A stretch of DNA of 60,561 nucleotides, filler included. It is 10 parts of 10 records of this genome, joined end to end, with 100 filler letters (N's around TTAATTAATTAA, not from the genome) between each part and the next. Parts side by side here need not be neighbours in the genome. Positions count along the whole stretch, not along the records: positions 7,153 to 12,936 come from SRR31147125_301220; 9 more parts are not named here. One strand, written 5' to 3'. The position numbers and the translations under genes are program-made. Positions 1 through 60,561 of this stretch are shown here, piece by piece. The notes beneath the pieces are model-generated. The model searched no databases. It was not told where the DNA came from and saw only the letters and a program-made list of their open reading frames with translations. How positions within the stretch are numbered: position 1 is the stretch's first letter; each line of letters opens with the position of its first letter.

Positions 1-84
1 CCCCCGCCCCTCCGGCGCGGACCCGGAACAGCCGCTCCTGCTGTGAGCCGCCCCCCGGATCGCACGTTGCAAGAGAAGGATCCG

Positions 85-1971
85 CTACGACAGCAGTCGC
101 GCGATGGCCTCGCCCATCCTGCTGAGGAACCCGCCACCCGCCGCCACACCGGCCTTTGATCGCCTCGCAACCCGTCGCGAAGGATCCACCTTCCCTTCCG
201 CAACCAGTCGCAAGACCTCGCAACTGATCAGATTGGCCAGATCCAGATAGCAGCTTCGCTGGAAGTGATTGGGCGAGATTTCCTTGTCGCAAGATGAAAT
301 GCAATCGGCGAAGCGAATGAAGGAAACATTCGCGACCCCGCCGAAGGCAGAACGGATTTGTTCGTTCAACCCGCGCGCCAAACGGTAAGCGTGCCGGTCG
401 ATCAGATCCGTATTGTCGAACGGCTCAACCACGATCAGCGGGCTGCCAAGCGTCTCGACCTTTTCCGCAAGCAGCTTGATGTCCTTGGCAAAGACGGCTT
501 CGCATTCCTCCGCTGTCAGTTTCTCGAAATGCGGGCCGACCTGCGCATAGTCGCCCGCCTTTACCGGCCGCTTCTCGCGGATCGACTTATACGGGTAGCT
601 CGTGAAGTCATGTTGATTGAAGCTCACGATGCTGAGCGGAAAGATCAGACCGGTTCGCCGGTTGCGATACATGCCGGTCTTCTTTTCCATGGAGAAGCTC
701 CAGGCCATGACGTCCGCCTCGCGCGAGAAGAACCGGCTGCCGAGAGCATCCAGATCGATGGCCCCAAAACCACGGGTCAGGCCCAGTTGCTTCAGGGACG
801 TGATCCCGCGCTGCGCCACCTCGTCGGCAAGCATGACGTTACGCAAAAGCGGCATGATCCCCCAGCCTTGCCGCGGATACTGGAATTCCTCCTCCAGATC
901 CATGTAAGGCCGCAGGTAGTGGCTCGACTGCGCCATTTCGCAGGGCCCGTGCAGACAGAGCAAGACATCCGGCTTTTGTGCCGGGGGTCCATCCTCCCCG
1001 GCATCCTCCCCGGCATCCTCCACCACCGAGATCCAGTCGACGAGTTGCTTGCGTTCGAGCGTACCGGCAACCGGCTCCGACAGTTTGAAGGAAGGAAAAC
1101 CCAGCGTCTGAAACACGAACTGCTCAACCCCCATGTTCATGGCGCGGCAGGAGAACAGGAAATGCTCCAGATGGTTGTGTCTCAAGGCCTCATAGAAACC
1201 GCAGATGCCGTAATAGCCGTAACGGTCCCGCACCTTGACGTAAGCCGCATGGCGGACGTGCTCGGTGCGCACTTCCTCGTCGTAGGCGGCCCGCGCAACC
1301 TCCGGGTCCGGGTCCCAGCGGTTCTTGGTGAAGTTCAGCTGGTTCGTCCGGTTCACCAGATCATGGATGCGTTCGAAATTCTCCTCGATGTCGAAATGAA
1401 ACGAGATCTTGATCTCGCAGGAGCGGAGAAAGTCCTCTTTCACATCCGCAGCAGCGATTTCCCCCTGCTTCGTTTGCAGGACCCGGTAGCGCTCAAGCCG
1501 GGCCAGTTCCGGATCGGGCTTTCCCCGCAATTGCGGATGATCGAAAAGCTGGCCAATGATGTGCTCGCTGGCCACGTTGATGCCATCGACCAGTTCCCCC
1601 ACCTCGCCGCGATTGAAAGCATTGTCATCGATGAACAACGCTGAGGGCGCACGCAGTCCCATCTGCTCCAGCATCGCCTTCACAAGCCCGGACTTGTTCT
1701 TGTAGGCAACGGCTGGAAAGACGAACCACTGCCACAGGTCCTCCGCCTCGAGACGTGCGCGAACCCGTGAAAGCTCATTCTTGGAGCAGATCGACGACAC
1801 GATCCCGCGCCCGGCCAGTTCCCTGATCAGGCACACATGATGTTCGGGGATCGATACTTCCCCCTCTTCGAGAGTGCCGTTCCAGAAGGTCTCGTCCATG
1901 TCCCAGATGACCAGACGGATATCTTCTGCAAAAACGGCACGTCCCGGCCCTTTGGCGGACCACTCGTCCAA
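85..1971 (-). CDS. FkbH-like HAD-IIIC family phosphatase/acyltransferase with an extra C-terminal SGNH-like domain
   Basis: HAD motif I RLVIWDMDETFW, SICSKN, LFIDDNAFNR, RTNQLNFTK and FLFSCRAMNMGVEQ are typical of FkbH-like proteins. Start codon (TTG) uncertain. Confidence 0.8.
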   Translation of the reverse strand: MDEWSAKGPGRAVFAEDIRLVIWDMDETFWNGTLEEGEVSIPEHHVCLIRELAGRGIVSSICSKNELSRVRARLEAEDLWQWFVFPAVAYKNKSGLVKAMLEQMGLRAPSALFIDDNAFNRGEVGELVDGINVASEHIIGQLFDHPQLRGKPDPELARLERYRVLQTKQGEIAAADVKEDFLRSCEIKISFHFDIEENFERIHDLVNRTNQLNFTKNRWDPDPEVARAAYDEEVRTEHVRHAAYVKVRDRYGYYGICGFYEALRHNHLEHFLFSCRAMNMGVEQFVFQTLGFPSFKLSEPVAGTLERKQLVDWISVVEDAGEDAGEDGPPAQKPDVLLCLHGPCEMAQSSHYLRPYMDLEEEFQYPRQGWGIMPLLRNVMLADEVAQRGITSLKQLGLTRGFGAIDLDALGSRFFSREADVMAWSFSMEKKTGMYRNRRTGLIFPLSIVSFNQHDFTSYPYKSIREKRPVKAGDYAQVGPHFEKLTAEECEAVFAKDIKLLAEKVETLGSPLIVVEPFDNTDLIDRHAYRLARGLNEQIRSAFGGVANVSFIRFADCISSCDKEISPNHFQRSCYLDLANLISCEVLRLVAEGKVDPSRRVARRSKAGVAAGGGFLSRMGEAIARLLS

Positions 1972-2117
1972 ACTGCACCCCTCCCGAATTCTCCGGGAGA
2001 CAAGCTATGTCATCAAGGTTGCGTCGTCCATCACCTGCCAACTCCCGTGCAGGCGGTCGCAGCGGACGCGAGCCTGCGATCCGGGCAAGTCATGCGAGCT
2101 CCACGTCCCATACGATA

Positions 2118-2145
2118 AAGCCCGGACGGTTTCCCGCCCGGGCTT
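2118..2145 (-). terminator. Probable Rho-independent terminator after the ABC solute-binding gene
   Basis: GC hairpin AAGCCCGG...CCGGGCTT 36 nt past the stop at 2182, with a short T run on the minus strand. Confidence 0.6.
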
Positions 2146-2181
2146 CAATGCTTCGCTTAACTCACGCCGAAACGTGAGAGC

Positions 2182-3429
2182 TTATTTCATGCCGAGTTCG
2201 GCACGCACGTTCTCAGCCGTCGCCTTCATCGTCTCTGCCGGATCGGCGCCATCGCGCACTTCCACCAGAGCGGCAGCGATCTCGTCGGTCACGGCAACGC
2301 CGTTCGGACCCGGATAGGCGTACCAAGGACCAGCGTGGTTCGCGATCTGGGTGTGGGCCACCAGCGAGTTCGGGTTCTTCTTGTAGAACTCGCCGAGATA
2401 GGCGTCATCGCGAACGAGAATGGCGTTGGCCGGAGCGTAGCCGGTGTTCTCAACGATGATCTTCTGGCCGACGGGGCCGGTCACGAAGGCGATGTAGTCC
2501 CAGGTAGCCTTCTGCTTGGCTTCGTCCTTGCTCAGCATGACGATGCCGGAGCCGCCAGTCGGGAAGTAGATGGAGGCCTGATCTTCGGCCACCAGCGGAA
2601 CGCCCTTCACGACGACCTTGAACCGGTCGCCCGCAGCCGTCTCGAAGCGGGCCTGCAGGGAGGAGCTTTCCAGCATGATGCCGAGCGTGCCGGCCGGGAA
2701 GGCCTGACGGGCGTCATTCGCGCCGTAGGGCTTCATGCCCGCTTCCTTGGCGAAACGCTGGTAGAGACCCGCCGCCGCAATACCGGCTTCGCCGTCAAAG
2801 GTCACGTCGCTTTCATCGGCGTTCAGCGGACGTCCGCCATGGGCGCCGAGCAGGGACTGATAGCGCCAGTCATGCGGCTCGATCCAGATACCGTCGATGG
2901 TGCTGTCCAGAGCGTTGATCTTGGCGGCCAGTTCGATGATCCCGTCGAAATCGGTCGGGAAATCATCCATCGATCCCCCGGCCTTCTTCACCAGTTCCGG
3001 GTTCACATACATGACCAGCGTGGAAGCAGACGTCGCAAGGCCGTGCTGCTTGCCCTTGTAGGTGCCCAGCGACAGAAGCGCGGGCGTATAGCCCTGCCCT
3101 TCCGGGTTGTCGCCGATGAACGCGTCGAGCGGCTGCGTCATGCCGCGGTCTTCAAGGATGCGCAGACGGTTCAGGCCCACATAGGCCACGTCCGGCGTAT
3201 CATTCGCCACGTTCTGGCGCAGCAGGCGCTGCACGCCTTCCGCGTAGGTGTCGGCCGGACCATCGAGCTTGATGGTCACGTCCGGATGGGACTTCATGAA
3301 TTCCTCGGCGAGGATTTCCTGCGTCGCGGTCCAGATATTCGGATTGGCGTAATCGACCCGGATGGTGGTCTGTGCCATAGCCGCAGTGGACGCAAGCGCG
3401 AAGGCTGCGGCAACGAATGCGGTTTTCAT
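2182..3429 (-). CDS. ABC transporter solute-binding protein (CUT1, UgpB-like)
   Basis: Signal peptide MKTAFVAAAFALASTAAMA|Q; SBP_bac_1-like sequence; last gene of the ABC operon. Confidence 0.9.
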   Translation of the reverse strand: MKTAFVAAAFALASTAAMAQTTIRVDYANPNIWTATQEILAEEFMKSHPDVTIKLDGPADTYAEGVQRLLRQNVANDTPDVAYVGLNRLRILEDRGMTQPLDAFIGDNPEGQGYTPALLSLGTYKGKQHGLATSASTLVMYVNPELVKKAGGSMDDFPTDFDGIIELAAKINALDSTIDGIWIEPHDWRYQSLLGAHGGRPLNADESDVTFDGEAGIAAAGLYQRFAKEAGMKPYGANDARQAFPAGTLGIMLESSSLQARFETAAGDRFKVVVKGVPLVAEDQASIYFPTGGSGIVMLSKDEAKQKATWDYIAFVTGPVGQKIIVENTGYAPANAILVRDDAYLGEFYKKNPNSLVAHTQIANHAGPWYAYPGPNGVAVTDEIAAALVEVRDGADPAETMKATAENVRAELGMK

Positions 3430-3524
3430 GTGAACGGCTCTCCTGTTTGCATCAGCCGGCCTTGCGACCGGCTATCGAACCCATCGACACGGTTGGTTCC
3501 GTGTTCATTGCGGTTATCAGTCCA

Positions 3525-4388
3525 TCAGCCCTTGAGACCGGCGGTCGCCAGCCCTTGGGTGAATTTGCGCTGTGCGATCAGGAAGGCGACGACGAGCGGC
3601 GCCGTGATGATCACGGTTGCGGCCATCAGCGGCCCGACCTGATTGCCGGCCTCCTGATCGCGGAAGTAGAGGATGCCGCGCGGCGGCGTCGCCAGATGCG
3701 GATCACTGGTGGCGATCATCGGCCAGAACAGGTCGTTCCAGTGCGCGGTGACGGAAAAGATCGCAAAGGCTGTCGCCGCGGGCAGCACCAGCGGAAAGGC
3801 GATGCGCCACACGATCTCCGTCTCAGACATCCCGTCCACCCGCGCCGCCGCAAACAGTTCCGAAGGAAGCTGCGAGATGGCCTGACGGAAAAGGAACAGC
3901 CCGAAAGCCGTCGGCATGAACGGCAGGATCAGCGACCAGTAGGTGTTGAGGAGATGCACCTTGGCCATCCCGAGGAAGACCGGGATCGCCGTCACCTGAA
4001 ACGGCACGAGAAGCCCGCCCAGCACCATGGCGAAAAGCACCGGCTTTGCCCGGAAATCGCGCTGCGCCAGCGCATAGGAGCAGGGCACCGCGAAGATGAT
4101 CTGGAAGAACAGGATGCCGCCGACCACGATCAGGCCGTTGAGCAGGTAGCGCGGCACATCCGTCTGCGTCATCGCGACGACGTAGTTCGACCATTCCGGC
4201 GAGGACGGCAGCAGGTGAATGACGGGGGCGAAGATCTCGTCCTCGGGCTTCAGCGAAAGCGAGACCATCCACACGAAGGGCAGAAGAATGAAGGCCGCAC
4301 CCGCCAGCAGCAGCACGAGCGGAATGGCGCGCACGATGAGACGGCGCAGACGAAGCGGCGAGGACTTGGAGGAAAGATGCGAGCTCAT
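3525..4388 (-). CDS. Carbohydrate ABC transporter permease (UgpE/MalG-like)
   Basis: EAA loop LPSELFAAARVDGMSE and WNDLFWP. True start is ATG 4388 (MSSHLSS), overlapping the upstream permease stop; the 648-aa ORF in the track is overextended. Confidence 0.9.
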   Translation of the reverse strand: MSSHLSSKSSPLRLRRLIVRAIPLVLLLAGAAFILLPFVWMVSLSLKPEDEIFAPVIHLLPSSPEWSNYVVAMTQTDVPRYLLNGLIVVGGILFFQIIFAVPCSYALAQRDFRAKPVLFAMVLGGLLVPFQVTAIPVFLGMAKVHLLNTYWSLILPFMPTAFGLFLFRQAISQLPSELFAAARVDGMSETEIVWRIAFPLVLPAATAFAIFSVTAHWNDLFWPMIATSDPHLATPPRGILYFRDQEAGNQVGPLMAATVIITAPLVVAFLIAQRKFTQGLATAGLKG

Positions 4389-5296
4389 CGGTAATGCACC
4401 TTTCTCTCGACGATCCGGAACTGGGCGAAGGTGAGCGCGATCAGGAAGACGAAGAGCACGACCGTGATCGCGCTGGCATAGCCCGCCTTGAAGTAGACGA
4501 AGCCTTCCCGGTAGAGCGCATAGACGAGCGTGTCGGACGCATAGGCCGGGCCGCCCTTGGTCAGCGTCGCGACCGTCTCGTAGACCCGAAAGGCATTGGA
4601 TGCGGTGACCACCATGACGAAGAGCGTGGTCGGCCCGAGCATCGGCCATGTCACCGTCCAGAAGCGGGACCAGGCATCGCCCGCCCCGTCCACTTCCGCC
4701 GCCTCGTAGAGGTCCTTGGGAATGGCGACGAGACCGGCCAGAAACAGCACCATGTTGTAGCCGACGGTCTGCCAGATACCGATCATGGCGAGCGTGTAGA
4801 GCACCAGCCCGCGGTCGCTCAGCCAGTTCTCCGGAGTTCCGCCGAGTGCTGCCAGCATGTGGTTGACGATGCCGAGCGAGGGATGGAGCACCATCTGCCA
4901 GGCGACCGACATGGCGACCAGCGTCGCCGTGACGGGCAGGAAATAGACCGTCCGGAGTGCGCTGGCGAAACGCGGGGCCCAGTTCACCATGCGATGCAGG
5001 CCCATGGCGACGAGAAGGCCGAAACCGACCGAGAACGGAATGACGATCGACACGTAGATCAGCGTGTTGACCATCGCCCGACGCCCGATGCGCGAGCCGA
5101 ACATCTTCGCGTAGTTGTCGAAGCCGATCCAGTTGAAGGACGAAGCGCCGAACTGGTAGTCGGTGAAGGACAGGAACGCCACGACGGCGACCGGCAGGAA
5201 GATGAAGAGCACGAGCACGCCGATCCCGGGCCCTGTCAGCCACACGGTCGTCAGCGCCTCGCGCCGGTCTATGGACATTCGCGGCAAGAGCGCCAT
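4385..5296 (-). CDS. Carbohydrate ABC transporter permease (UgpA/MalF-like)
   Basis: EAA loop IPKDLYEAAEVDGA; six hydrophobic segments. Confidence 0.9.
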   Translation of the reverse strand: MALLPRMSIDRREALTTVWLTGPGIGVLVLFIFLPVAVVAFLSFTDYQFGASSFNWIGFDNYAKMFGSRIGRRAMVNTLIYVSIVIPFSVGFGLLVAMGLHRMVNWAPRFASALRTVYFLPVTATLVAMSVAWQMVLHPSLGIVNHMLAALGGTPENWLSDRGLVLYTLAMIGIWQTVGYNMVLFLAGLVAIPKDLYEAAEVDGAGDAWSRFWTVTWPMLGPTTLFVMVVTASNAFRVYETVATLTKGGPAYASDTLVYALYREGFVYFKAGYASAITVVLFVFLIALTFAQFRIVERKVHYR

Positions 5297-6444
5297 CAGA
5301 CCGCCCTCCCCGCGACCGGCTGGGTCTCTTCGTCAACCGCAAGCTCGATGCGCTTGCCGCTTGCCGGGTCGAAGGCATGGAGCCGGTGCGGCTCATAACC
5401 GAGGCGAACACGGCTTCCGGGTGCGGGGACATGATATTCGCCATCGGCGATGGCGCGCACCTCGTCGCCATTGTCCAGCCGCAGCATGAGAAGCGTTTCC
5501 GCCCCCAGATACTCCACCGCCTCCAGCACGCCCACCATCTGCCCGTCGTCGACCGGGTTCAGATGCTCGGGACGAATGCCATAGACGGCTTTCTCGCTGG
5601 GCAAACCCGCGGGCAGATTGTCGGCCTCGAAGAAATTGATGGCGTTATGGCCGATAAAAGCCGCGACATCGCGCGAGGCAGGCAGTTCGTAAAGCTCGCG
5701 CGGACTTCCCGCCTGCGCGATCTTGCCCGCGATCATCACCACGATCTGGTCCGCCATGGCCATGGCTTCCGACTGGTCGTGCGTCACATAGACGAAGGCC
5801 TTGCCGGTGCGCGCATGAAGCGCCACGAGCTCGGTACGCATGCGCACCCTGAGCCGGGCATCAAGATTGGACAGCGGCTCGTCGAGCAGGAAAACTTCCG
5901 GATCGCGAACGAGAGCGCGCCCGAGCGCCACACGCTGCTTCTGGCCGCCGGAAAGTTGCGCGGGCTTTCGCTGCAACAGATCGCCCAGGCCGAGCGTTTC
6001 TGCCGTCTCCGTCACCTTGGCGTTAATCTCTCTACGCACGCGACGCACACCGGGAGACAGGAGCCCGGCAAGCGGCAACCGCCCCCAAACGCTCAGACGG
6101 CGCATGGCCAGCGGCAGGGCCATGTTTTCCGCCACCGTCAGGTGCGGATAGAGCGCATAGGACTGAAAAACCATCGCGATGTTGCGCTCATGGGCGGTCT
6201 GGCCGGAGACCTCCTCGCCATTGAGGCGAACCTCGCCGCAGCTCGGCCGGTCGAGCCCCGCCATGATCCGCAGGCTGGTGGACTTGCCACAGCCGGACGC
6301 ACCCAGCAGCGCGGTGAAACTGCCTGGAGGCACGTTGATGCAGATATCGTCCAGAACCAGATTGGTGCCGAAGCTGCGGCTCACGTGGTCGAACGACAGG
6401 GCAGGCGTCTGGGTCAAGGCAGGGTCCGTATCGGGGGATACCAT
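5296..6444 (-). CDS. ABC transporter ATP-binding protein (UgpC/MalK-like)
   Basis: Walker A GASGCGKS, signature LSGGQKQRVALGR, Walker B FLLDEPLSNLD, C-terminal TOBE-like region. Confidence 0.95.
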   Translation of the reverse strand: MVSPDTDPALTQTPALSFDHVSRSFGTNLVLDDICINVPPGSFTALLGASGCGKSTSLRIMAGLDRPSCGEVRLNGEEVSGQTAHERNIAMVFQSYALYPHLTVAENMALPLAMRRLSVWGRLPLAGLLSPGVRRVRREINAKVTETAETLGLGDLLQRKPAQLSGGQKQRVALGRALVRDPEVFLLDEPLSNLDARLRVRMRTELVALHARTGKAFVYVTHDQSEAMAMADQIVVMIAGKIAQAGSPRELYELPASRDVAAFIGHNAINFFEADNLPAGLPSEKAVYGIRPEHLNPVDDGQMVGVLEAVEYLGAETLLMLRLDNGDEVRAIADGEYHVPAPGSRVRLGYEPHRLHAFDPASGKRIELAVDEETQPVAGRAV

Positions 6445-6483
6445 GGAAATTTTCTAACGCTCTAACGAAGTTGAATGTACGTT

Positions 6484-7023
6484 TTATGACATCTGCACGG
6501 ATTGCAGCATGTGCTCGGCAACAAGGTCTACGGCCTCCTCCACGGACGCGGCGTGCTCTACGCCATCCACATCGGCGGCGCCTTCAAGACCGATCACCGG
6601 CTTGGAGAAATGCAGCCCGTAGGCGACCTCAGACAGCGTGCCGTAGGAATTGCCGACGGCGACCAGAACCTGGCAGGATTTTGCGATGATCATGTTGCGG
6701 GCCTCACTGAGGCCCGTTGCGATGGGCAGGGCGATGAAGTCGTTCGCCTCCCGCCAGCTATGATCGGGCACGAGCCCGATCGTCAGGCCACCCGCTTGCA
6801 GGCATCCCCGCGAAACAGCTTCCATCACGCCGCTTTTTCCTCCACACATCACGGTCAGACCGAGCCCGCCAAGCGCTGCTCCGAGCGCTTCGGCAGCCTC
6901 AAGCTGTGCCGTGGTCGCCTCCCGCGGACCAATGACGCCAACCGGAACACGGCGCGCCCTGCCACTTTCACCGATGCACTTCAACGCGGTCCTTGCGTCG
7001 ACCTCGCGCACCGATTCCGGCAT
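6484..7023 (-). CDS. TIGR00725 family (LOG-like) nucleotide-binding protein
   Basis: CGGKSGVMEAVSRG, ATGLSEARN and GTLSEVAYGL motifs. Confidence 0.85.
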   Translation of the reverse strand: MPESVREVDARTALKCIGESGRARRVPVGVIGPREATTAQLEAAEALGAALGGLGLTVMCGGKSGVMEAVSRGCLQAGGLTIGLVPDHSWREANDFIALPIATGLSEARNMIIAKSCQVLVAVGNSYGTLSEVAYGLHFSKPVIGLEGAADVDGVEHAASVEEAVDLVAEHMLQSVQMS

Positions 7024-7052
7024 TGCGACATCCGGCTTCCAGCACCAGCCCC

Positions 7053-7152
7053 NNNNNNNNNNNNNNNNNNNNNNNNNNNNNNNNNNNNNNNNNNNNTTAA
7101 TTAATTAANNNNNNNNNNNNNNNNNNNNNNNNNNNNNNNNNNNNNNNNNNNN
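7053..7152. other. Artificial contig spacer (N44-TTAATTAATTAA-N44), first of nine
   Basis: Identical six-frame-stop linker at 7053-7152, 12937-13036, 18172-18271, 23344-23443, 29062-29161, 35787-35886, 41136-41235, 46366-46465 and 53088-53187. Gene content and composition change abruptly across each. Confidence 0.99.
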
Positions 7153-7566
7153 CCCCTTATGAGCGTCCCGGTGAACGAGAAATCACGGACGTACAGTGCT
7201 CCGAGTGCGGCAAGCCGTGTACGGTGCCCTTCCGGTTCGTTCTTGTTCTGTGCACCGAGAGGAGGCGGCCTCTCATACCGCACCAGCCCAACACAAGGAC
7301 GCCCTGTCTTCTGCAATGATTGCTTTGCTTCACGACGTGGCGGTGGCGGTGGCGGGCCTCCACCCTCACGAGATCGTTATGATGATCGTCGGGACGACCG
7401 TCGTGATGACTACAAGGATGATCGCTACAGGGATGATCGTTACCGAGACGACCGTCGTGACGATAAGGATGATCGCTACCGTGACGATCGCTACCGTGAC
7501 GATCGCTACCGTGAGGATCGTCGTGACGATCGTCGTGAGGATCATCGTGACGACCGCTATCACTGA
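7153..7566 (+). CDS. Eukaryotic protein (5' partial): CxxC-x17-CxxC zinc ribbon plus Arg/Asp-rich low-complexity tail; one intron at 7235-7286
   Basis: Removing the 52-nt GTTCGT...CTCAT...CAG intron joins REITDVQCSECGKPCTVPFR to PTQGRPVFCNDCF, giving exactly 17 residues between the two CxxC pairs; followed by (RDDRY/RDDRR)n and TGA. Confidence 0.85.
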   Translation, partial: PLMSVPVNEKSRTYSAPSAASRVRCPSGSFLFCAPRGGGLSYRTSPTQGRPVFCNDCFASRRGGGGGGPPPSRDRYDDRRDDRRDDYKDDRYRDDRYRDDRRDDKDDRYRDDRYRDDRYREDRRDDRREDHRDDRYH

Positions 7567-7640
7567 ATGCTGTTGTGGGTGTGGGAGGTGTGAGGAGCAA
7601 ATGAAAAAATGATCTCGCACACATTTCCCCTGGGACAGTG

Positions 7641-10096
7641 ATGAAGAGGGCGTTCTTGTCCGGATGGGGTGCTGCCCTGCTGGGAAAGGTAAGGCATGCC
7701 CTCTCAACGAAACAAAACAAAACAAAACAAAACAAAACACACAGCAGGGAGGAATCATGCGTTCTCTGACGACCACAGCAGCCCCTGTACTTACATGCTT
7801 CAATCCAGCAGACGGAACCGTATCTCGAGAGGTGAGTTTGTACAGTGGAGGCAACGAACTCGTGAAGGAAACCGCACAGGTCCCAATGGACACCTACGAT
7901 ACCGTGCGTATCAAATATGGGAAGGCCCGTCAGGCACAGAAGGAATGGTGTAAGGTATGGAAGGATAGAGAGAGAAAGGGATGGAGGGGTCGGACGGATC
8001 ATCGTGGCACAAGGTTCCACTTGAGGAGCGCATGGAGGTCCTCAAAGCGTTCTCGGGGCTTCTGGAACAACGTGGTGATACATTGGCCGAAGTCCTGACG
8101 CTGGACATGGGCAAGCCTATCGAGCAGGTGCGTTGGAGGTGAGAGGGACACTACGGCCACACGGTTACACGAGGCACAAGGCGAAAGCGGAGATTTCTTT
8201 CACACGACGTCGCATCGCGTTCTTTCTTGAACACACAGCCAAGGTGATTGTTGGCACCGTGCACCACGGAAGCCAACGCATTCGGCTTGATCCTCAGGTC
8301 TGTGCCCCATGCACCGTTAAGGGCGATGAGACCAAGGGCGAGGTGATCACATATGAACCATTGGTACGATCTGGGTAGATCGTTCCTCCCACCCTCCTTC
8401 CTTCCTTCCTTTCCTCTGTGCAGGGTGTTGTTGCGAACATATCTGCATGGAACTACCCGTATTTTGTTGGATCGAATGTTTTTATCCCTGCTCTTCTGAC
8501 AGGGAACGCCGTTCTCTACAAGGTATGACGGGTTTGCCAATTGATCAATCGGTTCGTCGATCACCCGGATGTACACACTAGCCATCGGAATACGCTGTGG
8601 GGACCGGATTGGCCATTAGGGATCTCCTTCACGAGAGTGGAGTTCCACAGGACGTGTGTGAAGTTGTTGTCGCCCAGAGCTAACCCTTCGTGTCAGGTGT
8701 TTGCGACGGCAATTGGTACGGGCGATGTGGGAAGAATGGTGATGATGCAAGCTGTGGATGGGGTCTTCTTCACAGGTAGATGACTTCAGCTTCCCAGCAC
8801 GGGCTATCTGATGCTCGTGTGCTCGTTACAGGATCAATGGCCACTGGAAAGAAGATCGCTGAGGCTGTAGGACGTCGAATGATCAAGATGCAACTAGAAC
8901 TGGGGGGAAAGGACCCCACCTATGTGTGTACGTGGACAAATGTGTCCTCTCTTAGGTTGTATTCGACACCACGGTAGGTGATGATGCGGATCTAGAAGAA
9001 GCTGCTACCGCTCTTGCGGATGGTGCCATGTACAATGCGGGACAAGGCTGTTGGTTCGCTCGATTCTGCTGAGTCTCTTCCTTGTGTTGGTGATCCTTCT
9101 CCCGCCATACAGCTCCGTTGAGCGGATCTACGTGCACAAGAAGGTGTACGACGCATTCATGGAAACATTTCTCAAGGTGGATGGGGGAAAGGAGAAAGTG
9201 ACCCATCCCTCACACCCTCATACGTAGGAGGTTCGGGCCTTCAAAGTGGGCACACCCAGTAATCCGTGTGCGTGGGTGATCGCACGGATGTACAAGCTCA
9301 TTAACTCGTTCTAGCCACATATATCGGGCCCCTGGCACGAAAAAGCCAACTTTCTGTGTTAGAAGAACAGGTAAACGATGCAGTGAAAAAGGGGGCCAAG
9401 CTTGAGTGTGGAGGGAGGAGGATTGCCAACAACACGGGGTTCTACTTTTCACCCACTGTCCTGAGTGCCGTCAACCACTCTATGGACGTGGTATGCAGGG
9501 GGAGGTGGATGCCCGTGGGGGATTCGTGATGCCCTTGGACAGATGCACGAGGAATCGTTTGGACCCATCATCGGAATTCAAAGCGTTCAAAACGATGCCG
9601 TGTGTTGCATTTGTTTCCTTGTTCTTCATCCCACCCCTTCGCAGGACGCTATAATCCTGATGAATGACACAAAGTATGGCTTAACAGCAGGTTCGGGGAT
9701 GTTGTTCTTTGAAATGTGATGCTGATCAAGTTTCTGCATGACAAGGGGTCTTCACGAAAAATCCGATGCGTGCACGGGCAATCCTCTCCGAGGTAGTGCT
9801 GTGGTGCATGAATGACGGGGGTAACTGACGGTCGGAAAGGTGGATGCAGCGACGGTGTACCGCAACTGTTGCGATCGTGTCTCTCCATCTCTTCCCTGGT
9901 TTGAGAGGGAGGAAACGCAACACAGAATAGACTACCCTGATTCACATGTGTAGGAGTGGACGAAAGCACTCGGGAATCGGGGTGACCCTGGGAGAAGATG
10001 GCATTCGTACATTCCTTCGTCACAAGGTGTTTGCCTTGCTGTTATTTCTCGTTCTAACAGGGCCCAATCTGTCAGGCGTGGCATCTTCAGCCATAA
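7641..10096 (+). CDS. NAD(P)-dependent aldehyde dehydrogenase, 485 aa, 20 exons, with a putative organellar targeting presequence
   Basis: GT-AG introns at 7689-7744, 7832-7879, 7955-8013, 8128-8180, 8244-8297, 8364-8423, 8523-8581, 8654-8696, 8776-8831, 8928-8977, 9054-9112, 9177-9227, 9268-9314, 9491-9542, 9600-9644, 9691-9745, 9793-9839, 9899-9953 and 10027-10075. The spliced 1458-nt frame is open and contains EPLGVVANISAWNYP, YKPSE, FFTGS, LELGGKDP, catalytic NAGQGCCS, EESFGP and YGLTAG. Confidence 0.92.
7710..7738 (+). repeat. (AAAAC)n microsatellite inside ALDH intron 1
   Basis: About six tandem AAAAC units. Other microsatellites in predicted introns: (CTTC)n near 8397-8410, (CA)n 10699-10717, (GGTT)n near 31891-31906. 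Confidence 0.9.
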
Positions 10097-12936
10097 TCAT
10101 GCATGTTTTCGTCGCCTCCATGGAAGAAGATCGGTGAGGGAGCGCTAGTCGTCGTAATAGTTACGAATACGAATGAAATCAGTGCCCTCACTACCCATCA
10201 CACCTTGTCTGCATGAATGTGCGCGACCAGTAGACAGAGAGCGGCCATGGACACGGCATACATACACAAGTAGGTAAGATGAAAAGCGAAAATTACCATG
10301 CTGAGTGCACACAGGAGCAATGCAATGCAAACGACAGTTCGTTTGGGTGGAAGAACCTTTGTCCGCGTGCCAAAATCAGAGTAGCCTCCTCTTATGAATC
10401 TATGTGCGCACCTTTCGAGCAACAAGAAGATGTCCGATAATAGGAAGGGCCAAGAACGTGTGTAGGTCAATGGGGTGATGCGTAGAGGGCCATCCTTCAA
10501 ACGAGGCAAGCGTACAGGTTCCTGTGTAGATCAAGACCACGAAGTAGAGGCAAAGCAAGGTGTGGCGGTAGTTGACGTGAGAGTCTTGAGGATCACACAC
10601 CGGCGAAGGGGATCGGTGGGAATCATCGTCATCCGACACAGGAGTGAACTCCATGGCCTTACAAATCAAGCAAAGGATCACATCCAAATCCGCAGACGCA
10701 CACACACACACACACACCTGACGAAGCCGATTACGTCGTCCAATCTCCATTCGTACCTTTGTACCCATCGCCATTACGCATCTGTTCCTTTCCGTACTTC
10801 ACGTCAACATACCACACAATGAGCCTGTCCCGTCTCCACAAGTTCCTCTTCAGCCACAAAGTCCTCACGAGGGGTAGAAAGGCGTCTGAGGCGTACGCCG
10901 GACAATGCAACTCGAGCAATGATAATCTGAAGGGGACCGAGATCAGTCAATCGTGATTCGTTTGGTGCTTTCTCCGTTCTCAACAAACCAAAAGAACAGC
11001 ATAGGGATGTAGGAGAGTCACTACGAGCATAACAACGATACCAAGGAGGCGCAGACGGGAGAGGATCGTTGGAGGGCCACCCGATTCTCGCTGTGGGGTC
11101 ACGAGATTGCTATTGGGCTGATACGTATGTTGGCAAACACCGACACGATGATTGAAAAGGGAACGCACGGAGTATTCAAGCTGTTTCCAGAGAGAACAAT
11201 ACAACAGTTCGCTGACCTGAAGAATCATCACCATTGCTATCATTGCCATCATCACCAATACTGCACGCACTTCCATAACACCACGCATACACATCATCAG
11301 GAGTCCCGTAAGTCCAACAGTAACAAAAATAACCCCTGCAGGCAAAAACCACCTAAACGAACAAGAATGTGTCAAATTCTCAAGACACAACTGCATCCTA
11401 CGAACGGAGGGGGAAGAGGTCCGTGTAGCGCTGCATCGTCACGTTGCATGGGACGTATGGAATGAAAGAAGGAGTCCCACCTGAGAGAACACGCAACACG
11501 TCACAACATGCACACATCCCGGCCCAATTACAGACGTTGCAGCACCCGGATGCAGGAGATAGGGTACAGAAGTGGCAATAGCGGCAATGACAAAGACCCA
11601 TATATGGGCACGAAGGACAGAGAGGGGGAAGGCATGGATCCTTCGCGACACAAGGTAAAGATCTATCGGGCAACTCCGTCATGAAGATGTCCATCCGAGC
11701 ACATGCCACGCATACAAACCTGAATGCCCAGAACACAGAGGAGAAGAACAAATGCGGCAGGAAAGATCATAATCCCAAAGGATCTGTGGATGATGAGACA
11801 AGGAAGGAAGAGTTACGTTGCGTGCACCAGCCAGCACAAACCGCAAAAACAATCCCATGCTTCGACGGAACGCAAAGGTTAGAATGACCGAAGAGTCACA
11901 GGCAGGATCGGACAGAAGAATGGCTTCTACGCCGTGAGGCGAGGACTGAGAAAACCGCATCTACGCAGGCAGATACAATACTTGGTATCCAAACAGGACA
12001 GAGGGAACAGGACCGTACGTCGACATGCGAGGCAAGTGATAGGAACTCCTCATTCGAGATACCACCACGAACGTACGTGATGGCTGGGAAGAGAGGCTCA
12101 GATACTGAAAAAAAAACACGAATAAGCGGATCAGTGGATCAACGCTGGGCCAAAGCGAACCAGGCCCGCGGCAATTCTCTTCATGACGCAAAACATGTGC
12201 ATAGTTCCTATCACGAAGTGTTGAAAGGGAGAGGCGTTGCATTGTCGCATGCCCAGCAGGGAGTACAACCCGTTCTGCCCCCAGGTCTGTGTACCGTCAA
12301 AGCGCTCAGCAGCAGGGACATGGTACGACAGCGAATGCACGTCACGCACTGACAGGCCACACGAATGGAATGACGGGCATTTCAAATAATTGCGCCAGAA
12401 GGAAAGCCCGGTCATTGCGCATGGGAATGCTGTGATAAGATGACTGAAGGTGAGGGGTGGAAAGAGGGTACAGATCAACCATACTCTAATCGAATCGCCT
12501 TAACAGATTTCAAGTATGATGGCTGGAGGCACAGCACACGGAGACCTTCTCCTTTTACCAAAGAGCGTTGAGGGGCAAGCGGGGAGTCCAGTCCAGGGAA
12601 CCTGCCAAAGCATTCTTCTCTTCAACACGTCTTCCTCACCCGCCCTGCACATACTGCACATACCAATCGTACTCTCGAATCGGTGAGGTGCTTCCTCGCA
12701 AGGATACAACAATAGACCCTGGTGGGAGAGAGGTGATGAGAAAGAAACTCTCAAGACTTGACGGAATCATCTGGAACCAACCAAGGGTGAATGAATCGGG
12801 AGGATGAGATTGATATGTACCTCAAACGAAGCGGCGGCACTAATTGACTCAAGACGTAGCATGGGCCCATCTACCCAGATCACTGGTGGCTGCATTCGTG
12901 AAAGGAATGAGACGACGACAGAAAATTCATCCTGCA
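10097..12936 (-). CDS. Intron-rich multipass membrane protein (5' partial), possibly the C-terminal half of GPI inositol-deacylase PGAP1/Bst1
   Basis: Minus-strand GT-AG introns, e.g. 10717-10658, 10411-10357 and 10203-10145, join ...HVNYRHTLLCLYFVVLIY...HTFLALPIIGHLLVARK-VLPPKRTVVCIALLL...TYLCMYAVSMAALCLLVAHIHADK-RSLTDLLPWRRRKHA*. The TM pattern and basic C-terminus resemble Bst1/PGAP1 as recalled. Not every internal junction was resolved. Confidence 0.5.
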
Positions 12937-13036
12937 NNNNNNNNNNNNNNNNNNNNNNNNNNNNNNNNNNNNNNNNNNNNTTAATTAATTAANNNNNNNN
13001 NNNNNNNNNNNNNNNNNNNNNNNNNNNNNNNNNNNN

Positions 13037-14434
13037 TTTTTTGCACTGCGGGGCGCTCTTGCGGATGGCCACGACTTTGTGGCCGCGGCGATTGACAAAG
13101 GCGCCCGGGCCGTGTTTGTGGAGCAGGATGTGCCCCTGCCGGACAATATCGCAGGCATCCTTGTGGCGGATACCCGCAAAGCCATGGCCCTGGCGGCCAT
13201 CAGCTTTTACGACAACCCTGTTGCCGATATGACCCTGATCGGGGTGACGGGGACCAACGGCAAGACGACGGTCTGCTACCAGCTTGAGGCGGTTTTTCAG
13301 GCGGCTGGCCGGAAGCCGGCCGTGCTCGGGACGGTCAACTACCGCTGTGGCAAAAAAACATATCCCGCTCCCAATACCACGCCGGAATCCGCTGACCTTA
13401 TCCGTATCCTCGCTGAATTCCGGGACGCGGGCGCGGACACGGTTATCATGGAGGTTTCGTCTCACGGCCTGGATCAGCACCGTATCGATGGCCTGTTTTT
13501 CGATGTCGGCGTTTTTACCAATCTGTCATCGGAACATCTCGACTACCATGGTGATATGGAATCCTATTTTGGTGTAAAAAAACGCTTTTTCAGCGAATTT
13601 CTCAAGCCGGAGACGGGGATGGCCGTGGTCAATGTTGACGACCCTTTTGGCCAGCGCCTTGCCCGGCAACTGAAACGGGTCTGGCGTTGCAGCCGTTCTT
13701 CCGAAGCGGACATCTATCTTGGTGAGATGAAGACCGCATTTACAGGGACCGATTGTTTCATCTATGGCCCCCGGGGTGAATTGCATCTTACGTCCAGCAT
13801 GTTCGGCTCATTCAATATTTCGAACCTGATGGTCACGGCCGCCGCTGCTATGGCGGCAGGAATTGAGCTTCCTCTGATTGAACAAGGCTTGGCCGGAGCA
13901 CCCCAGGTACCCGGTCGTTTGGAGCCGGTGGAGAACAACTGCGGCGCCTTTATTCTGGTGGACTACGCCCATACGGCCGACGCCTTGAAGAACGTCCTTA
14001 GTGCCTTGAAGGAGCTTTGTCCGCCCCGCCTGATCACGCTTTTCGGCTGCGGCGGCGACCGGGATCGCGGCAAACGCCCGGAAATGGGAGCGGTTGCGGC
14101 GCGCCTGGCGGACATTGTCATCCTTACCTCCGACAATCCCCGCGGCGAGGACCCCGGGGCCATCCTCGAAGAGATACGGGCGGGGATTGAACCTTGCTCC
14201 ATGCCCGAGATTTCCCGGGCCGACGGGCCGATGGTAGGGAAAAAAGGAGTTACCGCCATTGGCGACCGGCGTGAAGCCATCCGTTATGCGGTTTCTCTGC
14301 TGGTCCCTGGAGATGTCCTGCTGGTTGCGGGCAAAGGGCACGAGGACTACCAGATTATCGGTGACAGGCGTGTGGCTTTTAAAGACAGGGACGAAATCAT
14401 CCTGGCTCTGCGCGGACGGGAGGCCCACCAGTGA
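13037..14434 (+). CDS. murE: UDP-N-acetylmuramoyl-dipeptide--DAP ligase (5' truncated)
   Basis: GVTGTNGKTT, MEVSSH, VDYAHT, DNPR (meso-DAP specificity) and AGKGHE. Confidence 0.96.
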   Translation, partial: FFALRGALADGHDFVAAAIDKGARAVFVEQDVPLPDNIAGILVADTRKAMALAAISFYDNPVADMTLIGVTGTNGKTTVCYQLEAVFQAAGRKPAVLGTVNYRCGKKTYPAPNTTPESADLIRILAEFRDAGADTVIMEVSSHGLDQHRIDGLFFDVGVFTNLSSEHLDYHGDMESYFGVKKRFFSEFLKPETGMAVVNVDDPFGQRLARQLKRVWRCSRSSEADIYLGEMKTAFTGTDCFIYGPRGELHLTSSMFGSFNISNLMVTAAAAMAAGIELPLIEQGLAGAPQVPGRLEPVENNCGAFILVDYAHTADALKNVLSALKELCPPRLITLFGCGGDRDRGKRPEMGAVAARLADIVILTSDNPRGEDPGAILEEIRAGIEPCSMPEISRADGPMVGKKGVTAIGDRREAIRYAVSLLVPGDVLLVAGKGHEDYQIIGDRRVAFKDRDEIILALRGREAHQ

Positions 14435-15827
14435 AAATTTTCGACATTCAGAAGATCGCTCAGATTGTCCGGGGCAAGCTCCATCGGGGAGAAGAGAAGG
14501 TGGCGGTCAGCGGTTATTCGGTGGACAGTCGGACCATCCGCAGCGGGGATCTGTTTATTCCCTTGCGCGGGGGAAATTTCGACGGTCACGACTTTCTCCT
14601 TGAAGCCGTGCAAAAAGGGGCGGCGGCATGCCTTTCCGAAGATCTTTGCTCCGGCCTGCCGGTTCCGGTTGTCAGGGTGGAGGATACGCTGACGGCCCTG
14701 GGTGATTTGGCCGGATCCACCCGGGCGCAATTTGGGGGCCGGTAGTGGCCGTGACCGGATCGAGCGGCAAAACCACTACCAAGGAGATGCTGGCGGCGAT
14801 TCTTTCCCTGACGGGACCCGGCCTTAAAAGCCAGGGGAATTTCAACAATCTGATAGGGTTGCCCCTGACCCTTTTGAAATTGGAAGAGAATCAGAAGTGG
14901 ATGGTGCTCGAAATGGGTACGAACCAGCGCGGAGAAATAACCCGGCTGACAGCTATCGCCGATCCTGATGTCGGCGTTATCACCAATGTCGGTCCCAGCC
15001 ACCTGGAAGGGCTCCATGGTCTCGATGGTGTGGCGCGGGCCAAAGGGGAACTATTTGCTGCTCTGAAAAAGGATTCCTTTGCCGTTATCAATGCCGACGA
15101 TCCCCGGGTTCTCCAACTTCCGGTGGCCAACGGGGTGCAGCGGGTGCTCTACGGTTTGTCGTCGGATGCCGAGATTCGCGCCGAAGATGTGACGGTTCTT
15201 GGGAAAAGCGTCGCATTTAATCTGATCCTCCCGGGGGGTGAATATTCCGTCCAGCTGCCGATCTGCGGACAGCACAATGTGTCCAACGCACTGGCTGCTG
15301 CTGCCGCTGCCGTCTGCCTGAACGTTGCGGGCGATCTCATCGTGCAGGGGCTGGAAAGTTTTATCCGTCTTCCGGGCCGCATGGAGGTCTTCACCTTTGG
15401 TTCCGGCATTTTGCTTTTGGATGACACCTACAATGCCAACCCTCTGTCCATGAAATGCGCTCTGACCGTTCTCGCAGAGATGGAGAGCGAAGGGCGGCGG
15501 ATTGCCGTGCTGGGGGATATGTTGGAACTGGGCGAGCAGTCGGAGGAGCTTCACCGCGAGGTCGGAGAAGCGGCTGCCGGATTGAGTGACTTTCTGGTTC
15601 TGGTCGGCGATCGGGCCAGGGATATCGGCTACGGGGCGCAAAATTCCGGGATGGATCCGGACCGGATCCGGACCTTCTCCGATCATCTCGAGGCGGCTGT
15701 TTTCCTGCGGGAAATGCTGCAGCCGGGAGACCGGGTTCTGCTCAAAGGTTCGCGCGGAATGAAAATGGAAAAGATTCGAGCTCATCTGGAAAAAATGGAG
15801 AGCGGAGCGCCCGGCGAAGGCTCCTGA
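14431..15827 (+). CDS. murF: UDP-N-acetylmuramoyl-tripeptide--D-Ala-D-Ala ligase (apparent frameshift near 14735-14745)
   Basis: SVDSRTI and GNFDGHDF in the first frame; AVTGSSGKTTTKEM, DDTYNANP, LGDMLELG and LKGSRG in the second; shift at a G5 run. Confidence 0.93.
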
Positions 15828-15836
15828 GAGGATACT

Positions 15837-16912
15837 GTGCTTTATCATCTTTTGTACCCGCTGCATACAGAGTTTTCCGGTTTTTATGTATTCCGGTACA
15901 TAACCTTTCGGGCGATCTATGCAACGATTACGGCCCTGGTCATTTCTTTTATTATCGGGCCCTGGTTGATATCCAAGTTGTCCAGTCTTCAGCTTGGGGA
16001 GTCCATACGGAAACTTGGCCCGGAGTCGCATCTGAAAAAAGCGGGTACTCCCACCATGGGGGGGACCCTCATTCTCCTGGCCGTTGTCATACCGACCCTT
16101 TTGTGGGTGGATTTGAGCAATATTTATGTCTGGATCACACTTTTGACCACCGTTGGGTTCGGGGTTGTCGGTTTTGTAGACGATTGGCGAAAAATCAAAC
16201 ATGAAGACAGTGACGGATTATCGGCAGGCGTGAAAATAATCTGGTTGATGGGCATTGCTCTTGTCGCCGGCCTGATTCTTTTTACCTATCCGCCATTTGA
16301 GACGACCCTGGTGTTCCCTTTCTTCAAAAACCTGAGGCCTGAACTGGGACTTTTTTTATTCCCTTTTCCATTTTCGTGATCGTTGGTGCGGGCAATGCCG
16401 TCAACCTCACCGACGGACTCGACGGACTGGCCATCGGTCCCACGATCATTGCCTCAGGGACGTATCTCCTTTTCGCCTATCTGGCCGGGAATGCCAAGCT
16501 GGCGGGCTATTTACAGATCAGCAACGTTCAGGGAGCGGGGGAGCTGGCCATCTTCTGCGGAGCGATGATCGGCGCGGGACTGGGGTTTCTCTGGTTCAAC
16601 ACCTACCCCGCCCAGGTTTTCATGGGGGATGTCGGGAGCCTGGCTCTCGGCGGCGCTCTCGGGACGGTAGCAGTGATAACCAAGCATGAACTCGTGCTTG
16701 TGATTGTCGGCGGGATCTTCGTTCTTGAGACCCTTTCGGTTATTTTTCAGGTGGCCTCCTATCGCCTGTTGGGAAAAAGGATTTTCAGGATGGCGCCCAT
16801 TCACCATCATTTTGAGCTCAAAGGCTGGCCGGAGCCGAAAATTATCGTTCGTTTCTGGATTATCAGCATTATTCTGGCCCTGGTGGCCCTGTCCACCTTG
16901 AAGCTGAGGTAA
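15837..16912 (+). CDS. mraY: Phospho-N-acetylmuramoyl-pentapeptide transferase (apparent frameshift near 16350-16376)
   Basis: [35 protein letters not shown] and MAPIHHHFE; shift in a T-rich run. Confidence 0.95.
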
Positions 16913-16913
16913 C

Positions 16914-18171
16914 ATGAAACTCGATCTCGGAGGAAAAACTGTGGTTGTCGTCGGAGCAGGCTGTACGGGCTTTGCTCTGAGCCGTTACCTGCGCGGCCGA
17001 TTTGCCGAGGTGATTCTCTCCGACAAAAATCCTGCCGATCGGATTGAAGGGCTCGCGAGTCTTTCCCAGCTTGGTGTCAAGCTCGACCTCGGGGGACATA
17101 CCCGGGAGCTGTTTGAAAACGCCGACCTGATTGTCATCAGCCCCGGGGTCCCGTTGACGATCCCCTGTCTGGAGGCGGCCATGGCATGCGGAGTACCGGT
17201 CATGGGCGAAATTGAGTTTGCTTTTCAGGAGCTTTCCGCTCCCATGGTGGCCATTACCGGCACCAACGGCAAATCGACCACCACGTCCTTGGTCGGCGAG
17301 GCCTTCAAAAATTGGGGAAAAAGGACTTTTGTCGGCGGCAACCTGGGCATTCCGCTGATAGAGGCCGCCGAAATGAATCATTGGGCATGGCTGGTCGCGG
17401 AAGTCTCCTCATTTCAGCTTGAGGTACTCAGCGATTTCCGGCCCCGCTACGCTATTCTCCTCAACATCACGGAAGATCATCTCGATCGTTATCCCGGAAT
17501 GGAGGCGTATGTGGCGGCCAAGGCCAACATCTTCAACAACATGAGCGAGGACGACACGGCGGTGCTCAACGCTGATGACTCCAGGGTCATGGAAATCGCC
17601 GATAATATCCGGGCGCGCAAGGTTTTCTTTTCCTCCCGCAGCGATCTTCCCCAGGGGATGTGTCTGGCCGGGGACACCATCGTCTGGAGAGACGGGGAGG
17701 TTGAAGAAACATTTCCCATCAGCGAACTCAAGCTCAAGGGAATGCACAATCTGGAGAATGTCATGGCCGCCCTGATTCCGCCGCTACTCGAAGGTTGTCC
17801 GGCCCATACGGCTTGGCAGGCGGTGTGTGCTTTTCCCGGTTTGGAACATCGTATGAAGCTGGTTCGCGAGTTGAACGGGGTGAAGTGGTACAACGACTCC
17901 AAGGGGACCAATGTCGGTAGCGTGGTCAAGAGTTTGGCCGGTCTTTCCGCGCCGGTGACTCTGATAGCCGGCGGTAAGGATAAGGGGGGTGATTACACCC
18001 CGCTGTGCGGCCCTGTCAGGGAGAAAGTAGCACAACTCCTTCTTATCGGGCAGGCCGCCGAACGGATGCGGGAGGTTCTCGGCGATCTCACCAGGACCCG
18101 TGTTCTCGAATCCCTGGAGGAAGCCGTAAGCATGGCTCATACCCTTACCGACCCCGGAGGTTCCGTGCTCC
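16914..18171 (+). CDS. murD: UDP-N-acetylmuramoyl-L-alanine--D-glutamate ligase (3' truncated)
   Basis: ISPGVP, AITGTNGKSTTT, EVSSFQL, DHLDRY, NDSKGTN and IAGGKDKG. Confidence 0.96.
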
Positions 18172-18397
18172 NNNNNNNNNNNNNNNNNNNNNNNNNNNNN
18201 NNNNNNNNNNNNNNNTTAATTAATTAANNNNNNNNNNNNNNNNNNNNNNNNNNNNNNNNNNNNNNNNNNNNCAGGTGGCCTGACATGGCCGTTATATGAA
18301 TTAACGCTTTGCTGTTGAGTAATGTTTATTCATACTTTGGTTGTGGTAGGTGCCTACCATGGCCGTTACTTCAAGTCATTAGTTATGGAGGGTTCAA

Positions 18398-19450
18398 ATG
18401 AAGCTTCAACGGATGTGTTTTCGGTGGATTATCGTTGCATTAATAGGTACTTTTCTTGTGATTGGATCGACACTTCCCGCGTTTTCAAAAACGTACAGAT
18501 GGCAACCGTCATCATGGTTACCATCCGGAATCAGCTGGGAATCCATCGCTTACATGTCCGATTACGTGAAGCGAATGTCCAATGGTCGCATCATTATGAA
18601 ACCCAGCGCCCCCGGATCCATCGTTCCCGTATCGGAGCAGTTGGAAGCCGTTGGCATGGGGGTGGTGCAGTCCTGCTTTATCTGGCCGGGATATTTCCCC
18701 GGGCAGCTTCCGGTGGCATTTACCCACGGCGATTGTATGGCCGCACCTAAAAGTGTGGCTGAGATGCAGGATCTCTACGAAAAATATGAAGATGGTCGTA
18801 TCATGAAACTTTTACGTCAGGAATATGCCAAACATGGCGTCCATCTTGTGGGGAATGTGTATTGGGTTTTGGATAACCTGATGATCTCTAAAAAGCCACT
18901 CAATGGTATCAAAGACATCAACGGCCTGAAATTCAGATCCTCTGAGTTGATCGCTCTTCAGCTGGCAAAACTGGGTGCCGGCACCATCTGGACCCCTGCC
19001 GACGAAATTTATACCATGCTGTCCACCGGGGGTGTGGACGCCATTACCTTTTCCCATGCCGCAGATATGGTAGACATGGGGTTTCATGAAGTCACCAAAT
19101 ATTGGGTGAAATATCCCACCGCCGTTGGCCCGGCCGCCGACGCCTTTATCGTCAATTTGAACACGTGGAAAAAACTTCCTGACGATCTCAAAGCCATTCT
19201 GGAAGCGGCTTGCGAAGTGGGAACAGCCAGAAATGTGTTTCAGGCGGAGTTAACCATCTCTAAGGCATGGAATTTCGTCAAAGAAAAAGGAATTGAAGTG
19301 GTAGAGTGGTCGGAAGAAGATGCGCGAGCCCTTGCCGGGACCGCCCGGGAAGTTGTTCCTGAAAAATACATGAAAGACGAAGCCTTTAAGGAGATCTTCT
19401 CCATCACTGAAAAATGGGCAATGGAAAAAGGGTATTGGGATAAAAAATAG
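18398..19450 (+). CDS. dctP: TRAP transporter solute-binding subunit
   Basis: Signal peptide; GLKFRS and EIYTMLSTGGVDA; followed by dctQ and dctM. Confidence 0.9.
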   Translation: MKLQRMCFRWIIVALIGTFLVIGSTLPAFSKTYRWQPSSWLPSGISWESIAYMSDYVKRMSNGRIIMKPSAPGSIVPVSEQLEAVGMGVVQSCFIWPGYFPGQLPVAFTHGDCMAAPKSVAEMQDLYEKYEDGRIMKLLRQEYAKHGVHLVGNVYWVLDNLMISKKPLNGIKDINGLKFRSSELIALQLAKLGAGTIWTPADEIYTMLSTGGVDAITFSHAADMVDMGFHEVTKYWVKYPTAVGPAADAFIVNLNTWKKLPDDLKAILEAACEVGTARNVFQAELTISKAWNFVKEKGIEVVEWSEEDARALAGTAREVVPEKYMKDEAFKEIFSITEKWAMEKGYWDKK

Positions 19451-19534
19451 AGTGACGAAAAGTATTAACATAACATATTAAATACACTGAATTTAGTTTT
19501 TTTTATTTGGTGTATTCATTCAAAAGGAAATAAA

Positions 19535-20041
19535 GTGAAACGTCTTCTACTTATCATCGACTCAATCAGCGAGTGGAGTGGAAAGTTGATCAGCGGTTTT
19601 GTCTTCTTTCTGGCTTTTTTTCTCTTGTATGATGTCGTCATGCGATTTGCATTCAACGCACCAACCATCTGGTGTCATGAACTGTCACTGCACATTTTCG
19701 GTGCTTATGCCGTAATTGCCGGTCCCTACGCCCTTCTGCACGATGAGCATGTCAAAATCGATATCGTCTACAATCAGTTCTCTCCCAGGGGACGCGCGAT
19801 TATCGATGCCGTCACTTACCCGATTTTCTTCATGTTTGTAGGACTATTGCTCTGGCACGGCTCACATATTGCCGTACGTTCGTTCGAGTTAAAACAGACC
19901 GTCTCTCCATCTCCATGGGCATCGCCGTTGTGGCCGGTAAAGATGACCATTCCCCTGGCTGCCCTGTTGATGCTGACCCAAGGATTGGCGCATTATGTAC
20001 GAACCCTTAACCTTGCGTTTACCGGGAAGGAATTATCATGA
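19535..20041 (+). CDS. dctQ: TRAP transporter small permease
   Basis: Four TM segments; YDVVMRFAFNAPTIW and HVKIDI. Confidence 0.92.
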   Translation: MKRLLLIIDSISEWSGKLISGFVFFLAFFLLYDVVMRFAFNAPTIWCHELSLHIFGAYAVIAGPYALLHDEHVKIDIVYNQFSPRGRAIIDAVTYPIFFMFVGLLLWHGSHIAVRSFELKQTVSPSPWASPLWPVKMTIPLAALLMLTQGLAHYVRTLNLAFTGKELS

Positions 20042-21351
20042 GCATGTCGGAATTATTACCTGTTTTGACGCTGACCGGCGGATTGGGATTCGGCTTGATT
20101 ACCGGATTCCCCATGGCCTTTACCCTGGCCGGAAGTGCCATTATTACTGCGTTGATCTTTTTCGGCCCTCATACCCTTCCGTTCATTGCCACCAACATCT
20201 TCGGAATGATGTCCAGTATGGTGCTCATTGCCATGCCTCTGTTTATTTTGATGGCCTGTCTACTGGAAAAATCCGGTGTGGCTGAAGATCTCTATGCCTT
20301 CATGTATCAGGCACTGGGGCCGGTCAGAGGCGGATTATCCATGGGAACGGTGCTGATTTGTGCCCTTATTGCCGCCATGTCTGGTGTGACAACCACTGCA
20401 GTAGTGACCATGGGCATTATTGCACTGCCCATCATGTTAAAACAGGGATATCACAAAAGCATTGCCATCGGCCCTATTCTGGCCGGCGGGGCATTAGGGC
20501 TTCTCATTCCTCCGAGTATCTCCCTTATTGTTTACGGAATGGTTGCCAGGGTATCCATTGGAAAACTGTTCGCCGGTGGGCTTGTTCCCGGTCTTATCCT
20601 GGTTTTCATGTTTATGGTTTATATTGGAATCAGAAGCTTCTTACAGCCGACGTATGCGCCGGCACTGCCGCCGGAAAAGCGAATCCCTTTTAAGGAATTG
20701 CTTTTGTTGGCCAAGGGATTGATCCTTCCCATCGGTGTGGTGGGTGCGGTTCTGGGGACCATTTTTGCAGGAATTGCATCGCCTACGGAAGCGGCGGCTG
20801 TCGGTGTTGCCGGTGCCCTGCTTAGTGCTATCATCAACCGTAAATTGTCCTGGACCATGCTCAGCGAGGCAGCAAGACGAACCATGGGGATCACCGGCAT
20901 GATCATGTGGATTCTCTTTGGTGCGGCCTGTTTTACCAGCATTTTTTTCCGAACCGGAGGACAGGATCTTATCTCAGATCTTCTGCTTGGACTGGACAAT
21001 CCTGCCTTGATCTTCGGTTTTATATTGGTCACACTGATCGTTCTTGGATTTTTCCTGGATGAAATCACCCAGGTGATGATCACGGTTCCGGTATTTTTAC
21101 CTATCATTGTTGAATTGGGGTATGATCCGGTATGGTTCGGCGTACTTTTCATGACCCAGGTGCAGATGGATTATCTGACGCCTCCATTTGGTTTTACCCT
21201 CTTTTACATGAAAGGGGTGGCTCCTCCTGAGGTGTCCATGGCGGATATTTACCGCTCCATCCTACCGTTTGTTTTGATACAGCTGGCTGTGGTTGTTTTT
21301 ATTCTTCTCAATCCCAAAGTCGTGATGTGGCTTCCGAATCTTCTATTTTAA
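20038..21351 (+). CDS. dctM: TRAP transporter large permease
   Basis: LGLLIPPSI, ASPTEAAAVG and YLTPPFGFTLFY. Confidence 0.95.
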   Translation: MSMSELLPVLTLTGGLGFGLITGFPMAFTLAGSAIITALIFFGPHTLPFIATNIFGMMSSMVLIAMPLFILMACLLEKSGVAEDLYAFMYQALGPVRGGLSMGTVLICALIAAMSGVTTTAVVTMGIIALPIMLKQGYHKSIAIGPILAGGALGLLIPPSISLIVYGMVARVSIGKLFAGGLVPGLILVFMFMVYIGIRSFLQPTYAPALPPEKRIPFKELLLLAKGLILPIGVVGAVLGTIFAGIASPTEAAAVGVAGALLSAIINRKLSWTMLSEAARRTMGITGMIMWILFGAACFTSIFFRTGGQDLISDLLLGLDNPALIFGFILVTLIVLGFFLDEITQVMITVPVFLPIIVELGYDPVWFGVLFMTQVQMDYLTPPFGFTLFYMKGVAPPEVSMADIYRSILPFVLIQLAVVVFILLNPKVVMWLPNLLF

Positions 21352-21398
21352 GAACGGGACAAACGGAAGCCGTATGTGATCGGACATGCCTTGAAGGC

Positions 21399-21425
21399 TT
21401 GACAAAGCCGGCCATTGAGCTCAAT
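21399..21425 (+). promoter_or_regulatory. Possible aor promoter/operator
   Basis: TTGACA at 21399-21404 and a perfect 12-bp palindrome ATTGAGCTCAAT at 21414-21425, upstream of the aor RBS; no clear -10 box. Confidence 0.3.
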
Positions 21426-21478
21426 CTATTTGTTGGATGTGGTGAAACATGTCAAAAACCTGGAAAATGAGGTGCACT

Positions 21479-23323
21479 ATGAAAGGATGGATAGGAAAAA
21501 TTCTTCGTGTCGATTTGACGACGGGGGTAATACACGATGAGGCGTTGGAGCATCAGGTTGCCAAAGACTATATCGGCGGCAGAGGTATTGGGATCTATTA
21601 TCTCAACAAGGAGATGGATCCCAAAAGCGATCCCCTCTCTCCGGAGAATCTGATGGTGATGATGACAGGCCCCCTGACGGGAACCGGCGCCCCCACGGGC
21701 GCAAGGTATATGGTCATGACAAAATCTCCGTTGACCGGGGCCGTGACCTGCTCCAACTCCGGCGGGCAGATGCCCAGAGACATGAAACGGGCCGGGTATG
21801 ATGGGATTATCTTTAAGGGGAAATCGGAAAAGCCGGTATATCTCTGGATTGATAACGGAAAAGCCGAGCTGAAAGACGCGTCGCACATCTGGGGAAAGAC
21901 CGTTCCGGAAACCACGGATCTTCTGTTGGCTGAAACCGACCCCAAAGCACGGGTGGCCTGCATTGGTCCGGCCGGAGAGAATCTAGTGCTTTTCGCCGGG
22001 ATCATGAATGAGAAACATCGTGCCGCAGGTCGATCCGGGGTGGGGGCGGTTATGGGCTCTAAAAATCTAAAAGCAGTGGTGCTTGCCGGAAAAGACAACA
22101 TTCCCCTGGCCCATCCTGAGGATTTTAAGAGATTTAATCGAACCATTTTGGATCAGTACACCAGTGATGCAAAAAAAACACCTGTGGGGCTCACCATCAA
22201 TGGAACCGCCGGTGTTGTCGCCGTTACCCAGGAAAAAGGAATCCTTCCCACGAAAAACTGGCAACAAGGGGAGTTCGACGGATGGGAAGATATCCAGGGG
22301 ACGACCCTCACCAAGAAGTATCTTGTGAAAAACAAGGGATGCTTCGGATGTCCCATCAAGTGTGCCAGACTTACCAAGGTGTCGGAGCCCGGCTTTGAAG
22401 GGCAAGGCGAGGGGCCTGAATACGAGACGGTCTACGCCATGGGCTCCAACTGCATGATCGACAATCTGGCAGCCATCACCAAAGCCAACTATCTATGTAA
22501 TGAACTGGGGATGGATACCATCACCATGGGGGCCACGGTGGCCAGCGCCATGGAGCTGGTGGATCGCGGAATTTTGAGTGAAGCCGAGGTCGGCAGATCC
22601 CTGAAGTGGGGGGATGGTGAAGCTCTGGTGGAATTGACCCGGCAAACAGCGTATCGAGAAGGCTTCGGAGATAAACTGGCAGATGCCAGTTATCGAATGT
22701 GCGCATCCTATGGTCATCCGGAACTGGCCATGGTCTCCAAAAAACAAGAGTTCCCCGGCTATGAGCCCCGGGGATCCAAGGCCATGGGACTGGCCTATGC
22801 CACTTCTCCCATTGGAGGATCGCACATGCGAGGGGATCCGGCGTATTTCGAGATTTTCGGCACCACCTTTTCCATGGATCCTTTGAGTACCAAAGGGAAG
22901 GCCGGCCCGACAAAGCGAATCCAGGATCTGTCGGCCATTGTGGATGCTGCAGGGCTATGCATCTTCTTTGGTGCCAGAATGCTTGCCGAAAAAGACAGCC
23001 GCATGGCACCCGTCGGGATGTTGACCTATCTCAACACCGCCACCGGTGCCGATTACACGATTGAAGAGCTGATCCAGGCTGCCGAGCGCATCGTCAATGC
23101 CGAACGCATGTTTCTTGTCAAGGCAGGATTTGACAGAAAGGATGACTCGCTTCCCAAACGCATTACCGATGACCCCATGCCCTCAGGACCTGCAAAGGGG
23201 GAAGTGTGCGATCTTCAAACCATGCTCGATGAGTATTATGACGTACAAGGATGGGATAACAACGGTATTCCCAAAGTGGAAACCCTCCGAAAGCTTGGAT
23301 TGTCGGATCTTGATGCGGCATGA
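21479..23323 (+). CDS. aor: Aldehyde:ferredoxin oxidoreductase family (tungsten/molybdo-pterin)
   Basis: MKGWIGKILRVDL, KSPLTG, AAGRSGVGAVMGSKNLKA, CFGCPIKC, EGPEYET, GMDTITMG and DAAGLCIF; RBS GAGG before ATG 21479. Confidence 0.93.
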   Translation: MKGWIGKILRVDLTTGVIHDEALEHQVAKDYIGGRGIGIYYLNKEMDPKSDPLSPENLMVMMTGPLTGTGAPTGARYMVMTKSPLTGAVTCSNSGGQMPRDMKRAGYDGIIFKGKSEKPVYLWIDNGKAELKDASHIWGKTVPETTDLLLAETDPKARVACIGPAGENLVLFAGIMNEKHRAAGRSGVGAVMGSKNLKAVVLAGKDNIPLAHPEDFKRFNRTILDQYTSDAKKTPVGLTINGTAGVVAVTQEKGILPTKNWQQGEFDGWEDIQGTTLTKKYLVKNKGCFGCPIKCARLTKVSEPGFEGQGEGPEYETVYAMGSNCMIDNLAAITKANYLCNELGMDTITMGATVASAMELVDRGILSEAEVGRSLKWGDGEALVELTRQTAYREGFGDKLADASYRMCASYGHPELAMVSKKQEFPGYEPRGSKAMGLAYATSPIGGSHMRGDPAYFEIFGTTFSMDPLSTKGKAGPTKRIQDLSAIVDAAGLCIFFGARMLAEKDSRMAPVGMLTYLNTATGADYTIEELIQAAERIVNAERMFLVKAGFDRKDDSLPKRITDDPMPSGPAKGEVCDLQTMLDEYYDVQGWDNNGIPKVETLRKLGLSDLDAA

Positions 23324-23510
23324 ATGGGACCGGGCTCAAGCCGNNNNNNNNNNNNNNNNNNNNNNNNNNNNNNNNNNNNNNNNNNNNTTAATTAATTAAN
23401 NNNNNNNNNNNNNNNNNNNNNNNNNNNNNNNNNNNNNNNNNNNAAGGTCTTGATTGTTTTGCGCATACATGATCTGGACGAACTACGACGACGGAATATT
23501 CCTTTAGCGC

Positions 23511-24933
23511 CTAGAACTGGAAGTAGATGAAAGGAGTGACCTCGGTGAGGGCGAGCTGGCGCAGGAGCACGAGGGTTCCCACCAGAAGCGCCGCCTGAGC
23601 CGGGGCGGGCACCTTGTGGAAGAACCTCTGGGCTGCCTGGGCCGCCACGTCGGGAATCCAGTGAAGCGCAACGGCCGCTGAGAGAATAAACAAGGGTGCA
23701 AGGGTCAAGTTGGCGGTGCCCATGTCGAAGGAGCCCAAGGCCTGGAAGACAGCGAATGCCTGCTCGAAATCCGCGGCGCGAAAGAAGACCCAGGCGGCGC
23801 ACACCACGTGAAAAGTGATGAACACCCCCACTCCTTTGCGTACGCCGGCTGGGATGGACTCCAGGAATCCCAGCCGCTGTATCACCCGAGTGAGCACCAG
23901 TGCCAACCCGTGGATGAGCCCCCAAAACACGAAATTGACAGACGCGCCGTGCCACAAGCCGCCCAAGAGCATGGTGGTCATAAGGGCCACATAAGTGAGC
24001 GCAGCCCCATTCCTGGAGCCGCCCAAGGGAATGTACAGGTAATCCCGAAGCCACGTGGACAAGGAGATGTGCCAGCGCTGCCAAAATTCCCGGAGATTTG
24101 ACGCGGTGTACGGGGCGTTGAAGTTCAAGGGGAGCTTGAAACCCAGCAAGGCGGCTGAACCGATGGCGATATCCGAGTAGGCGGAGAAATCGGCGTAGAT
24201 CTGAAAAGCGTAACCATACACCGCTCCAAGGGTCTCCACAGAGGAGTACATGTCCGGATTCGAGAACACGGGATCCACCAGGTGGGCGCCCAGGAAGTCG
24301 GCGATGGCAATCTTCTTAACCAGGCCGACACCGATGAGCCTAAGTGCGCGGGTTCCCTCCTCAGACACCAGGGACGGCCGCGCCGAAAGCTGGGGCAGGA
24401 GGTGACTGGCGCGAACGATGGGGCCCGCAACAAGTTGGGGGAAGAAAGAGACAAAGAGCAGGTAGTCCGGATAGTTGCGCACGGGCTCCAGACGGCGGCG
24501 GTAAACATCGATTGTGTAGCTCAGAGTCTGGAAGGTGTAAAAAGAGATTCCCACCGGCAAGAGCACGTTCAAAACAAAAGGATCCAACCTGATACCCACC
24601 AGCAGCGCCAGGTCCGCCAGGGATTCGGAGAAGAAGTTGAAGTACTTGAAGACGCACAAAATACCCAGGTTCACCGCAACGCTCAGGGCCAAAAAGACCC
24701 TTCCTCCCCCTCTCTCGCTTCACCTTCGCCAGGCCCCGCCCTATGAGGTAGTCCATGGACGACGACAAAAAAATGAGGGAGAGGTAGCGCACCGACCAGC
24801 AACCGTAGAAGAAGTAGCTCACTCCCAGCAAAAAAAGGTTCTTGGGGGTCTTCGAGTTCGTGCGGGCTAGAAGCCAATAACCCGCGAAAGCACACACCAG
24901 AAGGAGGCCGTACTCCGCTGAGTTAAAGAGCAT
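23511..24933 (-). CDS. MBOAT O-acyltransferase (PatA/AlgI family; apparent frameshift near 24690)
   Basis: MLFNSAEY, LPVGISFYTFQ, FFPQLVAGPI, FWQRWHISLS, GGLWHGA and C-terminal PFIYFQF. Confidence 0.93.
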
Positions 24934-25572
24934 GGTCGTTTCGCGTCTTCTTTGGGCGGTTGTTGGGGTCGTTCATCCAGTCCCAGACCTGGGCGGCCCA
25001 GACCTCGCCCTCCTTGCGCGTCAGATGAAACTTGCCCTTGGGACGAGGGGGAATTCCAGCGGACGGGAGTCGAAGTACCGACAATCGCCGCAGGCCCGCT
25101 TAAGGTGACCGTTGAAATCGTTTTTGTCCTCCAAAAGAGGGGGCGGTCCTATCCAGTAGCACTGACGTGGGCCTATTCGATTGACCACCTTCTTGACCCA
25201 CGTAGCGTAGACTTGCGGGTTTGGGTGGTGCATGGCGTTCGTACCCAAAGTGACGATCACCGCGTGGGGCGCGTATCCTCTCAAGAGCCGAGCCAGCTTC
25301 CCGGAGACGATCCACGATTTGGCCCTGGAGCCCACCCAGCCCTCAAGCCTGTAGTTGGCGTCTGCGCTTTTGAACCGTCGACGCAGGCCGTTAGATAACC
25401 CGGCAAAAACCTGGGAGTCGCCGATATGCAGTACGCGGAAATTTTCCCAGTCGAAGGGTGACGGATAGACCTCCTCCGGATCGGGTAGGTCCGATGGCTT
25501 CCAGTCGGCAGTGGTGGCCGCAGCAAGGGTTACCAGAGTGATCAGAATGAGGATTTGAATTATTGGGCGCAC
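24923..25572 (-). CDS. Secreted SGNH/GDSL hydrolase (PatB-like; apparent frameshift near 25050)
   Basis: Signal peptide, RVLHIGDS, VTLGTN and WIGPP. A frame change at a C run gives ...KGKFHLTRKEGEVWAAQVW...DHAL*, overlapping the MBOAT start. Confidence 0.75.
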
Positions 25573-25694
25573 GCCTTCTTTAAACCCAAAGCACGGAACT
25601 TGCCAAGGGTGCTCAGATAGCCTACATTGAGCACATGGTACGACATGTAGGAAAATGTAACTTCGATTCTCCTGAACCCAGAACCTACGGATTC

Positions 25695-27073
25695 ATGCTG
25701 ATCATGTTCCTCGTGGGCCTCCTCGCAGTCTCATGTCCGGTGCTTCGGGAGACCTCCGGCGGACTGGCGTCCAGCGAAGCGTACATCTCCAACGACACTG
25801 ATCTCGACTCCCCTGATTCCGATGCCGCAGACGAAGCCGGTGGAGCAGACGCCGGCGATGACGTTCTGGTGGAGGAGATCCGTGAAGGACGAGAGGTTCC
25901 GTTCTCCCGCGGCCCCCTCTCGAACTTCTTCGAGGCCTTCGAATACGCCAAGGAATCCGGGGAGGACTCGTGAGGGTCTTGCACTACGGCGATTCACACA
26001 CTGCCGCAGACTTTCTGACAACCGCCATCCGCCGCACCTTGCAAGACGAGTTGGGGGACGGTGGCCGAGGCTTCGTTCTCATGGGCGACCCGTGGAACGC
26101 CTACGCCCCCAAGGACACCAAGGTGGGCTCATACGGCAACTGGACAACCGAGCGAATCCTCGTGGCTGCGGATCCCACCACCCTGGATGGGATGTACGGA
26201 CTAGGGGGGATCTGCGCCAAAAGCGAAGAAGCCGGTGCCGGCAGCTGGGTTTCCACCACCAGGGCATCAGGCTACGGACGCTGGGCGGACTCCTTCGAGG
26301 TCTTCTACCTGACGAGACCTGGAGGAGGGAGCTTCGACATCCTCGTGGACGGCCGAATCCATCTGACGGTTGACACCAACGGACCGAGGTTGAAGTCGGG
26401 CTTCGCAAAGGTCCAGGTGAAAAGAGGAGAGCACAAATTCGAAGTTAGAGTGAAGGGGGACGGTCAAGTGCGATTCTTCGGCGCGGCAATGGAGGACAGC
26501 CGTGGGCCGGGCCTGGTATACGATACCCTGGGGGTGAACGGAGGGTTCTTCTACACACCCTTGAGATGGGACGAGGCCCTCTTGTCCGAACAAATAGCCA
26601 GGCGAGATCCGGACCTTCTGGTCACCATGTACGGCGCAAACGAAGTGGACTCGCGCACGATAGCCCCCGACACGTACAAGCAAAAGGTAGTGAAGGTCAT
26701 GGAGCGCTTCCGGGCAGGGGCCCCTGACGCATCATGTCTCATGCTGGGGCCTACGGATCGGAAGGTCGCAAGAGCTCTGGAAGACGGCACCGATCAGCTG
26801 ACCTGGATCATCGATGTGCAAAGAGAGGTGGCTGACGAGATAGGGTGCGGATTCCTGGACCTGCGGGAGATGATGGGCGGTCCGGGATCCTATGATCTGT
26901 GGTCCGCCGCCTCTCCTTCCCTGGCCCAAGGGGATGGGGTTCACCTCACCGTTCGCGGCTACAGGTTGCTGGGACAAGAGATAGCAAAGCGGTTGCTGGA
27001 GGCCTACAGAAACAGAGAGCAACAACCAGCGGGCGGGGCCATGGGCCTGTCCGTCACGGAGGACTCGATATGA
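25695..27073 (+). CDS. Ape1-like SGNH O-acetylpeptidoglycan esterase (apparent frameshift near 25960)
   Basis: RVLHYGDSHTAADFLTTAIRRTLQDELGDGGRGFV, GVNG, YGANE and DGVHLTVRGY resemble Neisseria Ape1. ORFs 25635-25973 (hydrophobic leader, possible lipobox Cys) and 25970-27073 join at a G run. Confidence 0.75.
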
Positions 27074-27405
27074 ACCTGGAAGAACTCATAACCCTCGGCT
27101 ACTGGAATACGCTCGCAAAAACTCACTTGCCGGAGTTGGTGATGATCCTCACTGCCGGTGTGGTTGCCCTGGCGGATCGCTACGTACGCAAACTCCTGGG
27201 CAAGGTCACTTCTTCCATGAACCGGGTAGCTCGCTTCTTCGTCTTCCTGCTCACCTGCTCACTTGGATACGCGGCCCTGGCCCTGGGCGTGGCGTGGGGC
27301 TTGCGGGCCGGACTCACGGTTTCCCACGGCGCCTACATGGCCCCCGCTGTTTTGGGCATCCTTCTGATCGTTGCCTTCGAAGCACAGCGCCAACGCCAGA
27401 TCTGA
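27070..27405 (+). CDS. DUF3392-like small membrane protein
   Basis: Three TM segments; start ATG 27070 overlaps the upstream stop; RVARFFVFLLTCSLGY pattern. Confidence 0.65.
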   Translation: MNLEELITLGYWNTLAKTHLPELVMILTAGVVALADRYVRKLLGKVTSSMNRVARFFVFLLTCSLGYAALALGVAWGLRAGLTVSHGAYMAPAVLGILLIVAFEAQRQRQI

Positions 27406-27480
27406 TTCCTTCCGGAAACCTTCGCTCCAACGAACTCTCTATGGTAAATAAAGAAGCAGAGGGTAGGCCTTGGAGGCCAC

Positions 27481-28572
27481 ATGGCGGCTAAGCACATTCT
27501 GGTAGCCCTTCTGGGCGCTTTGTTCATCGTCGGGTGCACCGGCGCGGACAACGGCAATAACTCGGACAACGACGCCAGCACCGACACAGACACAGATACG
27601 GACACCGACAGCGACACAGACTCGGATTCGGATGCCGACGGAGACACGGACACGGGACCGGAAGATGCCGGGGTCATCCCCATGGACTGCAGCCAATGCA
27701 ACGCAGTGGGCGACCAGGTAGCGGACATGGTCTGCGCCATTGATCTTTGCGACGCGTCCGTAGTGGATGACGCCCAGTACACCAGCCCGAGCGCCCTCCT
27801 GGACTGCACCCTCGAGGACACCTATGAGGCAGTGGACCGTTTCGGAGACGCCGCCAACGGCCTTTCGCCCAAGCTGAACGACTCCTACGCCCTCATGGGG
27901 ACGGGCCCTGTTGTCTCCACCTCCCACAACCTGGATTGCGACCAGAGCCTGGGCAACCTGGAGGACGACTTCAGCTCGGAGACCTACACCATCCACGACG
28001 TGATGAACTGGCGATTGGATCTGACCGCCCCTCAGAGTGCACAGGGGTTCCGGTTCAAGTACGTGTTCTTCTCCGAGGAATACGACGAGTTCATCGGTCA
28101 AATCTACAACGACAAGTTCTACGTCGTCCTGGAATCAGAGAACCTCAACGACGGAGATCCCACGGTGATCAACTTCACCCAGTGCCGCCAGCCGGCGGTG
28201 TACTGGGACTTCATCTGCTCCGCCGGCGACGAGGGTTGTGTTCAAGGTGAGAAGTACTGCTACGTGGCCATCAACACCGCCCTTTCAGATTGCTGCTGGT
28301 ATGAATCCTGCCCCGGAGGCTACGCCTGGAACGTGGGGACCAACATCGACGGAACCGGCTTCGGTTGCAGCGGCACGGAAGACGACGGTCCCGCCTGGGG
28401 CAGCTCAACGGGATGGCTCCAGACCAACTGGCCCATCGAGGGAGGAGAGAGCTTCTCCATCACATTCCACGTCCACGATACCAGCGACGGCATTCTCGAC
28501 TCGGCGGTCATCATCGACGCGTTCGAGTTTCTGAGGAAACCTCAAGATCCCGTGACGGTGCCAGTGGAATAG
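27481..28572 (+). CDS. Cys-rich lipoprotein with Asp-Thr/Asp-Ser linker and choice-of-anchor L-like domain
   Basis: Lipobox IVGC, (DT/DS)n repeat, FKYVFFSEEYDEFIGQIYNDKF and HDTSDGILDSAVIIDAF. Confidence 0.8.
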   Translation: MAAKHILVALLGALFIVGCTGADNGNNSDNDASTDTDTDTDTDSDTDSDSDADGDTDTGPEDAGVIPMDCSQCNAVGDQVADMVCAIDLCDASVVDDAQYTSPSALLDCTLEDTYEAVDRFGDAANGLSPKLNDSYALMGTGPVVSTSHNLDCDQSLGNLEDDFSSETYTIHDVMNWRLDLTAPQSAQGFRFKYVFFSEEYDEFIGQIYNDKFYVVLESENLNDGDPTVINFTQCRQPAVYWDFICSAGDEGCVQGEKYCYVAINTALSDCCWYESCPGGYAWNVGTNIDGTGFGCSGTEDDGPAWGSSTGWLQTNWPIEGGESFSITFHVHDTSDGILDSAVIIDAFEFLRKPQDPVTVPVE

Positions 28573-28612
28573 CGTCCCCCATCAAGCCGATGGAACTGTT
28601 AGGAAAGTGCGC

Positions 28613-29061
28613 CTACGGACAAGGCGTAGAGGATATGTGTATACGCATGACCATGTCGTAGCTCGAGCTGCTCCCTTGGCCGTCCGGGTATGGATTCGAG
28701 GTCCCGTACTGAATTCCGTTGGCTCCAGTTAGCTCCCATGTGTAGGTGCTTCCCGAAACAACCTGGAGAGGGGTAGCAAGATTGAATGTTTGCCACGGGG
28801 AGCCCCCCACGGAAGGAATGGAATAGCTCTGGGTTGCCAGCTGGATGCCGCTCACCCCGGTACCATCGTAGAAGCTCAAGCTCCCGGAGATACCCACTCC
28901 GGAAGGATCGTAAGCGTTCGGCCGAAGCTCGATAGCAGTGAGCCATCCCGCTGCGGTCGGCATAAAGGACTGCCAGGGGGGAATCAAAGTGAAATCATCG
29001 GCCTGCTCCTGAGCTATCTGGAGCACGGGATTGCAAGGCGCCCCTCCGTCCGAGCCGCCCC
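28613..29061 (-). CDS. C-terminal fragment of a probable secreted beta-sandwich protein
   Basis: Open frame to the contig edge; WQSFMPTAAG and NPYPDG; no family recognised. Confidence 0.5.
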
Positions 29062-29161
29062 NNNNNNNNNNNNNNNNNNNNNNNNNNNNNNNNNNNNNNN
29101 NNNNNTTAATTAATTAANNNNNNNNNNNNNNNNNNNNNNNNNNNNNNNNNNNNNNNNNNNN

Positions 29162-32100
29162 CACACGAGTCACCTGATTCAAGATCGCGTGGAACACGGG
29201 CTGTCACCGTATCATGGAACCTGGGTGCACTTGCAGTGGTTTTTCCAGGACCGAATTTCGGGTCCGTCTCGGTTCCCCGTTTATTTATGGCGGCGGGTGG
29301 TCCTCATGTATCAAACAGGCCTTCCGTGCTCGTGTCGTCTTCCTCTGCTTCGTGTCGGTGTACCACAGAAGGATCCTCCTCTAGTCCTACGGGCTCGCTT
29401 TCTCTCACGGATCTGATGGTATCAGTTGGGAATCCAGCAGTGGATCCCCCATTGTGGCGACAGATCCTTGATCCAGTGAACCTTTCTGCACGCGGGATGA
29501 CCGAAACACCACGAATGAATATTGAAATGGGGGCTGTAGTGGGACGTGTGGCCCTGAGTACGATCGCAGAGCTTATGTCTGTTGGATATGCCTTGTTGGA
29601 CACGATTAGCCTGTGTAGATCGTATGCTTTTTGTCGAATCCCGCAAGCTACACCTGCTGAGAGTGCCCTATCGGGGTCAAGAACGCACGTGGTTCCAGTA
29701 GACGAGAACTTGATTCAAGGGAGTGCTATAGAGACGCTGCCCACCCTTCCTACAATCCCTGCCTACATGGGCTTGCTGCAGCAAGAGTTGATCTATTGGA
29801 CGAAACATGAACGAATACCCTTCCATGAACGACCCCCTACCAGACGTGGGCGGCGCCGTCGACATAGTGTGGCAGACTTACGTTGTGCAAGTGGAGTGGT
29901 GGATTCGGGAAGACAGGATGCTAGTGCACTCAGGACTCCATCTTCGTCTGTTGGCGTAACTCTTATCATTCCCCGTGTTTTTTTCTCCCTTATAGATTCT
30001 GCTGGCGCTTCAGCTCCACAGCTTTCCCTAGCTGCCAACTTCGTTGAGGTGGGGGAAACAGGGGACAAGGGGCAGAATTCATGTTGGATGCTCACCAACA
30101 TACCTGGGCAGATGAGCCACGATCCTGCTCAATCGAGTATCTATTTTCGGGTTGGTGAGATTCACGCCGAACAGATAGGACAGACCGGATATGAAACCTT
30201 TCTTTCCTCGTGCTGTCCCGTCCATCCGACTTCGGTACGTGTGAATACGATGTTCTGAAAAGTGGCCTAATGGGAAGCAGGAGTGCAAGGTTTGTGAGAG
30301 TTACAAGGAACACAAGGCACCGAGTGGGGTCTGGTCCCCGATCCTTGGGTGTCGGTGCCCCGCCGCCAGCCGCTCTTCCGTTGTGCGCCTCTCGTTATCA
30401 AGGGGAACGGACGTTGTTCCCTGCCTCACCATTCATATTGGCTCTGTGTGGTATTGCATGGGGCCGTGGATCGAGTGGTGGCCTCTTTGGATACGAAATA
30501 TCATGGAAAAGGTGGTAACACCCGAAGCAATGCAACCTTATTCCTCGGAGGATGTGCCACGATGTGATCCCATGAGTCCTCAGACAGCGAACATCACCAT
30601 CCACGGCGAAACATTGGAAATTGCTGACGTGCGGCCGTTGGCTGTGACCAATACGATCCTCGTCCATCATGTGCGTTGTTCTCCTTTCCCTCCCTCATTC
30701 TTAGTTTCTTCGCCTTCAGGCCTGTGTTTCCCTCTCATTTCCGACGGGACCATGGCAACAAGTCACGAATATTCACTGCACGGCGGATTCGGTTGTCATG
30801 CCATCCCTGAAGCTTGTGTTTCCCTCGCCTGTTTGCGCAGGGATTCATGGCCTGAATATCACCGGGAGTGGTCGTATTGTTCTCTCTGAAAACGATACAG
30901 ACTCTCTGGTCAAGGAATCCACGTTGTTGATCGCTCTGTCTCAGTTTCTAGGAGCCCTTCCCGACACGATGGGCTCGGGTCACTTTGATACCACGTGCAA
31001 TGAAGTACGCCTGATAGCAGCAGAGGGATTTCCCTTGGGTCAACTCGTGGGACCACGTTTGGAACTCGATATTGCTTCTCAGAGGTACGCCTGAAGTCAA
31101 ACGCGCGAAAGATATCTTACACACGATGATTCAGCTGTCCGCTGCAGGATCTGTTCTCGTGCGTTGGTACGACATTCGTATCTCTTGTCAAGGGCATACC
31201 CCCCGTGGTGATAGACGCAGAACGCGGAGCATGGAGTGTTAAGTGCCGTGCAACAGCGACTGGCGCGCTGTATCGAGCAAGGATCGCATCATGCAAGCCG
31301 CTTGATCCCATAGAATTTGTTGTTCTTGCATTGGATGAGTTTTCTGTTTCCATGGTTGTGGAGAATGTTTTCGTGGAACTGCAAGGGCGTATCAATGCAC
31401 TAAGTGTTTCATTGGAGCCCGATGGTTTCCATGGACATGTGTGGCAAAAATCTCAACCGGCCCGGCTTGTGAACGTGATGGGACTGGAGGGAACGGTGAG
31501 TGGGCTGGTCACGCGTGTGTTGGCAATCTCCCTAACAACCCTAGCAGGTTGGGTTTCGGGGAGTGGATGAGCGTGGGAACAACTGCTGATGTCCGTTGCC
31601 TGCACGCGCGGATCCGAATTCCTCTTGATGTAACCGAATCTCTCTTGAACCTCTTGAGTCTGATTCGAGGAGAGGATCGTCTGAAGGCCTGTCCTCCTGT
31701 TCCACGACCCATGTTTCGTTTCGGCCGCACTGGATATCGCCCACGCGAAGGATGCATTACGTTTTCTGATTCCTCGCGTGCACTCTTCTTGAAAGAGAAT
31801 GTACAAAGTGTATCCTGGTTCGGATCCATGAAGCGCAAAAAGGAGCGATGGATGGCCTGGCGTTATCCCCACCCCAAATCAGTAAGGTTTGGTTGGTTGG
31901 TTGGTTGTTGAAATACGAGCTCATTGTACGCGACCCTCAGACGGGTTCAATGGGCTACACGATCCCAGGGATATCGTCCCGATGCGGCTGTCCTACAATA
32001 CTTTTCCGAAGAACGGGGGATGTATGTATTTCACGTACTCCTCGAGGGAAATTGTCGGAGAGATAAGGTGGATGAGGGTGTAGAGTGCACAATGGTACGT

Positions 32101-35100
32101 GATCCCTAGAGGACAACGTGAAGAATAATGTGCTTTGGCAGTTTGCGCGGGAATGGCGTCTCGTGCTCGTGAAAAATCATCATCCCTACTACGCCTGGCC
32201 TCAGTGGCAGTTGGTTACCATCGAGGCGGTCGATGGTGATGAGCATGAGGACACGAGGTGGCTCTCTGCGGACACTTTTTCGATCATCGCGAAGCGACAA
32301 ATTGCCGTGGAGGTTGCCCTGTTGGATGTATCCGTTGATGCCTCTTATGCAGATTGTGATACGGACATGATAACTGCACTGGCTACGCGTACATCCATGG
32401 TGGCTACGTCTGGGAATCGTGTATCCAGCTTTCACACAGAAATGGATCTATCTGCCTCGTGTCAAGACTTTCTCTCGGCACGTCACCTGTCCATACTTCA
32501 CCCTGTCCATGCTTTTGTCACAGGGACCGTGAATTCCACGCAAAGTGGGTAGGGGTGGGGGTGGTGTGTATCACACTCTCACAGCGCTATGCTATGTGTC
32601 AGGTGGTCGTCCTCTGACCTTGCATGCTACCAGTGCACGGGATTCCGTGGTTCATGTTTCCGTATCGCCTCCCCTTTTGTCTCTGCTTCAAGGGCTAAGT
32701 GAACTGTCTTCCACTCGGCACGGGCTGGACTCCTCGTCACTCTTCCGTGTGATTATTCACAACGAAGTTGGCGTTGATCTGTTTCTACTAAGAAGCACGG
32801 GGAAATTGCTCCTGCTTCGTAAGGAGCAGAATACACCGTTCAAGTGGCAAAGCTTGAAAGAGGGCAGTGGCATCGGGCAGCGACGAATGGTTCTTCGGTG
32901 CGTTCCCCTCCTTTTCCTCGATCCGCCTCATAGTGCCCCCTTTCGCAGCTACAACGAATTGTTCCATGATTCCACTGACTTCTCCCTGGATACGTCAAAG
33001 GAACCCATTACCTTCCGTCATCGTTCTCTTGCCACGCGCTTTGTACGCATATACCGCGACGTCCGTACGGAGGGATCGATGAAACACTTGTTGCGTTGAT
33101 TTTGCTCAGGCGTGAAGTCTGCATTCTTACACCCAAGACGCAGATATTTATGGGCCGACTGGGTGGTGGTGAATCGCACCTCTCTCGACATTGACATCTT
33201 GGTCGAAAGTTCACCCGGCACTTGTGTTTGTCTCACCGTGAAGGGATCTAAAGGGGATGGCACATGGTAGCCGTGTGTGAAGAGAATTTGTGGGGTGGGG
33301 TGGGGCACTCACTCGCCTACAGCTCCCTGAAGCCCTTTCTGTACGAATTTCATGAATGTGCTCCGACCTTTCGTGTTCGGATATCGGGCACTGGTAGTAC
33401 GGGGTGGTATAGTCGATTCGTATCGTTTGGCCAGGTAGGGGCACGCACCGAATCTGTCTGGACCAGGGTTCACCCTCGCACGTATTCAGGAGGACCCGAT
33501 TCTTCTGACGGCGTGCAATCGGGACGAAATGCATTCACCTGATCCGTATATTGTATGGTGTTCCGTGAAACGACACGTAGGAGTTGCAGGTTTGTGTCCC
33601 TTTCATCTTTCTCTTCACTTTTCCCTTATTCTTCTGTGTGTGTAGGGACTCCTTCTCCTGTTTCTGCCATTATCCTTGAACCTCCACTGATTATACGAAA
33701 CCGTTTGGCCCATTCTCTACACTATTTGATTGACACAACGGGGCGTAGGTAGGGAACATCCCCTGATCGTATTGTTCCTTGACATTGTGCCTGCATTCAG
33801 TACAAACCTCCAGGGCACACTAGATCCCGTCTTTGAGACATCATTGCTCTTGGATCTTTCCGTGTGTGGCGCTCTACACCTCTCACTGGTTGGTGGGGGC
33901 GTGTCGAACACTGTCGTAGACTTCAACAAGCAATCGGATGACACACCCACTGCCTTTCATCGTCTTCAAGTGCGTGAGTCGTTGGATCACTGTCGATTCA
34001 TCTCACGCAACAGGGCCCAGGTTTTGGGAGAAGATGGAGCCGTGACGCCAGGAAAGATTTCGTTGATGTTCCGGACACATGAGGAAGGGATGTCCCACAT
34101 TCTTGAAGTAATGCATTCTCCTCGACATTGGTCTTTGCACCTAACCCCCGCACAACAGATCTATGCTGCGGTTCTTCTCACAAATGCAACAGTGACATCC
34201 TTGGGCATTGGACACTTCATTGAGGAGAAGTCCACCTTCGCAGATGCAGTTCTAGTGGCTCCGGGAGAGACTGTACCCTATGGCGGGCCTACCTCATGGG
34301 AGAACGTTGCTCTAGCCATTTGCCACGCATCCATAGTCGTTACTTCAAACGATCCCAGCCACATTTTGCGTCGACACGATCGAACTTCGGTTTCGGGAAC
34401 ATTCCCGTTGTATAACGTAACAGCGCACGTGCTTCAATCCAGTACGCCCGGTATGGACTCACTTCCCAAGCCCTGGCATCGTGGATGGGGCCCTGTTCAG
34501 CCACCGCATGCATCGGCACGCCTGGCTGTCCCGGATCTGGGGGAGATCCCTCGCTGGCTTGTACACCAGGAGATTGTGGCGTGTGTCACCCGAGACGTTT
34601 TTGAGGAACCGGTTGCAGTGGTCTTGCACCCACGGCTCTGTGTGACGAATGAGACTGTGTGGCCCCTCGTGCTGGTTCAGGTACACGGGAAAGGGGACGA
34701 TATCTTTTGTGCAGGAATGAATCCCTTCTTTCTACACAGATGATACGAGACAGTAAGGGGACAGAACGATTTATCCCCGCCCACATCACCCTGGCCGTGG
34801 GAGAATCATGCTCCATGTCCCATTGGATTGTACCTCAGGGTAGGTCGGCGGGAAGGAGAAGGGGACATGCCTGATTACAATGAGAAACAGGGATCGATTC
34901 AGACACATATCCCCAGTTTGCTGTTTCTCTGGGCTCTCTGGGGTCATTGTTCTCTCCACCATTCAGCGCCGTCTCATCAAACGATCAAATTATTCGATTG
35001 AGAAACAGTGTAACATTCGATCATGTCATTCTTCGTGTCCAGCGAGTACGGGGTCTATGGGGGTTGCGCACACTCAACTCATTCGTCTGGTGTGCGTAGG

Positions 35101-35786
35101 TGTCTGGATCTCTCTCCACATCCACCGTTTGCCTCTCTATTGGTATGGATTCCCCAACACCTTATAGTTTTGAGAATCATACAACACGTGATGTGTTTCT
35201 ACGCGTTTCGGTATGTACGCGTACGATTCTGTCTTCTGTTCTTTTCATATTCCTATGTGTAGCGCTCCCACGTGCGCTATCTCTTGCGTCCAGGAGCATC
35301 TCTTCCCTTTAACCCTTTCAATGGGGACCCATCCGAGCATGAAGCAGCCGGCGAATCTATTCCGCACGAAACATCCTCCTCGGGAGAAGAGCTGGAAGAA
35401 TCAGAAGAGAGTACATCAGGACGATGGCACGACTTTTTGCAACGGATCCGTGATCGGTCGTTGGTGGCACACTTTCGGTGTGTTTCTTGTTGTGTCGGTC
35501 TGTCGGTCTGTCGGTCTGATTCAGGGTGCTTGATGTGACGACAGATTGGATCGGCACGTACAGTGGTCTGTGGGTGTACCCGTCAACCGGCCACGTGTCG
35601 TTCCACTGAATCTGACAGATTCGTGCGAGTACCGACTGATCATTTCGGAAACCGGAGGAAGAAGGGTTGTATCTCTTCATGTGGCCACACCCGTTCTCAT
35701 GACTCCACATACACTCCCGGAGGAGAAAGAGGAGGTGGATGAAGGTGGACAGGAGGACGAGAACGAGAACGAGAACGAGAACGAGA
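29162..35786 (+). CDS. Internal fragment of an intron-rich VPS13-family lipid transfer protein (VPS13B-like)
   Basis: Short GT-AG introns (e.g. 30235-30280, 30671-30719, 31085-31134, 31887-31940) join successive plus-strand ORFs. VAB-repeat-like motifs RVIIHNEVG, LEPPLIIRNRL, VVLHPRLCVTNET and WSVGVPVN; WRYPHPK...LQYFSE...WRLVL. Exon structure only partly resolved. Confidence 0.65.
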
Positions 35787-35886
35787 NNNNNNNNNNNNNN
35801 NNNNNNNNNNNNNNNNNNNNNNNNNNNNNNTTAATTAATTAANNNNNNNNNNNNNNNNNNNNNNNNNNNNNNNNNNNNNNNNNNNN

Positions 35887-38083
35887 GCACATTGAGGCGG
35901 CTGGCTTTAGCCATAAAAATCTAGTGCTGCCGAGTGATTCAGGCAAGGCGCTCACCATTCAACTGACGCCTACTGTGTTTGAAGTGATTGATGTGCGTGG
36001 CATTCCTACTCACGCTTCGCAAATTGAATCGGCTTTGCCTGTGAGTGTGTTGGGCGAAGATGAGCTGAGAAACAGCCAAGCCTCTACCTTAGGTGAAACA
36101 CTCAAATATGAGCCGGGGGTTCACTCCAGCTATTACGGCCCTGTGGCCAGTAGTCCCATTATTCGAGGCCTTAGTGGCTCTCGAGTGCTCATTACCCAAA
36201 ACGGGTTAGATGCGAGTGACGCCTCGCGTGTAGGACCCGATCATGTGGTCAGCAGTGAAGCGGTTACGGCGCAACAGATCGAGATTCTGCGAGGGCCAGC
36301 CACGCTCTTTTACGGCAGTGGCGCTATTGGCGGTGTGGTCAATGTGGTCGATCAGCGAGTGCCCACCTACAGTGACACTGAAATCACTCTGCAGGCTAAC
36401 CACAACACAGTCGCAGATGAAAACGAACTCGCTTTCTCGGTCACTTCAGGCACCGATACGATTGCAGTGCATGCCGATGGTTTCTGGCGTGATGGAGATG
36501 ATTACAAGATCCCCGGTGAAGCCGAGCTGCATGATCACGAAGGTGAAACCGAAGAGGAACATGAAGAGCACGAAGAGGAGTCAACAGGCTATCTCGCTAA
36601 TAGTGCCAGTGAGGCTTCCGGCTTTAACCTGGGAGCGAGTTATCTGCTGGAAAATGGCTTTGTGGGTGTCTCATATGGCCGTTTAGATCGCGAATATGGT
36701 ATTCCGGGTCACAGCCATGCTCATGATGAAGAAGAAGGCGAAGAGCATGAAGAGGAAGAGCACGAGGAGTCCGTTTTTGGTGACATGGAACAAGATCGCT
36801 GGCAATTGCTAAGTGAGCTACATTTCGATGCTGGTTTACTGAGTGGATTGAACAGCAAGCTGAGCTACACAGATTATCAGCACGCAGAAATTGAAGACGG
36901 TGAAGTCGGTACGACCTTCACCAACCAGACCCTTGAAGGCAAGTTTGATCTACTCTTCAATGAAGTGGCAGGGTGGCATTCGGCCTTATCATTCGATTAC
37001 AAACAGAGTGATTTCGAAGCCATTGGTGAAGAGGCGTTTACTCCCCCTTCTGAGACAGAGTCTTTTGCCACAGCGCTGCTAACGGAAAAGCACTTTGGCG
37101 ACTTTTTAGTACAGCTTGGCGCGCGTGTTGAACAATTAGAAATTAAGGCCTCGCTGACAGAAGAGCATGAAGAGGAGGAACATGAGGACGAGCATGAAGA
37201 GCATGTAGAAACCTTCATGAACTCGCAGGAGTTTACGCCGATAAGCCTCTCCGCTGGGGTGACCTGGGACTTTAGCAAAGGCTATAACCTGGGGCTTTCA
37301 CTGACCCGAGCCCAGCGTGCACCAAGCGCCAGTGAGCTCTTTTCCAATGGGCCTCACATAGGGACTAGCACCTATGAAGTGGGGGCACTGTATGAGCTTC
37401 ACCAGGAATCGGACGAAGTGCATGTCGAATTCCAAAGCAGCGATGCCGAGCTGGAAACCTCCAATAATATCGATTTGAGTCTCCGTAAATTCGAGGGCGA
37501 TTTCGGCTTTATCGTCAACCTCTTCTACAACAGCATTGACGACTACTACTATCTCGCTAATTCTGGCTTGTCCTATGAAAGTGGCCATGAGCATGAGGAA
37601 GAAGAGAGCGAAGAGCTTCACCAAGAGGAGAGCTTGCCTCTGTATCACTACCAGCAAGCGGATGCTGAGCTCTATGGTCTGGAAGCAGAGTTCGTCTGGC
37701 AGGTGAATGATCCACTGAAACTCTCACTGTTTGGTGATGCGGTAAGAGGGCAGCTCAAAAACGGTGGTCATTTGCCGCGTATTCCGCCTAGCAGAGTGGG
37801 GACGCAACTGACGTTCGAGCAACAAGCTTGGGATGCAGAGCTAAGCTGGACCCACTACCTGTCGCAAACCCGAATTGCCGACTATGAGACCAGTACCGAT
37901 AGCTACGACATGCTGGATGCTCGAGTGAATTACCGTCTAGAGACAGGCAGTTATACCAGCACCTTGTTCCTGAAAGCGCAAAACCTGCTGGATGAAGAGG
38001 CCCGAGTTCACTCCTCCTTCCTAAAAGATAAAGCGCCACTGCCGGGGCGAGGCTTTGTGCTTGGGATTAGAGCGGAGTACTAG
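35887..38083 (+). CDS. TonB-dependent receptor, ZnuD-like with His/Glu-rich loops (5' truncated)
   Basis: TLGETL...PGV, SSPIIRGLSG, IEILRGPATLFYGSGAIGGVVNV, HSSFLKDKAPLPGR and C-terminal Y; several (H/E)n tracts. Confidence 0.9.
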
Positions 38084-38113
38084 GCGGCACTAAATCGACT
38101 TAATCGAACTTCT

Positions 38114-38142
38114 GGGGCGGCTCTGACCGCCCCTCATTTTTC
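38114..38142 (+). terminator. Rho-independent terminator after the TonB receptor
   Basis: GGGGCGG-CTCTGA-CCGCCCC followed by TCATTTTT. Confidence 0.65.
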
Positions 38143-38300
38143 CAATTTGCAATCGGCAAGGAAGTGCCCACTTCTTTGACACTCTAACCACCCAATGTGT
38201 GGGCTCTTTTCTAAAACTCATTCACATTCAGCAGCTTTCCTTTTTGGTCTGGAATATGCTGCAACTTTCGTCAGGCGAGGCTGAACCCTGGAGGTGACCC

Positions 38301-38438
38301 ATGCGCCAGTCCAATCTGATTTTAGAGCTGTTGTTTGCCGGACTCTGCTTGCTGTTGGCACATGTTGCTCAAGCTGAGCCGGCTGAGAAGGTGTCTCAGT
38401 CGGAAGTGACAATGGAGGTGAGTGGTGCTCTCAGGTGA
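38301..38438 (+). CDS. Putative 45-aa secreted small protein (absent from the ORF track)
   Basis: RBS GGAGGT at 38290-38295; MRQSNLILELLFAGLCLLLAHVAQA|EPAEKVSQSEVTMEVSGALR*, with a Sec-type signal and AQA cleavage site. Confidence 0.55.
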   Translation: MRQSNLILELLFAGLCLLLAHVAQAEPAEKVSQSEVTMEVSGALR

Positions 38439-39115
38439 GTAATCGCCCGGGCGGGGAAATTGGTAAAAATGCCATCCACGCCCAGGCTTTTGAGCAGCTT
38501 CATGTCATCGGGCTCATCGACCGTATAGACCCTAACTTTTAGTCCTCGCTGGTGGGCATCCTGAATGAGCTCTTCATCCAGGCTGTCAATGTCCAAATGA
38601 ATGGCGTTGCAACCCATCCGCTGGGCAAATGCTGACAGATCTAGGGGAACGCTGGCGGTCAGGCCGGCGTATTGGAATTGTGGCCACAGCTCTTTGAGTT
38701 GCATTAATGAGCGATGGTGAAAGCTGGAGATAATGATCTGCTCGGGCTGAAAGCCAAACTCAGAGCAGGCGAATGCCAGCGTTTTCAGAGCTGGCGTGAC
38801 CACCTCTTTGTGCTTGAGCTCAGCATTGAGCAGGGTGCGCCCCTGAATACGCTGCAACACCTCCAGCAGAGTGGGGATCTGCTGAGCTTGGCCTGCATCT
38901 AAACGGCGCAGCTGTTCAAAACTAAAGTCTCTGAATCGGCCTTGGCCATTCGTGATCTTATTGAGCCAGCGATCATGAAAGACCATCACCTGGCCATCGG
39001 CCAGCTGTAGGTCAATCTCAATGCCATCGGCACCAAACTCTATGGCGCGTTCGATGGCGATTAAGGTGTTCTCAGGGTGATCGCCACTGGCGCCACGATG
39101 GGCAAATATTTCCAT
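38396..39115 (-). CDS. Glycerophosphodiester phosphodiesterase
   Basis: AHRGASG, PENT, IEIDL, VFHD, NAELK and DGIFTNFP. Confidence 0.93.
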   Translation of the reverse strand: MEIFAHRGASGDHPENTLIAIERAIEFGADGIEIDLQLADGQVMVFHDRWLNKITNGQGRFRDFSFEQLRRLDAGQAQQIPTLLEVLQRIQGRTLLNAELKHKEVVTPALKTLAFACSEFGFQPEQIIISSFHHRSLMQLKELWPQFQYAGLTASVPLDLSAFAQRMGCNAIHLDIDSLDEELIQDAHQRGLKVRVYTVDEPDDMKLLKSLGVDGIFTNFPARAITHLRAPLTSIVTSD

Positions 39116-39136
39116 AAAAAAGCATTCGCCAGACTC

Positions 39137-40531
39137 TTATACCGCAAGTAAACAAGCTGCCACGATAACTGTCAAACCCAGCAGCGAGACTGAAATGCCT
39201 ATCTTGGCCATGTCTTTGTTATTAATCAGGCCACTGGAGTAGGCGAGTGCATTGGGCGGTGTACTCACCGGGAGTACCATGCCCATAGACGCAGAGAGTG
39301 CCACCACAAGCAAAAGAGGCGTTGCCAGCACCAATTGCTCCGATGCGATTAAGGTAGTGGCTACGGCAGCGGCGACAGGCATGAGTAAGTTGGCCGTGGC
39401 GGTATTGGACATCAGGTTGGCCATCACATAGCAGAGTATGGCCAAGCCGATGAACACAGAGGCCAATGGCAATGCGTTGAAGTCGACAGCGCCTGCCAGG
39501 GCTTTTGCCAACCCCGTGGCTGATAGGGCAATACCAATGGCAATACCCCCGGCAACCAGCCAGATCACATCCCAATTAAAGAGCTTGAGATCCTCTTTGC
39601 TAATAATGCCAGTGGCAGTAAACACAGCTAACGGAATGATAGCCACGACATAGGAGTTCATGCCGTGCAGCTTAGTGGTTAACCAAAGCACTATGGTCAG
39701 TACAAAAGTGACGTAAACAATAATGGCTCGGGGGGAACGGCGGAATTTGCGCTTGATATTAATGTTCATTTCAGACGCTTCCGCAGGGAAGAACCGACTT
39801 AGCATGAACCAGGAAATTCCCAGCATGACGATGACAAAAGGCACGCCAAACAGCATCCAGGTACCAAAGCTGACGGCGTTGGCACCTTCTAAATATTGCA
39901 GAGCGATTGCATTGGGTGGCGTGCCAATCGGGGTGCCAATACCACCCAGGTTAGCTGCTACAGGAATGGATAAGACTAAGCCCTTGGCACCGGGATCGCC
40001 ATTGGGAAGAACCGCCAGAACGGGGGCTAAGATAGCGAGCATCATCACAGTGGTGGCTGTGTTGCTCATAAACATCGAGAACACGGCGGTGATGATCATC
40101 AACCCCAGCATGACAAACTTAGGTGAGGTGCCAAACGGCTTAAGCAGCACCCTAGCCAGGTTGATGTCCAACTCGTATTTGGAGGCGGCCACGGCTAATG
40201 AGAAGCCACCTAAAAACAGGATAATAATAGGAGAACTTAAGGCGTGAAAAATCTGCTTGTAGTTCATTAGCAGACCTGCTTGCTTGTACTCAGCAACAGC
40301 AAATCCTAAACCGGCACTCGAGATCAGCATCAGCTCCAGAGTGATAATGGTCACTGAGGTCGCGAACACTGGGATCGGCTCTAAGATCCAAAGGGCAGCT
40401 GCGAGCACAAAAATGGCGAGCAGACGTTGTTGAATGGGATTGATCTCAGACAGGGGGATCCAGTCTGAGGGCATAATGAGAACGACTAAAAACAGTGCCA
40501 CACAAACTGCAAATTTTGGCCATTGGATCAT
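39137..40531 (-). CDS. SLC13/DASS family anion:sodium symporter
   Basis: SMFMSNTAT, GTPIGTPPN, MSNTATAN and PVSTPPNA. Confidence 0.93.
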   Translation of the reverse strand: MIQWPKFAVCVALFLVVLIMPSDWIPLSEINPIQQRLLAIFVLAAALWILEPIPVFATSVTIITLELMLISSAGLGFAVAEYKQAGLLMNYKQIFHALSSPIIILFLGGFSLAVAASKYELDINLARVLLKPFGTSPKFVMLGLMIITAVFSMFMSNTATTVMMLAILAPVLAVLPNGDPGAKGLVLSIPVAANLGGIGTPIGTPPNAIALQYLEGANAVSFGTWMLFGVPFVIVMLGISWFMLSRFFPAEASEMNINIKRKFRRSPRAIIVYVTFVLTIVLWLTTKLHGMNSYVVAIIPLAVFTATGIISKEDLKLFNWDVIWLVAGGIAIGIALSATGLAKALAGAVDFNALPLASVFIGLAILCYVMANLMSNTATANLLMPVAAAVATTLIASEQLVLATPLLLVVALSASMGMVLPVSTPPNALAYSSGLINNKDMAKIGISVSLLGLTVIVAACLLAV

Positions 40532-40740
40532 GAATCACCTCACTGTGAAAGGGTGTTGTCCGGTTAAACACCTGGTCTGCCTGTGGTTAGAAGTAAAGGC
40601 GACTTGGGTGGTTACCCCACCGGCTCTTAACTATTTTTCCGAGCCTATTATTCAGAGCGTTTTGATGACTATGTGTGCGCGGGATCAGGTTTTTGTGAGT
40701 TGTTTATTTCGCAAGCAAATTAATGTGACAGTGCGCTAAA

Positions 40741-41135
40741 TCAGCTCTGGCGCTTATGACCGTGCAGAGTTTCGTAGATGGCCGCACTCACCACTAAAGC
40801 GCCTCCTGCCAGAGTGTGCCACTCGGGTATTTGGTGTAGCAGCAAAGCCGCTAGTGCGGCGCCGTAAATGGGTTGCATACAAGCGATCAGACCAATGGTT
40901 TTAGCGCTTAAATAGCGCAAGCTGGTGGCGAACAAGGCATGGGGCAGAGCGGTAAAAAAGATGCCCAATAACACTAACAAACCCCAGTCCAGGCTCCCAA
41001 TCTGCTGCCAGTCATTTGAAAGCCAGGCCACTAAGATTAAGGCCGAAACCAGGGTTTGATAAAACATAGCGTGAGGGCCGCTGTAGCGGGAAAAACGATA
41101 CTTGTGTAGCAAGTTTCTAAGGGTAAACAGAAAGG
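40741..41135 (-). CDS. EamA/DMT family transporter (5' truncated)
   Basis: LGIFFTALPH, QPIYGAALAALLL and TLAGGALVV. Confidence 0.85.
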
Positions 41136-41235
41136 NNNNNNNNNNNNNNNNNNNNNNNNNNNNNNNNNNNNNNNNNNNNTTAATTAATTAANNNNNNNNN
41201 NNNNNNNNNNNNNNNNNNNNNNNNNNNNNNNNNNN

Positions 41236-41664
41236 CCTCCAAGGCAGTGGACAGATCCGCCTCCGATGAAACCACTTTCCTTTCCAGTTCGAATCCTTGG
41301 GCCCCGCGCTCCAGCTCTTCCAGAATCACTTTATTGGCTTCTTCGGCGTCGGCGCTGCGGGTCTCTTGAACGATCTCCCATGGGGTGGAGACCTGGGAGA
41401 TAGGTTTGCTCCCCGCACATAAGGCGGATGCCCAGGAAGGGTTCCAAGGTGAGCCACACCTTGAAGATCCGTCTCGTTGTAGATGGGATCCAAGGTAATG
41501 CCCTCCAGGGTCTTGGTGAGCAGCTTCTTCTCGAAGGGGGCGCCCTTGAGGGCTTTCACCGCGGTCTCCTTCCATTGCTCATAGGTCGGCTTTTCGAAGG
41601 CGCCCAGATCAGGTGTCGCCTCCAGCTCTCTTTGAAGGGAGTTCCGGTTAGGATCTTCAGCCAT
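41236..41664 (-). CDS. Methylmalonyl-CoA mutase family protein, small-subunit-type N-terminus (3' truncated, apparent frameshift near 41410)
   Basis: FEKPTYEQWKE..VKALKGAPFEKKL..TLEGITLDPIY and PGHPPYVRG, continuing in another frame as WEIVQE...ANKVILEELERG. Confidence 0.85.
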
Positions 41665-41774
41665 TTTGCACGCTCCTGACTTCCTCGGATTCCGATCTGG
41701 AATCTAATCACACATATCCCCGTGAGGATTGGAATTTCAAGGGTTTTCTGGTAGCGTGAGCCCACCAAACACGA

Positions 41775-42700
41775 ATGGAGTCCACATTGAGTGCGGGACA
41801 ACCCACCCCTCCCGATCTGCGGCGTTCCTCATTACCCAAATCGATGATCGTCAAAGCGGCGCCGGATCCCTTCGTGGGCAAGCTTCTGCACGGTCGCTTC
41901 CGGCTCAACTCAAAGATCGCCAAAGGCGGCATGGGAGCAGTCTACCTGGCCCGAGACACGGAAGACGGAAAGGTATACGCCGTCAAGATTCTGCGTCCGG
42001 ATCTGGTCTTGGAGCCCAAGGTTCGAGAGCGCTTCATCAACGAAGCAAGGGCTGCCAAGCGTGTAGACCACCCCGCCGTAGCGAAGACTTACGAGGTGGG
42101 CCAAACCTTCGACAAGGGCATCTACATCGTAATGGAGCACGTGGCGGGCCCGCCCTTGAGGCGCCTCTTGCGGCAAGGTCCCTCGCCCATACCAGGGTCA
42201 CCCTGCTGGCAGCTGCCATTGCTCAGGGGCTGGATGCAGCTCACCGGGCGGGGGTGATCCACAGGGATCTCAAGCCCGAGAACATTCTGGTCCTGAGATC
42301 CAGAAGAGAGTCCAGCCTGGTGAAGATTGTGGATTTCGGCATCGCCAGGATCATCGACTCGCCCAAAATAACTACTACCCAGCACGTTATCGGGACCCCC
42401 CAGTATATATCTCCTGAACAGGCCATGGGGGGACCGGTGGACGGGCGAACCGACATCTACTCACTGGGCGTTATGATGTACGAACTCCTCACCGGTTCTT
42501 TGCCTTTTATCGACAAAGACGCCGAGAAGCTCTTGCGCAAGCACATCAAAGCTCGCCCGACTCCCATCAGCAGACTGTCCAGGGCAGTAAAGGTGGAGCC
42601 CGAGCTGGAAGACCTCGTCATGAGTTGCCTGGAGAAGTCTCCCCTCAATCGACCTGCGGGTATGTCGGAGGTTATCGCAGCCCTCGCAACAATGGGGTGA
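41775..42700 (+). CDS. Hanks-type Ser/Thr protein kinase, catalytic domain only (apparent frameshift near 42185)
   Basis: IAKGGMGAVY and AVKIL in one frame; HRDLKPEN, DFG, GTPQYISPEQ and DIYSLG in the next. Confidence 0.9.
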
Positions 42701-42708
42701 AACGTACG

Positions 42709-44342
42709 TCAGTCTCTGTCCAGGATTTCCCTGACCTTCTTCGTCAGGGTCATAACGGAGATGGGTTTTTGAACCATTTCCGAACCTCCGTCCAAACCGC
42801 CTTGCGCTTCAATAACATCGAAGCTGTAGCCGGACATGTACAGGACCTTGATACCTGGCCGCAGAACATTGATCTTCTCGAAAAGCTCCGGACCGCTCAT
42901 GCCGGGCATGATCACATCGGTCAATACCATAGCGATTTCCCCGTCGTGAGCATCAGCCAGCTCCAAAGCCTCTTTTGGAGACGCAGCAGTCAAGGGGGAG
43001 TAGCCGTACTTCTTTAGTATTCCACTTACGAGTTCACGAACCGCCGGGTCGTCCTCGACGACGAGGATCTGCTCCTCTCCCACAGAGACCGTCTCCATAT
43101 CCGATGCCGCGGGAAAACTCTCAGGGTCTCTATCGACACAAGGGAAGTAAAGGGAGAAACTGGCCCCTTCATCAGGGCGACTGTCCACTCGAATGCTCCC
43201 ACCGTGCTGCTTGACTATTCCGTGAACCGTGGCCAGTCCGAGGCCGGTTCCCTTGCCTTGTTCCTTGGTAGTGAAGAATGGTTCGAAGAGCCTGGACAAT
43301 ACATGGGAGTCCATCCCGACCCCGTCGTCGCTGATCTTGAACAGAACCCACTTTCCGGACTTGCCCCCTTCTCCTGAATGGGCTTGATCTTCCGGCATGA
43401 AGTCCGCTTCCTTGACCTCCAAAAGTATTCGCCCGCCACTTGGGAGTGCGTCTTGAGCGTTGACGGCCAGGTTCATCAAGATCTGCTCCAGCTGAGACAC
43501 ATCTGCCTCGATGGCGGAGATGTCCATGCTCAAATCGAAAACGAGCTCAATGTCCTCCCTGATAGTGCGCCGCAGAATCTTCTCGAAGCCCGAAACCACC
43601 TTCGATAGGTTGACGGTCTTCATCTCCAGCACTTGCTTGCGGCTGAATGCCAGGAGCTGACGGGTGAGATCTTTGGCTCGGTTGGCGGCTTTCTGGATCT
43701 CCAGCAAATCATCCCGCCGTCTGTCCTTGGGAGAAAAGTCCATGAGAAGCAGCTCGGCGTAGGCGAGAATCGGCGAAAGGAGGTTGTTGAAGTCGTGGGC
43801 TATTCCTCCTGCCAGTCGGCCGACTGACTCAAGACGCTGTGCATGGGAGAGCTGGGCGGTTGCCTTCTCCAGCTCCTCGGTGCTTCTCGCCACCTGGATG
43901 GCCAGCCTCTCGGATCGCTCCTTGCTCTCCTTTTCTCCCTTGCGCGACGGATGCATTGATCCAGTGAGTCGTGTAGGTTTTGAAGATCCTCCACCGGCTT
44001 GGTCAGGTAGTCCCATGCCCCCAACCGCACCGCCGCCACCACGTCTTTCACCTTGCCGGTACCGGAGACGACGATTATGGGAGTGTCCGGCGAGATGTCT
44101 TTTATGGCGGGGAGCACGCCGAGCCCGTCGATGCCCGGCATGCGAAGATCGGTGACCACCAGGTCCGGTCGCCTTTCTTTGAAGACCTCCAGCCCCTCGG
44201 TCCCGTCCCGGGCCTCCAGTACTTCGTAGCCGTAGTCTTCCAGAAAGTGTTTGAAGCTGAGACGCACCGAGTGCTCGTCATCGATAAGAAGTACGGTTCT
44301 TCCCTCCCCAGACGGCGCATGACCGGCGGAAGGGTCAGGCAT
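42709..44342 (-). CDS. Hybrid histidine kinase REC-HisKA-HATPase-REC (apparent frameshift near 43930)
   Basis: N-terminal receiver (LLIDDE, TDLRMP, KP); H-box AHDFNNLL, NLAVNAQDA, FFTTK and GTGLGL; C-terminal receiver (VEDD, TDVIMP). Confidence 0.9.
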
Positions 44343-44718
44343 TCACGAGCTCCTTGATGGTTTCCACGAAACGACCGAGATCTGCCTGAGGTTTCAAGAA
44401 CACATGCTCCGGGCGCACGCCGATTTCCTCAAGATCTTCTGAAAGGGAAAAGGAGACCGAGCCGGTGTGAATGATGAAGCGCATCTTCGGTGCAACCTGA
44501 TGAACCTTGCCGATGAGGGCTTCTCCGCTCATTGACGGCAAGCGAAGATCGACAATGGCCACATCGAATTCTTTTCCTTCTATGGTCTCCAGGGCTGCTT
44601 CAGCGCTTCCCACTGACTCAACCTCGAACCCGAAGTCAAGAAGGTATTCGGTCAGACTCTCGGCAATGGCCGGTTCGTCGTCGACCACCAGAACCCGTAT
44701 GATGCCCCTGTTGCTCAT
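44335..44718 (-). CDS. Single-domain response regulator
   Basis: VLVVDDE, VDLRLP, HTG and KP. Confidence 0.9.
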   Translation of the reverse strand: MSNRGIIRVLVVDDEPAIAESLTEYLLDFGFEVESVGSAEAALETIEGKEFDVAIVDLRLPSMSGEALIGKVHQVAPKMRFIIHTGSVSFSLSEDLEEIGVRPEHVFLKPQADLGRFVETIKELVNA

Positions 44719-44918
44719 TCCCCTCCTGGAAAAAAGGTATCAAACCCCACAAAATAAGCAATCTTCAAGGGATGCACCTATAATTATCTAGTGTACATGA
44801 AATCAGTGCTCGGGCAAACTTCCAAGACATGGAAAATAAATCGGAATATGAGAATATCCTTGGGCTTTCCAGGATCAAAAAACCAGCCGCGAATCAGCTG
44901 AATTCAGTGGAATAACAA

Positions 44919-46365
44919 TCACTGCATACCGCTCAGGCGCGCCATGGCGTTCCTCAATACCGCTCTTTCTTCCGAAGTTGCCGCAGTAATCCTGGCTCGC
45001 CTAAGCACAGGAATGGATATGACCGATCCCTTGGCAACAAGGCCTGCAATCGCAGCGTAACGAACCTGCCTGTTGTTGTCCTTCACGACACGCTCTTCAA
45101 GCACCTGTCGAGCTCTATCATCGCGCACAACGGTGAGATCCTTGACCGCGCGATCTCACCGATGAACTATTGGATCTTGCATAGAACATCAGGTCATCAA
45201 TGGAAGTAACTTTCGGTTTGGAGGTCTTGGCAGGCCCAGGTCCGGCCTTTCGCCATTGCCCCCCTTGAGGCCGTTTTGGGGAGAGGGTTTGCTTGGTGAA
45301 TCTTCGGGCCAATCATCCAAGCTTCCCTCTCCTCCTGCAGAGGCAATAGCATGATCGATTTCTGAGGGCTCGTCTCCTTCGGAAGCAGCGCCTGCGGGCT
45401 CCTTTTCTTCGTGTTTCGCCGCAAGCTTGGCCTCTCGCTCAGCCTTCTTTCGCTCCTGTTCAGCCTTCTTCGCAGCTAGTTTTGCCTCTCGCTCGGCCCT
45501 CTTGCGCTCTTTTTCGGCCTTCTTCGCAGCCAGCTTGGCCTCTCGCTCAGCTTTCTTTCGCTCTTGTTCAGCCTTCTTTGCAGCCAATTTAGCCGCCCGT
45601 TTGGCTTCTCTCGCCTCCTCGGCGGCCTTCTTCTTGGCCAAAGCCTCCTGGTGCATGCGCTCACGCTCTTCGGCTCGCTTCTCTTTTGCGGCGTCCCGCT
45701 CGGCCTTCTTTCGCTCTTTTTCCAGTCGGGCCTCTTCCAAGGCAGCCAGGCGGGCCGCTTCCCTGGCCTCTTTCTCCGCCTCTCTCTTGGCACGAGCCTC
45801 TTCCTTTTTGAGCTCCTTTTCCGCCTGCTCCTCGGCCAGACGGCGCTCTCTATCCTCTTTCTCCTTCGCCGCCAGAAGGGCTCTCTCCCTTTCCTGTTCC
45901 TCCTGTTTCGCACGGGCTGCCGCTTTTTCATCGGCTTTCGCCCTGCCCTCTTCAGCCCTTTTCGCCGCAGCCAGTATCTCGGCGTCGATGGTGCCGTCAG
46001 CCAGGGCCTGCTCTTCCTCCTTCATCTCTTGCACAACTGAAGGAGCCCTTCCGTCCGGGGTTCTTTCGCCCGAACGCTCGGCATAAATCTGCTGGGCAAG
46101 GGACTCATCCGTCACAGGATCCTCGCCCTTCAAGATGGTCTTGAGTCGATCGATCTCAGCATTGACGCGATATACGCGATCGGACTTGATGTCGTTCCTA
46201 CCTATCGACAGATACTCGCTGAACTTCTTCACCGCAGTGTGGAGATCTTCGGCCTGGGTGGCGACAAGGGCCTCTTCGAACAACATCTCCGGATCACCCG
46301 AATACTGGAACGCTTTGTCGAAGTTGGCGATGGAGATCTTCAAGTCACCCTTTTTTCGAGCATCC
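44919..46365 (-). CDS. TPR-like / long charged coiled-coil / HEAT-repeat protein (5' truncated, at least two apparent frameshifts)
   Basis: Repeats of AKLAAKKAEQERKKAERE; tail fragments SSSVRSR and QVRYAAIAGL...SIPVL in consecutive frames. Confidence 0.6.
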
Positions 46366-46465
46366 NNNNNNNNNNNNNNNNNNNNNNNNNNNNNNNNNNN
46401 NNNNNNNNNTTAATTAATTAANNNNNNNNNNNNNNNNNNNNNNNNNNNNNNNNNNNNNNNNNNNN

Positions 46466-46877
46466 GGGGGCCTTTGACAATAAAGGCGGGGGCATGGGGC
46501 TTTAGGAGCTCGGTCTGGGACTGCCCGTCATGGTATGTGATCCGTACCAGCACATCCGTGATGGTGGCGGAAAGGCCCTTAATAGAAATGGCCTTTCCGG
46601 TCAGCATGTCAGGACTGCAGGCAACCAGCCGTTTTTCCACAAGGGATCCCGGCAGTTTCAACTTTTCAGGCGGCTGGAGATCCCGGCAGACGTCCGGCAG
46701 CATTGGGCTGATTTTCATGACCCTGCCGACCCTGCCGGGGGCTTTCCACAGGATGGCGTACAGCCCCTTTTCTTTTTCTGTAATTTCCAGGTAGCCCGGC
46801 CGGACCTCATGGCTGAACCCGGGTGCCGAAATGAACAGGATCGTGCAGAGAAAAACAATGCCTGCAGGCTTTTTCAT
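46466..46877 (-). CDS. HupE/UreJ family protein, periplasmic N-terminal part (3' truncated)
   Basis: Signal peptide then HEVRPGYLEITE, ILWKAP and GLSATITDVLVRI; usual position after the PPIase in DUF3604 clusters. Confidence 0.8.
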
Positions 46878-47730
46878 GAGCCGACTCCGTTTCTCAGGGA
46901 AACAGATACCGGGTCAATAACAATGGAGTACCTGGTCCTGAGGTCTTCAACCGCCCTCTTATTGGCTTTGAGCCGGATTTCATTCATATATTCTGTCATG
47001 ACATCGTCTTTTACCTGCTCAAATGCCGGATATGCGGCGGCCGTGACATTGGTCACCTTCACAAGGTGGATGCCATAGCCTGACCGCACAGGTCCCTGCC
47101 ATGTCCCTGGCGTAACATCAAACACATCTTTTGCAAAGGAGCGGCCGAACAACCGGGAGACTTCGGCCGGGCTCAAGCCCATATACTCTGAATGCAGCAT
47201 AAAGGGATCTGACAGGCCGTTTGAATCCATATCGCCGGTTTTTAACCCCGCCAGCAGATCCCTGGCCCCGGCTGCCGCTTTGGCGCCCCTTTATCGGCAT
47301 CAACATAGATATGGGTAAAACTTGCCCGGGCCGGGATTTTGAACCTGTCCTTATTTTCCTTGAAGTATTTTTCAAGGACGGTCTCATCCGGGGTGTTCAC
47401 CGAGGCAATGTCCTTGATCAGAAATTTCATTTTCTGGGATAGCCGTCTGCGGATAATGGTGTCATCCTTGTCAAGTCCCAGGTTTAATGCTTCCCTGAAC
47501 AGGATTTCTTCTTTGACATGTTCATCTATGAGCCTGGCAAGTTCGTCATTGGTCGGCTTTCGGCGCCACTGCTTTTCCCAGGCCGCCTGGATTCTATTGA
47601 TCTGGTCCTGGTCGACAATAATCTTTTCCGGCTCTTGTTTTGATCCGTTGTCAAAATAGGCAGAAAGAAGAAAGAGTGCAGCACCGATAAGAATGAAGTG
47701 GCATAGGGGATCAGTCAGGATTTTTTTCAT
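46874..47730 (-). CDS. Parvulin/rotamase-like peptidylprolyl isomerase (apparent frameshift near 47260)
   Basis: DPLCHFILIGAALF, EEILFREALNLGLDKDDTIIRRRL and WQGPVRSGYGIHLV. Confidence 0.85.
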
Positions 47731-47747
47731 GCAGACATACAACCTTT

Positions 47748-47790
47748 AAAAGGCGGGAATTCCCCCGGTGTCGGGGTTTCCCGCCTTTTT
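47748..47790. terminator. Bidirectional terminator-like hairpin inside the DUF3604 cluster
   Basis: AAAAGGCGGGAA...TTCCCGCCTTTTT between the DUF3604 stop (47838) and the PPIase start. Confidence 0.75.
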
Positions 47791-47837
47791 ATGAAAAAAT
47801 GTTAAAGCCCAATGGTGTTTATTTTATCATCTCCCGG

Positions 47838-49742
47838 TTAGGGTGTGTACCAGATGGGGGATGTATACGCTCTTTCCTGTATGGTGGCAGAATAGTCCTT
47901 GGGGTGATCAACACCCAGGGCTACGGCATCATACAATGAATGCCGCGGGGTGGGGATCTGCAGGACCCGGACATAGTAGAAGGCTGACACCTTGGGATCA
48001 AAATCAGGGTCTGTCCAGACCGTGGCAAGCTGGGCATCGCCAATGGTGTCTTCCCAGGTGGCGTTCTTAAGATTTACCGTATTCCCCACCGGTTTGACTT
48101 TTCCGTATTTGCCCACCTTTCGGTTGTCCGAGAGGGCCACGTTATAAATTTTCTCCTTGGGAAACCCCTTACCATCCACCCAGCCCTTGATCACCTGGAC
48201 ACGATCCAGGTTGGCATGGTTGGGGTCTTTGACCGCCTGGATGAGAAACTGGGGGGCTTTGCCTTTGGGGGCACGGGTTAAATCACCGCCCATGGGCACG
48301 CCTTTTTCATAACCGATCCGGGCCAGACCTGATGCATGGGCGTCTGGTTCTTCAAAATCCCAGCCCCCGAAAAACCGTACCCGAAGCCGAGTGCCTGTGG
48401 TGGCATAGGTTTCTTTGCGTTTGAATGCGTCAAAAATGGCTTCACGGGTGTTTTCTTCCGCCCAGACCGCAGCCAGGCCCGCCGCCCCCATGTCCATGCC
48501 AAAGCTTTGGGGCGGAACAACTACTTTTTTGGGATCTATGGTATTTTCAGGGGTGGAATCCAGGGCCATCTTGCCCCAGAAATTGTCCTCTTCAGCAGAG
48601 GCCAGGCCGGTATGGGAATCTGTGGAGCCGATCATGCCGAATTTATAGGGGTTGGCGCCGATCCGCTTTTCAATGGCAAGCCCCCGCATCAGCCCTGTCC
48701 GCGTGTAGTCGCCTGCTTTGGCTGCGTGCTCTTCATGTTGTTCTAAAAATTTTTTGTCTTCTTCACTGAGTTTCTGGATCAGGGCATCCCCGAACAGGCA
48801 TAATTTTTTGTTGTCTCCGGCTTCGATATAATGGTCATAGGTTTCATAATCGGCAAATTCGTCCGTGGGAGAGAGCATGGGGTGGGTTTCGGAGTCCCCC
48901 TTGATCTGGGTGACTTCCACCACTGTTTCCCAGCGCATCCTGGATTCGGCATAGGCCTTTGAAATGGGCTTGCCGTCACTGTCCGCCACCGGGAACATCA
49001 ATCCCTTGGAAATATTCTGGTTGTGGGGGATGGCCACGAAATTGGCCCCGGTGCTTTTGTTTGTCTCGCCCAGCCATTTCCAAAGGTCCTCGGGTTTGGG
49101 GCTGTCCAGTGCCGTGTACGGAATAAATTTTTCCCCGGTTGCCTTGCCTTCCCGCATGAACACCACCCTGTGGAGGTTGGCGCCGTCCGGCGTTGAACTC
49201 CATTCCCACCCTAGAAAGGTGGTGAATCTGCCCGGATCGTTGTGGCGTTCGGCCGCATCCATGATTTCGCCCCACATGGTCTGGCCCACCTCCGGAGAAA
49301 TCAGATCCGGTTCCGGTTCTCCCTGATTGACCTGACGGATAAGATCTCCGAACACCTTGTGAACTTCTCCCTGTTCAAACCATTTGGCATATTTTTTACC
49401 TGTGGGCGTCCCCGCAACCACGGGGTCCCCATTGATCAGGGCCGGAATCACCCCCATATACTCCCCGTGATCCGCCACCACCAGAAAATCAAGGGGGGTG
49501 TTGATCTGGATTTTGGCCCGGTGAAAGGGGTGGACAACCGGTTCGCCCTTGGCATACCTATAGGCGGTATCCGGGTCTGCTGTCCTGTTCTCCAAAAGAA
49601 AGGCATCCGGTGAATAGGATGTGTGGAGATGGGTGTCCCCGAAGAACACCTCCGTGTTTCTCACCTGCCCTGCCTGGGCCGGCAGGCAGAAGGCAGATAC
49701 GGCAGCCGCTATTGCAGCAAATCGGATTAAATAAAAGAACAT
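47838..49742 (-). CDS. Secreted DUF3604 family protein (PHP-like metallohydrolase fold)
   Basis: Signal peptide, FFGDTHLHTSYSPDA, DFLVVADH, NLHRVV, IPHN, GSTDSH and IQERAYTSPIWYTP. Confidence 0.92.
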   Translation of the reverse strand: MFFYLIRFAAIAAAVSAFCLPAQAGQVRNTEVFFGDTHLHTSYSPDAFLLENRTADPDTAYRYAKGEPVVHPFHRAKIQINTPLDFLVVADHGEYMGVIPALINGDPVVAGTPTGKKYAKWFEQGEVHKVFGDLIRQVNQGEPEPDLISPEVGQTMWGEIMDAAERHNDPGRFTTFLGWEWSSTPDGANLHRVVFMREGKATGEKFIPYTALDSPKPEDLWKWLGETNKSTGANFVAIPHNQNISKGLMFPVADSDGKPISKAYAESRMRWETVVEVTQIKGDSETHPMLSPTDEFADYETYDHYIEAGDNKKLCLFGDALIQKLSEEDKKFLEQHEEHAAKAGDYTRTGLMRGLAIEKRIGANPYKFGMIGSTDSHTGLASAEEDNFWGKMALDSTPENTIDPKKVVVPPQSFGMDMGAAGLAAVWAEENTREAIFDAFKRKETYATTGTRLRVRFFGGWDFEEPDAHASGLARIGYEKGVPMGGDLTRAPKGKAPQFLIQAVKDPNHANLDRVQVIKGWVDGKGFPKEKIYNVALSDNRKVGKYGKVKPVGNTVNLKNATWEDTIGDAQLATVWTDPDFDPKVSAFYYVRVLQIPTPRHSLYDAVALGVDHPKDYSATIQERAYTSPIWYTP

Positions 49743-49787
49743 GGTGCCTCCTAATTATTTTAATTTATAGAATGCATGCATGTGACA

Positions 49788-51729
49788 TTAGGGGGTATAC
49801 CAGATCGGAGACGTATACGCCCTTTCCTGTGTGGTCATGGGGATCTCATCCGACATTTTTACATTGTATCGCTTGGCATCGTAGGCCGTCCACCTCGGGG
49901 TGGGGATCTCAATGACCCGGGCATAGTAGAACGCCTTGAGGGACGAATCAAAGTCCGGGTCCTGCCATACCGCGATCAGCTCGGGATCGCCGATTGTATT
50001 GGTCCAGGTGGCGTTTTTCACATCCACGGTGTTTCCGACCCCAGGCAGCTTGCCATTTTTTCCCATTTCCCGTTTATCTGCATCTCCCCAGGCCACGTCA
50101 TAGACTTTTTCATGGGTCTTATTGTCCTTGTCCAGCCAGCCTTTGACAATCTGGATCCGGTCCAGATTTCCGCTGTAAGGATCTTTCAGAGCCGCCACCA
50201 GAAATGAAGGGGTTTTCCCTTGGGTGCTCGGGTCAGATCGCCGCCCATGGAGATGCCCTTGCTGTATCCCACCCGGCCGGGAGCGCGTTTTAAGGCATCG
50301 GTGGCCTCAAACTCCCATCCGCCGAAAAACCAGACCGTCATCCTGGGGCCTGTGCTGGCGTATACCTCTTTTCGCTTCATGGCATCAAAAATGGCTTCTC
50401 TTGTGTTTTCCGTGGCCCAGACCGCGGCATACCCGGAGGATACCTGCTCCCAGCCAAACCAGCGGATGTCGCCTATTTCTCCGATCAGTTTTTTCCACCG
50501 GTCTTTTTCAGGTTCTTTGCCGCTGTGTTTGCCGAAAAAGTTTTCCTCTTCAGCTGTGGCAAGGGAGGTGTGGGAGTCGGTTGACCCCACCATGCCGAAT
50601 TTGTAAGGATTGGTGCCAAGCTTTTCCTCAAGCATCAGGCCTTTTTTCAAAGCCTCCCTGGCATATTCATACTGGAGCATTTCATTTTTTTTGGGAACAG
50701 GGCCAAGATTGGCCTTATCCCAGATTTCATAACCGGCAAATTCGTCATTGGGTGACAGAAAGGGGTGGGTCTCGCCGTCACCTTTCATCTGGGTGACTTC
50801 GTACAGGGGCTCCCAGCGGATACGGGTTTTGGCATAGTCTTTGGTAATCGGTTTTTGGGTGGCCGGGTTTACTTCCGGGAACATGATCCCGTTGGAGAGG
50901 TTCCCGTTGTGGGCCAGGGCCAGGACCTGGCCGCCGGTTTTATCCTCGAATGCCGCCATCCATTTCCACAGGTCTTCAGGGTTCATGCTGTCTTCTGCCG
51001 TAAAGGGAAGCATCTGTTCTGCCTCATCTGCGCCGCAGCGGTACAGCACATTTCTGTGCAGATTGTCTCCCCCCGGGGTGGGGGTCCACTCGTACCCGAT
51101 AATGGTGGTGAATCTGCCCGGATCATTATATTTTTCAGCCGCCTCAAGATATTCGTTCCAGATGTTTTTAATAAAGGTCTCATCGGTCAGGACTTTTGGG
51201 ACATTGCCTTCAGTAAATTGCTGGATAACATCCATGGTGGCCATGAGCGCGGTTTCACCGCCTTTGGCGATCCTGTCGTGCCAGTCTTTGACCGTAGGGT
51301 CCCGCAGCAGGTTGGGATTCCCGTTGATGATTTCCTTCATGGCGCCCATGGCATCGGAATGGTCGGCAATGACCAGAAAATCCAGGGGTCGGGACAGCTT
51401 GAGGCGCTCCCCGTGGGAGGCTGTCACCTCTTCGCCCCTGGCGAACCTGTAGGCCGCCTCCGGGTCCAGGGTGACGCCGAAGGCCCTGGCATCAAGGGAT
51501 AGGGCCGTGTGCAGGTGGGTGTCGCCCCAGAGCACCTTTGTGGGGTAGTTCTGGCCTGCGTATGGGGAGTAGGGCTTTTTTTAAACGATTTTCTTATGCT
51601 TTCCTTATCACTCCCGATAATGCTGACATCGTCACAGATGCCGGTCCCGGCGACAAGCAAAGAGAAAATGAATGCAGTGATGCCCATTATCATCCTGAAA
51701 CGCCAGGCAGTGATTTTTTGATCATTCAT
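49788..51729 (-). CDS. Second DUF3604 paralog (apparent frameshifts near 51575 and 50215)
   Basis: Leader 51729-51575, core LWGDTHLHT...GSTDSH, tail TQERAYTSPIWYTP; both shifts at homopolymer runs. Confidence 0.88.
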
Positions 51730-51829
51730 AATCCTTTTCTCCGTTTTTTAATTATCGTGTCGTATTATTCTTCTTTTTCTGTTGCCCTGTTAATTTAAAG
51801 GCCGGTCAGATCAATGGCTGGACTAAGTT

Positions 51830-52657
51830 TTATAAATTAAAGATAATACCGATAGCCGGACCGTGGGTAACGGTATCATAGGCAAAATAACCGGGGGTGT
51901 TGAAATTTCCTGAATCAAAATCCACCCACAGGGCATTATACTGAATGTCCAGGGCTATCATCTCGGTGACCCTGTAGGAAATGCCGACAGCCAGCTTGGA
52001 TGTGAAATCCGATTCCAGGCCGAATCCACCGATATCCGCCCGGAGCATTAGTCTCCAGTCTTCGGTAAGATCATAGAAGGCCCGGGCGCCGACAACGGCG
52101 TCCACCCAGTTTTCGTCCCTCTGCCGGGAAATCTCGCCGATCAGCCCCGGGCGTTTCACTGCATGGATTTTGTTTTTCCACCTGCGGAGGCCGGCAAAAA
52201 CATCAAGATCCCAACCATTGACCCTGAACCGCTTGAACCCGTGCAGTTCAAAGACCGTCTGCTTAACACCGGCGGCAAATGCGCCAGTGGCCGGGCGGGG
52301 CAGATCGTCCTCCATTTCAAGATCCATGAAGCTGAAATCGAAAATTATCCCGTAGCTGTTCCGAAGAATCGCCTCAATGTGGATCATGCCCCCCTTTTCA
52401 AGGTTGTCGAAAATATCGCTTGGGGTAATATCCACGTCGGCGCCTGTGATATTCAGGTTGGCATTGTTGGAAACGTGTAAAGAGGTATCTCCCTGGATAT
52501 AAGGGGCCATCATGTATGGCTCTATTAAAAACTGCCAGTCTTTTTTTGTTTCTCCGGTAAGGCCGGATACCGGCAGCAGGGTCCCCAATACCGCGAACAG
52601 CAGAGATACCAGTATCCTTTTTAGTGCAGGCCTGCACATTTGGTATTCACCGATCAT
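51830..52657 (-). CDS. Outer-membrane beta-barrel protein, function unknown
   Basis: Signal peptide, WQFLIEPY, WVDAVVGAR, RADIGGFG and terminal HGPAIGIIFNL; RBS before ATG 52657. Confidence 0.75.
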   Translation of the reverse strand: MIGEYQMCRPALKRILVSLLFAVLGTLLPVSGLTGETKKDWQFLIEPYMMAPYIQGDTSLHVSNNANLNITGADVDITPSDIFDNLEKGGMIHIEAILRNSYGIIFDFSFMDLEMEDDLPRPATGAFAAGVKQTVFELHGFKRFRVNGWDLDVFAGLRRWKNKIHAVKRPGLIGEISRQRDENWVDAVVGARAFYDLTEDWRLMLRADIGGFGLESDFTSKLAVGISYRVTEMIALDIQYNALWVDFDSGNFNTPGYFAYDTVTHGPAIGIIFNL

Positions 52658-52933
52658 TATGATCCCCCTTGGGAGTGAGGCTTTATACGTTGATGTGTTT
52701 GGGCTTTTTTTGTGTTTATCGCTGTCAGTTAGAGGCCGCCGGCCCATGATTCCCTATTCATTGCACAAATCAATTACTTGTGTCAAGTGTGGGAATCATT
52801 CATTGATGCGAAAAGCGGGTAAGTCATGGGGTGGAAAAAGATGGTTTTTTTGAAACCGCTTTTGGTGAATCCCAAAAATCTTTCCTGCTTTTCATCTAAG
52901 GGCAAACAAGCCCGTTTATGTTTTGAAGTAAGC

Positions 52934-53087
52934 TCAGTCCGTTAGAGTGCCATCCAGAATGCCATGTGGCTCCAGATGAACCATGACATCAATGATCCGG
53001 CTGTTTTTTTCAATGAGCACCTCCTTGACCGTTTCTGAAATATCATGGCCCTGGGCCACGGTGAGGCTGCCGTCCACCTCCAGGTGG
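52934..53087 (-). CDS. Cation diffusion facilitator C-terminal (ZT_dimer) fragment
   Basis: HLEVDGSLTVAQGHDISETVK...DVMVHLEP, read from the minus strand (not in the ORF track). Confidence 0.85.
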
Positions 53088-53372
53088 NNNNNNNNNNNNN
53101 NNNNNNNNNNNNNNNNNNNNNNNNNNNNNNNTTAATTAATTAANNNNNNNNNNNNNNNNNNNNNNNNNNNNNNNNNNNNNNNNNNNNCCACACTCTCCCT
53201 ACCCAACTTTCATTGCAGCACAGACAAACACGGACAAACACTGACTTGCACGGACGGACACCGTGCTCCTTGTTCGGCTTGGCCGTTTTGTCTTAAATAA
53301 TTACGTAGTTGGTCGACTAATTCTATGGACTTGCGCTAAAATGGGTTTAGACGAATTGGAGGACTGTAGACT

Positions 53373-56047
53373 TTGAAGCAACTGCATCGAAGCCTGGGAT
53401 TGTTCTCGGTTATCGGCATTTCTATCAGCGCTATGCTGGGAAGCGGCATTTTCGTGCTGCCCGGTCTGGCTGCGGCAAAAACCGGCCCGTCTGTCTGGCT
53501 CGCCTATGTCATCGCCGGGGTGTGCGTTCTTCCCGCCGCCCTTTCCAAAGCGGAGCTGGCAACGGCAATGCCCACCTCCGGAGGCTCGTATGTGTACATA
53601 GATCGCGCCTTCGGCCCCCTCATGGGCACTATCTCCGGCCTGGGCCTGTGGCTCTCCTTGCTTCTCAAAGGTTCCTTCGCGCTTGTGGGATTCGGCGCAT
53701 ACTTGAGTGTTTTCGCAGATTTTCCATTGAAGTTCGTCGCCCTTGCCATGCTTCTTGTCATCGTCGCCCTTAACATCGTGGGCGTAAAGAACATTGGAAG
53801 AATTCAGATAGCCCTGGTCCTATTCGCCCTCGGTAGCCTGGCGGTCCTTGTGGCCATCGGGCTGACGACGATGGACGAAAGCGTCTTTCAAGGTGAACAA
53901 CTGGAACATGGCTTCGGCGGTCTGATAGAGGCCGCCGGGTTCGTTTTCATCTCTTACGCAGGTGTTACCAAAGCAGCGGCAGTGGCGGAAGAAGTTCACA
54001 ATCCCGAGCGCAATCTTCCAATAGGAATTCTGCTCTCCTTGTTCCTCGTCGCTATTGTCTACGGCCTCGTCGTATTCGTAATGACCGGCAATATCTCCGA
54101 GGAAGTATTCGTTGGAACGGAAATGCCGGTCTTTCTTCTGGCAAAAAAGCTCGGGGGACCAATCGTAGGTATCATGGGCGCCGTTCTCGGGGTTTTGACC
54201 ATGACATCCATGGCCAATGCCGGACTGCTCGCCTCATCCAGATTCCCCTTCGCCATGAGCCGTGACAAAGTCCTTCCGACCATATTCAAAAAGGTGCACT
54301 CGAGATTTCTCACACCTATCATCGCTATTTTCGCAACCGGAATCGTCATGGCAGCGGTCATTGTGCTGCTGGACGTCGAGCGGTTGGCGAAACTCGCAAG
54401 CGCGTTCGTTATTGCCATCTTCGTTGTGGAGAACCTATGCGTGATTGTGCTCAGAGAAAGCTCGGCCCAATGGTACAAGCCCATCTACCGCTCTCCCCTG
54501 TACCCCATAACCCAGATATTCGGCATTACCTCGGGCCTGGGCCTGTTGTCCATGATGGGTATCGAAGCGGTGATCGGTCTGGCGGCGGTCTTCGTCCCCG
54601 GTGCCCTTCTCTTCTTCTTCTACAGCAGTAAACGCACCACCAGAATCGGAGAGATGAAAAAATAGGTCCTCGCAGGGATCTCGCCGTGGCCACCAACGGC
54701 GGCGACCGGCCGGGCAGCCCCCATGAGACTGACCAGGCGTCCGTAATCGTATCTCTTTTTGGAAACGAACGCTCACCTGAGACAATCGTCGATATGGGGA
54801 TTGCCCTGGCAGACAACCGCCCCCTCGTTGTCCAACATATCTCTGAAATCCAGGATGATTACTCCGGAGAGTCGGAACTGGAGGAGGAACCTCGCCTGCG
54901 GTCTTTGAATCGCCGATTGAAGGCCATGGCCAGCGACAAATCGGTATGCATGGATTTCATGGCCATAGCTACTCGAGATGCGGCCAAGACAGTCCATATG
55001 GAAAGCGATACCCTCGGAGCCAGGTTTCTGGTCCTTGCATGGGGCGGCAGAACCCACCTTGGTCGCCTGTTCAGAAACCCCTACGCGTGGCTGGTGAGTC
55101 ATATCAGGTGCAATCTGGCACTGTTCAAGGACGCCGGCGTTCGATACGTAAAGAAGGTCCTGGTCTACGCCGACCCGGGACCTCACGATCTGCTGGTGGT
55201 ACAAACCGCCGATCAGCTCGCCAAGCTTTTCAATGCCACGCTTACTTTCGTTCGCTTCGTTCCCGATTCCGTGTCCAAGCCCGTATTCCAGTCCCAGGTG
55301 GACTACGTCGATGAGCTGCGCCACCTTTGCAAGGCACCCACTAAAATAAGAATTCTGCGTGGTAGCAGCGTTTTCGACGCCCTCGCGCAAGAATCCTCAT
55401 ACCACGACCTTCTGGTTCTGGGTGCGCCGCCGGAAAAAGGGGTTCGCGGCCTACTCTTGACCAATACCGAAGATCGAATCACCGAAGCAGCGGCCTGCTC
55501 GGTTCTGAGATTGCGAACCCCGCGCGCCAAGACACACGCAGCTTTCGATGGATCCCAAAAGCGCCAAGAAAGAACCTGCTCTCCTGTTGAAAAATACCTG
55601 CTTCCAAACCGCGTCGAAATAGGCCTTGACCTAAAAAAGAAAGAGAATCTGTTTCGCCATTTCGCCTGCTCCTTGGAGCCGGTGCTTCCCGGAGTCTCCC
55701 AAGGGGAAATAGAAAAGGCCCTTTGGGACAGGGAAAGAACCCAAAATACGTCAGTGGGACATGGCCTGGCGTTGCCCCACGCCACCATCGATCAATCGGA
55801 GCAAACCATCCTGGCGGTCTACATGACAAACGAACCGATAGACTACGGGGCGGCGGACGGCAAAGCTGTGGATGTGTTCTGGGTTACAGTCGGCCCCCCC
55901 AGCGCCAGGCAGACACACCTGGAGTTGCTCGCCGATGTTGCCCGGTTGGTGCTCGAAACAGATCTTCTGACAAAGCTGCGCCGAGCGAAAAGCAGTGACC
56001 GCGCCCTGGAGGCCGTGCTCTCGAGCGCCAGGGACAGCTCCAAATAG
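53373..56047 (+). CDS. APC-family permease fused to two USP-like domains and a PTS EIIA domain (about 891 aa; apparent frameshift near 54660)
   Basis: MLGSGIFVLPG and AEEVHNPERN permease. Adding one A to the A6 run at 54657-54662 reads EMKKIGPRRDLAVATNGG into ORF 54686. USP-like HDLLVLGA...AACSVL; EIIA motif RERTQNTSVGHGLALPHA. Confidence 0.8.
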
Positions 56048-56057
56048 GACTTCGAAG

Positions 56058-57449
56058 ATGGCAAAAAAGAGAGTAAAAACAATCGTATCCGCCCTCCACG
56101 ACAGCTTCCAGGCGGTTCACGGATCCCAGGTAATGTCATCCGACTTTCTGCCTGCCGTCGAAGCCGCGGTGGCCGCAGGTGTAAAGCACTTCGAGGTGGG
56201 GGGAAGATACCAGTCGCTTCACTTCACAGACAACGAAGACCCGTTTGTCCAAATGGACGAGTTCAAAAAGACGGTGGGATCTTCAGCTACTTTACAGAGC
56301 ACGGCTCGCTGTACCAACGTGATAGGCTCCCACTCCCAAACCAGCGACGTGGTTGAACTTCACGCCCGGTTGATGAAAAAGCACGGAGTGTCCACGGTAA
56401 GAAACCTGGATCCTCTCAACGACGCCGACAATTTCGCCTACAGCGCAAAGTGCTTGCACCGGGCCGGTCTCAAGCACGAAGTCTCCATTTCCATGATGTC
56501 CGTGCCCTCAACCTCCCCTCATGTTGCTCCCAAAGAGGTATACGGCTCCGCATTTTACGAAATTCTCTTGAGGAGAATTGTCGACGAAGACATTCCTTTC
56601 GACTCCATTGCCTTCATGGACGCTTTCGGAACCTCCCAACCCAAGGTAATAAACGAGACAATCAAGAAGGCTCGAAAGATGCTTCCCTACGGCACCCCAA
56701 TCACCTTCCAGACCAACAATACGGCCGGCGTATCCACCCTCTCCTATCTCGCCGCACTGGATGGAGGGGCCGATACGATTGTCCTTTGCCTGGGTCCAGC
56801 ACCAGGGGGAACCTCCCGGCCGGATATCTCCACCATGTCCTATGCGCTGGAGGATACGGAGTTCAGCCTGGATATGGACATTGAGAAGCTTCGCGAAGCG
56901 GAACGGAGTTTCACAGAATGTGCCGAGCGCTCGCTAAAAACCGCGAACCCGAGGGGAAACGGGGCACCGGCAGGAATGCCCCCAGGGGAAGTCTCCCCGG
57001 GGAATCCGGTGATGCTCGAAAGCGACGTACTCAACAAATACGCCTATCTTCTCAAAGCCATGCGGGAGGTAGTCGAATACGGCGGGTACGCCACCTCCCT
57101 GGCGCCCATCTCTCAATATTATTTCAGACAAGCTTTGAACAACACCAAGTTCGGCCCCTGGGAGAAAATCGACGAAGACTACGGCAAACTGGTGCTTGGC
57201 TTCTTTGGAAGAACTCCCGTCAAACCCGATGCCACCATCGTGACCATGGCGGCCCAGCAACTCAAGCTTCGCCCCCCAAACCTCAGTATCTTGGAACGCA
57301 ACGATTCCGATCCGGAAAAAGGCCTGAATGCCGCAAAGAGGAAACTACAAGCCGCTGGATTGGAACAAACAGAAGAAAATGCGTTCATTGTTGCTACTGC
57401 TCCACAATCGGGCATTGCATTCCTCAAGAAAAAGAGGGGCAAAAAATAA
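56058..57449 (+). CDS. Pyruvate carboxyltransferase (PycB/OadA-like) homolog, 463 aa, degenerate active site, no biotinyl domain
   Basis: Collinear with Campylobacter-type PycB (DFLPAVEAA, LHARLMKKHG, GLKHEV, GGTSRPDI, AMREVVEYGG, YGKLVLGFFGRTPVKPD, TEENAFI, GIAFLK), but catalytic motifs are altered. Confidence 0.88.
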   Translation: MAKKRVKTIVSALHDSFQAVHGSQVMSSDFLPAVEAAVAAGVKHFEVGGRYQSLHFTDNEDPFVQMDEFKKTVGSSATLQSTARCTNVIGSHSQTSDVVELHARLMKKHGVSTVRNLDPLNDADNFAYSAKCLHRAGLKHEVSISMMSVPSTSPHVAPKEVYGSAFYEILLRRIVDEDIPFDSIAFMDAFGTSQPKVINETIKKARKMLPYGTPITFQTNNTAGVSTLSYLAALDGGADTIVLCLGPAPGGTSRPDISTMSYALEDTEFSLDMDIEKLREAERSFTECAERSLKTANPRGNGAPAGMPPGEVSPGNPVMLESDVLNKYAYLLKAMREVVEYGGYATSLAPISQYYFRQALNNTKFGPWEKIDEDYGKLVLGFFGRTPVKPDATIVTMAAQQLKLRPPNLSILERNDSDPEKGLNAAKRKLQAAGLEQTEENAFIVATAPQSGIAFLKKKRGKK

Positions 57450-57526
57450 TGTTGGCAGGCAACGAGCTTCCTCCATACAATAAAGAGCTGAAACTCACTA
57501 ATTCAAACCCAGCATAGGAGACACTC

Positions 57527-58546
57527 ATGAAGTGTTTGCGCGCCTTTCGGTCCTTAGCCGCTACGCTCCTTCTTTTGTTTTCTATCGGGCTTTGCGCCTG
57601 CGATGATGATTCAGGCTCCTCCGGTTCCGATGGAGACTCAGATGGGGACACTGACTCGGACACGGACGGCGACAGCGACTCGGATGGGGATACTGACACA
57701 GACGCGGACAGCGACGGAGATACGGACACGGAGTGGGATACGGAGACCGTGTGCAACAGGTGGAGCGCCGATCGGGCTGATCTCTCGGAGGGTACCTGGA
57801 GCGGCAATGTCTCCTCCTGTTATGCGGGGGACATATCGAGCGACGGTAGGGAGAACGCCCTCAAGCTGGTCAATCTTTACCGGTGGCTTTGCGACTTGCC
57901 CGCGGTCTCCCACGACTCCACGTCGAACCACTACGCTCAGGAGTGCTCCCTCATGATGACCGCCAACGACGACCTGGACCATACGCCACCGACCACCTGG
58001 GATTGCTACAGCGCCGACGGTGCGACCGGCGCGGGGAGCAGCAACATCGCCTCGACACCTGGAGTGGACGGAGTGGATCTCTACATGGTGGACCCGGGCA
58101 ACCCCACCACCATCGGTCACCGCAGATGGATCCTGTCCAACAGTCTTGGTCCCATCGGTCTGGGATCCACCGACTCATACTCCTGCATGAGAGTAATCGG
58201 AGGCAGCGGAAACGCCGGCGCAGAATGGGTCGCCTGGCCTCCTCCCGGCCCTGTTCCCCTTGAAGCCTTCACCCCCGACGGCCTGTCCTGGACCTCTTTG
58301 AACGAAACCGGCTGGACCATCCAAAGCGACTCCATCGACCTTTCCTCAGCCCAAGTAACCATAACCTCCGCAGGAGACCCTAGGCCTGTTACCGTAACAA
58401 GCCTCCTGGGAGGCTACGGCAGCGCCCACGCCATCTCCATGACCCCTCAAGGCTGGGTCGCGCAGAATGGCGAGACCTACCACGTGGAGGTGACTGGAGT
58501 ATCCCCTGCAATCGACTACCACGTGCACATCGTGGATTGTCCCTGA
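57527..58546 (+). CDS. CAP/SCP-domain lipoprotein with Asp-Ser/Asp-Thr linker
   Basis: Lipobox LCAC, (DSDGDTD)n, VNLYRWLCDL, LDHTPP and GHRRWIL. Confidence 0.85.
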   Translation: MKCLRAFRSLAATLLLLFSIGLCACDDDSGSSGSDGDSDGDTDSDTDGDSDSDGDTDTDADSDGDTDTEWDTETVCNRWSADRADLSEGTWSGNVSSCYAGDISSDGRENALKLVNLYRWLCDLPAVSHDSTSNHYAQECSLMMTANDDLDHTPPTTWDCYSADGATGAGSSNIASTPGVDGVDLYMVDPGNPTTIGHRRWILSNSLGPIGLGSTDSYSCMRVIGGSGNAGAEWVAWPPPGPVPLEAFTPDGLSWTSLNETGWTIQSDSIDLSSAQVTITSAGDPRPVTVTSLLGGYGSAHAISMTPQGWVAQNGETYHVEVTGVSPAIDYHVHIVDCP

Positions 58547-58585
58547 TACAGGTGCTTTCGAATAGAGAGCAGCAAGGAGTATGCA

Positions 58586-59962
58586 ATGATCGCAAAGCCA
58601 ACCTCTAATAGTAAGTGCTCCAGGCAAAGCAGACCAAAGACCGGATACAAATGGGGCTTACTGCTACTGGCTCTCTTGATTGTTATTCCCGCGTGGGCGA
58701 ATGCTGCAACTCATTATGCGCATCCTTCAGACACAGGCACCGGGACCATCAACGACATCTACTACGCAGTATCCAATGCAATAGCCGGGGATGTTATAGA
58801 ATGCTCCGCAGGATCCTATACCCTTGGCTCGGGTGCCTTGTTTGTGGACAAAGACATCAGCATTCAAGGAGCGCCCGGCACTACACCTGGAAGTGTCATC
58901 TTGGATTGCAACGGCGGCATCTGCCTAGATTACACCGGAACAACACCAGCTGCTTCCGTCGCCGATATTATGATAACAAACGGCTCTGAAGGGATCTGGG
59001 TAGAATGGGGATCACTGACAATCCGCAGAACGCTATTCCAGAACAACACCACGGGCCTCATGGTACAAAGGCATGGAAGCGTCGCTCATGTGGAATGGAG
59101 CACGTTCGAAAACTGCGGAGTTGGAGCATACGCTCTGGAGCACGGTTCGGCTAATATTGTGGAGAGTCTGTTCGCCAACAACATCAGCGGAGCAAAATTC
59201 AAGCGAACAGCAACCAGTGTAATTGATTCGTGTGAATTCGACGGCAATACCTTCGGCACATATCTAAAGGCCGAAAACGGCATCAACGAATTGCTCGTCC
59301 ATCACTCTGCATTCCTCAATAATTACAATGGTGTAACACTGGAATCAACAACGGGAATAGCCAATGTCGCGATTCGGGACAATACCTTTTTTTCCAATAC
59401 CAGCTATGGCATCCGAATAACTGGACCGGATAACTCTACCGTTTTCAAAAACTATTTCGAAGACAATTATGGTGGAGTGGGTGTCTATGGTGGAGGAAGC
59501 TCAGTGGTGTCAAACAATCTCATCTTAAGCAGCACAAAAATAGGCATGTACGGTGGTGGCTCAAATGCTGTTTTCTCATACAACACCGTTTCCGGTGGCG
59601 ATATCGGTTTCTATAGCTCCGTTGCCGATGTGTCACTGGTTGCCAACAACATTTTCCACGACAACAGCTCTTTTGGAATCAGAGCGGAGTACAGCGCGTG
59701 TACTACTATCGGCAACAATAACGCGTATGACAACGGAACAGAAAGAGAAATTCTATGTACCGCTTGCACATGCCCCGTCATAGGGTACAGAGCGCGAACC
59801 CTCAGTGTAGATCCTGACTTCATTGGAACAACAGACTATCGTCTCTCTCCTACCTCAGCACTCAATGGAACAGCCGATCCGACGGTTCACGCAGTTCCTG
59901 AGGACATTTTGGGTGTAGCCAGGGGCGCCTACGGTGTTGAACCGGGCTGCTACGAGATTTGA
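58586..59962 (+). CDS. Secreted right-handed parallel beta-helix repeat protein
   Basis: Signal peptide ending ANA; repeated F.NN..GI motifs; tail VDPDFI..DYRLSPTS. Confidence 0.8.
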   Translation: MIAKPTSNSKCSRQSRPKTGYKWGLLLLALLIVIPAWANAATHYAHPSDTGTGTINDIYYAVSNAIAGDVIECSAGSYTLGSGALFVDKDISIQGAPGTTPGSVILDCNGGICLDYTGTTPAASVADIMITNGSEGIWVEWGSLTIRRTLFQNNTTGLMVQRHGSVAHVEWSTFENCGVGAYALEHGSANIVESLFANNISGAKFKRTATSVIDSCEFDGNTFGTYLKAENGINELLVHHSAFLNNYNGVTLESTTGIANVAIRDNTFFSNTSYGIRITGPDNSTVFKNYFEDNYGGVGVYGGGSSVVSNNLILSSTKIGMYGGGSNAVFSYNTVSGGDIGFYSSVADVSLVANNIFHDNSSFGIRAEYSACTTIGNNNAYDNGTEREILCTACTCPVIGYRARTLSVDPDFIGTTDYRLSPTSALNGTADPTVHAVPEDILGVARGAYGVEPGCYEI

Positions 59963-60101
59963 GGTCAACGGGGTAAGGTAGCTTGGATCTTTCAAGGAAA
60001 TGAAGGATCGACTGTACGCAATGGTGCAATCCGGAAAGCTTCGATGGAAGAGAATCTGTTGGCTAAAGGCGCTATTGAGCCGGAAGGCCCGGGGTTGTGA
60101 C

Positions 60102-60458
60102 CTAGTCGAAGGACAGTTCGGCGGAGACCCAGATGCCGTCGGTTTCTTCGATTTCCACTGAGTAATTGTGTGTGTAGTCCGCCCAGTAGGTGGCGATTTT
60201 CAGCTTGGCAACGGCCTTGGCTCTGCCGGTCCAGATCTGGTTGCCGTCTTCGTACACTGTGACGATGGAGGTGGGTTTGCTCAGTTCGCTGCTGGGCTCG
60301 ATGGTGAGATACAGATTCGAAACACCATCGGCCGAAGCGCTGGCGGATACCTCGGAGTATGGGGCGGCGGTTACTTCCAGGATCTCGACGGCTGCGAGAA
60401 CCGTGGCGGAGAAGAGGAAAATGGCTGCAAGTGTGGATACTACGATGCTCTTTTTCAT
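60102..60458 (-). CDS. Small secreted hypothetical protein
   Basis: RBS AAGGAG, then MKKSIVVSTLAAIFLFSATVLA signal peptide. Confidence 0.7.
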   Translation of the reverse strand: MKKSIVVSTLAAIFLFSATVLAAVEILEVTAAPYSEVSASASADGVSNLYLTIEPSSELSKPTSIVTVYEDGNQIWTGRAKAVAKLKIATYWADYTHNYSVEIEETDGIWVSAELSFD

Positions 60459-60561
60459 GATCGCTCCTTTGTACGAATGCTTTAACGCATTCATTTTTTT
60501 GTGGGTAAGCGCGCTACGAGAGATTCATTTGCGAGGAGTGTGGGATTTCTTGCAGTCGGAT

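Follow-up and report, generated by a model that had tools for sequence, protein, structure and literature searches.

The gene described here is a spliced gene of a microbial eukaryote that encodes an intact aldehyde dehydrogenase (ALDH). Its coding sequence of 1458 nt is divided into 20 exons by 19 GT-AG introns of only 43-60 nt (phases 0/1/2 = 13/4/2), giving about 13 introns per kb, a product of 485 aa, and a single terminal stop, the same numbers for introns, phases, and coding length as those put forward in an earlier sequence-only reading. The data are probably best explained jointly by a eukaryotic nuclear ALDH gene of bacterial derivation to which an N-terminal extension and introns were added. 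Under this explanation, the gene would belong to the nuclear genome of a microbial eukaryote within a mixed eukaryote-plus-bacteria assembly, and the eukaryotic lineage would most likely have obtained it from bacteria, either directly or via an earlier eukaryote. A short basic N-terminal extension, possibly a mitochondrial presequence, would have been added, and U2-type introns would have been acquired at AG|G protosplice sites until the exons measured about 40-180 nt. The window, that is, the whole stretch of 60,561 nt that was analyzed, consists of 10 contigs separated by N blocks and a TTAATTAATTAA spacer, and the gene lies in contig 2 (7153-12936; Table 1).

The gene model rests on spliced alignment and on contigs, not raw reads, from X1 and X2, the only two runs containing the stretch, which derive from one sample and one study and both carry the library label 'DNA?'. 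We infer that X1 is cDNA, because its contigs are exon-only and because of the contrast in contig depth (806 for X1 versus about 8-34). Spliced alignment of the bacterial-type proteins P0003 and P0004 to positions 7601-10200 placed 18 GT-AG introns between 7787 and 10090, and the N-terminal intron was added to these as the 19th. Junction mapping had been suggested as a check by the sequence-only reading, and the contig joints agree with most of the model: X1 contigs skip predicted introns to the base at 16 joints, 15 of them among those listed, leaving introns 1, 6, 17, and 18 with no joint among those listed, one of which probably matches the 16th. X2 contigs from the same sample retain the introns, and one such unspliced contig spans intron 18. 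Repeats at 7699-7749 and 8378-8420 are masked in the joint listing, with two joints dropped there, and the masking of the first accounts for the absence of a listed joint for intron 1, which contains an (AACAA)n repeat at 7706-7739; intron 6 is pyrimidine-rich, with (TCCT)n. Joints dropped at repeats, and segments covered by neither X1 nor X2, were counted neither for nor against the model. Two alternative introns from the P0004-guided alignment, 7820-7867 and 8298-8342, were excluded by the X1 joints at introns 2 and 5, respectively.

Table 1. Coordinates of the ALDH gene and its upstream neighbor, counted along the window.
Feature	Position	Strand	Length	Phase	Basis and remarks
Upstream gene, 3' part	7153..7618	+			ORF, X1 contig
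ALDH gene, ATG to stop	7641..10096	+			Spliced alignment, profile match, spliced contigs
Exon 1	7641..7688	+	16 codons		MKRAF...; sequence only; alternative start ATG 7757
Intron 1	7689..7744	+	56 nt	0	Read from the letters alone; alternative acceptor 7747
Intron 2	7832..7879	+	48 nt	0	Spliced alignment; X1 joint
Intron 3	7955..8013	+	59 nt	0	Spliced alignment; X1 joint
Intron 4	8128..8180	+	53 nt	0	Spliced alignment; X1 joint
Intron 5	8244..8297	+	54 nt	0	P0003-guided alignment; X1 joint
Intron 6	8364..8423	+	60 nt	0	Aligned with both P0003 and P0004; joint not listed (masked repeat, 8378-8420)
Intron 7	8523..8581	+	59 nt	0	Spliced alignment; X1 joint
Intron 8	8654..8696	+	43 nt	0	Spliced alignment; X1 joint
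Intron 9	8776..8831	+	56 nt	1	Spliced alignment; X1 joint
Intron 10	8928..8977	+	50 nt	1	Spliced alignment; X1 joint
Intron 11	9054..9112	+	59 nt	2	Spliced alignment; X1 joint
Intron 12	9177..9227	+	51 nt	0	Spliced alignment; X1 joint
Intron 13	9268..9314	+	47 nt	1	Spliced alignment; X1 joint
Intron 14	9491..9542	+	52 nt	0	Spliced alignment; X1 joint
Intron 15	9600..9644	+	45 nt	0	Spliced alignment; X1 joint
Intron 16	9691..9745	+	55 nt	1	Spliced alignment; X1 joint
Intron 17	9793..9839	+	47 nt	0	Spliced alignment; possibly the 16th joint
Intron 18	9899..9953	+	55 nt	2	Spliced alignment; no joint listed
Intron 19	10027..10075	+	49 nt	0	Spliced alignment; X1 joint
TAA stop	10094..10096	+			Sequence, X1 contigs

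An open frame is worthless as evidence on its own in this region, because the 530 candidate GT..AG pairs allow about 3e28 stop-free paths, and the real evidence for the model is the profile match, the identity to many proteins, and the X1 joints. The ease with which a frame can be opened, together with the bacterial contigs mixed into the window, might suggest that a bacterial gene was mis-assembled or degraded, or is a pseudogene, and that the 'introns' were simply chosen to open its frame. This is scarcely credible, as 15 independent X1 joints coincide base for base with sites derived from homology, the intron-bearing form was recovered again in X2, 148 of the 154 invariant residues are intact, and every one of the 19 inserts begins with GT and ends with AG. 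As far as contigs can show, the artefact is already refuted.

The surroundings of the gene also point to a eukaryotic contig. Its introns, their GC (0.516) resembling that of the exons (0.527), and the expressed gene 23 nt upstream indicate that it is resident in a eukaryotic genome and is not contamination. The X1 contig of the upstream gene (depth 806) stops 23 nt 5' of the ALDH ATG, and X1 contigs of the ALDH gene extend past the TAA to about 10151-10225, representing the 3' UTR. The upstream ORF (7153-7566), the only neighboring ORF, is intron-free over 411 nt, terminates with TGA at 7564-7566, and encodes an RDDRY-repeat tail and a weak match to a treble-clef zinc finger. A Pfam scan of 80 ORF fragments from contigs 2 and 6 returned only one sub-threshold zinc-finger match, contig 6 and the segment 10148-12936, when translated, appear non-coding or lack a recognizable family, and the window contains no Rfam family, no rRNA gene, and no tRNA gene. 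The ALDH gene marks a eukaryotic contig hidden within a mostly bacterial assembly. A separate contig of the window encodes an aldehyde:ferredoxin oxidoreductase, the sole basis for an earlier suggestion that the host is possibly anaerobic; that contig is bacterial and says nothing about the eukaryote.

The spliced product meets the description of an intact ALDH given in the sequence-only reading, and all of the ALDH motifs said there to be restored by splicing are present. It matches profile A1 with 716.7 bits over positions 2-453 of 455, a score that is favored because A1 was built from the best matches to the window's own exon, and it retains 148 of the 154 columns that are invariant in A1. 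All A1 members carry PF00171, and the full-length profile match and catalytic motif set (WNYP at 160, KPSE at 184, FTGS at 233, ELGGK at 257, GQGCC at 288, and EESFGP at 388) place the product in this superfamily; single exons also match ALDH NCBIfam models, and the region of the catalytic GQGCC motif is split by intron 11. We take the roles of these motifs (catalytic Cys, general-base Glu, oxyanion Asn, and NAD-binding GSxxxG region) to be those of the ALDH2 literature. The product is predicted to be an NAD(P)+-dependent aldehyde dehydrogenase with its catalytic motif set intact.

Within the superfamily, the motifs NISAWNYP, WNCCDRVSP, and KAWHL, including the two long motifs and the AWHL picked out previously, show the predicted protein to be a member of an uncharacterized subfamily that is overwhelmingly bacterial but not bacteria-only. 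None of the curated NCBIfam models reaches its cut-off with members of this subfamily, and the closest solved structures score only about 268 bits. Over about 455 aa, many bacterial and metagenome proteins share 57-61% identity with the window protein, the best being unnamed metagenome proteins and named bacterial ones, such as a Polyangiales MAG protein, and its profile score is typical of the bacterial core of the subfamily. Relatives occur in at least 593 loci of bacterial species genomes, among them Burkholderiales, Verrucomicrobiota, Cyanobacteriota, and Bdellovibrionota. The earlier characterization of the subfamily as mainly bacterial is therefore sound for the nearest named relatives, but must accommodate eukaryotic members from Dictyostelium firmibasis, Chlorokybus, and Mesostigma and one EukProt transcript, together with two unnamed, eukaryote-like proteins that have presequence-like N-termini. 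These other eukaryotic members are 39-48% identical to the window protein, score 434-591 bits against A1, and all carry N-terminal extensions. The extension of the window protein comprises 30 aa, encoded by exon 1 and codons 1-14 of exon 2, and is missing in bacterial homologues, which align from residue 31; it is basic with zero acidic residues, and this presequence-like composition makes a mitochondrial presequence possible.

Eukaryotic relatives are under-sampled in this comparison, because the homologue queries were bacterial-like proteins or one 58-aa exon. When the 58-aa exon was used to query JGI metagenome contigs, 92 of 597 stretches proved to be relatives, of which 80 were kept; the best identity was 69%, and neither a close relative nor an intron-bearing one was recovered among them. 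The group of P0001, the closest match to the exon at 69%, comprises proteins of 524-569 aa with an acidic insert and was rejected as eukaryotic kin, because the annotation of one protein in the cluster assigns it to a Deltaproteobacteria MAG, where its contig measures 184 kb. Queries of the ESM Atlas with P0276 and P0260 recovered generic ALDH clusters only. One ESM Atlas cluster with ciliate members is a candidate lead.

Phylogeny of the product, another check suggested previously, agrees with bacterial affinity and falls short of a specific placement. The careful tree puts the window protein in the core bacterial polytomy (85/93), within no starred clade and separate from both Dictyostelium and the Mesostigma/Chlorokybus clade; its weak partner, P0196 (SH-aLRT 86), is lost there. 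An AU test under LG+G4 used 41 of 60 rows, the other 19 being long-branch representatives, outgroups, the EukProt Trinity row P0284, and some redundant bacterial rows. Constraining the six eukaryote or eukaryote-like rows to one clade lowered lnL by 16.8 and was not rejected (p-AU 0.326), and against the quick tree the constrained topology even outscored the unconstrained one (p-AU 0.749). Since a single eukaryote clade is not rejected, a private, recent transfer is not demonstrated. It is possible, but rather unlikely, that the subfamily had a single early entry into eukaryotes, whether with the mitochondrial ancestor or through an ancient transfer, followed by vertical inheritance with many losses, in which case some, perhaps many, of the 19 introns would be old. 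Such a history would fit the occurrence of members in Amoebozoa and streptophyte algae, the two unnamed presequence-bearing proteins, the N-terminal extensions shared by the window protein and all other eukaryotic members, and both AU results. It sits poorly with the three separate places in which eukaryotes fall in the free careful tree, the closer identity of the window protein to bacteria than to other eukaryotes, its higher A1 score, and the very patchy known distribution; moreover, LG+G4 tends to draw long eukaryotic branches together. Bacterial transfer followed by intron gain appears to be the likeliest reading, short of proof given that eukaryotic members exist and their clade is not rejected. 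The lateral acquisition claimed in the sequence-only reading is accordingly supported in part, through the identities and profile score. The transfer, its direction, and the gain of all introns after arrival are what we infer, and the last of these holds only if the ancestor was bacterial.

The introns themselves have U2-type features, with GT-AG ends in all 19 and G at +5 in 14 of them. A branch-point-like YTRAY lies 11-24 nt before the 3' end in 9 of 19; a tenth has this motif only at -41, and 9 are without it. The claim that all were gained after transfer, conditional as it is on a bacterial ancestor, finds a matching signature in their positions. AG|G is present at 9 of the 19 junctions compared with 2.4% of CDS positions (p 2e-10), AG|G sites are distributed over the three phases as 24/7/4 compared with 13/4/2 for the introns, and the spacing is even, with an exon length SD of 30 compared with 67 for random cuts (P 0.0003). 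A recent burst of introners, in which the introns would be transposon-like copies of one mobile element family, might be suspected from their narrow length range, their very high density, and a mean pairwise score slightly above that of shuffled controls (11.02 versus 10.42 +/- 0.16). This origin is disfavored and very improbable, as the most similar intron pair (score 24) does not exceed the range of the shuffled controls (maxima of 16-25 in 30 shuffles), the 19 introns compared share no termini beyond splice signals, and intron GC equals exon GC.

A more specific version of gain after bacterial transfer, which we regard as doubtful, is that the host is an unsampled protist with a very compact genome in which introns saturate to an exon-definition ceiling, that the gene is comparatively recent, and that gain was fast and did not involve introners. 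The density of introns, exons of about 77 nt, and insertion at AG|G sites would reflect this ceiling, and the window protein being nearer to the bacterial consensus than other eukaryotic members would imply a comparatively recent arrival. Were this the case, the gene would be a natural experiment on intron origin without transposon copies. The most intron-rich genomes are described in PMC3174169 as having 6-7 introns per kb, so the density here is about twice that figure. Few genes other than eukaryotic ones of bacterial type allow all of their introns to be argued as gains, and such genes therefore bear on how and where introns arise; if the host genome were recovered and the transfer dated, this gene would show cleanly, for one case, how fast and by what rule introns are gained.

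The bacterial relatives also have implications for function, as they form a very abundant subfamily linked to gamma-glutamylation pathways. Bacterial members often lie in gamma-glutamylation clusters with genes for a GS-like ligase, an Fe-alcohol dehydrogenase, and a C26 hydrolase: Fe-ADH together with Peptidase_C26 and/or a GS-like gene is directly upstream in 7 of 14 metagenome loci examined, and P0258 is a Peptidase_C26-ALDH fusion. In these clusters, the bacterial substrate is most likely a gamma-glutamyl-amino-aldehyde, which would be oxidized to the acid via the usual Cys thiohemiacetal and Glu general-base chemistry. No gamma-glutamylation partner genes were found on contig 2, where 37 ORF fragments outside the ALDH gene were scanned.

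Several known systems resemble the gene or its relatives. The top curated model for subfamily members is that of the GabD2-like succinate-semialdehyde dehydrogenases (NF006916/PRK09407), with which they share the fold family PF00171, but their 377-384 bits fall below its cut-off of 521, so the subfamily is not an equivalog. PuuC of Escherichia coli is a gamma-glutamyl-aldehyde dehydrogenase of a gamma-glutamylation pathway. For the Streptomyces ethanolamine cluster, PMC6529630 proposes a pathway of like logic, in which SCO1612 is a predicted gamma-glutamyl-aldehyde dehydrogenase. The likeness to the PuuC and SCO1612 pathways, as far as PMC6529630 describes the latter, lies in the GS-like ligase, alcohol dehydrogenase, and C26/GATase hydrolase genes beside bacterial subfamily members and in the C26 fusion of a bacterial relative. 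It is a likeness of context, and it does not extend to the eukaryotic window gene, which is alone on its contig. P0004 scores only 243.6 bits against the PuuC model NF007352 (cut-off 850). The proteins of Dictyostelium firmibasis (KAK5577730.1), Chlorokybus, and Mesostigma (EukProt) share the subfamily motifs and an N-terminal extension with the window protein, but are only 44-48% identical to it and branch separately when the tree is unconstrained. The closest precedent, on the account given by Da Lage et al. 2013 (PMC3584928), is the alpha-amylase of Basidiomycetes, a bacterial gene transferred to Agaricomycotina that has 8-22 introns per gene, with a mean of 13.3 that clearly exceeds the average of the genome. 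As described there, it is likewise a bacterial-type enzyme gene in a eukaryote that is full of short introns, which vary little in size and for which no donor DNA is identifiable. It differs in that its host clade, its Actinobacterium donor, and its history of gain and loss have been worked out from many species, whereas the window gene is a single copy with an inferred transfer, and the AG|G context of nearly half of its junctions also counts as a difference from that account. A bacterial-type gene filled with introns is thus striking, but not unprecedented.

Between 7601 and 10200, the ALDH-like peptide pieces switch frames in a three-frame translation. The candidate introns there (GT..AG pairs spanning 35-90 nt) number 530, enough to connect the ATG at 7641 with the TAA at 10094-10096 by about 3e28 routes that avoid stop codons. 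An open frame alone therefore proves nothing, and the exons were instead defined by homology, with the longest exon (9317-9490, 58 aa) as a query that retrieved full-length PF00171 proteins. Protein-to-DNA spliced alignment guided by two homologs, P0003 and P0004, placed 18 GT-AG introns in the interval 7787-10090, although the guides differed at two places. With a predicted N-terminal intron included, the model has 19 introns of 43-60 nt and 20 exons of 21-176 nt, forming a 1458-nt CDS for 485 aa with phases 13/4/2, exactly the exon-intron numbers of the sequence-only reading. Should intron 1 go unused, the ATG at 7757 could serve as the start codon.

Public sequence data bear directly on this model. 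The stretch is present in only two public runs, X1 and X2, from one sample of one study and both labelled 'DNA?', with about one in three sampled words found in each, as expected of an exon-only library. The X1 contigs contain exons only, and all 15 listed joints have GT..AG ends, skip 48, 59, 53, 54, 59, 43, 56, 50, 59, 51, 47, 52, 45, 55, and 49 nt, and agree to the base with model introns in both length and place. They also settle both guide disagreements, in favor of 7832-7879 and 8244-8297. One further joint is unlisted, and two were discarded at masked repeats; the introns missing from the listed joints are 7689-7744, 8364-8423, 9793-9839, and 9899-9953. Introns 1 and 6 were masked by the read tool because of their microsatellites, (AACAA)n with 6.8 copies at 7706-7739 and (TCCT)n at 8395-8411. 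The X2 contigs are unspliced, with whole introns inside, for example, 8222-8372, 9186-9381, 9452-9602, 9637-9787, and 9899-10067. The depth of X1 is 806 on the neighboring gene versus about 7-34 on the ALDH gene and, given this contrast and the exon-only contigs, X1 appears to be a cDNA-type library. Three introns, 7832-7879, 8244-8297, and 9600-9644, have lengths divisible by 3 and contain no in-frame stop; a transcript that retained them would still have an open frame.

The X1 transcript contig of the upstream neighbor stops at 7618, 23 nt short of the ALDH start codon at 7641, a very tight intergenic spacing that points to a compact host genome. The upstream gene (7153-7618) ends in a long RDDRY/RDDRR repeat tail following a weak, below cut-off match to a treble-clef zinc finger, and one X2 contig has an extra 15-nt repeat unit inserted after 7499.

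The ten contigs of the window meet at junctions consisting of two 44-N runs flanking a TTAATTAATTAA spacer (7053-7152 and eight other places), and the ALDH finding lies within contig 2 (7153-12936). This contig is eukaryotic, and its gene region has no long ORFs. Most of the other contigs are bacterial, with long ORFs encoding Mur ligases, ABC and TRAP transporters, a TonB receptor, an aldehyde:ferredoxin oxidoreductase, and two DUF3604 proteins. The oxidoreductase behind the "anaerobe-type" signal sits on a bacterial contig, and the eukaryotic contig offers no evidence bearing on anaerobiosis. Neither rRNA, other Rfam families, nor tRNA genes were found across the whole window. Contig 6 (29162-35786) has ORFs of 364 and 337 aa with odd-looking translations and no Pfam matches.

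Features located in the window and in bacterial metagenome loci
Feature	Position	Details
Upstream neighbor ORF	7153-7566	411 nt, zero introns; sole neighboring ORF
Intron 1 of the ALDH gene	7689-7744	Alternative acceptor 7747; predicted from sequence
Aldehyde:ferredoxin oxidoreductase (AFOR_N + AFOR_C)	21449-23323	Adjoins TRAP transporter; bacterial contig
Two neighboring DUF3604 genes	47838-49742 and 50186-51535	Bacterial contig
GS-like / Fe-alcohol dehydrogenase / Peptidase_C26 / ALDH-subfamily cluster		Bacterial loci L086, L089, L097, L109, L113, L115, L116

The spliced product retains 148 of the 154 invariant subfamily columns, the long subfamily motifs named in the sequence-only reading, and the motifs WNYP, KPSE, FTGS, ELGGK, GQGCC, and EESFGP, whose roles we take to be those in the ALDH2 literature. 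Against a profile built from nine members of the subfamily, it scores 716.7 bits (positions 2-453 of 455), versus 434-591 for other eukaryotic members, although the profile was made from matches to the window's own exon, which tilts the score toward the window protein. Residues 1-30 are basic, lack acidic residues, and have no bacterial counterpart, and may reasonably be read as a mitochondrial-type presequence. No NCBIfam model reached its cut-off for subfamily members (the top one, PRK09407 succinic semialdehyde dehydrogenase, gave 384 bits against 521), and no solved structure scored above about 268 bits. The subfamily is very large, with at least 8000 candidates in the profile search, likewise in a single-sequence search, and at least 593 loci when prokaryotes were scanned at one genome per species, among others in Burkholderiales, Verrucomicrobiota, Cyanobacteriota, and Bdellovibrionota. 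One member, P0263, is a 5578-aa JGI protein with the subfamily domain at 1379-1802, in three stretches.

In the best reading, the gene was probably transferred from bacteria into the host lineage or an ancestor, from a donor that cannot be named. All close relatives that carry names are bacterial, and the spliced product is 57-61% identical to many proteins over about 455 aa; the metagenome scan with the exon query returned no relative closer than 69%. P0001, the top match to the exon, comes from a group whose annotation is Deltaproteobacteria. In this bacterial subgroup (P0001 and P0150-P0153, from a Deltaproteobacteria MAG), an acidic insert of 70-110 aa bearing a conserved SSDTDPE-like motif occupies the same variable loop as exon 6 of the window gene. 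The window protein's lead over other eukaryotic members on the subfamily profile, with the bias noted above, also favors transfer. Against a simple transfer, eukaryotic members do exist: a representative search and look-up found Dictyostelium firmibasis KAK5577730.1, Chlorokybus, Mesostigma, a EukProt transcript, and two unnamed proteins with presequence-like N-termini, P0276 and P0282. Identity of these other eukaryotic or eukaryote-like members to the window protein is only 39-48%. The window protein forms a weak pair with an unnamed protein, P0196 (SH-aLRT 86), within the bacterial core of a quick tree built from 60 rows under C20. A careful tree under LG+G4, with 41 rows, leaves the window protein in an unresolved core polytomy, joins Dictyostelium weakly to a Bdellovibrionaceae protein, and supports a clade of Mesostigma, Chlorokybus, P0276, and P0282. 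Forcing the six eukaryote or eukaryote-like rows together was 16.8 log-likelihood units worse, a constraint that is not rejected (p-AU 0.326). The intron-dense gene itself is confirmed, and its interpretation as a lateral acquisition is supported in part.

Bacterial gene neighborhoods offer an indication of function. Metagenome loci sharing at least 50% identity across 400 aa or more numbered 16, and seven of the best 14 (L115 and L116 being near-duplicates) have, directly upstream of the ALDH gene, an iron alcohol dehydrogenase together with a Peptidase_C26 hydrolase, a glutamine-synthetase-like gene, or both. Fusions also occur, Peptidase_C26-ALDH in P0258, a representative, and DUF480-ALDH in P0259. 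These clusters match the gamma-glutamylation logic for amines and amino alcohols, comparable to the pathway proposed for ethanolamine in Streptomyces (PMC6529630). The neighbors and the C26 fusion suggest a gamma-glutamyl-amino-aldehyde as the most likely substrate oxidized by the bacterial enzymes. That activity is only a lead in the case of the eukaryotic enzyme, and none of the GS-like, Fe-ADH, or C26 partner genes is visible on contig 2.

All 19 introns have GT-AG ends, 14 have G at +5, and 9 have a YTRAY branch-point-like motif in their last 24 nt, while GC content is alike in introns (0.516) and exons (0.527). When all 19 were compared, no pair exceeded shuffled controls in similarity, and a recent introner burst is therefore unlikely. 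AG|G occurs at 9 of 19 junctions versus 2.4% of CDS positions (p 2e-10), and the phases of AG|G sites in the CDS (24/7/4) are mirrored by those of the introns. Exon lengths vary far less than expected from random cuts (SD 30 versus 67, P 0.0003), the shortest internal exon being 40 nt. These features fit intron gain at protosplice sites with a limit on exon size, the explanation also given (PMC3584928) for a bacterial alpha-amylase gene that Basidiomycetes carry with 8-22 introns. The ALDH gene belongs to a kind already known, genes of bacterial type that were domesticated and acquired many introns, and stands out for its density of about 13 introns per kb, roughly twice the 6-7 per kb quoted in PMC3174169 for the most intron-rich genomes.

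Follow-up and report, generated by a model that had tools for sequence, protein, structure and literature searches.

A putative pseudo-carboxyltransferase of a rare, conserved lineage encoded next to an APC-USP-EIIA transporter gene

The window analysed here, a stretch of 60,561 nucleotides composed of ten joined parts of one genome, contains an intact open reading frame, P0001, ten nucleotides downstream of a transporter gene whose stop codon (TAG) occupies positions 56045-56047 (Table 1). As described in the first-pass annotation, the 463-codon frame is equipped with its own ribosome-binding motif, and its start, its stop and the AGGA could all be located; the next ORF begins at position 57527, which agrees with the intergenic distance of 77 nucleotides given earlier. 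In the other frames across the same stretch, the longest ORFs comprise only 199, 144 and 108 amino acids, and the GC content at the three codon positions of P0001 (0.56/0.43/0.63) is similar to that of the neighbouring genes. Judged by its sequence, P0001 is a native coding gene. A scan of the region for promoters and terminators revealed no terminator-like site between the transporter gene and P0001, and the four promoter-like sites detected were no excess over the 5.0 expected from shuffled sequences. A promoter-like site is located directly 3' of the P0001 stop codon and 5' of a CAP-domain gene. Rfam searches detected no riboswitch or other RNA family, whether across the whole window (gathering scores) or in the leader region 52600-53500 (E values up to 1).

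Table 1. Coordinates of the features at the P0001 locus, counted along the window
Feature	Position	Strand	Remarks
APC permease, two USP-like domains and PtsN-type EIIA	53373..56047	+	domain search; two frames in the window
Transporter frame break	54654..54665	+	run ATGAAAAAATAG; an extra A would give ...GEMKKIGPRRDL..., matching relatives
AGGA, ribosome-binding-like	56046-56049	+	8 nt 5' of the ATG; overlaps the upstream stop codon; read from the sequence
Pseudo-carboxyltransferase ORF P0001 (putative)	56058..57449	+	463 aa, intact; ATG 56058, TAA 57447-57449
Parts of P0001			TIM barrel, approx. residues 1-290; C-terminal helical funnel (PYC_OADA domain), residues 306-460
LHDSFQ (canonical FRDGFQ)	56094..56111	+	substrate Arg replaced by His14; metal-ligand Asp15 and Gln18 retained
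GGRY loop (canonical GGGARF)	56199..56210	+	two residues gone, including the biotin-pocket Ala
QSTARC	56298..56315	+	second substrate Arg (Arg84) conserved in P0001 and P0123
FMDAFG (canonical FKDASG)	56613..56630	+	carboxylated metal-bridging Lys replaced by Met187
FQTNN (canonical FHTHE/D)	56706..56720	+	two metal-binding His replaced by Gln218 and Asn220
Degenerate lid loop	56976..57011	+	P0001 MPPGEVSPGNPV; canonical MPGGALTANTQM
LAP (canonical VTP)	57099..57107	+	proton-shuttle Thr replaced by Ala349
Promoter-like site	57452..57481	+	TTGGCA, 18 nt, TACAAT; 10 of 12 positions match, a consensus match only

The upstream gene had been described as encoding an APC-USP-EIIA transporter. Our domain search supports this domain composition, but in the window the gene is not a single frame and consists of two ORFs (53373..54665 and 54686..56047). 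Its relatives are encoded by one ORF of 890-904 amino acids, and in all 73 related loci with the permease upstream the transporter is fused in frame. As two essential genes, murF and mraY, have frames broken alike in the window, the interruption is likely a one-base homopolymer indel in the assembly. Programmed -1 frameshifting at the A6 run was considered for the transporter gene and set aside, murF, mraY and a DUF3604 gene being split in the same manner. The EIIA domain carries an intact phosphorylatable His (GHGLALPHAT; invariant H365).

P0001 is homologous to an enzyme family whose catalytic residues it lacks. Its relatives are PycB-like proteins of about 600 amino acids, with which it aligns end to end at 47-50% identity; all 120 best matches listed have a length of 576-655 amino acids, share 47-50% identical residues with P0001 and possess a biotinyl domain. 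The mean identity to this parent family is 49% over the 463 codons, with merely three small indels. A confident AlphaFold2 model (pLDDT 86, pTM 0.88) shows the architecture of the carboxyltransferase (CT) family, in which a (beta/alpha)8 barrel precedes a helical funnel. Foldseek assigned TM scores of 0.87 to the 5S subunit 1rqh, 0.84 to 2nx9 and 0.85 to 5ks8_C, and OadA and PycB chains compared with the model gave values of 0.82-0.85. Hence the predicted model shows retention of the complete CT fold. The funnel is recognized by Pfam (PYC_OADA, PF02436; E 4.7e-13, 49.8 bits versus a gathering score of 27), whereas the HMGL-like domain (PF00682) reaches 18.4 bits versus a gathering score of 29. 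P0001 stays below the NCBIfam cutoffs for PycB, OadA, 5S and PC, the best score being 134.3 bits versus 734 (NF010644), and with 122.1 bits also below the cutoff of 402 of the domain model NF006761.

Alignment with intact relatives confirmed that the changes in the catalytic motifs are due to substitution and not to indels, as had been stated, and that they lie where the first-pass annotation had placed them (L13 at 56094, F186 at 56613, Q218 at 56709 and L348 at 57099). Furthermore, MPGG of the intact relatives is MPPG in P0001. All six relatives fetched from the best matches have intact motifs. In active CT domains, the metal places pyruvate via a bound water molecule, and the cation ligands reported for the pyruvate carboxylase of L. 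lactis are two His, an Asp (together with an Arg) and a carboxylysine (PMC9581989). This site of Asp, carboxylated Lys and His-x-His is absent from P0001, in which Asp15 alone persists; with only one side-chain ligand of four left, binding of pyruvate in the usual manner is unlikely. The catalytic Thr of the VTP motif is missing as well, its position being taken by Ala349 in P0001 and by Arg in the related protein P0123. According to studies of the R. etli pyruvate carboxylase, T882A or removal of the BCCP eliminates CT activity (PMC5895798), and Arg548 and Gln552 have substrate-contacting roles (PMC10653868). The first substrate Arg corresponds to His14 in P0001 and to Glu in P0123, and Gln18 and Arg84 are present in both. 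Thus, the equivalents of Asp549, Gln552 and Arg621, the last being the second substrate-contacting Arg, are indeed retained in the alignment as Asp15, Gln18 and Arg84 (QSTARC).

The handling of biotin is affected in a similar way. Neither domain searches nor tblastn found a biotinyl domain in P0001 or elsewhere in the window, in line with the earlier statement that none fits between the end of the frame and the next gene: canonical proteins align only through their residue 457 (window position 57428) and match nothing else in the window. The two-residue gap in the GGRY loop is exclusive to P0001 and P0123 in the alignment, and by alignment the lost Ala would be the site of the A59T and A49T mutations described for 5S and MfPC, respectively (PMC5059739). 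Positions 311-318 of the lid loop are altered in both proteins, mostly to differing residues; confidence of the model is low in this part (pLDDT below 50 at 297-307 and 311-314). Because P0001 has lost three metal ligands, the Thr, one substrate Arg, part of the pocket loop and the entire biotinyl domain, it is very unlikely to carry out biotin-dependent carboxyl transfer or oxaloacetate decarboxylation of the canonical kind. The Gln, Asn and Asp of the former site could still hold a hard cation, and 'dead' is a state that we infer.

P0123, an independent ortholog of 454 amino acids with 43% identity to P0001, shares these features. Its motifs read LEDSFQ and FLDPFG, and all five residues of FQTNN are the same, so that L.DSFQ, F[ML]D.FG, FQTNN, a loop shortened by two residues and the truncation are common to both proteins. 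In the tree they are sisters (support 100/99) nested in the active family, and a quick tree concurs. The stem of the pair has a length of 0.86 and the P0001 tip of 0.47, canonical tips ranging from 0.10 to 0.47; the P0123 branch is very long (2.11) and its composition is odd. The tree alone would be compatible with long-branch attraction of P0123, an artefact against which the common indel and motifs speak. In a set of 43 non-redundant canonical proteins, 236 columns are conserved to 95% or more; of these, P0001 and P0123 both retain 85, and 61 are altered in both. Nearly half of the latter (29/61) changed to an identical residue in the two proteins. The replacement residues Gln218, Asn220, Ser16, Phe190 and Pro249 are the same in both. 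Moreover, identity between P0001 and P0123 amounts to 62% at the C-terminal rim of the barrel but to 40% over its remainder (Fisher p 0.0018) and to 38% at the N-terminal rim, which makes the former active-site face the best-conserved part of the barrel. Active family members typically have a highly conserved barrel rim too, and part of this signal may be structural.

Since P0123 carries the same replacements and has also lost the biotinyl domain, P0001 appears to belong to a maintained lineage and not to be a decaying duplicate. Maintenance by selection is suggested indirectly by the two known members. The proposal of a pseudoenzyme is thereby strengthened, the same substitutions recurring in P0123 and the fold being kept in the model. 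The lineage is rare. Its signature was found once among the best 150 of 786 cluster representatives with E values of 0.001 or less, a word-based search with P0123 retrieved only P0123 itself and active-type proteins of at most 38% identity, and the ESM Atlas contained solely active-type CT clusters. Matches to plasmids in tblastn did not exceed 26% identity, and none of the 79 matches in a scan of genome contigs for the P0001/P0123 pattern was a relative, although distant orthologs may escape the two peptide patterns used. On the basis of these comparisons, P0001 and P0123 are classified as a rare, conserved pseudo-carboxyltransferase lineage.

We favour the interpretation, with a probability of roughly 0.6, that P0001 is a maintained pseudo-carboxyltransferase, an old offshoot of the 600-residue PycB-like family of CT-plus-biotin-carrier proteins, which would act through binding and not through catalysis. 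The remodelled pocket (Asp15, Gln18, Arg84, Asp188, Gln218 and Asn220) is predicted to take probably a small carboxylate-type ligand. Alternatively or additionally, the CT dimer surface probably contacts a protein partner. Spacing suggests that P0001 is probably co-transcribed with the transporter gene.

The first-pass annotation had gone further and proposed P0001 as a sensor of pyruvate or oxaloacetate that regulates the APC-USP-EIIA transporter via its cytoplasmic USP/EIIA part, the two genes forming a dedicated module. Several observations are in favour of this idea. The 10-nt gap and the AGGA suggest a single transcript, no terminator-like site separates the genes and a promoter-like site occurs only past P0001; Asp15, Gln18 and Arg84 are retained in both members of the lineage and the His of EIIA is intact. 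In addition, PtsN-type proteins were reported to bind central carbon enzymes, namely PDH in P. putida and SucA in Brucella (PMC13689476). However, recurrent adjacency to APC-USP-EIIA genes was not observed, an outcome that the first-pass annotation itself had named as counting against the module. Of 78 related transporter loci fetched, 69 had at least 1400 bp downstream, and a CT-like downstream neighbour was present in none of these 69; tblastn with P0001, P0123 and the PycB-like protein P0004 against all 78 loci returned a single weak and unrelated match (L004). Downstream of the three nearest transporter orthologs (57-59% identity) lie unrelated genes, namely a chorismate synthase gene in opposite orientation, a gene for a histidine kinase, or an unassigned ORF of 157 amino acids and then an M23 peptidase gene. 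Moreover, the metal that positions pyruvate is without three of its four side-chain ligands in P0001. The pairing with the transporter looks like a lineage-specific one-off rather than a conserved module, the specific link between the two is weak, and we regard the proposed keto-acid sensor module as improbable. A complex prediction for the USP-EIIA ORF and P0001 gave a score of 0.00 versus a mark of 0.34, which is no answer and weighs neither way. That the P0001 pocket binds a 2-oxo acid or the transporter substrate metal-free and docks on the EIIA/USP tail as a metabolite-gated regulator seems quite improbable.

A partner of another kind could be an active CT paralog with its gene elsewhere in the genome. 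Paired with it in a mixed dimer, P0001 would tune a complex of the pyruvate carboxylase, oxaloacetate decarboxylase or transcarboxylase type or serve as its scaffold. This is conceivable, if on the whole unlikely. P0001 is nested within the active family, and the C-terminal funnel provides its best family match. CT domains are dimers with readily swapping subunits, an engineered BCCP-less T882A CT still dimerizes with the active form (PMC5895798), a two-subunit pyruvate carboxylase possibly has one active CT per dimer (PMC5059739), and enzyme-pseudoenzyme pairs like that of PDX1.2 are a common pattern (bioRxiv 10.1101/717082). Nevertheless, the window contains no gene for an active CT, a biotin carboxylase or a BCCP, and a mixed dimer leaves the conservation of the former active-site face with its new residues unexplained. 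Exactly this face, the most conserved region, and the five replacements common to P0001 and P0123 might be taken to indicate an enzyme whose DRE-TIM barrel performs altered, biotin-free reactions, without any metal or with a hard cation on Asp/Gln/Asn, and some so-called pseudoenzymes have relocated catalytic residues (PMC10211241). Such an activity is hardly probable, given that the bridging Lys is Met or Leu and that the position of the catalytic Thr is not constant, being Ala in one protein and Arg in the other. No member of the fold is known to be active without the Asp/His/His metal site. Decay is disfavoured, and the chance that P0001 is a decaying PycB-like duplicate, a young pseudogene whose frame stayed open by accident, is very slim. 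It is true that the closest named full-length relatives are all motif-intact, that the lineage is so rare and that the window assembly contains several frame breaks. Yet these breaks affect essential genes and are thus probably assembly errors, the 463 codons are open at 49% mean identity to the parent family while other frames reach at most 199 amino acids, and codon-position GC resembles that of the neighbours. The P0001 tip falls inside the range of active tips, and P0123, likewise open at 43% identity, has the derived residues and the truncation in common with P0001.

A full-text search of the literature yielded no description of a natural, maintained and catalytically dead form of the CT. 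As at least ten other degenerate CT lineages, independent of this one, are present in the protein library, one of them with a fused caspase-like domain, the CT fold may have been recruited repeatedly to binding or regulatory roles. P0001 is a clean example, combining an intact fold with removal of the metal site and of biotin handling and with derived residues seen again in P0123. A ligand or partner, if found, would define a new class of bacterial pseudoenzymes and could reveal metabolite sensing at a carbon node. Metabolite-gated regulation of a transporter by a dead CT, if true, would be a new way of transporter control and the first function of a CT-fold pseudoenzyme.

The putative parent of P0001, the PycB-like family of about 600 amino acids, is exemplified by P0004, P0057 and P0108 ('biotin attachment protein / pyruvate carboxylase subunit B') and comes from MAGs labelled Melainabacteria, Planctomycetota, Kiritimatiellia, Poribacteria and Desulfovibrionaceae. 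TIM barrel and funnel are common to both (47-51% identity over residues 1-457), but FRDGFQ, GGGA, FKDASG, HTHE/D, MPGG, VTP and the C-terminal biotinyl domain of the parent are all lost or changed in P0001. The parent family is itself uncharacterised, P0004 scoring 340.7 bits versus 402 (NF006761) and falling under all equivalog cutoffs. The best structural match, and the best sequence match in the PDB, is the transcarboxylase 5S subunit of Propionibacterium shermanii (1rqb, 1rqh; E 1.5e-23, TM 0.87 over approx. 465 columns, 20-21% identity). Like P0001, it is a CT subunit that carries no biotinyl domain itself; in contrast, it has a full metal site and a separate 1.3S biotin carrier, whereas P0001 has lost metal ligands and the Thr. 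OadA and PycB (2nx9, 5ks8), which give the best NCBIfam alignments, combine an HMGL-like barrel with a PYC_OADA domain, the same pair as P0001, whose barrel scores below the HMGL-like gathering score; unlike them, P0001 has no catalytic residues, BCCP or association domain. Further degenerate CT-like proteins (P0135, P0137, P0138, P0144, P0145, P0156, P0168, P0198, P0209, P0213 and P0257) resemble P0001 in that they belong to the same fold family and have lost catalytic residues, most being short and without a working biotinyl domain. They represent lineages apart from P0001 with differing replacement residues; P0135, P0137, P0144, P0145, P0156, P0168, P0198 and P0213 form a clade of their own (SH-aLRT 100), and the equivalent of Arg84 is absent from all ten other strongly degenerate representatives, i.e. 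those with at least three catalytic residues lost. An engineered counterpart is the inactive CT dimer of the R. etli pyruvate carboxylase (deltaBC deltaBCCP T882A), in which, as in P0001, the BCCP is gone and Ala replaces Thr; it is reported to fold and to form mixed dimers with active CT (PMC5895798). This construct, however, is laboratory-made and has its metal site, whereas P0001 is natural and has in addition exchanged the Lys and both His.

The ORF of the 463-aa protein P0001 starts 10 nt downstream of the TAG stop codon (56045-56047) of the preceding ORF, and 77 nt separate its end from the next ORF, which begins at 57527. Across the region, no open stretch in another frame exceeds 199 aa, and the GC content at the three codon positions (0.56/0.43/0.63) is like that of neighbouring genes. 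The ORF is real, and its length and both gaps agree with the first-pass annotation, whose motif coordinates all proved exact.

Features of the window discussed in the text
Feature	Position	Strand	Remark
P0001 ORF	56058..57449	+	463 codons, ATG start (ORF reading)
AGGA	8 nt 5' of P0001 ATG	+	sequence reading
transporter ORFs	53373..54665 and 54686..56047	+	two frames in the window
murF	14431-15827		split, 104 + 360 aa
mraY	15837-16912		split, 180 + 178 aa
DUF3604 gene	49788-51535	-	split, 449 + 136 aa
tandem DUF3604 pair	47838-51535	-	second gene frame-broken
two apparently secreted proteins	57527-59962		3' of P0001 ORF

P0001 contains a Pfam PYC_OADA domain (E 4.7e-13), whereas HMGL-like stays sub-threshold (18.4 bits vs a cutoff of 29). 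Among PDB sequences it matches the transcarboxylase 5S subunit best (E 1.5e-23, P0001 residues 12-457 aligned), and its score lies far under every curated NCBIfam cutoff (134 bits vs 734). An AlphaFold2 model based on an alignment of 40 sequences (pLDDT 86, pTM 0.88) comprises eight beta-alpha units followed by a helical C-terminal domain, with low confidence confined to residues 155-157 and 297-314. In Foldseek it resembles the 5S subunit (TM 0.87), PycB (0.85) and OadA (0.84). The predicted structure shows the carboxyltransferase (CT) fold.

A word-based search with P0001, in which 8000 candidates were scored, returned 1053 proteins at E ≤ 0.001. All 120 matches listed are 576-655 aa long, 47-50% identical to P0001 and equipped with a biotinyl domain. 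The six relatives examined all read FRDGFQ, GGGARFQS, FKDASGT, FHTHE/D, MPGGA and VTPVSQ, where the aligned P0001 reads LHDSFQ, GG--RYQS, FMDAFGT, FQTNN, MPPGE and LAPISQ, bearing out the proposed substitution of the catalytic motifs. Arg621 of R. etli pyruvate carboxylase is presumably a residue with a substrate role. The C-terminus of P0001 corresponds to the start of the linker to the biotinyl domain in canonical relatives. In tblastn, three canonical proteins matched the window at the P0001 ORF only, up to canonical residue 457, and no biotinyl remnant was found anywhere in the window, so that the claimed absence of this domain also holds.

When 1.84 billion cluster representatives were searched exhaustively, 786 proteins reached E ≤ 0.001, and among the best 150 just one, P0123 (454 aa, 43% identical), has the signature in common with P0001. 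It reads LEDSFQ, GGRY (with the same two-residue deletion), FLDPFG and FQTNN, ends where P0001 ends and likewise lacks a biotinyl domain, and is a singleton cluster from one 3055-bp contig. A maximum-likelihood tree of 18 proteins placed the two as sisters inside the active ~600-aa family (ultrafast bootstrap 100, SH-aLRT 99), with branch lengths of 0.86 for the stem, 0.47 for P0001 and 2.11 for P0123, active tips being 0.10-0.47; a quick tree of 35 proteins gave the same placement. This active-looking parent family (P0002-P0121) is highly conserved, its 43 non-redundant members having a mean identity of 67%. P0004, the sole member scanned, scored 340.7 bits vs a cutoff of 402 and reached none of the NCBIfam cutoffs for PycB, OadA and 5S, and the exact reaction of the family is therefore left unassigned.

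In the 43 non-redundant active proteins, 236 columns are at least 95% conserved. P0001 and P0123 both kept 85 of these and both changed 61, in 29 cases to the identical new residue; 48 are altered in P0123 only, 16 in P0001 only, and 26 are gaps. Derived residues common to both include Ser16, Phe190, Gln218, Asn220, Pro249 and Arg254, while the lid loop 311-318 is altered in both, mostly toward different residues. This pattern is consistent with a constraint that has eased on biotin handling and persists around the old metal site. Identity between the two proteins is 62% at the C-terminal barrel rim vs 40% in the remaining barrel (Fisher p 0.0018), and 38% at the N-terminal rim. From these data we infer that the lineage is maintained and not decaying, as far as the two sequences known allow, and a decaying copy is very improbable.

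Of the four side-chain metal ligands P0001 has lost three; the Thr, one Arg, the carrier domain and part of the biotin pocket are gone as well, and its ortholog P0123 shares these losses. PMC9581989 describes a CT cation whose ligands are carboxylysine, Asp (with Arg) and a pair of His, and a bound water in contact with pyruvate; according to PMC10653868, Arg548 and Gln552 make the binding of pyruvate possible. In R. etli pyruvate carboxylase, T882A alone or BCCP removal alone abolishes CT activity, as an extract of PMC5895798 reports. An enzyme with changed chemistry is quite improbable. We consider P0001 a maintained, non-catalytic binding protein, with a probability of about 0.6. Carboxyl transfer would have been given up, and P0001 would act through binding. 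The conserved remodelled pocket (Asp15, Gln18, Arg84, Asp188, Gln218, Asn220) may hold a small acid, or the CT dimer surface may pair with an active paralog, the two ways being non-exclusive. The same extract describes engineered inactive CT domains pairing with active ones; by this analogy a natural mixed dimer of P0001 with an active CT paralog would be possible, if unlikely.

The first-pass annotation had read P0001 as a candidate keto-acid sensor for the adjacent transporter. That gene does encode an APC permease followed by USP-like domains and a PtsN-type EIIA keeping its His, but it is not a single intact gene in the window. Relatives stay in frame across the junction (...YSRKRT.RRG..GK[IL]G.R.DL...), the permease shares the frame of USP-EIIA in 73 of 73 loci with a permease directly upstream, and one extra A in the run at 54654-54665 would restore the frame. 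Since murF, mraY and a DUF3604 gene show the same kind of split, each lying as two neighbouring ORFs that differ in frame, and breaks in essential genes point to assembly indel errors rather than pseudogenes, we regard the transporter break as an assembly indel. The window holds 792 N in total, and N runs near 12989-13040 and 18180-18225, within or beside mur genes, translate as X. Of the two apparently secreted proteins, the first is a CAP-domain protein whose signal-like N-terminus is followed by a long low-complexity stretch rich in Asp, Ser, Gly and Thr, the second a right-handed beta-helix (NosD-like) protein.

The tight spacing suggests that transporter and P0001 are co-transcribed in the source genome; an Rfam scan found no riboswitch 5' of this putative operon. 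Their adjacency, however tight, is not conserved. Scanning 185,579 species genomes with a USP-EIIA alignment yielded 78 loci, most of them in MAGs that bear the labels Myxococcota, Polyangia or 'Deltaproteobacteria', with Planctomycetota in addition. At the 69 that reach the EIIA end with at least 1400 bp beyond (64 with at least 3000 bp), no gene for a P0001, P0123 or P0004 relative occurs, and the window's remaining neighbour genes do not recur at related transporter loci. A single weak match at one locus (L004; 65 residues, E 0.001), on the other strand and far upstream, was rejected. The three closest transporter orthologs (57-59% identity) are followed by an other-strand chorismate synthase, by a histidine kinase, and by an unassigned 157-aa ORF and then an M23 peptidase. 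With no such synteny at the loci scanned, a dedicated transporter-sensor module is improbable. Among the papers listed by a literature search, none dealt with this transporter architecture.

Other CT-family proteins, none of them from the window, have also changed. At least three of Arg/Lys/His/His/Thr are lost in ten further representatives (P0137, P0138, P0144, P0145, P0156, P0168, P0198, P0209, P0213, P0257). Seven of them and P0135, in which Lys alone is lost among catalytic residues, form a clade of eight degenerate representatives (SH-aLRT 100). Judged from sequence, catalytic death of the CT fold seems to have occurred several times. In P0136 (828 aa), a caspase-like domain at the N-terminus (NCBIfam 'caspase, EACC1-associated type', E 1.4e-9, under its cutoff) and a segment rich in Cys are joined to a CT domain in which the carboxylated Lys is replaced (FMDESG); the protein could belong to a conflict system and use the CT fold as sensor or effector. 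On Rhizobium leguminosarum plasmid pRlBT01c (L079:240-9399), the gene of a CT-like protein annotated as 'hypothetical protein', with 23% identity to P0001, stands in line on one strand with those of two PEP-utilising/PEP-pyruvate-binding proteins, a biotin carrier, a biotin carboxylase, a HAD hydrolase and an acetoacetate-CoA ligase. The row resembles a gene cluster for a biotin-dependent carboxylase, as yet uncharacterised.

Among the papers listed by full-text literature searches, none described a naturally occurring dead CT with this fold. P0001 is a variant that belongs to a known enzyme family; it does not represent a novel type of system.
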